Source: Octopus vulgaris
Taxonomy: Eukaryota
Length of the DNA: 64,000 nucleotides
Reading direction: 5' to 3'
NCBI GenBank assembly: GCA_951406725.2
Contig: OX597832.1
Coordinates: 14,384,001 to 14,448,000 of the forward strand
Made by a program: the position numbers and the translations under genes. The notes below the pieces were generated by a model. That model made no database searches. It was not told the DNA's origin and was given only the letters and a program-made list of their open reading frames with translations. Below, in pieces: positions 1-64,000 of this stretch. Within the stretch, counting starts at the first letter, position 1, and each line of letters opens with the position of its first letter.

Positions 1-220
1 TTGTTTTTGTATCTATTGTTTGTGTCTATGCATACATTTTTTCTATTGTTATTGTTGTTGTCGCTGTTAGGGTTCGTGTTGTTGTTGTTGTTGCCGCTGT
101 TAGGGTTCGTGTTGCTTTTGTTGCTACGGTTGTTATTGTTGCGGTCATTATTGTTTGTGTTGTTGTTGCTGCGGTTAGTGTTTTTCGCGTTGTTGTTGTT
201 GTCGCAAGTGTTGTTGTCAT
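1..220. repeat. Degenerate (GTT)n trinucleotide low-complexity tract
   Basis: Runs of gttgttgtt with variants; produces the poly-Leu and poly-Thr ORFs in the track. Confidence 0.85.
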
Positions 221-221
221 A

Positions 222-583
222 GTATCTATTTAAATTCATATGTAGACATGGTCATTCACACACACACAAACACACACATACAAAAACACACACATTACAT
301 AAAGATACACCCACGCAGACACACTCACACACGCATAAAAACACGCACGCTGCAGTATGAGTATGAGGGTATTTACATGAATGTATGTATATACTGATAA
401 ACGTATCTATTTAAATTCATATGTAGACATGGTCATTCACACACACACAAACACACACATACAAAAACACACACATTACATAAAGATACACCCACGCAGA
501 CACACTCACACACGCATAAAAACACGCACGCTGCAGTATGAGTATGAGGGTATTTACATGAATGTATGTATATACTGATAAAC
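222..583. repeat. Perfect 181-bp tandem duplication (222-402 / 403-583)
   Basis: gtatctatttaaattcatatgtagac...atactgataaac occurs twice at a constant offset of 181. Confidence 0.95.
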
Positions 584-1207
584 GTGTGCAAGCCTGTGCA
601 TAAGTGTAGCTATGGAGGTGTATATATATGGAGTACGAATAGAAAACTAGAATGGAGCAATAGCGCACACCACAACATATGACAATAGTGGATCCTGCAA
701 ACATAATAAATACACAGGTAATTAAAGAAATAGAAATGAATATCTATGTGTATGTATATGTGTATATATATGTATATGTATATGTGTATATATGTGTGTA
801 TATATGTATATATATATATGTATATGTATGTGTATGTATATATATATATATATGTATATGTATATTCCTTTTTTTTTTTTTTTTTTCTCGATTAGATTTA
901 TTATTATTATTACTAATATTGTTGTTATACATACATACAAGCATATGTAATGATAATAATGGGTGGATGTAAACACATGAACAAAATTAGAACAAAAGCA
1001 ACAACAACAAAAACAAAATACAAATTACAAGAATGTATATAACCAGAAGATACAAATATTACAGACATCCCCCCCACACACTAAACAAACATAGACGCAC
1101 ATAGAGATATAAGCATGCGCAAATGAAGACATACAATAGAAATACAAAATGGCTGACGTTTAGTAAGGAGAGACACAAGTAAGTGAGAAGAAAACAAAGG
1201 ACCACTG

Positions 1208-2227
1208 ATGCGGTCACAGGAGTGTGACTACCCCACTAAACACCCCAACCATAGACTACCAGTACTAGACACTGAACTCTGGCTAGAAATTGTGAAAAAT
1301 AAAACCCAAATCCTTCATTCATACTATGCAAAACCTATGGCCTCAAAATACCTGATCCACCGGAACTCAGCTATTGCGGGCAATGCCAAATTCAATATTT
1401 TGATGGCAGACCTCGTCAGAATAATGAGAAATGTGTCACGCATGTGCGAGCCTACAGAATTAAAGAGACACATACAGTATTTCATTCACCGCATGCAGTT
1501 CTCAGGTTACAGCCATAAAGAAAGGATCAGAGTATACAAAGGAGCCATGAAGAAATTTGATAATATATTATGTAATGATAGGAATGGGATTTGCCCACTC
1601 TATAGGAACAAGTCATGGAACACTATAGAAAGGACAAAAAAGAAAATAAGGAAGGCCAACTCTTGGTATGATAGCCATAAATACCAGAGTGTCATGTTCG
1701 TTGACACCACCCCTGGAGGTGAACTAGCGTACCGCTTTAGAAGGACCCTAGATAAACTTAAACTAAGAATTAAGGTTGTTGAAAAGCCAGGCAACCCTAT
1801 CAGATCTATAATTGGTAGAACCTATCCTTTTAGTAGAACTCTCTGTACGGATAACTATTGCACTGTATGTAGATTTAGCCCACAAACGAACTGTAAAGCC
1901 AGAAATGTGGTCTATAGTATAAGATGTATAGAGGGACGATGCAGTAACAAGACAGTAACATACGTAGGGGAAACTGCAAGAAGCATTGGTGAGCGGGTGA
2001 ATGAACATTGGAGACAACTCAAGGAAGGTAAAAGCTCATCGATTCTGTACCAACACGCCGAACAAGAACACGGGGGATCAATCAATAACATAGAGATTAA
2101 GATATTGTCCACACATAGAACAGATGCAACAATTAGACAAATTACAGAAGCTACACATATAATAGAAAATAAACCTAGCCTGAATAGAAAACTAGAATGG
2201 GGCAATAGCGCACACCACAACATATGA
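1208..2227 (+). CDS. PLE polyprotein C-terminal part: end of reverse transcriptase, Cys-rich linker, GIY-YIG endonuclease (N-terminally truncated; the Met is supplied by the pLTR junction)
   Basis: [19 protein letters not shown] (PLE RT motif 6/7 region); CTDNYCTVC linker; [25 protein letters not shown] (GIY-YIG variant); [16 protein letters not shown]-terminal E/N motif. Confidence 0.9.
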
Positions 2228-2742
2228 CAATAGTGGATCCTGCAAACATAATAAATACACAGGTAATTAAAGAAATAGAAATGAATATCTATGTGTATGT
2301 ATATGTGTATATATATGTATATGTATATGTGTATATATGTGTGTATATATGTATATATATATATGTATATGTATGTGTATGTATATATATATATATATGT
2401 ATATGTATATTCTTTTTTTTTTTTTTTTTTCTCGATTAGATTTATTATTATTATTACTAATATTGTTGTTATACATACATACAAGCATATGTAATGATAA
2501 TAATGGGTGGATGTAAACACATGAACAAAATTAGAACAAAAGCAACAACAACAAAAACAAAATACAAATTACAAGAATGTATATAACCAGAAGATACAAA
2601 TATTACAGACATCCCCCCCACACACTAAATAAACATAGACGCACATAGAGATATAAGCATGCGCAAATGAAGACATACAATAGAAATACAAAATGGCTGA
2701 CGGTTAGTAAGGAGAGACACAAGTAAGTGAGAAGAAAACAAA

Positions 2743-2787
2743 GGACCACTGATGCGGTCACAGGAGTGTGACGAAAGAACTTTGGCC
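2743..2787 (+). ncRNA. Hammerhead-ribozyme-like motif (type I, non-canonical core) in the PLE pseudo-LTR
   Basis: GGACCA-CUGAUGCG-GUCAC(AGGAGU)GUGAC-GAAA-G(AA)C-UU-UGGCC; stems I, II and III can form, but A9 is replaced by C. Confidence 0.55.
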
Positions 2788-2901
2788 GAAATAAGATTAA
2801 GATTAATGTAAAAAATAAATATCACTGAAGCAAAATAACACCAAATATATAGTGCGTGTGTTTTTATTGGCTAAACTGGCAATATGACCATTCCGAAATA
2901 T

Positions 2902-2937
<36 letters not shown>

Positions 2938-3049
2938 GTGCGATGGGAAATGGGAAACATTTTTGCTATCTTATATCCTTTATTTCGGACATGCGCGTTG
3001 TTTACTTTGATTTCTCGACTTCAAGATATTGTCGACAAAGACATTTACC

Positions 3050-3696
3050 ATAACACAATTCACTCTGACGAAAATTTGGAAACTACATGCTATGCTGATT
3101 CGTCGAATGTTTTGGTGTCAATCCGAGGACAGTGCAATGTGAGGACAGGTACCGAGAGTGATGTAAATCAAACAGCCAGTCAACATCATGGTATTTCGAG
3201 TGATTGTTTGTGATGGCGAAGTTATGCCTCGCTTCATCTTCCCACGCGGCCTCAGAATGAACACGGAGGCGCACATCGAATTCCGGGAGAAGGTACTGCT
3301 GGCCTTGAAAAATCTATGCCTAAGAACAGGACTATATGGCACGCAAGCAAGAGAACATAGCTTCTGTACCTAACTTCTGGCTACCTAGCTCTTCAAACTG
3401 AAACCCCTCGATTATGTGTGGGGCAGTTGAGAGAGAGACAAAGAAAACATCCTGTAACAGGAAAAGGAGCTAAAGGAAAGGATTATGGCAGTATTTACCA
3501 ACTTAAACAAGAAAACCACCTCCATTCCGAAGTCGTATGGAGGCCATAGTTGTAACCAACAGAGATTTTATTGAATAAATTCCCTCTTTAGTATTTCAAG
3601 ATGTTTTGATGCAATTTTGGTAACTATATCTGTTAAAATGAATTGTCAGTGTTGTTTTCATATTTGCAGAATTTAGACAATGTATTCACCGATCCC

Positions 3697-3698
<2 letters not shown>
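3050..3698 (+). mobile_element. Tc1/mariner-superfamily (IS630-Tc1-mariner) transposase remnant, C-terminal half and right end
   Basis: HSDE; DGEVMPRFIFPRGLRMNTEAHIE; frameshifted W.P.S...NPLDY.VWG motif; ends ...NRDFIE*, followed by a TIR-like end and (TA)n. Confidence 0.8.
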
Positions 3699-3727
<29 letters not shown>

Positions 3728-3729
<2 letters not shown>

Positions 3730-4133
3730 CACAGGAGTGGCTGTGTCGTAGGTAGCTGGTTTACGAACCACATGGTTCCTGGTTCAGTCCCACTGCGTGG
3801 CACCTTGGGCAAGTGTCTTCTACTATAGCCTCGGGCCGACCAAAGCCTTGTGAGTAGATTTGGTAGACGGAAACTGAAAGAAGCCCGTCGTATGTATGTG
3901 TATATATGTATATGCGTGTATGTGTTTGTGTGTCTGTGTGTGTCCCCTAGCATCGCTTGACAACCGATGCTGGTGTGTTTATGTCCCCATTACTTAGCGG
4001 TTCGGCAAACGAGACCGATAGAATAAGTACTGGGCTTACAAAAGAATAAGTCCCGAGGTCGAGTTGCTCGATTAAAGGCGGTGCTCCAGCATGGCCGCAA
4101 TCAAATGACTGAAACAAGTAAAAGAATAAAAGA
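3728..4133 (+). mobile_element. tRNA-derived SINE, family K (GGCGCAGGAGTGGCTGTGTGG head, internal (TA/TG)n, CAGCATGGCCGC...CTGAAACAAGTAAAAGA tail), full length
   Basis: A-box TGGCTGTGTCGTA, B-box GGTTCAGTCCC; at least 12 homologous copies in the window. Confidence 0.9.
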
Positions 4134-4178
4134 ATATATATATATGTGTGTGCGGGTGGGTGGGGGTGGATGTGTGCC

Positions 4179-4209
<31 letters not shown>

Positions 4210-4210
4210 T

Positions 4211-4242
<32 letters not shown>

Positions 4243-4244
<2 letters not shown>

Positions 4245-4490
4245 GAGTGCGTATGGTATTTGGGTCATTGCTGCATATTTTGCTAGCTCTGTATAATATT
4301 TATTCAGAAAAGTAATAACAGCAGATCCTCTGCTTACTCAAGAAATGAAGAGACATGCTTTTATTGTGGTTATAACAGCTGAGCATGGCGAGTTAGAAAT
4401 ATTTCAATTGTTTAAAGTTGCCAGATCTTTCGTCTACAAAGTTTGTAAGGACTTAGAGACTGAACATGGAATGCCCCATCATCAGGGAAA
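4243..4490 (+). mobile_element. Tc1/mariner-superfamily remnant, left end and N-terminal HTH region
   Basis: MKRHAFIVVITAEHGELEIFQLFKVARSFVYKVCKDLE resembles a transposase paired-like HTH; starts with CAG after (TA)n. Confidence 0.6.
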
Positions 4491-4577
4491 AGAGAATATT
4501 AGTGCTTGTGGCAGAAATGTGTTTAATTGTTTTGGATGTATTGACTTATGTTTTACATAAGATATATACGAGTTGTG

Positions 4578-4957
4578 AAGGTGCAATGGCCCAGTGGTTA
4601 GGGCAGCGGACTCGCGGTCGTAAGATCTGCGGTTTCGATTCCCAGACCGGGCGTTGTGAGTGTTTATTGAGCGAAAACATCTAAAGCCCCACGAGGCTCC
4701 GGCAGGGATAGTGGTGATCCCTGCTGTACTCTTTCACCACAAATTTCTCTCACTCTTACTTCCTGTTTCTGTTGTACCTGTATTTCAAAGGGCCGGCCTT
4801 GTCACTCTCTGTGTCACGCTGAATATCCCCGAGAACTACGTTAAGGGTACACGTGTATGTGGAGTACTCAGCCACTTACACGTTAATTTCACGAGCAGGC
4901 TGTTCCGTTGATCGGATCAACCGGAACCCTCGTCGTCGTAACCGACGAAGTGCTTCC
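4578..4957 (+). mobile_element. tRNA-derived SINE (head/body A + tail X) with 12-bp TSD
   Basis: TGGCCCAGTGGTTAGGGCAGCGGACTCGCG..GTTTCGATTCCC head; TSD atacgagttgtg at 4566-4577 and 4958-4969; near-identical copy at 44515-44904. Confidence 0.92.
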
Positions 4958-6399
4958 ATACGAGTTGTGGAAATTATCAAGAGGGTTGGTGGGAGAGCTT
5001 TTTTTATTATTTAAAAAAAATTATAACCAAGTGGCAATAAATTGTTGTACTATAGAAAATGTTACTATGCAGGTTCGAATTAAATTTATTCTTGAAATTT
5101 AAATATATATGGTTTGCACGAATGAATAGCTTCAGAGGACTAATTTAAAAGATCAGAATTAAAAAGGTGAAGGATTATATACGATTCTTTTATACACAGT
5201 CGACATCTGCCAGTAATTGTATTGTGTGGTTGAACCTCACATATGATCGACCAACACAAAGTATATTTAATGACTTACAATTTTAAATTGTGCATATAAT
5301 TTACTAACGCCGTATGGTTTCTGTTTTAACTTAATGGAATTTGCGTGTATTCTACACTGTTTTTTGAAGTCTTTGCTACTTCCCATATATACACTTGTAT
5401 GCTGTTTTTTTTTTTTTATTTGTCACATTTCTATGTTAAATTTTTGCGTAGACATAGACCCGCAAGCGAACAAAATTCAGGGTCCCTACAATTGCAACGT
5501 TTTGGATTTCTATATATACTTTTAGTTTTATTAATGTAATTTGGAGTAGTGTTAGGTATCCTATGATGTGGGCATTTATTAATATGGAGTTAAATTTTAT
5601 TTCTGTTTGTAGATACGTATATGTATACACCAATCATTGTCTGCCTGAGTGGAAATTCTTCCCCCTATCTCTTGAACTTGTCTAGCGTCTGCGTTTTGAC
5701 TCGAGCACTTCCATGTTTTCTATTATTTTCTATGTATGCCCATACGTATGTACGTATTTATCGTAAAACTTTTTTCGCAATCTTCGCAAAACTTTTAATA
5801 ATTTCGTTTAAGTTTTCACTTCTTTTCGGTTCATTAGATTTTATAAATTTCTTATCTATGTATTTGAAGACGAAATGTGTAACACATATTCTACATTTTG
5901 GTTACAGGTTTGTTTTTTATGACTTTTTCTTCATGTGAATGTATTTGAAAGTCATCGGTAACATTCGTAAAATTATTAGAAATATGTAGTATTGATAAGT
6001 ATTAATCAACAATTTTATATGGTGCAGAAAAAGAGGAGATAAAAGTAATTCATATATATGAAAACATTAAAGTAAATGGACACGTGAATCTTCATATTTT
6101 CAATTAAAAAAATTCTTCTTCTCTTGACTCAGTGAGATCTCATTTTTTACATATCCGTAATTGAATGCGCATAAGATAGGTTATACTCTTCTTTAACATA
6201 AAATGTTTTAGCATATACAAATTTATAACGGATTCCCTCCAAACGTACTAAGCGACACTTGTGTATACATGCACGTAAATACAAACACATACATATTTAC
6301 ACATACACACGTATCTACGTACTTTCATACATATTACTAGATGTGTGAAATAGAAATGTGCAAATTATCATTTCTGCCAAGTTAGTACCAAGCAGCATC

Positions 6400-7340
6400 A
6401 ACATTCGCCTTTCCCTTGTCGGACAATTGAAGCAGATTTACGAGGATTTGCAACACTTTTCCTCTCGGCTAACACCACAAAATCCATCTAAGATGGCGTT
6501 GAAATCACCCACTAACACTAAATGTAGTGTTGGAGGTGGGTGCATCTTTTCATTTGTTGGTGTACTGTTGTGCCTTTTGTTAGTGTATTACTTTTGACTT
6601 CTGTCCAATCAATTCTTTCGGCCTCTTCCCACATGTCTGAGTGATCAGAGTCGGAAACGGGTAGTGGGTCAAAATTTGACGATGCATTTTCTTCCCTGGC
6701 AAGAGCGGAGTTGATGGTGTTTTTTTGGCCACTTTTGTTTTTAGCTTTGTTGTCTCTCGGATAGTTGATTGTGGTGCTGGTGGTGTTGGTGGTTGTTGTG
6801 GTGCTATGCTTGCTTGAGTCTTCATTGCCTTCTTTTCGTGGGGTTTCTTCCCCCGTTAGGGCTGTTTTTGTTGTTGTTGTTGCTTCTGTAGTTGGGGGTT
6901 GCTTCAGTTGTGGGTGGTACTTGAATCAAGGGTTATAGTACCATCCTTCTGTTTTAATTGCGGCCAGAAGGCTTTCGTGTGGTTATTCTGTCCGCATTGA
7001 TAACATACTGGCCTTCTGCCATCAACTGTGACGTTCAGCATAGTGCAATCTGGAAAGCTGAGATGGTCAGTAATTTCTCCCAAACAGTCTTGGTTTATTT
7101 GGAACATTATTTGTAATTCTTCTCCAGTCCAGTTGCTTTTTCCTTATTTCCTGACTTGGGCAATTCTGATTTTGTCTTCCAAGTCGAGGATGGCGGCTGC
7201 GACAATCTAGCAAACGTTTATTTCTAGTGGTATTTCCAGTATTTTTATCTTGGCGACGCGCCATATTAAGTATGTTGCAACTAAGATTAGCTCACTGTTT
7301 CACACCTGGGCTAGGGGGCGCTGTTTACTACGTTTTCTGT
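6400..7340 (-). pseudogene. Degenerate gag/ORF1-like retroelement protein with CCHC zinc knuckle
   Basis: RVAKIKILEIPLEINVC*..NWTGEEL..LNVTVDGRRPVCYQCGQNNHTKAFWP, then a Pro/Thr/Lys-rich tail; homologous to 16.7-17.2 kb and 41.05-41.3 kb. Confidence 0.7.
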
Positions 7341-7360
7341 AGCAAATCTGATTTTAACTC

Positions 7361-7750
7361 TTATTTCTTTATTGTCCACAAGGGGCTAAACATAGAGGGG
7401 AGAAACAAGGAAAGATAAAGGGATTAAGTCGATTACATCGACCACAGTGCATAACTGGTACCTAATTTATCGACCCCGAAAGGATGAAAGGCAAAGTCGA
7501 CCACGGCGGAATTTGAACTCAGAACGAAACGGCAGACGAATACCTATTTCTTTACTACCCACAAGGGGCTAAACGCAGAGAGGACAAACAATGAGAAACA
7601 AACGGATTAAGTCGATTATATTTAATCGACCCCGAAAGGATGAAAGGCGAAGTCGACAACGGCGGAATTTGAACTCAGAACGAAACGGCAGACGAAATAC
7701 CGCTAAAAATTTCGCCCGGCGTGCTAACGTTTCTGCTAGCTCGCCGCCTT
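7361..7750 (-). mobile_element. Head-to-tail dimer of a Meta-domain-like tRNA SINE
   Basis: Minus strand GAGTTCAAATTCCGCC..GTCGACTTTGCCTTTCATCCTTTCGGGGTCGATAAATTAGGTACCAG occurs twice (about 7361-7543 and 7544-7750). Confidence 0.85.
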
Positions 7751-8573
7751 ATATGACTTCAATTACCCCCACCCCGACAGATATGTTAAGTCTTTCCAAG
7801 TTGATACGAAGCTTTTTTCAATTGCTTGCTTTGTGGCAGTTTCTAAACGATAAAGATTAGTATTGTACACTATAGTACGTTTGTCTGTATTGCCTACAGT
7901 ATCCAGAGGAGTGTTTATCGAAATGCAACTTCCCGTTTTTTTTTTCTTTTTAACATGTTTCTGTAGTCTTTGAGAGATTTACAAAAACATTAATTAATTC
8001 ATTTCTGGGCTTTTGTCAGTAAAGCAAAACCTCGGCTATTTAATGAATTTGGTTTTTTGTTATTGTTGAATGTTCAATGTGTTAGTGTTACTAGTGGTAA
8101 TGGGAGGGCTTGGATTCACAGGTGTTGCGACGCTAGCAGCAAACATTAACTGAATATCCTTACTCTTTTCCTCTTCCTTCTCGCGTTTCTTTCTTCGTTT
8201 TCCTTCTCTTCTTCAGCATTACACGTGCTAGTAAGACTTTGGTAGTCCGCCTCTTTACCTTTTAAGGCGCAGAGATGGCGGAGACAGTGAATTTTCAAAC
8301 ATTTTTGGAAGTTTTCCTACAGCAGATGGGAGAAATTAAACTCATCTCCAAGGACATTTTGTAAATCTTAAAATTGAAAAAGGAGAAGACATGGTGAATT
8401 TAGAATGAAAATTCACCTCAAAAGGGGTAAAGTCTCACCTAACGTCTAAGCTCAGTCGGTCTGGCTACAGAAATGTAAAACTTTTCACATAAAACAATAC
8501 TATCTGAAAAAATTGTGAAAAAAAGTACACCTCATGAACACACGTCACTTCGTCGAAATCCAGGAGAGAGTCC

Positions 8574-8575
<2 letters not shown>

Positions 8576-8613
<38 letters not shown>

Positions 8614-8614
8614 G

Positions 8615-8645
<31 letters not shown>

Positions 8646-8648
8646 TAT
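8576..8648. repeat. (TAA)n microsatellite, target site 5' of the Dong-like LINE
   Basis: Direct reading of the sequence. Confidence 0.95.
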
Positions 8649-8651
8649 AGT

Positions 8652-10908
8652 AAACATCTGTCCTGACGGAATATACCTATAGTTTTTTAACAGACAGCAG
8701 CATATTCCCTAATGAACAGAAAGGATGTAAACGTGGATCCTACGGCTGTAAAGACCAACTACTCATCAATAAGATGATCTTAGAAGATTGTCACAAACGA
8801 CACAAAAACTTATCAATAGCCTGGATAGACTATAAAAAGGCTTTTGATAGCCTACCACATAGCTGGATTAGGAAATGCCTTGAAATGTATAAGATAGCAC
8901 CAACTCTGCGAAACTTCTTGACTGTAAGTATGAGATCATGGAGAACCACACTAACTCTGAACAGTGACAGTGAATCCCTAAATGCTGGGGATGTAAAAAT
9001 TTCGTGTGGCATTTTCCAGGGTGACTCACTGTCACCACTCCTCTTTTGTTTATCCTTAATACCTCTCTCAAAGCTGCTCAATGACGCGCAGTACGGGTAT
9101 AAAATGTTTGATAAAAATATAAATCATCTCGTTTACATGGATGATTTAAAGCTTTTGCAAAAAATGATCAACAACTCAAGGGCTTACTAGCGATAGTCAA
9201 ACAATTCAGTGACGACATCAGAATGCAATTCGGCCTCGATAAATGTGCAAAGGCTACCTTTATCAAAGGAAAAATGACAGAAACATCTAACGTTAACCTT
9301 GACCAACAGAATGTCATAAAAGAACTAGACCCAGCGGAGAGCTACAAGTACCTAGGGATAATTGAAGGGAACCGAATAAGGCATTCAGAGATGAAGGAAA
9401 GGATCAGGAGAGAATGCTATCGAAGAGTGAGAGCAATACTCAAGACAGAGCTGAATGCAAGAAACAGGATCGAAGCAATCAATGCATTAGCTATACCAGT
9501 CGTGACTTACAGTTTCAATATTGTTAACTGGTCAATTACTGAAATATGTCAGCTCGACAGAAAAATAAGGAAACTGTTGACAATGCATAGAATGCACCAC
9601 CCTAAGGCAGATACAGAACGACTCTATCTGCCAAGAAAAGAGGGAGGCCGTGGTCTTTTGCAACTGGCAATAACAATGAAGATTGCTACAATTGGCCTAG
9701 ACACCTACCTGAAAAACTCTGAGGACTGGATGCTAAAACTTGTCTCAAAACATGAAAACAAGAAAGCATCATACTCAGTCACAAAACAGGCAAAGGAATA
9801 TCTAAGTGAACTCCGAATACAACCAATTTCGGAATTAGAGATAGATATACAAGAAACAAGCACAGAAAAAGCTAGGCGCATGAAAACCCGTGCCAAAACT
9901 GCGGCCTTAGATATTCTGAATAATAAATGGCAAGAAAAACCTCTCTATGGCAAATACCCAAAGAGAGCGAATAATGCAGATATCGACAAAGCCCTGACCC
10001 ATCAATGGCTAATGGCCTCTGGCTTAAAATCTGAAACAGAGGGGTTTATCATAGCAGCTCAAGATCAATGCCTACCAACAAGAAACTACCAGGCCAACAT
10101 ATTAAAGATCAGAAGCAGTCCAACGTGTCGTGTATGCAAGCAACAAAATGAAACCATTGACCATGTGGTCTCCAAGTGCAGTCTTCTAGCGCCTACAGAG
10201 TATCTCAACAGGCACGATAGAGCTGCACAATATATTCACTGGGTAATCTGTAAAAACCTGGATTTGCCCCATGAAAAAAACTGGTGGGAACACAAACCAC
10301 CCCCAGTGCTTGAAAATGACCACATCTCACTCCTCTGGAACTTCACCATTCAAACTGACAGGAAGATAGATGCAAATAGGCCAGACATCATATTGAAAAA
10401 CTTCAAACAAAGAACATGCCTCCTCATTGATATGACTGTCCCAATCGATATAAACGTATCTGTCAAGACCTACCAAAAACTGAGCAAATATAAAGATCTT
10501 GAAATAGAAATCAGCAAAATGTGGAAGCTGAAGACTAAAACAATACCTGTTGTCATAGGTGCCCTGGGAATGATAGCAAAAGGGGCTGATAGCTACCTAA
10601 CTCAGATACCAGGAAACCCAAAAATGGCAGAAGTTCAAAAGATAGTGCTCATGGGAACTGCTCATATCCTACGCAAAATACTCTATATTTAATCTCAAGT
10701 TTTAAAACAAAAATAATTTTCGGTTTAAAAAAAAAAAAAAAACCTTTTTTTTTTTTTTTAGACATTCATTAGTACAACATCCCCACCCCCCAAATATATG
10801 GCACACTAGGCATAACAACAACATGAACTTCCAACCCTGTTGTCTCTTGAGGTCTCTGGGTGAGACTTGGCGCCAACTTGTACAAATATAAAGCAAAAGT
10901 CAAACATA

Positions 10909-10910
<2 letters not shown>
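8652..10910 (+). mobile_element. R4/Dong-type non-LTR retrotransposon (RT + CCHC + restriction-like endonuclease), 5'-truncated, inserted in (TAA)n
   Basis: EQKGCKRGSYGCKDQL, IAWIDYKKAFDSLPH, GIFQGDSLSPLLF, YMDDLKL; CRVCKQQNETIDHVVSKC; RHD; NRPDII..LLIDMTVP..KLSKYKDL; 3' UTR then (TAA)n tail. Confidence 0.95.
8654..10692 (+). pseudogene. Dong-like RT-RLE ORF, open except for one -1 frameshift at 9153-9156
   Basis: ORFs 8774-9190 and 9223-10692 fuse if one T is added in the T4 run after YMDDLKL, giving LFAKNDQQLKGLLAIVKQFSDDIRMQFGLDKC. Confidence 0.9.
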
Positions 10911-11150
<240 letters not shown>

Positions 11151-12305
11151 TAGGTGAGAACCAGAGTCAATAGGACTTTCGAATGTACTATTAAATTTTC
11201 ATATGATAGAAATTTAAAGTTTATGAACCTGTAGCTATTTTGTAATTCGTGTTTTTAAACGAGTTGATCATTCTGATAATTTTATTGAATAATAATTTGT
11301 AGTCTGATAAGCAAACGCGTGATATGGAATAGAATGACTCATTCTCAGTGATTCAATTACGAACGTGTAAATTCTTGGGAAGAAGGAATAGTGTACTGCA
11401 CTTTTGGCCGTGTGGAATTTAATTGATTTCTTTACGTATTTTTTTGTAATAATATTATTGAAAAATTATGATAGAAGATGTAAAGTGAATAAATTACGAT
11501 TGCTGACAGCATACTCTGATTTTTTTTTTGTCTGTAAGAATTACTAGGTTATGTACTTGTTCAGTGAATGCGTGTTCAATTTTGAGATAAACTCATCTTG
11601 GGAATATTCTAGAGGACACACATAGGATATACTCCAATTTCTATTTCAGAAGTATATATTCAGAAAAGTATTTACACCTGTGTTACTAATAGGTTTTCGA
11701 AGTTTTCTCATGTAAAATATCGAGTTATTATTCTTAATTATATATATATACAGATATAAAGTTGTGCGACATTTGACTTTGGCTTTCCATAGATATCAAA
11801 AAGAAAAAATAAATAAAACACACACACGTATATATAATACTACACAGGAGTAACTCATACAGTTATTGATCATAATACACATAACTCCGATAATAACAGA
11901 GAACAACAGCGACTTGTAATGTGTAACTTCAACTTGAGAAAATAGAATGCCTAAAACGGCTCCAGATTTGTCCCCCGCTGAAAATATTGGGTTATTAGAA
12001 GTTTGCAAACAAATTCTATAAATGTCTGAACAACTTGCTTTGACTCTACGAAAAAGATGTTTAGTGACTAAACAGAGAACCGTTTCCAAACAGATTAATC
12101 GGAACACACACAAACACACTCACGCACGCACATAGACATGTACGCGCACAAGCACGCGGGCGCACTCTCTCACACACACATAAACACAGACACATACACA
12201 TACACACAAACACACAAATGTCATATTTTTGGCATAGCGAAAAAACCGACGATCAATATTCTATGTAAATTCGCAGATACATAAATTTTCAGAGCCTAGA
12301 ATATA

Positions 12306-12763
12306 TCTGTATATATAAAAAGCTGGATGTGTGTGCTTTTGTGTCTGTGTGTTTGTATGCGTGTGTGTGTGTGTGTATATGAATGTAATTTATGCATGTA
12401 CAGAAATTAGCACGTATGTCGCTCCAATTTAAGGAGAACATCCGTCATGATCCTAGCTGTATTTTCGTCAACTTATTTTCCCCAGAGGCACCAGCGTATA
12501 GCAGTAAAAATAAATTTTCAACCAGTACTTTTAACAGTCGGAGAAATCACCATTGTTTACAAACAGGATTTAAGTCGCCTTCTAGCAACGGGAATTTTTC
12601 TGTTAAGGCTTTTGTTGTTTTTTTCCATCGAGAAAAAACAATTTTTTTCATATACGTCAACACACAGACGTTAACACGATCAGTTATGCGTTCAAAAAAC
12701 ATGTATGCAATAGGTGGTACGTACGTATGTGTGTGTGCGTGTGTGTGTGTGAGTGTGTGTTGC

Positions 12764-12811
<48 letters not shown>

Positions 12812-12931
12812 CTATTTTACTCCTCTACCGAACCGCTAAGTTACGCGGACGTAAACACTCCAGCATCGGTTGTGAAGCGATGTTGGGGGAACAAACATAT
12901 ACACACACATACATACATACATACACACACA

Positions 12932-12978
<47 letters not shown>

Positions 12979-13857
12979 GATGGGCTTCTTGCAATTTCCA
13001 TCTACCAAATCCACTCACACGGCTTTGGTCGGTCCCAGGCTATAGTAGAAGTCACTTGCCCAAGGTTCCACGCAGTGGGACTTAACCCGGAAACATGTGG
13101 TTCGTAAGCACGCTACACTGCCACTCCTACTTAGTTGTGATTTGAGCATAACCGCTTCTGACACAGAAAATAGGGAGCCGATTTGGGCATTCTATTTTCC
13201 TTGATGGAAAGGGTCCCAACCCATGGGAAATGGGGTTTCGATAATGGGGGTGGGGCTTTCAAAGGACTGATATGTGCAACCTGATCACCTCTGCCGATCA
13301 AACTCATAAACCTTGCACTACCGTAGCGACACTGATTCTGCAGAACTGGGTTGAGTGGGAAAACCAAATTGAAAGTATAAATATAGATGTTTTTGAATCA
13401 GCAATATTATGTTCGGTTAAGTCCTATTTGGGGTGAAAAATCAATAAACTGATTCCTTATGATGATTTAATCAGGATTAAAAAATCGAACCGATTCCTTA
13501 TAGATTTTCCCAATAAAATTGGCTACACCACATTTTCAACCATAATTTTACCAATTTTGATTGGGTTTTTTTCAAACTTCATGCCAGCATTACTTAGGAC
13601 TCATAGTATATTTGAATGATTTTAAGTTCTACAAAAATGAAAGAAAAAAATCGATGAGTGGAAAAAATGATAACCCGATTCCTTATGGGATTTCCCAATC
13701 AAGTTGTCTGCAACTCATTTTCAGCCAAAAGTTCACTAATTTCAACGGATTTCGCCGAAATTTGACGTCGATGTTACTTACTTTGGTTTTAAATAAAGAA
13801 TTTGATTAGCTTTATAATTCTAACTTAATCCCGGGCAAAGCCGGACTATACTGCTAG
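12306..13857 (+). mobile_element. Non-autonomous Helitron-like element (5' boundary tentative) with a nested SINE
   Basis: 5' A|TCTGTATATATAAAA at 12306; 3' hairpin CCCGGGCAAAGCCGG followed by CTAG|T at 13854-13858; same termini as 34039-34433. Confidence 0.65.
12816..13128 (-). mobile_element. SINE family K, internally deleted copy
   Basis: Reverse complement of the 3728-4133 family. Confidence 0.85.
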
Positions 13858-14884
13858 TGACATTTAAAACGGAAGCAGTAGCATACTCGCACGTAATATC
13901 TACACACCCACCTCTTTCTCACACAGTCTATGGGAAAATTTGAAGGAAAACTTTCGTATTTCAACGATAGTAATCCTAATAGAATAAAAGGGAATGAGCT
14001 ATGTTTTCTTCGGAAACCTTGAATATTGAAGGTAGTGATAACATTTAAAGTGTTATAAAAGGGGAAAAAAATACTAATTAAATGTCAGCCTGTTTCAATA
14101 CGATTATTTAATAGGAATTTACGAGGACTTTATAGCTAGTCATTGCTTAGCAACTGTGTCATATAAAATCAACTACAACAGATTTAAATTATAAGAGAAT
14201 CGACGGTTAGTGGCTGAAAAGAGAATGTGCATGAGTGCAAATTATATTTCTCTGTAGTCTAAAATGCATGTATAGCATTCACCTAGAGATTTGCAACCAA
14301 CGACATTTCATGAAAAGATGAAAGCATGCAAAGCAACAATAGGATGTTATTAGTACAAAGTAAACACGCACTCATATACATATATATGTGTGCCTCTGTG
14401 TATGTGTGTGTCTATATGCATGTGCGTGTGTACAAATGTGTCTGTGTACATATATATATATATATATATACGTATATATATATATATACAGAGACAGAGA
14501 GAGACAGACAGACAGAAAGAGAAAAAGAGAGGGAGAGAGAGATAGATTGATAGATACAGATAGAGATATGCATATATGTATGTATAAAAATACTAGGTTC
14601 GTACAGACATACGTGTCTTTATACATACATGAATATGTATGTATATGTATATGTATATATATATGTACCTGTGTGTGTATGTGTGTGCGTGTATGTGTGT
14701 AAGTATATGTATACACACACAGAGACACACACACTCACACACACACACACACGCACACATATATATTCATATTGAGGGCATATGAAACAAATTTTCGAAA
14801 TTCGTCTCACAGAGCTTTAAATTTTAATTGCAAATTCAAAGTATTTTCTTGAAGCTTCTACACGATTACAACAAGGAATTGTAA

Positions 14885-15012
14885 TATTCTTTTCTACTCA
14901 AAGCACAAAACCGAAATTTGGGGTAATGGGCCAGTGGATCAGGGCGACCCCAGTAGGGAACCGGTACTTAATTTATCGATCTGGAAATGATGAAAAGCAG
15001 ATTCGACCTCAG
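14885..15012 (-). mobile_element. Degenerate Meta-domain-like SINE fragment
   Basis: cgaccccagtagggaaccggtacttaatttatcgatctggaaatgatgaaaagcagattcgacctc. Confidence 0.6.
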
Positions 15013-15214
15013 AATGGTAATAATATTGCTCCTGTTATTACTCAATATTTCAAATCTGAATAAACCTGTTTCCGCTGCTATCATGTATCAATTCTTACTT
15101 TTATAAAACCTCCTGTCTCCCATATATGAATACATTCAGTTGTATAATGAGGTGAGACTCCGTAATCGCGACGCAATTCTGGATAATGTCTTCGCATGCC
15201 AATTAGATAACAGT

Positions 15215-15537
15215 TGAGACCCCCTTCGGTCATGACTGACCATGGGATTGCACCTAGAAAGTTACCCTCCAAAGCACAAGTCCGGCCAAACTTGTTTATG
15301 GTAGACCAGTAGTCACCCATGCGAGCCGGCCTCCCCTATCCACGCCACCGGTGTTATCCAAAGGTCGAGACAGCTTAGCATCAATGACGTTGCAACTCAT
15401 ATCTACAGTTGAGTAAACTGGAGCAACGTGAAATAAAGTGCCTTGCTCAAGGACACAACACGCAGCCTGGTCCAGGATTCGAACTCTCAACCTCACGATC
15501 GTCAGCTCGACGCTCTAACCACTGTGCCATGCGTTTT
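15215..15537 (-). mobile_element. tRNA SINE with CORE-like domain (head B) + tail Z
   Basis: Minus strand TGGCACAGTGGTTAGAGCG..GTTCGAATCC..GTGTCCTTGAGCAAGGCACTTTATTTCACGTTGCTCCAG; distinct 3' tail also seen at 27290-27447. Confidence 0.85.
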
Positions 15538-16379
15538 GACAGTTAGACAAAAATGAACAATAAAATTGATTATGTCTTTCATTTTTCAAATAACAATTCT
15601 ATGACCAGAAAACATAATTTGTTGTTTTTCAATAACCCACCCTCTTATAAATGTGTGATTTACCTGTATTCCATAACACATTCTCCTTAAAACAAATTTC
15701 TTGACAGTATATGCTGTATATTTTTAGAAATTGCTACTTTCGTGCATAAAAGTGGACGTGGAATCCCGTACGTATACTTTATATATTTATAGATACATTC
15801 ATGCATTCAAACAACTATATCAATATCTCTCTGTATATATCTATATAGTTATCTATCTGCAACATATATATGTATGTCTGTGTGTGTATGTATTCATTTC
15901 ACGGATCTTGGCCTTGCATCGGTGATAATGGTGAAACTTATACATAAATGTGTGTGTACACTGAACTGCAGAAAAAAAACGTTTTCTCTCTTTTTTTTAT
16001 TTTTTGAAATTTCACTCTGTTGAAAATATATTTCGGAGATGTATGTGTAAATATTCCAAGACATGCTGCTTCATGGCTGGCACCCAGTTTGCAGGTAACA
16101 TTTCGACTTACCCTGACGCGAGACGCAAAAACACAGCTGCGTTGAACGCCGTGGATAGCAGTCGCAAATAATTGTTATTAAAACCTCAATGTACATGCAT
16201 ATCACGTAGAGGTTACGGGTATTAAAATCAACTTGAACCGCGTTCCTGTCGTTCGTTATCTCGACATCCGTCTCCCTCACTTTTAATCGAGTTTGGCATT
16301 ATCAATAATTTTAGTTGTGCTTGTGAAATTATAAAACGTTATTTTTGTTGTTGAGATATTTCTGTTTACTGCTTTGCAG

Positions 16380-17720
16380 CGGTCTGTTGTTCGCCTCCCC
16401 ACCTTGTTTGAGTGGAGAGACACTGATTGTGGAAAATGGATTAAGAATGCGAGCGGCTAAGTTTCTCAGTCGTTAGTACGTCAGCAAGTGAAATGATTCA
16501 ATCACTAGAAAAGGTGGAGGTAGCAAGAGAGATAGAAGAGAAGAGTTTTGTGGCAGCAACCGGGACTTTGATAGAAAACATAACGGCAGTAATGGAATAC
16601 ATAGAATATACGGAAACATGATGCAAAAAGAGCAGGTATGTTGTGGAACACATCCCTCGTAGCGAAGTATTAAAATAATTACTAGCAAAAAAAGCGCAAT
16701 TTACAAACTGTACGTGTTAAATGTTAAAACGATCGATGTTGCATCAAGAGAACAGATTTAAAGTTGCTTGGGGCCCATCTGGCCAGAGGAAAAAGCTAAC
16801 CAGCACACGGCAACGACCCTGAAACCACAGGAAGTACTGCTTTTGCCGAACTACCTTGGAAGGCGTGTAGCCAAGGTGAGAGTGGAGGAGGTCCCACTGG
16901 ATGTAAATGTGAACTGGCTGGCGGCTGCAGGAGAGAATTTCAATCCTTCAAGTAACAAGGATACTAGCGCGGAACTGGCTGTGGAAGGGCGCTCGAAGTG
17001 AGTGATAAGGCTGACCCAGAAGATTCAGAGATTATGGCTGACACCATTGTTGTAGGCGAACAAACTTGAGGATCATGGTGGAGGGCAGGCGACCTCGTCG
17101 ATTTAAGTGTGGCAAAGAGGGCCACATAAGGGCTAAGTGCACTCCCCGCTTCCTGAGAAAGTTATGGAGACCATTACAAGAGAGAGCACACAACCACCCG
17201 CAAGGTGAATAACAAAATATTATGAGGAGCTTTGTAGGCAGGTTGAAAAGGAAAAGGAATGGAGAGTGGTAGCAAGGAATTGAGAGGGACAAAAGAAGAA
17301 AGAACAATAATAGCGCCGAAGAACAACATCCCACTCCCAATACACTCCACCTAGTACCTCCTTTCCCCTCTCTATCCCTGCAAGCACCATTATTCACCCT
17401 ACCCCTCCAGGAATCGACCCCATTGATAAGCCTACAGTAACAAAAATATACATCAAGGAGCCACAAACTCCCATTCCCCATAATTCACATATTTTAAACT
17501 ATATAATATCAGGTGGTCCAAAGACCGACAACTGGAGGCAGCTTTTTTCGGAGTGTGGGCACATGTGCCAAAGGCTTTTGTTAACCGCCTGTTACGCTAG
17601 ATGTACCGACGGTTTATGGCCGTTTTGAACACCCAGGCAGAGCATATATTGTATTGAACATGTCATGCCCTACAATGTTGATGTGCTGGATCCGCCCACT
17701 ACCAGAACACATGACAACGG
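16380..17720 (+). pseudogene. Second copy of the gag/ORF1-like zinc-knuckle element, degenerate
   Basis: LLLPNYLGRRVAKVRVEEVPLDVNVNWLAAA; LRIMVEGRRPRRFKCGKEGHIRAKCTP; Pro-rich tail; no RT detected downstream. Confidence 0.7.
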
Positions 17721-17908
17721 CTTATACATAGTAAGTCAAAGTGCATGCAGGAAATAGACTTTATGAGATTTATTAAAAACATATCGCTGGCATAATGAAA
17801 TTAAAATATATTTCACAGTCACCCACGTCTCAATTTTCTTTTATAGTTCATTGTATGAATGTACGTATATGCGTGTGTACACACCTGTAATTTTACGTAT
17901 GCATATAT

Positions 17909-17991
<83 letters not shown>

Positions 17992-18402
17992 AATGTATGT
18001 ATATATGCCTGTGTTTGTATATACGTTTTGCTACAATTCCCAATGATACAGTTATCACATTACTCGTGTACGCGTTGTCTCCTTAACGTCCACCATTAAT
18101 TAGCTGTTTTCACCTTCTATACTGCATTAAACTTTCTTCTGGTTATCTGTATCACCGTTCGGTAGAATCCTGACCTAAGTGCCAGAGCACAATAAATGTC
18201 ACATTTATAGGTATTCATCTACTTTCAGTATGTACTACTACATATATATTTATTTTTTCAAATGGATTCATTTTTGCTTTCATTGTAATCACGTACACTG
18301 GAACGTAAACAGCCCACACTATTACACATTTACACATGCATATATCAACCAATAATATATATATACACACACATACAAATGCATAATTACATATTACATA
18401 TA

Positions 18403-18460
<58 letters not shown>

Positions 18461-18478
18461 CATGTATGTGTGTGTATC

Positions 18479-18519
<41 letters not shown>

Positions 18520-18740
18520 GCACACACACACAAATATATGTGTATTAATATATATGTATGTATATGTATATGCGTATATGTATATATATATATATGTTTA
18601 TTATATATTTCGCTTGTAAACGTCTCCAGAATATCGATTTCATATGTATTTTATATGCATATCTTTCCCAAATATAATGTAATATATTTCGTTACTTTGC
18701 CCATTGAAAGTGTTTCTGTACTTGTTATAATTTTCTCTCA

Positions 18741-18773
<33 letters not shown>

Positions 18774-19015
18774 GTATTCCTCAAAGTCTCGTTGAAATAT
18801 GTCGTCAAAATAGAGTGTCAATATTGCAAATTAGTTTGATTTGAAACTCTCATTGAAATATGTGACAATTCCAAATTTTACCTTCAAAATGCCCTTCCAA
18901 TAAATAGAGACATCTTTTTGTAAGTATTTTTCAATTACATTACTACCGCATTAGCTCCACGCCCTAGTTTTAATTGATTTGAACAAACGGAAGTTATAAT
19001 ATTCCTTGGCATATA

Positions 19016-19080
<65 letters not shown>

Positions 19081-19117
19081 ACATTTCTCCCATTTATATA
19101 TTCATGTAACTATATTC

Positions 19118-19235
19118 GGTTGTCAAGCGATAGTACAGGGACAAACAGAGACATATAAATACATACATATATACGACAAGCTTCTTTCAGTTTCCATCTA
19201 CCAAATCCATTCACAATGGTTTGATCAGCCCGAGG
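19118..19235 (-). mobile_element. SINE family K fragment
   Basis: cggttgtcaagcga..cttctttcagtttccatctaccaaatcc. Confidence 0.75.
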
Positions 19236-19581
19236 TGATCACACACAAACACACACACTCATATTTACAACTTGCTATCCATTCACCACATTGACACTTC
19301 TTGGTCAGACTGGCACCGACACATTTGTAATGCGTGTTTCTTAACCATATAACCACAACTTTGTATAGACTTTTAACTCATATTTATTAACTTTCCTGAA
19401 GACGAAATACAATTCTCATGAATAATCATCAATAGTACAGAGTAACAAATTTCTACTCGCCGTATTTAAGAAATGGTACCACAATTTCACTGATATTTTG
19501 AGACATTTAAGTTTAACAGCTTTGTCAATGACTTAACGATAAAGGGCAAACAAATCCACAACTGCACAAATTTACCCACGT

Positions 19582-19965
19582 TGGAGTGGCTGTGTGGTAA
19601 CTAGCTTGCTTACGAACCGCATGGATCCCAGTTCTGTCCCACTGGGTGGCACCTTGAGCAAGTGTCTTCTACTATAGCCTCGTGCCAGCAAAAGCCTTAT
19701 GAGTGGGTTTGGTAGACTGAAACTGAAAGAAGCCCGTCGTATATATGTATATGTATATGTTTGTGTGTTTGTGTTTGCCCCCCCCCCCCCAACATCGCTT
19801 GACAACCGATGCTGTTGTGTTTACGTCCCCGTAAGTTAGCGGTTCAGCAAGAGAGTCCGATAGAATAAGTACTAGGCTTACAAAGAATATGTCCTGGGGT
19901 CGATTTGCTCGACTAAAGGCGGTGCTCCAGTATGGCCACATTCAAATGACTGAAACACGTTAAGA
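19582..19965 (+). mobile_element. SINE family K
   Basis: Homologous over its full length to 3728-4133. Confidence 0.9.
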
Positions 19966-20201
19966 GTAATAACATCCAGCAAATATTAGCCTGGCGATCA
20001 CAAGACTTTCTTTTATTCAACGCCTACATCCAAATGATAGTTGAGCATTATAACATACTCTTTAGCAGAATGCAAACAGACTTTCATCAGGCCTCTTCTT
20101 GTGATACTTGGAAAGTAAAACCAACGAAAATTGTTTAGAGTAAATATTTACATTGTTGTGGTAAAATAACTTCTCTGTATGTTATCTTTTTTTCGGCAAA
20201 G

Positions 20202-20782
20202 TATTGGGTTGTCCGGAAAGTTCGTGCCGATTTATAATAGCTTAAGTGTCGACTTATTTTAGAACATGGTTGAGGTCATAAAATAGGATTTGACTACACC
20301 TCCATTTAGAGCACAGTTTAAGCGATCTTTTCGTGAAAGAAGGTTTATGTTCCTATAACCTGTGTTAATTCTGTAACCCTTTAAAATGGAAGATAACAAA
20401 GTTCGTTTTCGGCACTTGATGCTTTGGGAAGCAAACAAAAATTGCTACAGCTCGGCTGGGATGTGTTATGAACCCACCCACACCCGCTGCATATTCCCCA
20501 GATATCGTTCCTTCGGATTTCCACTTATTCAGGTCTCTTTTGAATAGTTTTAATGGTAAAAATTTTAATTCCTTGGATGACGGAAAAAGATACCTTGATG
20601 AATTCTTTGCCATGAAACTACCTCAATTCTGATGGGAAGAGGGAATTTTCGAGTTAAAGGAAAGATGGAGTCGCATTGTGCAACAAAATGGTACATATTT
20701 GGTTGATTAAAAATGTAATGTATATATTGACATTTTTTACTTTCCTTTAAAAATCGGCACGAACTTTCTGGACAACCCAATA
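20202..20782 (+). mobile_element. Internally deleted mariner element with both TIRs and TA target duplication
   Basis: TA-TTGGGTTGTCCGGAAAGTTCGTGCCGATTT ... AAATCGGCACGAACTTTCTGGACAACCCAA-TA; residual YSPDIVPSDFHLFRSL (mariner YSPDLAPSD motif). Confidence 0.93.
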
Positions 20783-22468
20783 TCTGGTAATAGAGTAAAA
20801 CTAGATAATATCTTGCATTCAGCATTCGCAAACTACGGTTTCTGCCTATCTCATCCACGGGCTAACAGAAACAGCTCCATTCATACATCATTATATACAA
20901 GAATACCTATATCCGCAAAAATACCTACATATTACTTTATGAGCTGAAGAAATGTAAGTGGCTCAACGACATCATATCCAACTATCATATGTAGACAATT
21001 ATATTGTGTTGTAGTGTTTCTCTTTTAATATACCGATGTTAAGTATGGCTTCTTCAGTCACATACGTATATACACGTGTGTAATATAAAATTAAGATAAT
21101 ACCATAAAATTAAATGCAAATAATTACAAAAATAAATAATCCCGAAATTCAGGTATTTCATTAATGTTTATCATTTATTTTAAATTAAAATCTAGATTCA
21201 TTTATTTAAACAATATACTGATTATAGAAGCTAAATCGACTTTTGGCATCTGAGATTTAAAAGTAATATACACGCATACATATATCACATAAACACACGC
21301 TTATATATCTTTGTACACGTATGTATGAAGAGCTTAAGTGTGTGTGTGTGTGTGAGTGTGTGTTTTGAATACTTTTTTGTTTCTTTATACGTATAATAAA
21401 TCAAATTAATCCTTGAGCGTATTTGCAATATCAATTTTGTTTTCTGAAATTTATGTTGAGAAAAATAATGAGATTTCTGAGATTTAATTTTAGTAGTTAC
21501 TTGATAGAGGATTTCTAGATAGCGTACGGCAACTGATAATTTGTTAACCACTCGTGTTGAGTTATCCTTTATTCCGTAGAGGTAAGACAGAAATTTTCTA
21601 TATTCATCGCTCGGAATCATCTCTGTCTGTAAACCTTCAGTGAAGCTCTACATAGCGCTGATAGCTTACCGGCTGCTATTTCTAGCAATGATCGTACTTC
21701 GTGTATATCTGTTTTGTATATTTATATTTGTACTCTTTATGAGTAATATTATTTTTAATGATATTTACATTTCTTGCATATGTTTCCACTGATTTTGGTT
21801 CGGATTTGACTGGGACTTTGAGACCAGTAAACATGCAGAGATGTAGTGGATGTTTTGAAATTTGGTAATCGGTCGTAGATTCATATGTCGATAGCCTATT
21901 GGATTCAGGTCACGCACGTGATCTGAAAAGTTTGAAACAACAGTATTGAATTATCTTTTATTCCTCTAATGGTCTCCGTGGAGGTAAGAAAATTTTCCGA
22001 TATTCACCACCCGAAAACATCGAGGATTGGTAGTATGTCAGTTGTTATGTTTTAGTGTCTGATGATAAAATCAATGTTTTTGTTTCTTTGATTCTGTTTC
22101 AGAGTGTTAATTTGGAAACAGCATTGTCAGAGTATAATTACATAGCATTGACACTGTGTGATATACGATTCTCATATCAATGGATTGTTATTTAAATCTA
22201 TGTCATTTGTCGCTGGATATTTAAACACCAGCATGACAAGAACTTACTAATGAAGAGATAAATTGTCTCACAGAGGAACCATATGTATTTTAAAACATGT
22301 AGTCGTGTTATTCACCAGGTAAATTAGAACACTGAATCAATGTTTTAATCATACAAAGGTATGCATGAAAACGCGCCAAGAGAAATGACTGAAAGTGACT
22401 GGTGGCTTGGTTATGGACAATAAAGACGAATAAATGTATTTTAAAAGGTATGCATTCCAGTATTTGTT

Positions 22469-22708
22469 AGGCACGTGGCTTAGTGGTTAGGGTGTCAGCA
22501 TCATGATCGTATCATTGTGGTTTCGATTCCTGGACTGGTCGACGCGTTGTGTTCTTGAGTAAAACGCTTCCTTTAACGTTGCTCCATTCCACTCAGCTGG
22601 CAAAAATGAGTAACGCTGCAATGGACTGGCGTCCTGCCCAGCTGGGGAACGCCATTGAAACCCAGAAACCGGGCCTATGAGCCTGGCTAGGCTTTAAAAG
22701 GGCACATA
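22469..22708 (+). mobile_element. tRNA SINE with CORE-like domain (head B) + tail Y
   Basis: GTGGCTTAGTGGTTAGGG..GTTTCGATTCC..GTTGCTCCATTCCACTCAGCTGGCAAAAATGAGT, then ATGGACTGGCGTCCTGCCCAGCTGGGGAAC..GAAACCGGGCCTATGAGCC. Confidence 0.85.
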
Positions 22709-24429
22709 TATCTATTTGCAAACGGAGGTGCATAAGCATGGCCGTTCAATTTTATGTAGTTATTTTTTTTCAGAAATTTCGGCAATGAAATATACCTCTT
22801 CCAAATGATAGGAGATTTTTTTGTTTCCATTTTCATTACATTACTAACTGGAAAGTGAAGTAATAAATAACTCTGCAGAATAAATTTTAACAGGATATCA
22901 TGACAGCTACAACGAAACATTGAAGCCCTTACATTTAATGATATTTCTTGTTAAAAACGGCAACGAAGGTATAGTAAAAAGCTATTAGCGTAAGTATTTC
23001 CACTATGTGCCAAAATTATTTATGTATGTCTTACGAAGAGGCCGAGTTTCAGAATTGTTACACTTCCAGACAACATATATTTTTCTATACAATTTGGATT
23101 TGAATCCCACTATTATTACACTTTTAATTCATACTTCTGGGGTTGAAAAATAAGTAACATTCTAATAAAGGAGTGCGTCGTTATAGATAAAAATACAGTG
23201 GTAAATATGTATGGAAATTAGAAGTTTTTGTTAAAAGAGGTAGGGCAAACATTATTTTCGCTGTGTATAGTGGTTGATTTAGGATCAGGAGATACTATAC
23301 CAGAAAACGACTGTGCGAACGTGCAGCAAAGAAAAATAGTGCAAAACATTTAAACTATTTAAAGTTTCTGGCAATCAAGAATATACCCAATGTTTTGCAT
23401 TTAGTTTAAACATTTTCCTGTTATTTTCTATAAGCACCCGCCCCCATGATTGTATGTAATTAATAAGTGTAATAAACAGGTGATGTTAAATGTTTTTTAA
23501 ATAGAAATCTATTAAGCATTAAACAATTGTCCCCACATGAACAGAGTTATTGCCCTGCAGCTTTTCACAATTTGAAACGTATTAAACTGAATTGTGCATT
23601 GGAAAATAAATAAACAAATGAATTGAAAAATATAATAAAATTTCCATATGGTTCATCAGAAAACAAAAAAAATATGCTAGTGAATTCAATTCTTTATACG
23701 TATTTTACGATGAAATTTTGTTTCTTTCAGTTTTTGTATTTTGGTTCAGCTAATAAATCCATCTCATTTGTATTCATGGTCTTCATCGAAAGAAATAAAA
23801 TAGTCTCACCTCAAAACTTCTAGATTAGTATTTTTTTTTATATTCTTTTGTTACGTCTTTAATTCAATTTCCCTGTTTATTTTCAAACACATTCAAATTC
23901 ATTTAATTTTTTTCTCTACTTTTTTTTTGCGTAACAATCATATCAATTATGGAAAATCCGGGATGAACTTTTGACGTTAAATTTGAAAAAAATTATCGTT
24001 ATTCACAAAATCATTTCTTGATTTTTGTTGATCATATTCATGATTTAAAATTAGTACATTCATAACAAATAACATGTTCATCTTTCCCTTCACTGAACCA
24101 AGCAGTTTAACTTCTGTTTTTTATTAAACAATCACTGACAGAATTTTAATTCTCCCTTTTTATAGAAAATCATATTTTTTGTCCTCGTTTTTATTTATTA
24201 TGTTGTATATTTTTCTTTATGTATCATTTGTGAGATTTCTTTCATTTATTTTTGTCTGTCGAGTTTCCTTTAATTTTATTTAATTTTTATTTTTGGTATT
24301 GATTATTTTCTACTTAATATTTTTTATGCGCTTTTTTTCTCTGTTCCAATACATTTCATCAGTTTCCTCTTTAGATGCTCTATGATGACAAACAAGATGT
24401 TTTCCTTTGATGCAAAAAGGATGGGAGGA

Positions 24430-24640
24430 GAAAAAGCTTGATGGTGTTGATGATTGCGAGGACGACGGCGACCAGGACCATGATGGTAATGAGGATGACG
24501 CCGAAGTCGATAATGATACTGATAATGTTGATTTCGAAGAAGATGAGGAGGAGATTCGTGGCAATGGTGACATCAACGAGAATGGAAATAATGATGCTGC
24601 TGATAACGATGATATGCTAATATTATAATCATAATGATAG
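24430..24640. repeat. Degenerate (GAT/GAC/AAT)n low-complexity tract
   Basis: Triplet-periodic GAY/AAT composition with no splice or homology support. Confidence 0.6.
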
Positions 24641-26036
24641 TGGTTAGGATCCTGATTAAGTCGGTCACTATCATTATCCATATAAATCTTTTCAGATTCT
24701 TTTTCCTTTTAGGACATTCGTAGAATTCTCATAATATTATACATGTTTTATCGGAAAAAAAGCTCGGTGATCAACAAACCACACCCACCATAAATCTTTG
24801 TGTGGTGACCTTACCAAACACTCTGATGGATGTTATGTTTTGTTGTTCTAATGTATGGGTCAGTCATACAGTTACCGAGCGTGTCGTTTCTAATTCAATT
24901 GATTTAAAACTTGCAGTAGCAATTTCGAGTTTGTGTAGCTTAAGTGCACAGATGCAGTTGATCTTCTTGGCCAGAATGTGCAAACATTTGGACAAATTAA
25001 GGTCTTTATTTCGCAAAACGTGCAATATTATTTCACAAAGTAGAGAACGAAGCATTTTTGTCGCCCTTTTTGGGGGGTTGGGCATCTATGTCTTTAATCG
25101 TTTAGTTTAATCTTTGTGGTCCTTAATAAACTTACTTCTGGAATTTCAGTTCAGGAAAACTTATGATATTTGAGACAGTTATACAGGGTGATAAAAATTA
25201 TTTCATGATAACAACATTAGGTATAGATTCATAGAATATTGACATTCTTAAATATACCATGAATTATTCATGTTGCTTTAATCATAATAAATCTTGGGCA
25301 GATTTTTTCCGTAATAAACTTTCAGCAATACACATCAGCGCTAGTGGCTTCAAACATTTAAAAAGATAAATTCTCCGAAAAGATTTTAAAATACATTTGT
25401 CCCTCTCTGTATGTTCTAATGATTTTATGGTGCAATTTTACATAATAAATTGATAGATAAAGTGGAAATACAAAATACAAACATTTTAGGCTTTATTAGA
25501 ATAACCTATAACAGTAATGACAAGAAAAAATAAGCATAACAGTGATATTTCAATTTGTTGTGTGTTAAGAATAAACAGAGGCCTGAGGCTAATACGTTAA
25601 AAACAACGTTATTTTCCCATTAACACAAAAGAGAATTAAAAACTATACAATAAAGATACTGCACTCCAAAATGATACTAAAATCTAAACATTTTTTTCGA
25701 AAAATTCATATTCCTCTGAGAAGATTTTGTTCTCAAAATTACAATTGAATAAACAAAATTTTCCGAAATACAGAAGGTGGTTAGTTTTTAAATAATAAAA
25801 AAGATTGTGAGAGAATTACTTTCCTAGATGCATATCATCTTGGTGGTCATGAATTAAAGTTACGTCAACCTACATTAGTTAAGAGGTCGTCCTCTCGTTT
25901 TATAGAGAAGGAAGGTATTTGAGGGAAAATTGTTGCTTTTTGTTTATATGCAGCTTTCAGATTTGATGTGTTTTATATTGTGCTATTTCAATAACGCTCA
26001 GAAAAAAAAAATCATCATAATATTTTGTTTTATCTA

Positions 26037-26440
26037 GGCGCAGGAGTGGCTGTGTGGTAAGTAGCTTGCTAACCAACCACATTGTTCCGGGTTCAGTCCC
26101 ACTGCGTGGCATCTTGGGCAAGTGTCTTCTGCTATAGCCTTGGGCCGACCAAAGCCTTGTGAGTGGATTTGGTAGACGGAAACTGAAAGAAGCCTGTCGT
26201 ATATATGTATATATATATATATATGTATGTTTGTGTGTCTATGTTCGTTCTTCTAGCATTGCTTGACAACCGGTGCTGGTGTGTTTACGTCCCCGTCACT
26301 TAGCGATTCGGCAAAAGAGACCGATAGAATAAGTACTGGGCTTACAAAGAATAAGTTCCGGGGTCGATTTGCTTGACCAAAGGCGGTACTCCAGCATGGC
26401 CGCTGTCAAATGACTGAAACAAGTAAAAGAGTAAAGAGTA
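26037..26440 (+). mobile_element. SINE family K, full length
   Basis: Homologous to 3728-4133. Confidence 0.92.
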
Positions 26441-26704
26441 TAGAGAAAATAGCTTACATTGTTTAACAATGTACCACTAAACATTGAACAGTGCAAAATG
26501 GTGTTTGTGAGGTCATATCACATTTCAGTGCAACCTTTTCAATAGTTTTGAAAAGATTGTAAGACGCAAAAGAAATCTTAGAAAACTAAAGAAGGAAGTA
26601 AGTGTAAATTTTGCCGGTGAGTGTGTTAAAATATAAGGCCCTAAAAGAGTGTGATTCTTCCGAGACACAACAACATATATTGTGTTAATTAAAAAATGCA
26701 TGTA

Positions 26705-26885
26705 TAGATAGATACATACATAGATAGATAGTTATATAGAAACATCCATCCATCCATCATCCATCCATCCATACATGCATACATACATACATACATACAT
26801 ACATACATACATACATACATACATACATACATACATACATACATACATACATACATACATGCATACTTACATACATACATATGCA
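26705..26885. repeat. (GATA)n/(CATC)n/(TACA)n compound tetranucleotide microsatellite
   Basis: Direct reading of the sequence. Confidence 0.95.
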
Positions 26886-27289
26886 TAGATATATATGTGT
26901 GTAGAGTCCGATGCCGCTGAACTTTGAGAAACGAGGTTTTGACTCATTTTTTTTTCGGAAATATTATACAGGTTTTGGTAAGAAAACGTTAACTTGAGAT
27001 AGATCAACACAACACGGGTGTAGTGATTTGTATGGGCTATTGTAACGGGTACATTAACATAAATTGTTAGAGACAACCAGAAACATAATATATTGGAGTT
27101 TCTAGTTTCAGCAGAGAAGACGGAGAAAATAATACAAGTTTAAACACGGTGCATGTCCAATAAACGACTTTTTTCTCTCGTCATGATGTGGCTATTTACT
27201 GGGTTCTAGAAAATATGTATGAGTAGCGGCTATACTGCTAAGAAATGAGTGTAACGGTCTATTCTGAGTCTCTCATTTCGAAGAACCAC

Positions 27290-27447
27290 TGTTGGTCATG
27301 AATGACCATGAGCTTTCAGGTAAAACTTTACACACCGGACAAGGTTGTTTATGCATACCTGACATTCCTCTCTACGTCACTGATGTTATCCAAAGGTACA
27401 GCTTGGCACTAGTGATGTCGAAGCTCATTTCAGCGGCTGAGTGAACA
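27290..27447 (-). mobile_element. Degenerate fragment of the head B + tail Z SINE
   Basis: ggtcatgaatgaccatg..ccggacaaggttgtttatg..tgttatccaaagg..acagcttggcactagtgatgtcg matches 15228-15420. Confidence 0.65.
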
Positions 27448-27668
27448 GCATCCTGCTGACGAGGCGACGCCAAAAGTAAATTATGATTATTTTTTTTTTA
27501 CTTACATAAGATTGCAGAAACTATGCATACTCCAGGAAAGATAGGGTTAATGTTTTTATTTTTCATTCCCTTTCAGAATTGCAACAATCAGTGGCTTTGA
27601 GATTTAACTGCTCTTTCTAGTGAATCAAATGTCCTATTAGGGTAATATTTTATGTGTTTCAATGTACA

Positions 27669-27720
<52 letters not shown>

Positions 27721-27767
27721 CATCTGCGGTAGTACCGGGTGCATTTCACGGAATCATTTTTAGGGAA

Positions 27768-28265
27768 AGAGTGGTTGTGTAAAGTGAACATAACGTAACA
27801 GTCCCGCAGAGGGAATTACACCACCGCTATATAGCCCTAGGAAGCATCGACGTTTACTGTCGGCTTTGACACATTTCGAGTGTCCTTATATTTGCAAAGG
27901 GGAGGCAAGCACCCCCACCAGCTAGAACTAGCAACCTGGAGACATGCATGTTTCTGGGTCTTGCCCATCGTCACTCCAGGGTAGCCTGTCCTCGCTAGCG
28001 GTGATACTTACCAAGCCCTTGCAAATATATCATCGCTAGCGGGGACACACTACCCTGGACTAACGACGAGCAAGACCCAGAAACATGCATATCTCCAGGT
28101 TGCTAGTTGTAGCTGGTGGGGTTGCTTGCCTCCCCTTTGCAAATATAAGGACACAGGAAATGTGTCAAAGCCGACAGGAAGCGTCGATGCTTCCTAGGGT
28201 TATATAGCGGTGTTGTAATTCCCATACGGGATTGTCACGCTATGTTGACTTTACACAACCACTCT
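27768..28265. repeat. 498-bp GC-rich imperfect palindrome (arms 27768-28006 / 28028-28265, about 90% complementary, 21-nt loop)
   Basis: Manual alignment of the left arm to the reverse complement of the right arm shows about 24 differences in about 239 nt. Confidence 0.95.
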
Positions 28266-29609
28266 ATCGCTCCACCACAGCTCATGTCTCGTTGAGACAT
28301 TTAGAAATTCAATATATCTAATTTTTAGGGAAATTTATATAAATTTATTGATTCGTATACAGCTACTATTAGACGCAGCTAAACTATCATAATGTTCTCT
28401 ATTTCTATTTCTATATTATGTAATGGATTCGAGTACAACTTTCGTGTCTCAAGGAAGCATTAGATAATTATAAAATGCAGTGATAGTGATGCAATTTAGA
28501 ATGATGTTTTTCTGGATTAATATATGTTAATAATTCTGATACATTATTGCATTCGTACCACCGAATCTACAGAATATCTAACACGTATTTTCGCTACATA
28601 CATGATAAGGAACACGTATGCAGGACAGGATACACTTTGATTCAGTTTGCATTCATTACGAGATTCAATACGTTGTCCAAACTATGCAGCATAGGTACAT
28701 AAAATATTATATAGATTATTAAAGTCTGTTTAATTAAAAAGTATCATCACCGTATGAAATTTTGCTATACAGTATTAAACGTGGAAGAAAATGAAGAAAA
28801 ATATTAAATTGTTTTCAGAAAGATAATCAATTGTTTTCCAACACCGCAATATAACTTAAACTAAAATTAGATAATGTCTGTTAGAAATGGACAAACATGT
28901 TTGTTTTATTTTATTTTGTTTCAGTAGCTGTAAAGAAAAGAGAGACTTGTGAAGCATTTCAAAAAATTGTGAAATAAAACTTTACGAAACATTGCCAAAT
29001 ATTTTGAATAAATAGGCAATAGTTGACTGACCATTGTCGAACATAACCTAAGCGCTAGAGTTTATTAAGCACGACAATAACCAATCTAATAATTGTGCAA
29101 TGTAAGCAAGTTCTGGAACAAGAAACAACGACCTTTCAAGAACTATTGAAATGATTTATCAAAATTTATGTCTCCTTACAAGTAAGAGATGACAACGAAA
29201 ACTTTATATAGCAAATGATTTTGAACGTCCATATATATGAAGATAGACACATTTCTATAGTATATACATACTCACACACGCCTACGTATGTATGCATGTA
29301 AGTATATATATTTATATATAATATATGCGTGTGTGTGTGTGTATACGAAAAAAAAACTATATATATATATATATACAAGAGACAACAATGATTGGAGGTA
29401 TGTATGTGTCTACCTCAAAGAATACGAACGGACACTGATATTTTAACAAGTACAAACATACACACAACAAAAAAAATATCTTGAAGTTTAGAGTGTAATG
29501 TACATATTCATACGAAAATGTGTTTCGCTATTCGTGTTTTGTGAAGAAACACTTGAACACTTCAAGTATCATCCATATATTTGGTGTGATAATAATTTGA
29601 GTAAATATG

Positions 29610-29945
29610 TGTTAAGAAGTTTGCTTGGAAACTAAATAGTTCCGGGTTCATTCCCACTGCGTGGCACCTATGGCTAGTGTCTTCTACTACAGGCTGTTTC
29701 CGACGAAATACTTGTGAGTTGATTTGATAGAACCGGAAAAATCCAGTCGTGTATTTATACATGCATATACACTGATATCTATATATGTATGTGTATATAT
29801 GTTTGTCGCCCCAGCATCATTTGACAACCGATTAACAGTTCGGAAAAAGAGTACAGTAGAACAAAGGATACATCTTGGGGTCGGCGTCTTTGACAAAATA
29901 CTTTTTAGGCTGTGCTTTATCGTGGCTCATGTTACATATCTGAAA
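29610..29945 (+). mobile_element. SINE family K, old diverged copy
   Basis: gttccgggttcattcccactgcgtggcacc..gtgtcttctactacag..ttgacaaccga. Confidence 0.75.
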
Positions 29946-30910
29946 CAAATCATTTAAACGTATCATGGTCTGTTTCTCATCTCTCTCTCTCTCTCATTCT
30001 CACTCTCTCTTCCTTTCTCTCTCATCCACTCTGTGTGCGTTGCTTCTCTTTCCTTCTCCCCCTCTCTCATCAACTTCTCTCTTGCTTTCTACCTCTCTGG
30101 CTTCCACCACTATGTCTCTTCCCATTATCATATAACCCGTAACAATTCTATCATCTCTGTCCTCTACATTTCTTTGACTTTGACTGATTCAGTAACGCTT
30201 ATCTCAGGCTCTGCCTACAACAAACGTTTCGTTTCGTCGCAGTTCAGTTTTTTCACCTTTCCGTCAATCTATCTATCGTACTTTTCGTTTCCACTCCACT
30301 AGAATATTTTTTATGCGTTAACTCTTATGCGCGTCATGTATTTTTCTGTTAGTAGAGTAAGAAATTGGACTAACCATCTAAAGGATGAAAATATCTGTTT
30401 TTTCTACCGGTATAAATTGCCTATGATAACCCTGGGAATACGTAAACAAGGATACTATACTCATAGGATACAAGCAATAACAATGTTTGTATGTGTTTGC
30501 GCGCGTGTGTGTGCATGTGTATGTCTTTGTGTCTGCTAGCGTGTCTAACAGCATTTTCTGCTTCCAATGTCCCTCGATGTGTTACTCTGCAAAATGGCAT
30601 GGGCCAAATATATTAAGACTTCTTTCCTCATCTCGAGGTCCTTCCTTTTCTGTTCTCTTTTATTTCATGTATTTTTCTTCTCTCCGATGAAGCTCCATGT
30701 ACCAGATTGGATGAGCAATGGAATATCATTCTAAGGAATTTGTTTCGCACCGCTGAGGGCTATCGGGAGCAAAAACGACTGTTAGAAGTGATAAAGATTT
30801 GTATCAAATTAATAATCGATGGTAGTCAATAGCAGCCACAGTTTTTTGAACAAGACGTTTCTCCAATTTCTGGTTAATTTATGTTTGTATGTGTGTATGT
30901 ATAGCTTATA

Positions 30911-31002
<92 letters not shown>

Positions 31003-31006
<4 letters not shown>

Positions 31007-31575
31007 ATAGTTATCGCCATACTAATATAGCAGTCTTATAAATATAAGTTCGCTACTGACTGTCCCAGTTCGAAGGCTTTAGCTACCTAGTATCAGTGGA
31101 ATACATCCACTTGTTTTCAATAATAGAAATATTAAAATTACCAGGTCTCTCTAAAGGAGATTACGACAGCGTTACTGGAAATTAATAGTTATCGCCATAC
31201 TAATATTTCTATTATTGAAATCAAGTGGTTGTATTCCACTGAAACTAGGTAAATAAAGCCTTCCAACTGGGACAGTCAGTAGCGACACCTGCTGGGTCTG
31301 ACTACGCTGCATTGATAAGGGGCAACAACCCTGAAACGTCGTCTGTAGCTGTCTGACTGGCAGGATGAAGCGGCTGACCTCCATTGTTCGAAGGCTTACA
31401 ATGGACGCAGTTTGTGAGTCAAATAGCTAGCTTAAGGCGATGGCCTCATGGAGCTAATCAGCGACAGCTTTAGTCTTATATTTAAAAGACTGCCATATTA
31501 GTATGGCGATAACTATCAATTTCCAGTAACGCTGTCGTAATCTCCTTTAGAGAGACTTAGTAATTTTAATATTTC

Positions 31576-31580
<5 letters not shown>
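31003..31580 (+). mobile_element. Non-coding split-inverted-repeat element carrying a hammerhead ribozyme (candidate non-autonomous DIRS/retrozyme-like retroelement)
   Basis: Inverted repeat pairs 31003-31048/31475-31520, 31050-31134/31201-31285 and 31121-31206/31495-31580; direct repeat 31003-31028/31181-31206; bounded by (GA)n and (TA)n. Confidence 0.7.
31288..31364 (+). ncRNA. Type I hammerhead ribozyme, U3-A8 core variant; predicted cleavage after GUC at 31343
   Basis: Stem I GCUGCA/UGUAGC (extended by GAC/GUC, GUC/GAC, CCUGC/GCAGG); core UUGAUAA; stem II GGGG(CAACAA)CCCU; GAAA; stem III AC(GUC)GU; C17. Confidence 0.78.
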
Positions 31581-31664
<84 letters not shown>

Positions 31665-31754
31665 GTATATATATACAGGCACACACACACACACACATAT
31701 ATATACATGTATATATGAATGTATGTATGTTTATATGTATATTTTGCATAAACA

Positions 31755-31789
<35 letters not shown>

Positions 31790-32252
31790 GAATATATAGA
31801 TATTAAATACGTGTGTTTGTACACATGATCATTTAGACTAAGATTAATTGAGTCGAGTCGCACTCCCATGAACAGCAGCACGGTTTGAAATATCTCAAAT
31901 AATATACCATTTTCAGAAGGAATAACATAAGCAAAAAAGAAACCCTCAATATTTTGAAATATAGAGGAGTGAATATATGTACAAAAGACGTGATGAGCAT
32001 GATTTCATCTCATTTTATCGTTCGACCAAAGTGAATCTAGCTGTAACAATAACAAATATCGGTATTTTATGCAAATAACCTCTGACAAATGAGAATGTGT
32101 AACATATTTCTATGTTTAAGTGTAACTATATAGTTGCCATTAGTGTCCGAACTTTGTCGTATTTTGTATTCAGTTTTATGTGCAAAGAAACTATTAAATA
32201 TACCAGAGACCATCTGCATAAATTCACAAAAATGTCATATATGAAGACATGT

Positions 32253-32320
<68 letters not shown>

Positions 32321-32538
32321 CTGTGTGTACATATATATTAACATATACATATGTATATATATAAATATATATATATATACCTACATACATATGTACATTT
32401 GTTTATATTTGTATATATGCATATATATATATATATATATATGTGCATGTGTGTGTGTCTGTGTGTACATATATATTAACACACATATATATATATATAT
32501 ATATATACCTACATATATATGTACGTATGTTTATATTT

Positions 32539-32593
<55 letters not shown>

Positions 32594-33295
32594 TACATAC
32601 ACATACGTGGTGTCTACATATAATCACACAGAAATGCACACATATACACACACACAAACGCACAGACACACTTATGTATGTTATCTACTCAATCATCAAA
32701 ATATCAATATGTAGAGAATCGACGTAGTTTCTTCCTGTTACATGGGATAAATATCGACGAAACCAGGGATAATATCCACGTTTAATGCAGTGCTGTGTAA
32801 CGTTAATGCCTATTTACAAGGTAAGCAATTGCTTTATCAAGTAGACAGATCTGTATATATGGAACAGTAGATTTGATAAGAAATCAATAAATCTGAATAT
32901 ATACACTATTCCTCATTACAAAAATTCCAGCTTCCATTACTTCACCGATATGTATGAGAATATTTGTGCTTATGTGTATTTTGTTGTTTATGTGTGTATA
33001 TATATGTGTGTCTGTGTGTGTGTGTGTGTCTGTTTGTTGTTGCCTCAGAATTGATCAGACTCTATTTCTGGATGTGGTCTTCTTTATTTTTAAACCAGCC
33101 CTTATTGAGAATACTTGTGTAAGGAATTTTTCTGAGAATCGTGTACAGAAAAACTGCACAAAACCGTTCTATTAAATAACTTAACGCGATGATGTCACAG
33201 GAATTAATTGTATACAGGTTACACTATTTGAGCAATGTGCTACATTGGCTCTTCTACACATAAGGCTCACAATTCAGAGTGAAAATATACTTATA

Positions 33296-33306
33296 GTGGT
33301 AGTAGC

Positions 33307-33370
<64 letters not shown>

Positions 33371-33400
33371 ATTGTTGTTGTTGTTGTTGATGATGATGTT
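33296..33400. repeat. (TAG)n-(TTG)n-(GAT)n microsatellite
   Basis: Direct reading of the sequence. Confidence 0.95.
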
Positions 33401-33612
33401 TTTGTTGTTGCTACAGTGATAGAAATTATAGTAGGAAAATGTACAAAACATAGGAAGACGGGAAATACAGAGGGCATATGCTGCACATCGTTCATGTAAC
33501 AATTGCAATATCGTGGCTACTTATCATGATTAAGGTTATATAGCCATTAATCCGACACAAGTATTTGCTACACAATTTGATGCCAAACAAAACATTAATA
33601 TAAAATATTCGT

Positions 33613-33651
<39 letters not shown>

Positions 33652-34038
33652 TGCACTCACACAGACCCCCTCACACACACATAAACACGCACAAACGCAT
33701 ATAAATGTAATTAGATAAAGGAGAAAAAGGATGAAATGGAATGAACTTCGTTAGCTTACTCCTATGTTTGGTAAGGATGCAGTGCATACCAATCTGGGAG
33801 ACCCTCTTTTCTTTCGTACTCCCTATACAATGTCCTACGTATTGTTTAAAGTATTTTTCAACAGTGACATTTCGTATATATAAATGCGGCCCCGAATATA
33901 CTTACACTTTATTTTACAAGCTCCGACGATGCTTGAAAATGATGCGCAAGCACTCATTCTGATTTCAATCATATTATTGGAGAAACGGCCTGAACTTAAT
34001 GAAGCCCATTTCTTTATCGCATTTTCATTTATTAAATA

Positions 34039-34433
34039 CTAGCAGTATCGCCCGGCGTTGCTCGGGTTTGTAAGGGAAGTAACTATATAAGCATTTTTAG
34101 AGATGTAAAGTATAATAGCCATCTCAATATGGCTAACCACAAAGGGCGGAGTTACTGTAGCTTTTTACGTTCTGAGAAATTAATAATACATTTTTAGAGA
34201 GTTTCTTCCCTTATATAGTAGCAAAAAAGGCATTAAAAACGGGAAGAAATGATGGTAATTTTTCTCTAAAATCGTAGACTCATCGTAGACGCGCGCTAAT
34301 ACCCAGAAGAGCTCGATATGAATCATGACTATAAGATACCCACTTTTGGTTACACTGCACCGCAAAATGTGGGAGTAGTTAGGAATCTAAATCGTATGAG
34401 ACAGACACACTACTTCTCTTTTATATATAAAGC
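34039..34433 (-). mobile_element. Short non-autonomous Helitron-like element
   Basis: Minus strand begins (G)CTTTATATATAAAAG and ends with hairpin CCCGAGCAACGCCGGG + CGATACTG-CTAG|T. Confidence 0.75.
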
Positions 34434-34568
34434 TAATTTCTTATTGCGCTCTGTACTCTATGACGTTTTATTCTGAGACATCACATCTATATTGATTTCT
34501 AACGCTGAAGTTTCACCCACGCTAAGCGAAACATCAATAATTTATTTATGCATCTATATAAATGTATA

Positions 34569-34964
34569 CTATTTTACTCTTTTACTTGTTTCAGTCATTT
34601 GAGTGCGGCCATGCTGGAGCACCACCTTTAGTCGAGCAAATCGATCCCGGGACTTATTCTTTGTAAGCCCAGTACTTATTCTATCGGTCTCTTTTGCCGA
34701 ACCGCTAAGTAACGGGGACGTAAACACACCAGCACCGGTTGTCAAGCAATGTAGGGGGGGGGAACACAGACACACAAACACACACACACATATATATATA
34801 TATACATATATACGACAGGCTTCTTTCAGTTTCCGTCTACCAAATCCACTCACAAGGCATTTGTCGGCCCGGGGCTATAGCAAAAGACACTTGCCCAAGA
34901 TGCCACGCTGTAGGACTGAACCCGGAACCATGTGGTTGGTTACCAACACAGCCACTCCTGCACC
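34569..34964 (-). mobile_element. SINE family K, full length
   Basis: Reverse complement of the 3728-4133 family. Confidence 0.92.
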
Positions 34965-34996
<32 letters not shown>

Positions 34997-35006
34997 TATA
35001 TACACA

Positions 35007-35079
<73 letters not shown>

Positions 35080-35243
35080 AATATAAGAGAGTGGTCACTA
35101 TATGGCTCACTCTAGCACCAGTTAATCCAAAAGGTTTCAACCACAAAAAATACATGCTTCCCATGAAAATCAGTACGATTGTTAGCTCACACGGATTAAA
35201 TTAGTATCTAATTCTCTCACCCTTATTAATTAATTATATATAT

Positions 35244-35313
<70 letters not shown>

Positions 35314-35319
35314 TTATAT

Positions 35320-35412
35320 TTCTTTTATTTTTTCCAGTCATTTGACTGCAGCTATGCTGGAGCAACTCCTTTAGTCGAAGAAATCGATCCCAGAACATTT
35401 GTTGGAAGCCTA
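35320..35412 (-). mobile_element. SINE family K 3' fragment
   Basis: cagtcatttgactgcagctatgctggagca..tttagtcgaagaaatcgatccc. Confidence 0.75.
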
Positions 35413-36266
35413 TAAAATGAGCATTCCCAAAGACTAAAGACTATTTACAAGCAGGATTACCGAGAAGTACAAGTAAAGGAGCACCACCAGATACAATGAT
35501 ATTTAGATGGAAAGCGAGTTAACTATGTGCTCGGTGGTTGTAAGGATGGAGCGGTTAAATGTAACCTTAAGTCAGCCATACCTTAAATTAAATTATCTTA
35601 ACTGTTACTCAAAATTCATTCTCATTGCATTGTGCGAAATTACATTTATATGCATGTAGGCATCTTGAGAGTCTTTCAGAAATTATATTAAGGATCTTTT
35701 CGCTAGAACAAAGAATAAAGAAGGATTGCTCGGAGCAGGAACAGTATCACATGGAAATTATATTTTATGGTTTCGCGTGCATTACTATGGACGAAATTAT
35801 GCTGTACTTCATTTTATTCTCCTGCAGTCGCCTTACAAAATCATCCAAAGATGTTAAATGCCTCGTATTGATTCTCTTAAGATGGATAACGATTCTTAAA
35901 TGAATCAACCGTCTGCCTAATGTGAACATACGCCTCACCACTTGAATATACGGCACACTTATGTACAAGATTTGTACTCATGCAGAGATCTATTACAGGA
36001 CATTTTTAAAATGTTTTTTTCTCTGCATAAGTCTTTATCGCCTTTATTTGTATATAATGCAGGCCGGACTCTATTTACAGATGTTGTTGCCGTGTAAGGT
36101 GTATCATAAGTATTTCTTCTACTACGACGTAGTCGTAATTGGTGTTTACCAATGCGGTTTATATCTCCTTGGTTAATATTTAGATGCATATGCTCTTTAG
36201 ATCCAGGAGGTGAGTTATTGAACCTTTGCCTCGTTTTGGTATTGTTTACGCGATGCATAAGTAGGC

Positions 36267-36317
<51 letters not shown>

Positions 36318-36319
<2 letters not shown>

Positions 36320-36684
36320 CGCAGGAGTGGCTGTGTGGTAAGTAGCTTGCTTACCAACCACATGGTTCCGGGCCCAGTCCCACTGCGTGTCACCCTGGGC
36401 AAGTGTCTTCTACTATAGCCTCGAGCCGACCAATGCCTTGTAAGTGGATTTGGTAGCCCGTCGTATATATTTATATATATATATATATATGCGTGTGTGT
36501 CTTTGTGTGTCTGTGTTTGTACCCCTAGCATTGCTTGACAACCGATGTTGGTGTGTTTATGTCCCCGTTACTTAGTGGTTCGGCAAAAGAGACCGATAGA
36601 ATAAGTACTGGGGTCGAATTGCTCGATTAAAGGTGGTGCTCCAGCATGGCCGCAGTCAAATGACTGAAACAAATAAAAGAGTAA

Positions 36685-36725
<41 letters not shown>

Positions 36726-36785
36726 CATACGCGGTGTTCCAGCATGGTCACAGTCAAATGACTGAAACAAGTAAAACAGTAAAAG
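36318..36785 (+). mobile_element. SINE family K with duplicated 3' tail (about 36731-36785)
   Basis: Full head and body; the tail ggtgctccagcatggccgcagtcaaatgactgaaac occurs twice, separated by (TA)n. Confidence 0.9.
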
Positions 36786-37358
36786 CGTATATATGTACAT
36801 ATGTATTGGGGTGTCTGTGCATGTGTGTCTGTGTATGTGTATGGGTAGGTAGGGGTTTGTTATAGGTATATGTGCATGTAACGAAATACCTATTACACAT
36901 CTAAACAAATATTTTATTGCAGAATTCTAATTCAGTGAGTTTAGGTAAGGGAATATTGTTTATCGACCATAAATTTTACATCATTGATTTTATTCAGAAA
37001 TTTAATAGTGCCATTTCAACAGATTCCAGCATGTGAAAGCGCAGCTATATGTTATTTCGCATATGAACGTACTTGTGTGACAAAGCGATTATGCAAATAT
37101 CAGTGTGTATATAGTTATCTGTGTGTTTTAGAAATTAAATCTTCTGTTGTTATAACTGACCGTCTCATAGTATATTTACAAACAACAGAAAGGTTTCTTC
37201 TTACAGAATTATATGATAAAATACAAAGAAGTGTTGAGTATGCACACTCGAAAATGTAGCCACCCTTGTTCAGAAACTATGGAAACTTAGAATTATATAG
37301 GCTTGTATTTTTCTCGATAGAATGCTTGAGTTGAAGAGAACATATCCTCTGATATGTA

Positions 37359-37685
37359 AAAAGACTCCGCCGGTTACGACGACGAGGGTCCCAGCTGATA
37401 CGATCAAAGGAACAGCCTGCTCGTGAAATTAACGTGCAAATGGCTGAGCATTCCACAGACACGTGTACCCTTAACGTAGTTCTCGGGGATAATCAGCGTG
37501 ACACAGAGAGTGACAAGGCTGACCCTTTGAAATACAAGTACAACTCATTTTTGCCAGCTGAGTGGACTGGAGCAACGTGAAATAAAGTGTCTTGCTCAAG
37601 GACACAACGCGTCGCCGGGAATCGAACTCACAACCTTACGATCATGAGCCGAATGCCCTAACCACTAAGCCACGCGCCCTCACCT
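37359..37685 (-). mobile_element. tRNA SINE with CORE-like domain (head B) + tail X, 11-bp TSD
   Basis: TSD tctgatatgta at 37348-37358 and 37686-37696; head matches the 22469 copy, tail matches the 4578 copy. Confidence 0.92.
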
Positions 37686-38344
37686 TCTGATATGTAGATT
37701 CATAGTCAATGAACTACAGGATCTGCTTAACAATGAAAGCATCAAAACACATGTGATTCACTGATGACAGAAAATGCAGTGGAGAAGCCGTCGGGTAAGT
37801 ATTAGTAAAACTTTAGCAAAAGTTCTCTAGGATGAAGTATATTATCATGTTACTTGCATCGTATGAGGTTGTGATGTGTTTTTGAATAACAACATTTCGG
37901 TTCTCAATATTTAAATATACATATCAAAATAAATTGGAAATATAAAACAAATAGAAAACTAGAATCTAGAATACCAAGTAATATTTGATAAGAAAATAGA
38001 CCTTTTGCAGATATATCAAAAGAAACAATTGGGAATTATTAATAAAAAACAAAAACAAAATTGCTAGTTTTACTATCGCTTGCTATTTGAGTGAACCACA
38101 CAATGTAACCTGAGACACAAACACATGGAAACGAGATAAAATATGTCTCCCACAACGGCTTTAATACTATAAAGTCAATGTGCATAAAATATATATTCCG
38201 CATATTTTTTTCGAAATGATAGGAAGAAAACTTCGACTGACCGCTATATTGTATCGTAAAACTAAGTCCTCCCCCCCCAAAGTTTAAAAAGGTATATTGC
38301 CTGAAGCCACAATAACAATGCACAATGTATTCAACAAGCTAAAT

Positions 38345-38425
<81 letters not shown>

Positions 38426-39601
38426 TCTATCCGTGTTTGTGTGAAATTATGTGTGTGTAATGTTTGTGTGTGTATGCATTTATACATCTCGTATACGTAT
38501 TAGTATATATAAATACAAATGCTTATGATACACAATATAAGTATATGAACACTTAAAGATAAGCCTACAAATATACTTACATATATACACATTACATATA
38601 TATACATATTCCTACACAAACACACCTATGCATATACAAGTATATGTATATTGTATATACATACATGCATTTATATACATAGATATGCATGGATGTAATT
38701 ATCTAACAACAGATATAACGCCTGTTTATGTCGTAAAATATTACGACCGCTGGTAAGTTTGTCAGCAGCGGTTTATTAATGTGGTCGGGGAATCAGGGAT
38801 TACTGAGAACAGACCAACTAAAAATGATGGCAGACATAACGATGCACATATGATCATCTGAAAATATAACAACACACACAGTCAAATAATTCCTCTCTGT
38901 TTCCATTCCCTGTCTATTTATTCTTCCTTCTCTCTCTCTCTTTCTTTATATGTATGTATATATATATATATATACATGTAGTTATATGTACAAATGCATG
39001 TCTGTAGTTATATATAGAAGTGTGTAAATGGGTGTACACGTTCGTGTGTGTGTGTGTGTTTATATCTACGCATGTTTGTATGATATGTATCTGTGCGCTA
39101 ATGTCTGGTGAGAGAAGACTTTGTGCAATATGGCTTTTGCCGTATGAAATAACATTTTTGTGCTTCAAGGATCAAACAGTCAGACAACGTACATAACTCA
39201 TACATAGGCATGTTTCCACTAGTAATGTGTATACATAATCCTTTAAAACTATGTGCACTTCTGTTGTAAATGGTGCGACGTAAATTTATGAGAGATAAAA
39301 ATGGTTGTATTCAAGCACAGACATACGGACAAACTTGTCTGCGTGTTCGTGTCAGTGTTTATACGCACACACACACACACATACACACACATATATATAT
39401 ATACATGCAGGAAAACGCGCCCATACATAAATTCAAACACACTCACACATATATATTTAAGCATAATAATATATGTATATAGATTTATGTTTGTCTTTAT
39501 CTGTGTACATATACACATGAATATATAAATGAATATATATATACATACATATATACCTATATATATACATATATATATATACATATGTATATATATATGT
39601 A

Positions 39602-39667
<66 letters not shown>

Positions 39668-40559
39668 CGTATATATATACGGATGTATGTATACATGGCT
39701 CGATACAAATGGCGTGATAAATAAAAGAAATAAAGAGGCAAAGATTGAGATAATGTCACTTGATGAGATTCAAGAACGAATATCTGCAGTAAATAGTAAT
39801 ATAGTGATGAAAAATAGTGTAAAGTACGATAACGAGAATAAAGTGTATTTAGAAATATATGAAAGAAATATATAGCGATAATGTAACAGACAGATATATT
39901 AAGAACGAACGAAAAGAAACGTAATATAGCGAGATATACATAAAAGTGAAGAAAAGAGAATAAAAGAAGAAGAGTAACGTGTAGTGATATACAAGTTAAG
40001 CGAAAAAATATGAGAGTGTGCAAAACAGAACGAGAGTAAGTGAGAATAGCAATAAAAATTTTGGCTCGTATTCACTTTATATACCGGTTTGTAAATATAT
40101 CTTTCTCTTATAAGATAATTATATCCAAAGTAAGGACATAAAAGAGAAGCAGTAAAATCCTTCATTCCAATCTATTCTATATGATGTAAAGGAATGAAAG
40201 AATACACGAGAGGTATCAAACATTGAAAACAGATACATAGATACATATAGATACACAAACTTATGCAGAGATACGAGAATATGAAATACACTCACCAGTA
40301 CACGAATGCACACACATATACTTACGCATATTAAGATTACGATTATACATATATATTTCTTTTTTCGGAAATCATATTCAGAAAGAAGTAGTTTTGGATT
40401 ATTTCTAGAATATATAACTTGGTTTTAATACAAAATCCTTTCAGACATTATTCGAGAAATACTTTGCTACACGCACCCACACACAGACGCAGATACAAAC
40501 ACACCCACAGCACACTTACACACACGCACATAAATTCATAATTCATGCACTTATATATA

Positions 40560-40624
<65 letters not shown>

Positions 40625-40772
40625 ATAGCATGCAAGTATATGTGTCCTTCTGTCTAATTACATGTGTCTTTGTGTCTCTTGTGTCTCTCACTTATACAAA
40701 TTCTCCTCCATTACCATCGGAATTAACTATTACAGATTTTAAATGGTTTTAGTAAAAGGAATTAAAAGACCG

Positions 40773-41058
<286 letters not shown>

Positions 41059-41780
41059 GCAGCCACGCCTCATCGATTTTTTTTTTTTGGGGGGGGACTC
41101 TACCCATCCTTACTCTGGCCGCACGTTTGCCACAGTAAGTAGGCAGAAGGGCCCACTCGGCTGATCTCAGAGGCACGGTGGAGTGTTTCCTCGCTTCCTC
41201 CTCACTTAAGAAGCGTACTTCCACTGTGCCGTATTTTTTTCCCTCATGTAAAATGTCGTACTCTCCTGTATCTCTCGTAGACATTCTTCTATCTCTTCCT
41301 CCGCTGCTACTTTCACTTTTTTTGTTGTTGTCACATTCAACTGTCTGTAAACGATTGCTCTTTTTTTCCCGTTTTTTAAAGCATTTCTTCAGGAAGCGTA
41401 AACATTAGGATCTCCCCACTCCTTCTTCAGGGAACCGTGATATATTTTTTTTATAATTCTCTTTAAATTCTATTTCATAGACTTACAATACATCAACTGC
41501 CAGGCCTTTACCGGTCACCGCAGCATAACACCCCGTTGGTTTACTTTCTATGACAGTATTTTTTCATAACTTCACCCACATATGGGGAAGAAAAAATAAA
41601 AGCCTGTTAACAACAACAATTCCTGCAATTCCAGTTAATAACGGTTTCAACAATTTAGCAAATTAACAATGCAATACAACAGAACTCATATGGAGCGAAC
41701 TCAAATGCAACTCAAATACAACAACTCGCAAGACTGCCTAAACACTCTCCCTTACCACTACTCTTTATAAGATTTCGTCT
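41059..41780 (-). pseudogene. Third copy (N-terminal part) of the gag/ORF1-like element
   Basis: KKYGTVEVRFLSEEEARKHSTVPLRSAEWALLPTYCGKRAARVRMGRVPP..IDEAWLL aligns with EEKANQHTATTL..LLPNYLGRRVAKVRVEEVP..VNWL. Confidence 0.65.
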
Positions 41781-41829
41781 AGTCCTTTCATCCAATCCCC
41801 CAGGGTTGTCGGCTACTCATCATTATGTG

Positions 41830-42684
41830 AGGTTGTTTCTAAATTCTGTCATTATTTTTCATGTTTTCTTGTCTAGTTGTGTTGGTTCATTTAATGTCAA
41901 ATTAAGATTATTGAAACTGTAAGTTATAACTGAGTAAGCTCGAATATTGTTACTCAGTATCTTGTGTTTTTTTGTTTTTTTGCATTGAGCTCTGTTTAAG
42001 TATTAATCTAACACGACTGCAGAAATCATTCGTTACCTTCTCTTTCACCTGTCTGAGTTCATTCATTCCTAAGTACATATATTCCTTTGTTTGCTCTCGT
42101 TCATTTCTTCCTTTCTTTTTTTCATCTAGTGCCATATTTTTCCTCTTAAATAATTTTCCTTTTTCCATGTCTATTTTGGCACATATTTCTAAGATCAATT
42201 TCATGTTTATTTCATTTGGTAGATCCATGCATTGACTGTAGTTATGTTTCCAATTTGTTATTTGCATCGTACATACTTAGATCATACATATACAAGGCAT
42301 GGTTGATTGCTTTACCGTAGCAGTTGTATCCACATCCAGTTCTGTGTAGCATATCCGTTAAAGGTGTCAGTGCCAAACAAATAAGAAGCGGAGAGAGCGG
42401 GTCTCCTTGGAATTTTCGTTTTTGGTCAAACTTGCCACTGCATATATTATCTCATTTAGTCTGGTCAGAATGACATTTGTTTCTGATGCAATTGGAGCTG
42501 TGACTACCAGATTTATACTGTTTATACTAACTATACTAATTTATACTAATTTTGCAGCATCATTCTGTTTTATTTTTGCTGACTATAAGCACTATTACCA
42601 ATTTCTTAATTTCCTGCGATATTCTCTAATTCATATTTCTTACATTTGAGAATTCCTAAACTCTAATGCATGGGAGACACAGCC
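41830..42684 (-). pseudogene. Old Dong/R4-type RT remnant
   Basis: FQGDPLSPLLICLALTPL; INHALYMYDLSMY; KEYMYLG; SRVRLILK..ELNAK; multiple stops and frameshifts. Confidence 0.85.
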
Positions 42685-42698
42685 CATATATTCCTTGT

Positions 42699-42996
42699 GG
42701 AGGCACATGGCCTAGTGGTTAGAGCAGTGGACTCTCGGTTGAGGGATTGCGGGTTCGAATCTCAGACCGGGCGATGTGTGTGTTTATGAGCGAAACACCT
42801 AAGCTCAACGTGGCTCCGGCAGAAGGTAATTGCGAACTTCTGCTGACTCTTTCGCCACAACTTCCTCTCACTCTTTCCTGCTGCATCTTGCAGCTCACCT
42901 GCGACGGACCGGCGTCCCGTCCAGGTGGGGAACCTATACGCTAAGGAAACCGGGTAACCGACCCTTATGAGCCAGGCATGCTCGAGAAGGAACAAA
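42699..42996 (+). mobile_element. tRNA SINE (head/body A-like + tail Y) with 14-bp TSD
   Basis: TSD catatattccttgt at 42685-42698 and 42997-43010; TGGCCTAGTGGTTAGAGCAG..GGTTCGAATC head. Confidence 0.92.
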
Positions 42997-43629
42997 CATA
43001 TATTCCTTGTCTTCATTTTATTTCTTCCATTCATTTTAGATGATATTACGATTATCACGCACTTAGAATATTCTGAGAAATTATAATCGTCGTCATTTTA
43101 GCCGCAACGCATTTTCCGTAATTTTAAAAAAAAATTTTATTTCTCATTCACAGTGTTAACTTGTGTGCAGATATAATCTTTCATTCAGTCTCTTTCTGCA
43201 GGCCCCTTTTCATCTAATTCTTCTTCCAGTTCTGCGTTTTATCTACTCGAACCTCATCCTTAGATATAAATAATTTACTATTCAAATATTCTTTGCGATA
43301 AGACATTTCCTTTTTATGTTGTACAAATTAATTGCACTTCCCATCATCAAGGATAACATTTTCTTTTTTTACCGACTTAATTAAGTTTTCATTGCTTTCA
43401 TCGATATGATTTTCAGTTTGGCAACCTCTATAATCACATGATCATCAACACTTATTGACCCTCGTTCTACTTTGCTCCTCTTCGCATGTAGACTCTTAAC
43501 ATCTGCTTGGAATAGAATGTCCTATATATCGTTAACATTATTACGATCGATAGTTTTGTTAAATTCACTATTATCTATTTACTTGTTATTGTTATTTTTA
43601 TCATTATTATTCGAACAACAGCCCGTACG

Positions 43630-43765
43630 TTCTGTGTTCAAATTCTTCTTTCACCCTTTCGGGGTCGATAAAATAGATGAAAGGTGGATACTACGTCGAT
43701 GCAATATCGTTTTACCCCTCCGTTATATTCGGCGGCTGTGTGCCAAATTTTGAAGCCATTTCAAT
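43630..43765 (+). mobile_element. Degenerate Meta-domain-like SINE fragment
   Basis: gttcaaattcttctttcaccctttcggggtcgataaaata. Confidence 0.6.
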
Positions 43766-44514
43766 CGGTGTTGTTGTTTTTGGTATTATAATTATTATTT
43801 TAACCTGTAAATACTATATAACTTTTGCTCGTTATTTTCGTTCTCCCGAAAAGCAGAAATATAGATGAAAACATTTACTCACATCTATTTACTACTGCGA
43901 ATACTTTGGGAGTGTTATTGAATACACTTTCCGTTTGGGGAGTAAAAACATTTTAACATTTTCAAACAATTCGATCACAATTTTTGTATGTTTTCATTAA
44001 ATGTAAATATGGCTTCCACTAACAATTTAGACAAAACCCATGGTGAAACTTAATTAATTACCACATATTAGAAAGGAAACAAATAAAGAAAGCTAATATA
44101 ATTATACATCAAAAAGGCAATATTCTACATGGAGAAAACTAATGATTTTTTTTAAACAAAATCTAACATTGAATTAGGTATTGTGAAAATCTTGCGAAAA
44201 GAGGAAGAATGCCAACAATAGAGACAGACAAAAACATTTTTACAATAGTGATTAAAATATAAAAATAAAATTTATTCCCGTGGTGTGACGCACTGGGAAA
44301 ACCTTAATATATGTAAATTAGGCGGCGAAACATGTAATTGGCAAAAAGTTTGCAACTAGCTTAACAACAGCGCTGCCGTAGATTATATAGAAATACAAGA
44401 GAATAATAATTTCATTTCTTAGTGCATCATGATGTTGAGACGGTGTCTTTGAAATCACGTGGTTGTAGTTTCAGACCTCTGTCATGACACATTGCACAAA
44501 TATCTCTCCTAAGT

Positions 44515-44904
44515 TTTTTTTTGGAAGCACTCCTTCGGTTACGACGATGAGGGTTCAGGTTGATCCGATCAACGGAACAGCCTGCTCGTGAAATTAACGT
44601 ATAAGTGGCTGAGCACTCCACAGACACGTGTACCCTTAACGTAGTTCTCGGGGATATTCAGCGTGACACAGAGAGTGACAAGGCCGGCCCTTTGAAATAC
44701 AGGAACAACAGAAACAGGAAGGAAGAGTGAGAGAAAGTTGTGGTGAAAGAGTACAGCAGGGATCACCACCATCCCTGCCGGAGCCTCGTGGAGTTTTAGG
44801 TGTTTTCGCTCAATAAACACTCACAACGCCCGGTCTGGGAATCGAAACCGCGATCCTACGACCGCGAGTCCGCTGCCCTAACCACTGGGCCATTGCGCCT
44901 CCTC
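44515..44904 (-). mobile_element. tRNA SINE (head/body A + tail X) with 13-bp TSD, nested in an old family K SINE
   Basis: TSD atctctcctaagt at 44502-44514 and 44905-44917; the flanks rejoin into a diverged K-type sequence (about 44430-44980). Confidence 0.92.
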
Positions 44905-45064
44905 ATCTCTCCTAAGTACACATGGACCGACCAATGCCAAGTCAGTGAATTTGGTAGCTGAAAATAGTGATGAAACCAGCCTCTCAATCATGCACGCGCA
45001 TATACATAAGTGTATGTGTGTGCATGTATATGTGTGTGGGTGTGTCTATATATATATCTACAGA

Positions 45065-45108
<44 letters not shown>

Positions 45109-45123
45109 AATATATATATATAT

Positions 45124-45900
45124 ATTTGTGGTTGTAGAGATCTTGCGACTGCTAAATTTAGTGTGCTAGTACTAACTACAACCACACATTTTCACAGGTA
45201 CACATAAATTAAAGTCGAGGAAATGAGAAAAAATTCTAATCCACAGCACCAAAACCAGATGAATCCTAAATTGAAAAGCCTAGCAATACCCATATTATCA
45301 CGATCTTGAACTTTGTGGAGGTGGGACTTTTCAGCTTGTCTCACTGCCCACAAGTGTCATATAATTTTGCTCATCGCGACAAATGCGCATGACAACCGTT
45401 TTCAATGCTGCGATAAATTTAAAACTTGGTTGGAGTGAATAATAAATTATAAATATATATATATAACGATGTTATTGTTTAAAATAATATCAAGTGTCAT
45501 AGCATGCGTTGAAAAATACTATGGATTAGAATATTATCAATTATTAATTGAGGGACTACAGGTAGTAACAGCACACTCAAAACAGCACACTCGAAAAACC
45601 GGCACGCTAAAAATAGCAGTCAGAAGACAACTACAACCACAAATTTCCACTGATGCACATTTATTGAAGTCGAGGGAATGAGCAAAAGATACTGAGGAGA
45701 ACTAAGTCCCACCTCCAGAAAGTTCGAAATCGTGACTATAAACGTATGTCTGACTTTACATTTTACGAATCTTTTCGTTGTTGGTACAGGGAATTAGACA
45801 TTCTGCTCAGTCCCCGACTTCAAGTAATGTGTATCAGTGAACTCTTGTGGCTGTAGTTGTCTTCTGACTGCTATTTTTAGCGTGCCGTTCTACCTGTAGT
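45124..45900. repeat. Diverged split inverted/direct repeat element with a decayed hammerhead-like motif
   Basis: Inverted repeats 45600-45684/45804-45887 and about 45230-45330/45704-45800; direct copies 45124-45165 ~ 45845-45886 and 45175-45227 ~ 45631-45682. Confidence 0.7.
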
Positions 45901-46041
45901 ACGCTTAATAATTAATTAAAAGCTGTTTACGTCATGGTATATTTTTACGCATAGCATCTCATTATTTTATTGTAAACAATAATTTCCCTATACATACATA
46001 CATACATAATGCATACATACATACATTCATACATACATACT

Positions 46042-46098
<57 letters not shown>

Positions 46099-46279
46099 TT
46101 TCTTACTACTGACCCTTGTCTGCTATGCTGCTGCTATGCTGACCACCGTCTCGCCCTACCTCACACGCCTACACACAGACGCACACACTAACACATACAT
46201 ATATATTTTTTGTTTTTTTATCTCGCCTCACACACACACATACACACACGCACACGCACACACTCACACATACACACAC

Positions 46280-46570
46280 ATCTGTTGCGTTACCAACCTT
46301 GTCTCCACTCTTTTGCCTTTAAAAACCCACTTTGCTCTTGTTATCGTAAACATCCGCCTTTCACCATGTGTAACTCCTAAACACCAGTCGTTTTTTTTCT
46401 CTATCCCCGTGGCCCGCTCTGGGATCTTTCTCTCCTCTCTCTTCCTTCTTTATGTTTCCGACGAAGAGATCCGCTCGAAACGTCATACCTCCCTGCTCCC
46501 ATTTCCTGAGCGCCTATTAATAATAATACTGTAATTGTTCCATTGTTGTTGTTTTTTTGTTTCCCGTTTG
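46280..46570 (+). mobile_element. PLE pseudo-LTR remnant with decayed minimal hammerhead (46452-46490)
   Basis: CCGACGA-A-GAG(AUCCG)CUC-GAAA-CG-UC; U4 is mutated to C; pyrimidine-rich pLTR-like context. Confidence 0.6.
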
Positions 46571-46574
46571 GATT

Positions 46575-46630
<56 letters not shown>

Positions 46631-46639
46631 ATAAACTGA

Positions 46640-47150
46640 AAAATACACGTTGTGTAGAGGACTTCACCAAGGAATGAAAAACACGTAAACACACGAGAGA
46701 ACAATACAGTACAAAATACTAACAGAGGATAACTCCTCATCAGTTGTCGGACTGTTTATTACGCCTGTTTCATAATTGTAGCGACACTATAGGGAAGTTC
46801 ATAAGACAGCAGCATCCAGACATTTAAGAAATATAAAATTCCTGGAGGGTTAGAACTCAGGACGAAATAACAACGAGTGGTCGTACAGAGTAAACAATTG
46901 ACGAAGACAAATATTAAAGGACTGGAAGAAATGTTTCCAAGGAAATAGTATAGAAGAGAAGAAAATAGCAGAGGAAAATTGTAGAAGAAAATATGTCGTG
47001 AGCCGAGAAATATGACATCGAAATCGGTGAATGTCTCGTCTAGAATAGAAATGGGCAATAGAAAAAGTCTTTAGTCACGCGTGAGTAACAGAAGCAGAGG
47101 GTGGGAGAAACAAGAGAAATGATGAGGGAAAGAAACAAAAGCGGTGAGGA
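46640..47150 (-). mobile_element. Possible degenerate PLE remnant
   Basis: Minus strand RHSPISMSY..RHIF-like segment and a CTGATGAGGAG motif; similarity is weak. Confidence 0.35.
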
Positions 47151-47161
47151 GAAGAGAGATT

Positions 47162-47189
<28 letters not shown>

Positions 47190-47192
<3 letters not shown>

Positions 47193-47394
47193 CTTTACTA
47201 CCCACAATGGGCTACACACAGAGGGGACAAACAAGGACAGACAAACGGATTAAGTCGATTACATCGACCCCAGTGCGTAACTAGTACTTAATTTATCGAC
47301 ACCGAAAGGATGAGAGGCAAAGTCAACCTCGGCGGAATTTGAACTCAGAACTGCTACGCATTTCGCCCGGCGTGCTAACGTTTCTGCCAGCTCG

Positions 47395-47395
<1 letters not shown>
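47190..47395 (-). mobile_element. Meta-domain-like SINE
   Basis: Same family as 7361-7750. Confidence 0.88.
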
Positions 47396-47435
<40 letters not shown>

Positions 47436-47779
47436 TGTGTGTGTGTGTGTTTGAGAGAGTATGTGAATATATAAGAAGAAAAAATGGAGATCTGGAAGTT
47501 AATAATCGTTTATTACCAACAACAAATCAAGCATCCATTTCTATATTAAGAGATGGGAAATTATGTACATTATTTACATTATTTACATTATTTATGGTTG
47601 ACGGATATTCGTCCGCATCTTGTTTTCTGTTAACACAACATATCGCCTGATATACCCTCCAGCCTTCATGAGGTGTCTTGGGGAAATTTCGAATCTGGGT
47701 TCTCATTCCTAAGGTATTTTTTCGATGTAATTATCATTATGCCTGAAATCGAACTCGGTATGATAAAATAATAATAATA

Positions 47780-48205
47780 GATTTGCTTGTCAGTTGTTTG
47801 ACCTTAACCAGTTGATCATGTCCCTTAGTGGCTGATGATATGTACATCTTTGATCACGAGCAGAAGTAGTGGGGGAGCATCATAGCCATGTGTTGAGAGG
47901 GATTCTTTGGGGTTTGAATAATTCACCTCTGGAAACATGGGTGGTTCGTTCAACATCCTTAAACAATCCTTATTCAGGGACCTTATGTGTGGGATGAGCT
48001 ACTCGACCACAAGAAAATTCTAACTCGGCCCCACCTGCAAGGTCATGCGCTATTTATCTTGATACGAGATCACTATGTCGCGCACATACGGTTGTGATGC
48101 ATGTGCCTGGTGTACCCTTATCAGACGGGTAGTCATGATGGGTATACTGGGCTTCATATATTTTACCCCAGTGTCACTTTGATGGCATGCACTGCTCTCT
48201 CACTC

Positions 48206-48250
<45 letters not shown>
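47780..48250 (+). mobile_element. About 425-bp non-coding GC-richer insert with (TAA)n tail, flanked by TAA repeats
   Basis: Composition shift between (TAA)4 at 47767-47779 and (AAT)n at 48206-48249; no ORF or tRNA head recognised. Confidence 0.5.
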
Positions 48251-48322
48251 TACAACAACCACTACAACAGCAACATCGAAAATTACCTAAAGAATGTGAA
48301 CACAGGCTTGAAGTTTCCCAAG

Positions 48323-48366
48323 ACACCTGATGAAAGCTGGAGGGTATATCAGCCGAAACGTTGTGT
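48323..48366 (+). ncRNA. Minimal type I hammerhead ribozyme (PLE type, palindromic stem III)
   Basis: ACAC-CUGAUGA-A-AGCUG(GAGGGUAUAU)CAGCC-GAAA-CG-UU-GUGU; the inverted copy has GGCUG, restoring the first stem II pair. Confidence 0.75.
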
Positions 48367-49654
48367 TAACAACAAACAAGATTAGCACAAATATCCGTCG
48401 AATGTAAATAATGTAAATAATGCATATAATTCCTCATCTCTTAAATATAGAAATGTACTAAAAACTTGGAAGTTCTTTGGAGCAATGATGAAACAAATAG
48501 TATATTCGAGAATGGTTGACACAGGTACTATAGACAACTACTGTAAGTCCTGCAATCAGTATGCAGCTGTAATTCAAAGATAATCACGCTGTAGCAAAAA
48601 TCTTCAGTATATAGAGTTTCAGTCATTAGTCGAAGGTAAATGTCAAGCTATTGAGAACATTTGTTTTTCTGTATGCCGTTATTTTCATCGCTCTGAAATT
48701 GCTTTGTTTTCTTACCAATATGAACCTCTCCGTTTGTATTAATTATCTCTGTCATATTCTCTTATGAAGTAAATGTATGCCCTTTGGCAAACTTATGACA
48801 TTTATCATTATTATTATCAAGAATATATTTAAAAACATCATTAAAAATATATTTCGACGTGACTGATTTCATTGTAATAGTGGTATATCGGTGAATAAGG
48901 AGAATGAGAAAGGTGTTGTCTAGCACAATTTTATATTATCACTTTATATTATGAGTTATAAAACTGATACAATTACTTTCTCCTGTCATTATTCAACAGG
49001 TGATAATGCAAGCACCGCTTATTTATGGAGTTATTTTCATTGACTATTGGTTCGGTTTCTATACTAACTTACCGTGTTATTGTTACAAATTATTTATATT
49101 TCAACTGCGTATTTAATTAGAAAATCTCATATTATCTCATATCATTTGCGATCTGCATAGCTGATTGTGAAAATAACAAGCTGTTTCTTTTTTTCATATG
49201 GCAATAGGAGGCTTCTTTGGTAAACTATGTTCTAGTGGACAAATTCCTCATAAAGAATACATAAGCACAAAAGTGTAACAGCCATGATAACCTCTATTTA
49301 ATTTCAGACATATTATATAATGTAAACTTCGAATATTGGGTCATTAATTACACTGCATTTTTTTTTTAATTCTCTGAAATATACCTCCGACGTTCACTTC
49401 ATTCCTTATATAACATATACACTCAAATCATGTACACAAATGGAAAGCTTATTCCTGAAGACGGGTGCTAGAAAGGAATATAGCTACTGGAGCAAAATAT
49501 GCACAACCAAATCACACATACATACACACACTCAAGCTGTTCGCATGAAATTTCCACAGCATAGATGGAAATAAAATCACAAACATTAATCCGAGTAAAC
49601 CTATGTTAAAAATATCGAAATATATTAATTAGATTCTTGTAGGATGGTAAACGT

Positions 49655-49900
49655 TTACTCAAAGTCGTAGAGCTCAACCTTCACACTTCAAGGCGGCTCA
49701 GAAGCCGGTTGCATGCCTTCCTCAATGTATTTTGGGAAGAACTGAGAACACGGCGTTGATTTCAGCTACAAATTCCATTGTATGTTTGGTATGTATCTCA
49801 ACCCCACACGTAGTATTTCTTGGGAATGATAGCAGGATATTTATGAGGCCACAATAAAGAGTTTGTGACGTTATAAAAGTTTTCTGACCAACATTTTTCA
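49655..49900 (-). mobile_element. Tc1/mariner-superfamily transposase C-terminal remnant
   Basis: Minus strand SENFYNVTNSLLWPHKYPAIIPKKYYVWG..KACNRLLSRLE; related to the 3.4 kb remnant. Confidence 0.6.
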
Positions 49901-50162
49901 TTCCGAGTCGCAACTCTGTATCAAAATCGGATATCTCGAGAACTTACCAGAATTTGTTTCCGTTGAGCACTGTCATTGGTAATTTCATGCCGAGCATCCC
50001 GACAGAGTTTTTCGCAAGTCCAAGATTGATAGGCTAATGGTTTAGTCATTTGATGGTTGTTTGTAAGGAATTAAATGTGCGAGCATTTGTGCTTGGATGT
50101 TTCTCAATTTTAAGATCTCTATCTACCACAACAGAATGTGTCAGTTACAGTGTTTCATCTTT

Positions 50163-50513
50163 AAGGACAAGTGTCTTCTACCATAGCCTCAGGTCGATCA
50201 AATCGTTGTGAGTGGATTTGGTAGACGGAAACTGAAAGAAGCCCGTCGTATATATGTATATATATATATATATATATAAATATATATATTTGTATCTGCG
50301 TGTGTTTGTGTGTCTGTGTTTGTCCCACCAACATCACTTGACAACCGATGGTGGTGTGTTTACGTCCACGCAACTTAGGGGTTCGGCAAAAGAGACCGAT
50401 AGCATAAGTAATAGGCTTCCAAAGAATAGTTCCTGGGAGCGATTTGCTCGAATAATGGAGGTGCTGCAGCTTGGCCGCAGTCAAATGACTGAAACAAGTA
50501 AACTAGTAAAAGA

Positions 50514-50515
<2 letters not shown>
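50163..50515 (+). mobile_element. SINE family K, 5'-truncated
   Basis: Homologous to 3810-4133. Confidence 0.88.
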
Positions 50516-50585
<70 letters not shown>

Positions 50586-51936
50586 GAATCGAAATATATA
50601 TCTTTGTAAGGAAATCATGCAACGTTTATAGATTTGTTAATGTTATTATAACCACCAGTTGGATACCGGTAATGTAATTAGATCTAGCGAGATTTAGAGA
50701 ATCTTCGCTTTAAAGAAATTTGCATAGCTTAGTAAGTCTCACTAGGGATTTCTTACCACGTTAGAAATACATTCTGCAAACACTGGATTCTATACGTCAG
50801 CTACACGCATCTTACATTCGAAGAAATAATTCAATGTTTCATAGATTATTTTCCATGATAAAAGATTTGATTTGCATCTATGCTGCAGCATATATGTAAA
50901 ATTTCTGCCATCAACCTAATTCTTCATCTTCTGTAAACTTCCGTTTTAGTTGACAGCTGCAAAATTTCTGTAAACTATTCATGCTTATATGCAAACATTG
51001 TACAAACTATGTACAGTTATATAATTCATATGCAAAAGTATTTTGCAAAAGAGAGGAGACATGACTGTTGCCTAATCTTGTATGTGAGATCGATGCTTTG
51101 AAGTGAATGTGATTTTGAAAAATATACCTCGATGGATACTGATGAAGATCAATATTGTTTTATCACTAAAATATATATAAATCAGCATACTAGTGTAACC
51201 AAAATTAATGTATTACATAACAAATATATTGTATAAGGTAGTTAAAACAAGTGATACATATAAGTGAGTGTTTAAACAACATTCTAATGAAGTAAAAATA
51301 TACAAATCAACAGTAAGTTCATAGTCAAGAAACAAACGGCAATAATTTCTTTTCCGAGAAGAAAATCGAAATAATCATACAAAATTTCGGAATAATTAAA
51401 CAACATTTTTATCCATAATAACTAAAAGGTGAATATATAGTTATAATAAAGGAAACGAAGTAGTGTAATTAGATATAAATTTATTTGGCAGGTGAATCTC
51501 GCATATTTACTGGCGAACGCATATTTCCATTGAAATTTAATAGGATATACTGAGATATAAATGCAAGAAGTGCATAAGAAAGAAGTGCTAAACAACACTA
51601 TCACATTAGAAATAATATCAAATAAAATGCACGAAGTACAAATTAGCGTGTTTCTGACGAGGCTGTCATCGTGGGGATTAATATTTCATACGTCATGAAT
51701 CACTTCGTTTTCCTTCAAACAAAAGCAATCGTAACTAACTTTCCGGTCAGAGGTGAAATATATGATCCCATTTTAACGTAATGCATGAAAATACATCTAC
51801 ACAAAATTGCATACAAACATCAATAAATACAAAGAAGATTCCGGCTCTGAAGTCTCATTCATATATGTCCCTATATTGTTCACATTGGTGTTATTTGTGA
51901 ACCTGAGTTAGTAATCAATGCAAACGGACGAAAATA

Positions 51937-52190
51937 GGAGATTTCCCGTGTTTCAAGGTCTTAGTCAAATTCAGCTGAAGAATTTTTTAGAAATATTAGT
52001 TGAATTATTCTCTTAAATATTGCTTGAAAATTCTTTATTTCCTTTGATTTTTTTTTAGCCAGTAGGTTCCTTGCGTTTGTTTATTTGGGTGGCTTTTGCT
52101 TATTTCGAACCTACTCATAATATATTTAGTTAATAGATAAGCTAAACTGGCATTTTATCATTCCATCTATTATATTTTCTCCCATATAAT
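51937..52190. repeat. Unclassified dispersed repeat, about 250 bp, copy 1
   Basis: Direct diverged copy at 58865-59102. Confidence 0.85.
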
Positions 52191-52499
52191 TTCCACCTTA
52201 TAGTCAATGCACAGCCGAACAGAAAACAGACAGAGATGGTCCCCAGAGATGGATAAGCAAACGGACGAAAATAGGACACTTTTTTATGGTGGACGTGACA
52301 ACAAATATACCTGCTCCCACTAACAAAACAAACGTACAAGCATTTTTATGTCAGGTAAATTATTACCAGCTGTACATACCTAAAATATATGAATAATTTG
52401 TTAAAGAAAGACACGAAATGGGACTGACAAACAAATGTCAGAAAATATTCGATGAATTAAAAAAGAGTTAACATCAGTGTTATCATTAATTCATTTCGA

Positions 52500-53340
52500 C
52501 ACAGATACAACCGTTTCCCAAAAACAGATTCAGCATGGTTTAGATTATATGCGGAATGTGCTAGCCCAGTAAATTATTATATCGACGTAGTGGATAGCTA
52601 TTCAAAGTGTATAAATGCTCATGGCCAATCGGAAATGTGACTGTTGACATCTTGGAAGAATTTTTCGCTCGTTATGGAGTGCTAGATAGGATTGTATCAG
52701 ATAATGGCACGCAATTCACGGCGAGGAAGTTGAAACAATTCTGTAAGTCAGTCCAGATAAAACGTATCATAAAGAAATATACCTATTTCTTTATTACCCA
52801 CAAGGGGCTAAAGACAGAGGGGACAAACAAGGACAGACATTGGTATTAAGTCGATTAAATCGACCCCAGTGCGTAACTGGTACTTAATTTATCGACCCCG
52901 AAAGGATGAAAGGCAAAGTCGACCTCGGCAGAATTTGAACTCAGAACGTAACGAAAGACGAAATACGGCTACGCATTTCGCCCGGTGTGCTAACGTTTCT
53001 GCCAACTCTGCCATACCATTCAAGGTCGAATGGAGGACCAGACGGGAAGCTTTTTAAGATGGAAATATGACGAAGTTCTTACAGAATAACACCGAATCCA
53101 AATTCATAGTCAGGTATTTTACCCACAGAATTGATGTTCTCTTGAAATATCCGTTCTGTGCCTGACAAATTGTTTCCAAGTAGGAAACATAAAATGCAAA
53201 ATTCGGTAAGTAGAACGAATTTTTTTGCCACAGGTGACGAAGAGTATTTTAAAATTTGTAAACATGGAAAACAGGATTGGGAACAAGGTAATAAAACTGG
53301 ACACCTGTGTAATGTACATGGTAAAAGGACCAAAAGCTGA
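52500..53340 (+). pseudogene. Ty3/gypsy-type integrase remnant interrupted by a SINE
   Basis: DVVDSYSK; ILEEFFARYGVLDRIVSDNGTQFTARKLKQFCK; resumes after the SINE as PYHSRSNG (compare PYHPRSNG). Confidence 0.85.
52780..53010 (-). mobile_element. Meta-domain-like SINE inserted into the integrase remnant
   Basis: Same family as 7361-7750. Confidence 0.9.
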
Positions 53341-53646
53341 ATAGAAAATACCTTTTAAGCAATTAAAGAAAAGATATACCAAGTATCAAGAAAAGAAAGG
53401 AATGAAGGGACGGACAGGAGGAGCGAAAGAAATAAAACTCTGAATGACTCGTCCTTGTTTTCTCTTATCCATTTTTGTGTGGTATGTATGTATGTATATA
53501 TGGAATATGGAATATTTATCACAAAATATACGTTCTGGAGTATTTGAATACCACGGCGCTTAGCTATCAAGATTTATTTAGTATTAACGGACTATCTGGT
53601 TTCATGTAAAATTATTTTGCATATACATACTTACGTACATATATAT

Positions 53647-53710
<64 letters not shown>

Positions 53711-54138
53711 GCGTTTGTGTCTGTGTGTAGTAAATAGCAAAAAATATACAAAGAATACCGTAAGCAACTAGTATATCCACTTAACTAAATTAAAATAACA
53801 AAACGGTTTTGGCGATGAGAACGTTACTGTTTATATGAATAATATATTGGTAGGTAATTGGTAACTAGCAAATAAGTAAATTGAAATGATAGATAAATAC
53901 AATTATACACACTATGGAAGGAAATTTAGACAGAAATATTGATTGAATTGTATTTTACATGATACATAATGCACACAGTTCTAGTATATATGTATATCAC
54001 TTTATACCAGCCTATCTCCCTTTCCCCACCAGTTGCTATATTCTCATTTATCTTACCCTAATGTAAATGTGTAAATATATATGTGCGTGCGTATATATGA
54101 ATATAAATCTATATCTATATCTATATATTTATATATTC

Positions 54139-54201
<63 letters not shown>

Positions 54202-55871
54202 CATACATACATATATACATACATACATACATATATATATATACACACACTCACAGGCACTCATAGTATACAGTCGGCAAAATTGATACAATAAACATAT
54301 ATGGAAATCTGAATGAGTGTCTGTGATGTTTGTACGTGTGAATATGTTTGTTTTTGTCAAGGCATTTATCAATCTGTGATAGTCTTCAACATATACTTTT
54401 GCATGTGAATAGAGATTTTTCAATGGTCCGATGCTGCACTTACATAGTGTTCAGATGTGATAAATATTTCTATAGATTATACAATAAAAGTTAATGGAAT
54501 ACATAAAATTAAAAAAAATAAATAAATCCCCGGCAGATATCATCATGATTTAATGGAAAATCTAGGTGAATACATGCCGTAAGTAATGCATTATTTATAC
54601 TTTAGTATAATGGTAGATACTACTTTGTAAGTATGGATCGTCAGATATAGAATGAATGTGAATATCCCAGGAACCACATGCAAAGAGTAACTAACACACA
54701 CATAAATGCATATATATTAGCTAAGAAACAGAAAGAGAGAGAGAGAGGGACATAGAGAGACATAAGGAGACAAAGAGAGAAAAAATCAACATATAACAAC
54801 GATAAGTTTGTGTTTCTCCCCATGTGCATATATCTGCTTGGACCGATAGCATCATATACATACATGCATACATATGTAGATGTGTGTCTTTGTGTGTATA
54901 TGTATATGTTTATTCGCACATATATCTATATATGTATGTATTTATGTATCTATAAAACCATATAAATTGAATAAGCCAAAGTAAACAGCGAAACCATATT
55001 ACAATAATATATATAAAAAATCCTGCATATATTAATATAGTAATTTCTTGTAAAATGTGTACCGATATATTTCCTCGCAATTACAAATTGAATTTAATTA
55101 TTGGGAAACATGGTTTTCTAATGTGCAGTTCCAGTATGTAGTGCAATGTGTCTACAACCAACGAAACACAGAGACACATTTGCAAGTTGCACGTATAGTC
55201 AATGCACAGCCGAACAGACAACAGACAGAGATGGTCCCCAATTTCTCTACAGTTAACGGTCATAGAATCAAACGCAGTTTCGTGTATTTAACGTTAATAT
55301 TGATTCCCTTCTTGTAGCAGTGGCAAGAGCTGTCGGGAATTTTTAGACAGGGAACAGAGAAACAAAAAATGGATAAGGAAACAATACAGGAAAGGACATA
55401 CGAAAATGAAGAAATGTAATTCAAGACCTGACCGTTAGTGGACAGGCGAGGGACAACAACGAAATAAATTAAGAAAGATAATGTAGCGTTAGGCCTAGAT
55501 GGAAGTATATGAGGGAACGCTAAGAGTGAAATCCTAAACGATTGGGAACATAAAGGCATAAGACAGAGAAACAGGTCGAAGTGGTCCCTAGAAGAATTAC
55601 CACCGGTTGCTTTAACGGGATGCGTCATCAAGGAAAGGAGAATGTGAGGATGAAAAACAGGCTGCCCCTCCCCTATATATACATATATATTAATATACAT
55701 ATATAACTATATATATATATTTAATATTTAACATTATAGTCGATTTTGATATAATCATAATTGTTAAGTTCTATGTTTCTAGTTTGATAATAGAGTTTAT
55801 TATAAGTAAAATTATTATATTATTTATATCTTTAAAATATTGTTTAAATATTTCTGATTATATTTTAGATA

Positions 55872-55950
55872 TTTCAATTACCTGAAGATTGACTGTAACC
55901 ATAACTCGAATTATTACGAATTGGACAGCCATGAAACGATCGTAGTGTTT
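55872..55950 (+). ncRNA. Hammerhead-like motif with long stem II loop and palindromic stem III
   Basis: AUUAC-CUGAAGA-U-UGACUGU...ACAGCCA-U-GAAA-CG(AU)CG-UA-GUGUU; ACGATCGT palindrome; one mismatch in stem II. Confidence 0.5.
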
Positions 55951-56083
55951 TACTCATTATCTTTTATTAAACTTTTAATAATTTTGATATATATTTAAAA
56001 TAATATAAATTAATTAATTTTATGTATTGGCTTAAGTTTTTCATTGTTTGATTTCCCTAATAATGGTTTTTTTCTCTAATTTA

Positions 56084-56159
<76 letters not shown>

Positions 56160-57232
56160 TACATATACGCACGCACACATCGCATTCGCACTAATAAATA
56201 TGTTTGTATGTGTGTGCGCGTGTCAGTGAGCGCAGATGCGTATGTATATAAGAATGTGTGAATATTTATATAGATGTATCTATTTTCGTGCGTTCATATA
56301 AACTTCTTTTCAGACACGGGTAGTTACAATTTAGTGTATTTCACAAATAAGCAAATAGATAATATTCCCTCTTTTATTGTATTCCCTCTCCCGTAGTCTC
56401 CATTTTCATCCCGTTTCTCGATGTTACGGTTATGTTTCGGTGGCACATTTTCCAACTTATGTAGTCAGATGTCCAAATGTTTTCCTATCAAACAAGATTG
56501 AAACTTCTTGCATATTTAACTCTTCTTCTAAACAGAGACAATTTTCGTCGGGATGTCTGGAGTATGGATAATTTACATCAATGAAATATTCACGCCAAAG
56601 AAACATTAAATTTAAGGATAAGAATTTAATGCGCAGCTCCAAAATAAAATCTAGCAATCAACATATAGTGAATATCATGAATGACCTATGATATTAAACT
56701 CGTTTGGGCAGAACGAAATGATTGTGATTTGCTCGCAGATTATTTCCCAGTGAAGCAACTTGCAAGAAAATGTCTACGAGCATATACTCTCCTTATTTAG
56801 AAAATCTAACGAATATTTTCTAAAATAAATACAATGCGATGGAAAATTTAGGACCCGACAGCCAAATCGATCTAATAGGTGTCATGCTATTACTATTTAT
56901 ACTGACTATACTGAAATGAAAAGAAAGTAAACGACAAAAACCACGAGGAACAAGATCTGGCGTAACAAGCAAAACCACTCCGTCTTTTGACACTTTCATA
57001 ACCCTTTTGTGTCCTACTGATTCATATGAGACTTGAAGTTCTCTGTTATAAAAGCCATCAACATACAGAAAACTCTGAAATTAGGAGAAAATTTTCTTAC
57101 CAGGAGGCATTAACCAGCTGAGTATTCGGCGTATATCAAATATTTTTATCGTTAAAATGCATTGCACTCGTAACCAATCACTTTTCAGATTATGATATCT
57201 TGCACAAACGCTCTTAACAAATTAAAGACATT

Positions 57233-57808
57233 TTTTTTTATCTAGTTTCAGCTCAGAGCTATGGCCATGCTGATGCACCACCGTTTTGCTACACTGTTAT
57301 TACTAAGAGCCTCCTCTAATATGTGACTCTTCGTGAAGCATGGGGTTTGATATAGCTACCCTCATTTGCACCTCTTGCCGTGAGGTAGGTTCATCTGGGA
57401 CCCTCGACAGGAAGAGGTCCACGTTTGATTTAAAAACACCTACATCTACTTTGTGCAATTTCCTTATACTCTTTCGGATAAAATAAAAAAGTTGTGGCCC
57501 TTCAAACCCAGGATGTTGCAGTAACAGGTCCTGAAACGTGATGGCATTGCTGGGACCTTTGGCACTATGCAGTGTCGTAAGTTGTGGCATTGGTGTAGCT
57601 TTCAGTGTCAAAATTTGGCACAATCCCTTCCAGGATCTTCCAGACATGTATTACTGCATACCTCTCCCGTCTTCTCTCGAGGATATAGAGTCTTAACTGT
57701 TTCAACCTTTCCCAGTAGCCGAGCTGTTGGAAAGAGACAATTTTCTTTGTGAATCTTCTCTGGATTGCTTCAAGGTCCGCTGTTAATTTCACACTGGTGG
57801 GTGACCAT
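57233..57808 (-). mobile_element. CR1/L2-group LINE 3' end remnant with poly(A)
   Basis: WSPTSVKLTADLEAIQRRFTKKIVSFQQLGYWERLKQLRLYILERRRERYAVIHVWKIL; FKSNVDLFLSRVPDEP; 3' UTR and A-tail. Confidence 0.88.
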
Positions 57809-58864
57809 ACACAAAACTCTGAAATTAAGAAAATATTTTATTACCAAGACGCCTGAAACATTTCATTGCAGATGGTGTGATGACTTGTCAATAAAAGTAA
57901 CTCGATTTTACCAAAGTATAGATATTTAATTACAGTTGTGTCGGAAGAGAACTGGACTACTATGTAGATTTTAACACACTTAATTATTCTAGTGATTCTT
58001 TCATATTAGTTCTTTCACCAGACTCCAAATTACGACAGCCATTACTCCTGATACTCGAATACTGGGAGTAATGTTTTAATAATTTACCATCGCATTCTAT
58101 AACCGAATGGTTTACCATTATTTACATTCATCTTTGTTGTTTTTACAGAGTACCCGCTATGATTGCATCTTGTTAAAATTCTGCAATATCATAAGATTTG
58201 GGTTCTCTTGTATTTATCATCGTTACTACGTCATCAGATGTTGTATTATCTTAAAATTAATCTATCGTATTCAATGACGCATTCCTATAAAAGTGTTTTA
58301 TCCTGATAATGAATCAGAATCTTAATAGGTGAAAGAAACGGCAAGTATTCTTAAGCTACACCACTTTCACCTTAGAATGTTCAGTGAATGTTGGGACTTC
58401 TATGATTTAGTGCATTATTCTTTTATGTTTAAATCTGTGATGGTATATGCATTTTTCAGGTGTGCCATAGTGTCTCATTAGTTTTGACAACTTCTGCTAT
58501 GATAGTTACCTAAAGCCTTCTATGAACCGAAGAAATATTGATATTAACGCCAGTCACATCTCCTTTCCCCGTTGTTTAATATGCCTTATTTTAAACATTT
58601 GACTACCATATACCCACTGAAAATCAGTTTCTCTTCCCACATAAACTTGTCAACATTGGGTTAAATCTTGCTTGAAATTAGTTTAATTATGATAATTAAC
58701 TTCCGAAATGCGGAAATATAACCTAAACATCTGATACAATTAATAGTAAAAAAAGAAATGAGAGAATAGTTAATATTATGATTCCATCACCAAATAATAT
58801 TGTGGCTTCCAATCCTTCTCTTCGTATGATTTATAATTTGTTAATTGCTTCATAGCCGTTTTGA

Positions 58865-59102
58865 GGAGATTTCCCGGGTTTCAAGGCCTTATTCAGATTC
58901 AGCTGAAGAATTTGTAGGAATATTAGTTGAATATTGCTTCAAAATACTTTATATCCTTTGATTTCTTTTAGCCAGTAGGTTCCTTGTGTGTGTTTATTTG
59001 AGTGGCTTTTGTTTATTTTGTCCCTGTTCATAATATATTTAGTTTATAGACAAGCTAAACTGATATTTCATCATTTCATCTATAATATTTTCTTCGATAT
59101 AA
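58865..59102. repeat. Unclassified dispersed repeat, copy 2
   Basis: Matches 51937-52190. Confidence 0.85.
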
Positions 59103-59639
59103 ATCAAGACCTACGGTTTTCCGAGCACGGCTAGGCGTGTTACTTTCATATAAATGCTCGCATATTCGTTAGTTAAAACTGAAAATATGGTTTATCATAA
59201 TTACATAAAATTTCATATTTGAGATTCACTACTTGCCAATAATTTAAGCCAGTCTATTTTTATACTTCCTTATTCTACCGTTTCATTAAGTCTTCTTTTT
59301 CTTTTACAACTACTTGTGCAGTCTCTTCAAAAAAATCACCTCACGATTTGCCTTTATTTTCTCTGGAACTTTAGAAGAGCAGATCCACGTACATTCAAAT
59401 AATACATGTTTAATTAAAATATAAAGTCTAAGGCTAATTTTAATCGCTGTAGATTTTTAATCTTAGCGTAAAATTCAAATATATATCATAAATATTTTAT
59501 ATAAGTTATCTGCATATATTGGTCTGTTGCTAATCTCTTATATATTTCATTGACATCATCAGACTTTCATCATATAACTAACCTTCAAACTGATGTTTCC
59601 TAAATCACGGTAAATTCATATATATTTATTTAAATTTTT

Positions 59640-60215
59640 AACACAGTAACCCTGTAGTAGGAACCTTGCTTCTCAACCACGCAGTCCCGGTTTCAGCCCC
59701 ACTGAATGGCGACATGGGCAAATGTCTAATATAATCTCCGGTGGTCCAAAGCCTTGTAAGTGGATTTGGGAGATGCAACCTTGAAGAGCCTAATAATATA
59801 TATGTTTACCTATCTATCTATTTATCTATTAACTATTTATCTATCTATCTATCTGTATATATGTATGTATATATGTCTATCTGTCTGTCTATCTATCTAT
59901 GTATCTACCTGTCTATCTATCTATCTTTCAATTCATCTATCTATCTCTCTGTCTATTTATGTATCAAATCATTTATCTATTTCTCTATTTGTATGTGTGT
60001 GTGTGTGTGTGAGTGTGTCTGTCTTTGTGTGTGTGTGTTTATCTTCCCACCATCGTGTGACAAGCGATGTTGAGTTTACGTCCTCGCAACTCTCTGGTGC
60101 AGCAAAAGAGAAGGTATAAGTACTAGACTTACAAATTCCTGGGGCAGGGAGTCGATTTGTTCGACTACAACCCTTTAAGATTGTGTTCTAGCATGAAAGC
60201 ACTCACATGAATAAA
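59640..60215 (+). mobile_element. SINE family K, old copy with expanded (TATC)n interior
   Basis: aaccacgcagtcccggtttcagccccactg..ccaaagccttgtaagtggatttgg..gtactagacttacaaa. Confidence 0.75.
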
Positions 60216-61421
60216 ATAATAACGAATATTGTTCAAAACAAGCTGACCTTAATATAAGTGCATATTTATCCATATACTAAAAACTATCTTTACAGATTCA
60301 TAACATGGACATTGTATGTCAGTACCTATTGTCAACTGATTAACATTGGTTAAGTGCTTAACCATCCAATTTATATATTCATTACTCATTTTCCTGATGG
60401 ATTACTTAATTTCCCTTTCTTGTGTAAATAATTTGCTTCTTCGTTTCCTTCTTTTCCATTCTTACTTCGTAAAATATTTTTTATATATTCTTTACAATGG
60501 CAGAAATGTCTGACTATAATTTCAGCTGAATCTGTGAGGTGTTTACTGCAGCTACTTACCTTAGATAATTGATTGCATGTAAGCGTGCATTGCAGAGACA
60601 CAACAAACACTAGATCAAGTACAGAGTAACTGTGTGTTGTCATCTATTGGCACGCTACAGAATAAGTACGGTATTTTTTTTTATATTGAATCGTAAAATT
60701 TTAATATAATTTTTTTTATCTGTTATACAGAACTGGAGAGGAAGTTTTGTCTCCTTATCCATATATGTGTGGTTGTAGGAAGAGAGAAAATGAAAAGAGG
60801 CAAGGAAGGAAAGAAAAAATAAAGAGACGAAGACAGAAATAAAAAGACGATAGAAAGAGAAAAGAAAAGAAAATGAAAGGAAAAGACAAATAGATAAGTA
60901 AATAGAGAAATAAAAAGAAAGAAGAAAGAAAGAAAGAAAGAACGAATGAATGAATCAATAAATGAATGGAAGGAGGAAGAGGAAACGAGAGAAAGAAAGA
61001 GAGAATGTGGGTCATATTTTATTTCTTTCTTCTGCGAGTTGGCTTTTGTATTTGGGGATGATCTACCGTCAATGGTTTTTTCACAGGGGGCGAAACATAA
61101 TGACAATTCATGATGTCAATTTTGCATCTTAAAGAAAGGGAAGAAGAAAGACAGGCAGGAGGGCGAGAAAGAAAGAGAAAAGGAAATACAAGGATAAGAG
61201 AGGACAGGAAAAGAAAGGAAAACACGAGAATTATTTTCAGTAGCAGCGTATCGATGTGGTCAGCTTGTTCAAGTTTAATTACAATTCAATGAATAATTTT
61301 GATTATTCTTTGTATTTAAAAGCATCCGTCCTTCTCTTTCTCCCTCTTTCTCCCTCTCTATTCAATTCTCTCTCCCTGCAATTCTCTCTATCTTAAAATA
61401 TAAAATCTGAACATCAGCTGA

Positions 61422-61472
<51 letters not shown>

Positions 61473-61516
61473 ACTACATTTACACGACATTTATACGACA
61501 TTTATCACTGCATATA

Positions 61517-61572
<56 letters not shown>

Positions 61573-62679
61573 TGATAGCCTTCAGAAAATATATTTTTCA
61601 ATACTTCTAATAACTCCTACTTGCATTGAATCTGTTTTGATTCTAAAGAAACGCAGAATATTAGAGAATGAATGTAGCTATTGTTGGCAAAACGTGATAT
61701 GACACAAAACTATAATGAGTATTTTGTGGCCAAAATTTTACAAATAATTCAATATCGATTTATAAAATTTCTTAATTCTGCCCATAAGTACATAAAATCT
61801 TTCTCTAAAATGCAGGGATATAATTAAAGAATTAATAAAATATTAGTTTGTCATACATCGATACAATACCATGCATAGCGATTCATCTTATTTCCTTTGT
61901 ATCCGTCGCAAGTAAATCCCTCTATGAAGTGTAAATAATTGATAGTTACGATATATTGCAACTTGTTACATTTTACATTATGCATTTTGTCTTCCATAGT
62001 TCATTACAGTTGTTTCTTTGACCTAATCTCTATAATTTAAATTTGATTTCTTTCGCTCGAATTTTTTATGCGCCTGATTACTTCTGTTCCAACCCTAAAG
62101 GTATATAACTGAAATTTTCACATTTCTTCTCCTCGTATACTTGGTAAATTCGAAATAGAAATTCTGAAAATATAACCATATGCAATAAAGCGGTTTCATC
62201 CATCATACACAAGAGAGCGTGGTGCAAAATGTATGGAATCCCTAAAATATTTAAAATAATGCATCAAAAGGCTATAGTAATGATTTGTTTCAGATATCAC
62301 AAAATGTTATGCATGGCAGGCGAAAACAACAGATTTACACCATATGGAATATGATTATCAACAGACAACGCAGTTATTGCAAACTAAAACGTAATATACA
62401 TACATATATACATGCATACATGCGAAGACACACACACGCACACATATATATATACATACATATATACGTAGATATATAGATAAATAGAGAGGGAATTAGA
62501 TACACATATAGATAGCTAAATACATAAACAGATAGATAGTCCGATACATGCATACATTCATACATACCTGATGCACAAAAGGGACAGAGACGCTGGAAAT
62601 GCAGCAAAATGTGATAATCTATGCAGAGTTGGTGGAGTTCAAACCGAAGATATCACCCACATCATATGAAATTATCCGG

Positions 62680-62890
62680 AAATTTCATCACGGTGTTGTC
62701 TACCGATGAGACAGGATTTTGTAGCTAATGAGTTCCGTCGAAAGGATAATCCTGAGGGGAAAGAAATAAGAACCTAGATAATGGTAGAATACCAAAAGGA
62801 ATACTACTGGAATGTACTAGTCAAATCCTCAATGAAATTGAAACACAATAGACCTGATATAATGATCTATGATAAACGACAAGGCTATGT
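62680..62890 (+). pseudogene. RLE-domain fragment of a Dong/R4-like LINE
   Basis: EYYWNVLVKSSMKLKHNRPDIMIYDKR (compare LLWNFTIQTDRKIDANRPDIILKN). Confidence 0.65.
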
Positions 62891-62898
62891 AGAGTATA

Positions 62899-63067
62899 GG
62901 CGCAGGCATGACTTTCTGGTAAGAAGCTTGCTTACCAATCAGAGGGTTCTGGTTTCAATATCACTGTGTTTCATTTCAGGCAGGTGTCTTCTAGTATAGC
63001 CTCGATCCCAGGGTATAGTGAGTGGATTTGGTAGACTGAAACTGAAAGAAACCTGTCACACACACAC

Positions 63068-63116
<49 letters not shown>

Positions 63117-63315
63117 TTATGTATTTGCGTAGCTCTTTGTACACCCACCGTAGCTGGACAACCGACGTCGGTGTGTTTATTTCAGTGTACATCAACGGTT
63201 TGGGTTAGGCGACCGATAGAATAAGCACTAGGCTTACAAAGAATATGTCCTTGGGTCGATTTGTTCCACTAATATCTCGAGCACAGCCGTCGTCAAGTTA
63301 CTGAGAAAAAAATGA
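62899..63315 (+). mobile_element. SINE family K, diverged
   Basis: ggcgcaggcatgactttctggtaagaagcttgcttaccaa..gtgagtggatttggtagactgaaactgaaagaa. Confidence 0.82.
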
Positions 63316-64000
63316 AAATAAGACTCTAAAATTCTAGAAACCATCTGCCCACCTGATTTCCATGTAAAGTTGAACCTCCAAGAAAAAAGCGGTCTCACAT
63401 AGATATAAACAATTTTAGTTACATAGGAAAAGAAAATGTGATATTTCATAGTTAACATTGATACAAGTATTTCTCAATATAATGATTGAACAACATCTAA
63501 CATCACAACACAAATCTGCGTTTTTAACTTCGTTTACAACAAACAAAAATGTCGAGATTTGTATAAAGATGTCAAAGAGAAAGTGATCGTTGATTAGTAA
63601 TTACGGGATGATTTAATCAGTAATATATGAAAGGAATGGAGAATTAATTGACAGTAATGCGTAACAATCACAGCAAGCAATACAAATGCCTAGTAAAAAT
63701 GGTAAATACATTAGGCCAATATATGTCTCTATTGAAGCTGTTTTTGTCATCGAGTACATGATTATGTAATGAAGCATTAGATCAATACGTCAAACAAATA
63801 GCATTAACGTAGACATCAAAGAGCACTTGGAATATTATATTAAACTCTGATTCATGCATCGACTAAAATCTACCTATCAAAAATAAAATCATCGATGAGT
63901 AAATATGAATGATATTATTTTAGTTTTTCTTTGCGATATAATTGCATTTAAACTTGTGTAGTTTATAATACTGATAGACTTCACGTACAAATGTATGGCT

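Follow-up and report, generated by a model that had tools for sequence, protein, structure and literature searches.

Insertions of Penelope-like elements (PLEs) have been described as 5'-truncated partial tandems accompanied by an inverted truncated copy, with a 'tail' of 30-40 bp at one end and a bias towards microsatellites (PMC8557442). Their inversions are reported to be mostly head-to-head, and their pseudo-LTRs to be sufficient for mobilisation in trans (PMC3846280). In vitro, the tail corresponds to the stretch between two internal start sites of the reverse transcriptase (RT), and cutting and extension take place on both strands of AT-rich DNA, a behaviour described as unique to PLEs (PMC11167929). 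The U3-A8 variant of the hammerhead ribozyme was first reported in these elements as well (PMC4209133). A link from PLEs to the animal retrozymes has been argued from co-occurrence, shared hammerheads and pseudo-LTR phylogeny, in sources that call the mechanism itself open (PMC7229834; bioRxiv 2026.07.22.740005).

We analysed a hammerhead-bearing locus in a 64-kb stretch of Octopus vulgaris DNA, referred to here as the window. An initial annotation had read its 578 bp (31003-31580) as a new ORF-less element of interlocking inverted repeats, with the module order A-B-C-A-B'-[hammerhead]-A'-C'-b'. Very probably, the locus is instead one insertion of an ORF-less 366-nt hammerhead repeat, likely copied in trans by a PLE RT/GIY-YIG endonuclease, and its layout is that of a direct monomer plus a 5'-inverted arm with a private deletion. 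In the features below, M1-381 equals window 31201-31581, that is, the 366-nt monomer and 15 nt from the beginning of the unit after it; E1 and E2 are two fixed 3' ends about 60 nt apart.

30907..31002, no strand: left flank, a (TA)n then (AG)n microsatellite
31003..31048, minus strand: outer end of the inverted arm, M275-320 (module A), stopping at E2 without a tail
31039..31062, minus strand: junction left by a deletion in the inverted arm, where M85 abuts M275
31050..31134, minus strand: inverted arm, M1-85 (module B)
31120..31206, minus strand: inverted arm, M295-381, crossing the monomer-monomer junction into M1-85 (module C and the 'second A')
31201..31206, no strand: head-to-head inversion junction, the arms overlapping by 6 nt
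31201..31566, plus strand: one full 366-nt monomer
31256..31397, plus strand: predicted long rod with the hammerhead at its tip
31306..31349, plus strand: type I hammerhead, U3-A8 core variant, called from descriptor and covariation
Parts of the hammerhead, plus strand: stem I 31306-11/31344-49; core 31312-18; stem II 31319-32; GAAA 31333-36; minimal stem III
31517..31581, plus strand: 'tail' of about 61-65 nt, from E2 (M316-320) to E1 (M381), its last 15 nt being the start of the next monomer
31582..31803, no strand: right flank, a (TA)n microsatellite

The inverted pairs lie where the initial annotation had placed them. Self-BLAST aligned 31003-31048 with 31475-31520 at 93% identity and 31120-31206 with 31495-31581 at 97% (E 2e-36), and 31050-31134 pairs with 31201-31285 at 93%. 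As also claimed, the pairs are partly mutually exclusive: the MFE fold pairs A with A' and B with B' and leaves C mostly unpaired. The module order holds as far as the pairs are concerned, but the 'second A' is not a module of its own; it is a 26-nt exact repeat (31003-31028/31181-31206) that belongs to pair C. Both boundaries are sharp and microsatellite, with (TA)n plus (AG)n occupying 30907-31003 and a further (TA)n starting at 31579, and no stop-to-stop frame of 100 aa lies within the element, in agreement with the absence of an ORF; the frame scan returned one TA-repeat frame, 31516-32004, that overlaps the element's end. The left-flank microsatellite is likely the insertion target, and no target-site duplication is discernible at that flank.

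Placed on the monomer, the window copy consists of M275-320, M1-85 and M295-381, all inverted, followed by direct M1-381; its left 204 bp are thus one inverted arm. This arm runs from M295 to M381/M15, continues as far as M85, resumes at M275 and ends at M320, the deletion at this jump taking the hammerhead out of it. Every module of the initial annotation derives from a single circularly permuted monomer, of which some segments are read forward and others in reverse. The jump junction M85/M275, which makes the layout, matched only once in the 2.8-Gb genome at up to one mismatch. Among the copies retrieved by a genome search, the monomer and both 3' ends recur and the module order does not, a result that the initial annotation had itself listed as speaking against its reading, and the distinct architecture that it had considered therefore has to be given up. 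The 'interlocking' layout is an accident of one insertion, and the 578 bp are not the element.

What recurs in the genome is the monomer. When the copy was used as a 579-bp query against the window's own genome, 2,572 candidates were returned, the best 40 of them were scored, and most top matches cover only query 199-579, equivalent to window 31201-31581. The monomer has a GC content of 0.43 and is repeated head to tail, in one array for 5.5 units. Exact patterns, which give lower bounds, detected at least 969 monomer-to-monomer junctions and at least 2,283 hammerhead cores genome-wide, and the reversed control of each gave none. Folded as a circle, the monomer reaches -117.1 kcal/mol (z -4.7 relative to 100 dinucleotide shuffles). 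Several subfamilies exist, each with insertions of its own, and an older one, 75-80% alike, displays the same insertion anatomy. No PLE ORF was found adjoining the monomer copies examined. A contig-derived lead to an autonomous partner turned out to be a shorter ORF-less sister family; the sister family in L095 (G000:C30:16068644-16071673) shares the tail region and the hammerhead, lacks about M163-290 and terminates at the E2 motif, in front of (TA)n.

The presence of a hammerhead was upheld, since a type I descriptor matched once in the 64-kb window, at 31306-31349 on the plus strand, and never in 10 block-shuffled windows. Its core reads U3...A8, not C3...G8, and cleavage is predicted after C31343. 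Rfam recognised no hammerhead in the window, either at gathering thresholds or at E<=10 (its miRNA matches at E<=10 are long-hairpin artefacts with scores far below gathering), and the ribozyme call therefore rests on the descriptor together with covariation. In 33 sequences from across the subfamilies, 96.4% of 495 cells pair, compared with 29-47% in slid controls whose partners were moved by 1-3 columns, and in 7 of the 15 pairs both partners have changed, with the qualification that cell counts are inflated by sequence kinship and that 33 of 500 shuffles reach the same pair count. Apart from N7, the core is invariant in these sequences, whose subfamilies are 75-95% alike. Loop III is either missing or reads GC, AT, TA or GTC, and each variant leaves a self-complementary stem III segment, in the case of GTC with one central U-U. 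Judged from its sequence, this segment would fit the dimeric cleavage described for such ribozymes. In Xenopus, eight of nine predicted retrozyme dimers showed no cleavage in vitro (bioRxiv 2026.07.22.740005).

The anatomy of the family was surveyed at 90 loci, comprising the 30 most window-like, the first 30 of the 969 junction matches and the first 30 of 99 tail-variant matches; 10 overlapping loci were dropped, which left 80 distinct insertions including the window's own. These were chosen by similarity or by junction and tail patterns and are a non-random set, and their ends are BLAST boundaries. Inverted insertions account for 48 of them, tandem for 21 and single for 11. The 3'-type outer ends (n=128) fall at E1 (M372-381) in 67 cases, at E2 (M310-324) in 51 and elsewhere in 10, and 85 of the 128 are followed within 20 nt by a TA-type repeat, a count taken without a background rate. 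The 32 5'-type outer ends are scattered from M1 to M352. By script, E1 is combined with E2 in 40 of the 48 inverted insertions, E2 with another end in 6 and E1 with another end in 2, and in no case does E1 meet E1 or E2 meet E2; the first count should read 39, because the 'E1' of one locus (L091) was miscalled, its arm continuing into the next monomer. All inversion junctions but one are head-to-head (47, with 1 tail-to-tail). Partial tandems with variable 5' truncation occur among the copies; arrays start at E1 or E2 and finish at ordinary 5' truncations, and at the junction-selected loci the tail reads through into the next monomer, never into an ORF.

This is the anatomy of Penelope-like elements, whose RT the initial annotation had named only as an aside. 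One PLE protein encoded in the genome shares 99% identity with a protein that NCBI assigns to Octopus vulgaris. Two PLE families of the same genome are an internal positive control for the two-end arrangement. Scored by eye at 30 loci per family, PLE-A stops at one site in 16 cases and at another, about 58 nt away, in 13, with 1 read-through; for PLE-B the counts are 14 and 13, at sites about 38 nt apart, with 3 read-through. All of these ends stand before (TA)n. PLE-B (L131, L157-L186), a second young autonomous PLE with 784-aa frames, carries a U3-A8 type I hammerhead. PLE-A is young, high-copy and autonomous, with copies 98-99% identical, and in full copies has a 1312-aa frame with an asparagine-rich insert and a zinc-finger-like linker as in Neptune/Nematis. 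Within the window it occupies 1-2910 (ORF part 1187-2227) as the right arm of a large tandem/inverted insertion, ends at the inner fixed end before (TA)n at ~2908 and contains two identical 181-bp tandem units at 222-585; more copies lie up to 14 kb upstream. Its pseudo-LTR includes a hammerhead-like motif at 2747-2790 that has C in place of the expected A9 at the end of its first core box and matched none of the hammerhead descriptors used.

The initial annotation had also envisaged longer copies in which the monomer termini would enclose an ORF for RT, RNase H, tyrosine recombinase or PLE RT, and none was found in protein searches that each scored the best 43-131 of thousands of candidates. 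Nor did any autonomous PLE sharing the monomer's sequence appear among the PLE fragments of L096 or the five sampled families (PLE-A; L127-130; L131-132/L157-186, which is PLE-B; L133-156; L187/L194), none of which shares sequence beyond chance. Local alignments between monomer and PLEs stayed within the shuffled range, with 10-59 of 100 shuffles scoring at least as high, and the AT-rich motifs common to the monomer and PLE-A at both ends were too short to count. Hammerhead pairs 4.6 and 6.6 kb apart, considered as pLTR-ORF-pLTR, proved to be separate insertions around LINE-type fragments or to hold no ORF. As no ORF combining RT and GIY-YIG was found in or beside the copies examined, the monomer family is not an autonomous PLE. 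The PLE frames of L096, close to a sister-family insertion, are broken and of another type, presumably Hydra-like by their motifs.

We propose that tandem copies would be transcribed and that the hammerhead would cut, probably as a dimer, to release monomers, which a host ligase may circularise. A PLE enzyme would nick both strands of an AT-rich target, cDNA synthesis would start at two internal sites, one per strand, and the cDNAs, extended across the monomer junction and ending at differing positions, would be joined head to head. The weakest step is the nature of the template, for which we lean only slightly towards a circle over an uncut multimer. Among 133 5' boundaries, from a sampling that favoured read-through copies, only 5 lie at the cut site (M139-143), and a linear monomer cut at the hammerhead is therefore disfavoured as the main template. 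Another 16 lie at M179-189, the 3' base of the predicted rod and the commonest 5'-truncation point. Boundaries at the rod base and not at the cut site imply that the template, whether circular or an uncut multimer, usually ran past the cut site. The median difference between units of the same insertion is 1.8% (53 tandem pairs) or 2.5% (58 inverted pairs), and that to other insertions 11% and 13%, respectively; within-insertion distance is smaller than that to the nearest other insertion in only 27 of the 53 tandem and 11 of the 58 inverted pairs, so that a single template is supported at the level of the subfamily only. In the array at L068, 5 of 6 units are identical. A contig joining 31566 back to 31201, from a sequencing run presumed to be RNA, was discarded as evidence of a circle, since a genomic tandem explains it equally well.

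A serious contender, though not one that we consider probable, is an equally PLE-dependent process in which the template is a linear uncut multimer or a read-through transcript, no circle forms, and the hammerhead is a passenger or acts elsewhere. Hammerhead mutants were indeed without effect on insertion of an anole PLE in vitro (PMC11167929), autonomous PLEs build the same tandems, and homogeneous arrays such as L068 equally fit a homogeneous source array. A linear template sits less well with a hammerhead kept by compensatory change across the diverged subfamilies, with a monomer that folds as a stable closed structure, and with mussel repeats of the same size, which give abundant circles (PMC7229834). 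If a circle is preferred, one may go further and picture the family as an independent circular RNA parasite, devoid of recognisable sequence kinship to the living PLEs of its host, that would recruit the PLE enzyme by mimicking its two-site initiation element; the enzyme would roll round the 366-nt circle, writing the arrays and both inverted arms in one event. We find this bolder proposal conceivable but doubtful. Its candidate helper would be PLE-A, which has a tail of about 58 nt and part of one copy in the window. Were the proposal true, the E1/E2 footprint would prove directly, and for the first time from genomic sequence, which enzyme moves animal retrozymes.

It is very unlikely that the monomer is the solo pseudo-LTR of an extinct PLE, with arrays grown locally by unequal crossing-over. 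Such an origin has been put forward for some retrozymes (bioRxiv 2026.07.22.740005), and the L068 units are near-identical; however, the copies are dispersed and number in the thousands, several subfamilies have each made insertions of their own, and neither the arrays, which begin at E1 or E2 and end at ordinary 5' truncations, nor the tails, which at junction-selected loci lead into the next monomer and never into an ORF, agree with it. We regard it as largely refuted. Even less likely is mobilisation by a LINE-type, non-PLE retrotransposon, with the inversions produced by twin priming in the manner of L1. LINEs are present in this genome: window 8654-10692 is a LINE-type fragment with an RVT_1 match (E 1e-15), a frame change and a 515-aa frame with a weak zf-RVT match, and it ends in (AAT)n. 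Inversions by twin priming are known for L1, and LINE twin priming leads to one fixed 3' end and an internal inversion. In the octopus insertions, by contrast, both outer ends are of the 3' type and lie at two internal fixed sites, an arrangement called unique to PLEs (PMC11167929).

Hardly any credence can be given to the DIRS-like reading of the initial annotation, which assigns the interlocking repeats the roles of ITRs and ICR in making a circular DNA intermediate that a tyrosine recombinase would use: although internal stretches are complementary to both ends of the window copy and the genome has tyrosine-recombinase genes (7 matches), the layout is single-copy with a freely varying left boundary, the termini are not mutual inverted repeats and pair with two distinct stretches inside the copy, all 7 recombinase loci represent a single 2.4-kb element that has ends of its own, and the sole recombinase copy beside monomer DNA is nested in an ordinary inverted insertion. 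Its description as a non-autonomous hammerhead retrozyme stands, while the link to DIRS fails on termini, ICR and layout. The 7 PF00589 matches, among 10 candidates, all belong to the one element, whose ends are unrelated to the monomer, in a search that diverged DIRS recombinases could escape. The recombinase copy flanked by monomer DNA was rejected as a partner, being this nested insertion. The 2.4-kb tyrosine-recombinase DNA element (L217-L223, L226:2168-4530), which we take to be Crypton-like, has 7 copies 93-97% alike, no RT was seen in it, and the nested copy lies inside a retrozyme insertion, at its inversion junction.

Compared with known systems, the likeness of the window copy to DIRS elements as outlined in PMC6681497 is only superficial and lies in its nested inverted repeats; it has no terminal ITR pair, two separate stretches in place of a single ICR and no fixed layout, and no partner was found for it among the recombinase matches. 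From plant LTR retrozymes the octopus monomer differs by its tandem layout and type I topology. With the animal non-LTR retrozymes (Cervera & de la Pena 2020, PMC7229834; Li et al. 2026, bioRxiv 10.64898/2026.07.22.740005), such as the mussel repeats of 350-390 bp, it has in common a type I hammerhead, a non-coding tandem monomer of 150-450 bp, a GC content below 50%, thousands of copies, a self-paired fold and a proposed dependence on PLEs. It departs from them in the minimal U3-A8 core, as described for PLE hammerheads, and in its fixed double ends, tail and head-to-head inversions, which are absent from the non-LTR retrozyme descriptions in the available portions of those two papers; a word search found neither 'inverted' nor 'opposite' in PMC7229834 and neither 'tail' nor 'inversion' in bioRxiv 2026.07.22.740005. 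The monomer is also without homology to the sampled PLE pseudo-LTRs, whereas 24 of 57 Xenopus retrozyme families are reported to match known elements, nearly all of them PLEs (bioRxiv 2026.07.22.740005). Full-text literature searches, which took in few subscription papers and no supplements, brought up neither a cephalopod retrozyme nor any account of retrozymes with tails or inversions, and the family may already be catalogued in Repbase/Dfam.

With the PLEs, as characterised in PMC3846280, PMC8557442 and PMC11167929, the octopus monomer shares partial tandems, 5' truncation, a head-to-head inverted arm and a tail at one end, along with a hammerhead in the repeat, (TA)n targeting and occasional internal deletions. 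It differs from them in that it has no RT/GIY-YIG ORF and in that the repeat is the whole element; its tail of about 61-65 nt exceeds the 30-40 usual for PLEs, that of PLE-A in the same genome being about 58. The non-autonomous Chlamys PLEs, for example MRC1, are presented as green-algal, mostly without hammerheads and generally resembling their autonomous families at the 3' end (PMC8557442), a kind of partner that was not found for the octopus family.

In conclusion, the octopus monomer represents, by its sequence, a family new to the animal non-LTR retrozymes, a known class to which it belongs on every feature tested, and it is likely mobilised by a PLE. Its two-end 'tail' footprint, with the strict pairing of E1 and E2, connects a retrozyme with the PLE enzymes, and young intact PLEs are present in the same genome. 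The family thus provides a concrete substrate, together with candidate enzymes, for asking whether a retrozyme is copied by a PLE protein and, if so, whether the template is a circle.
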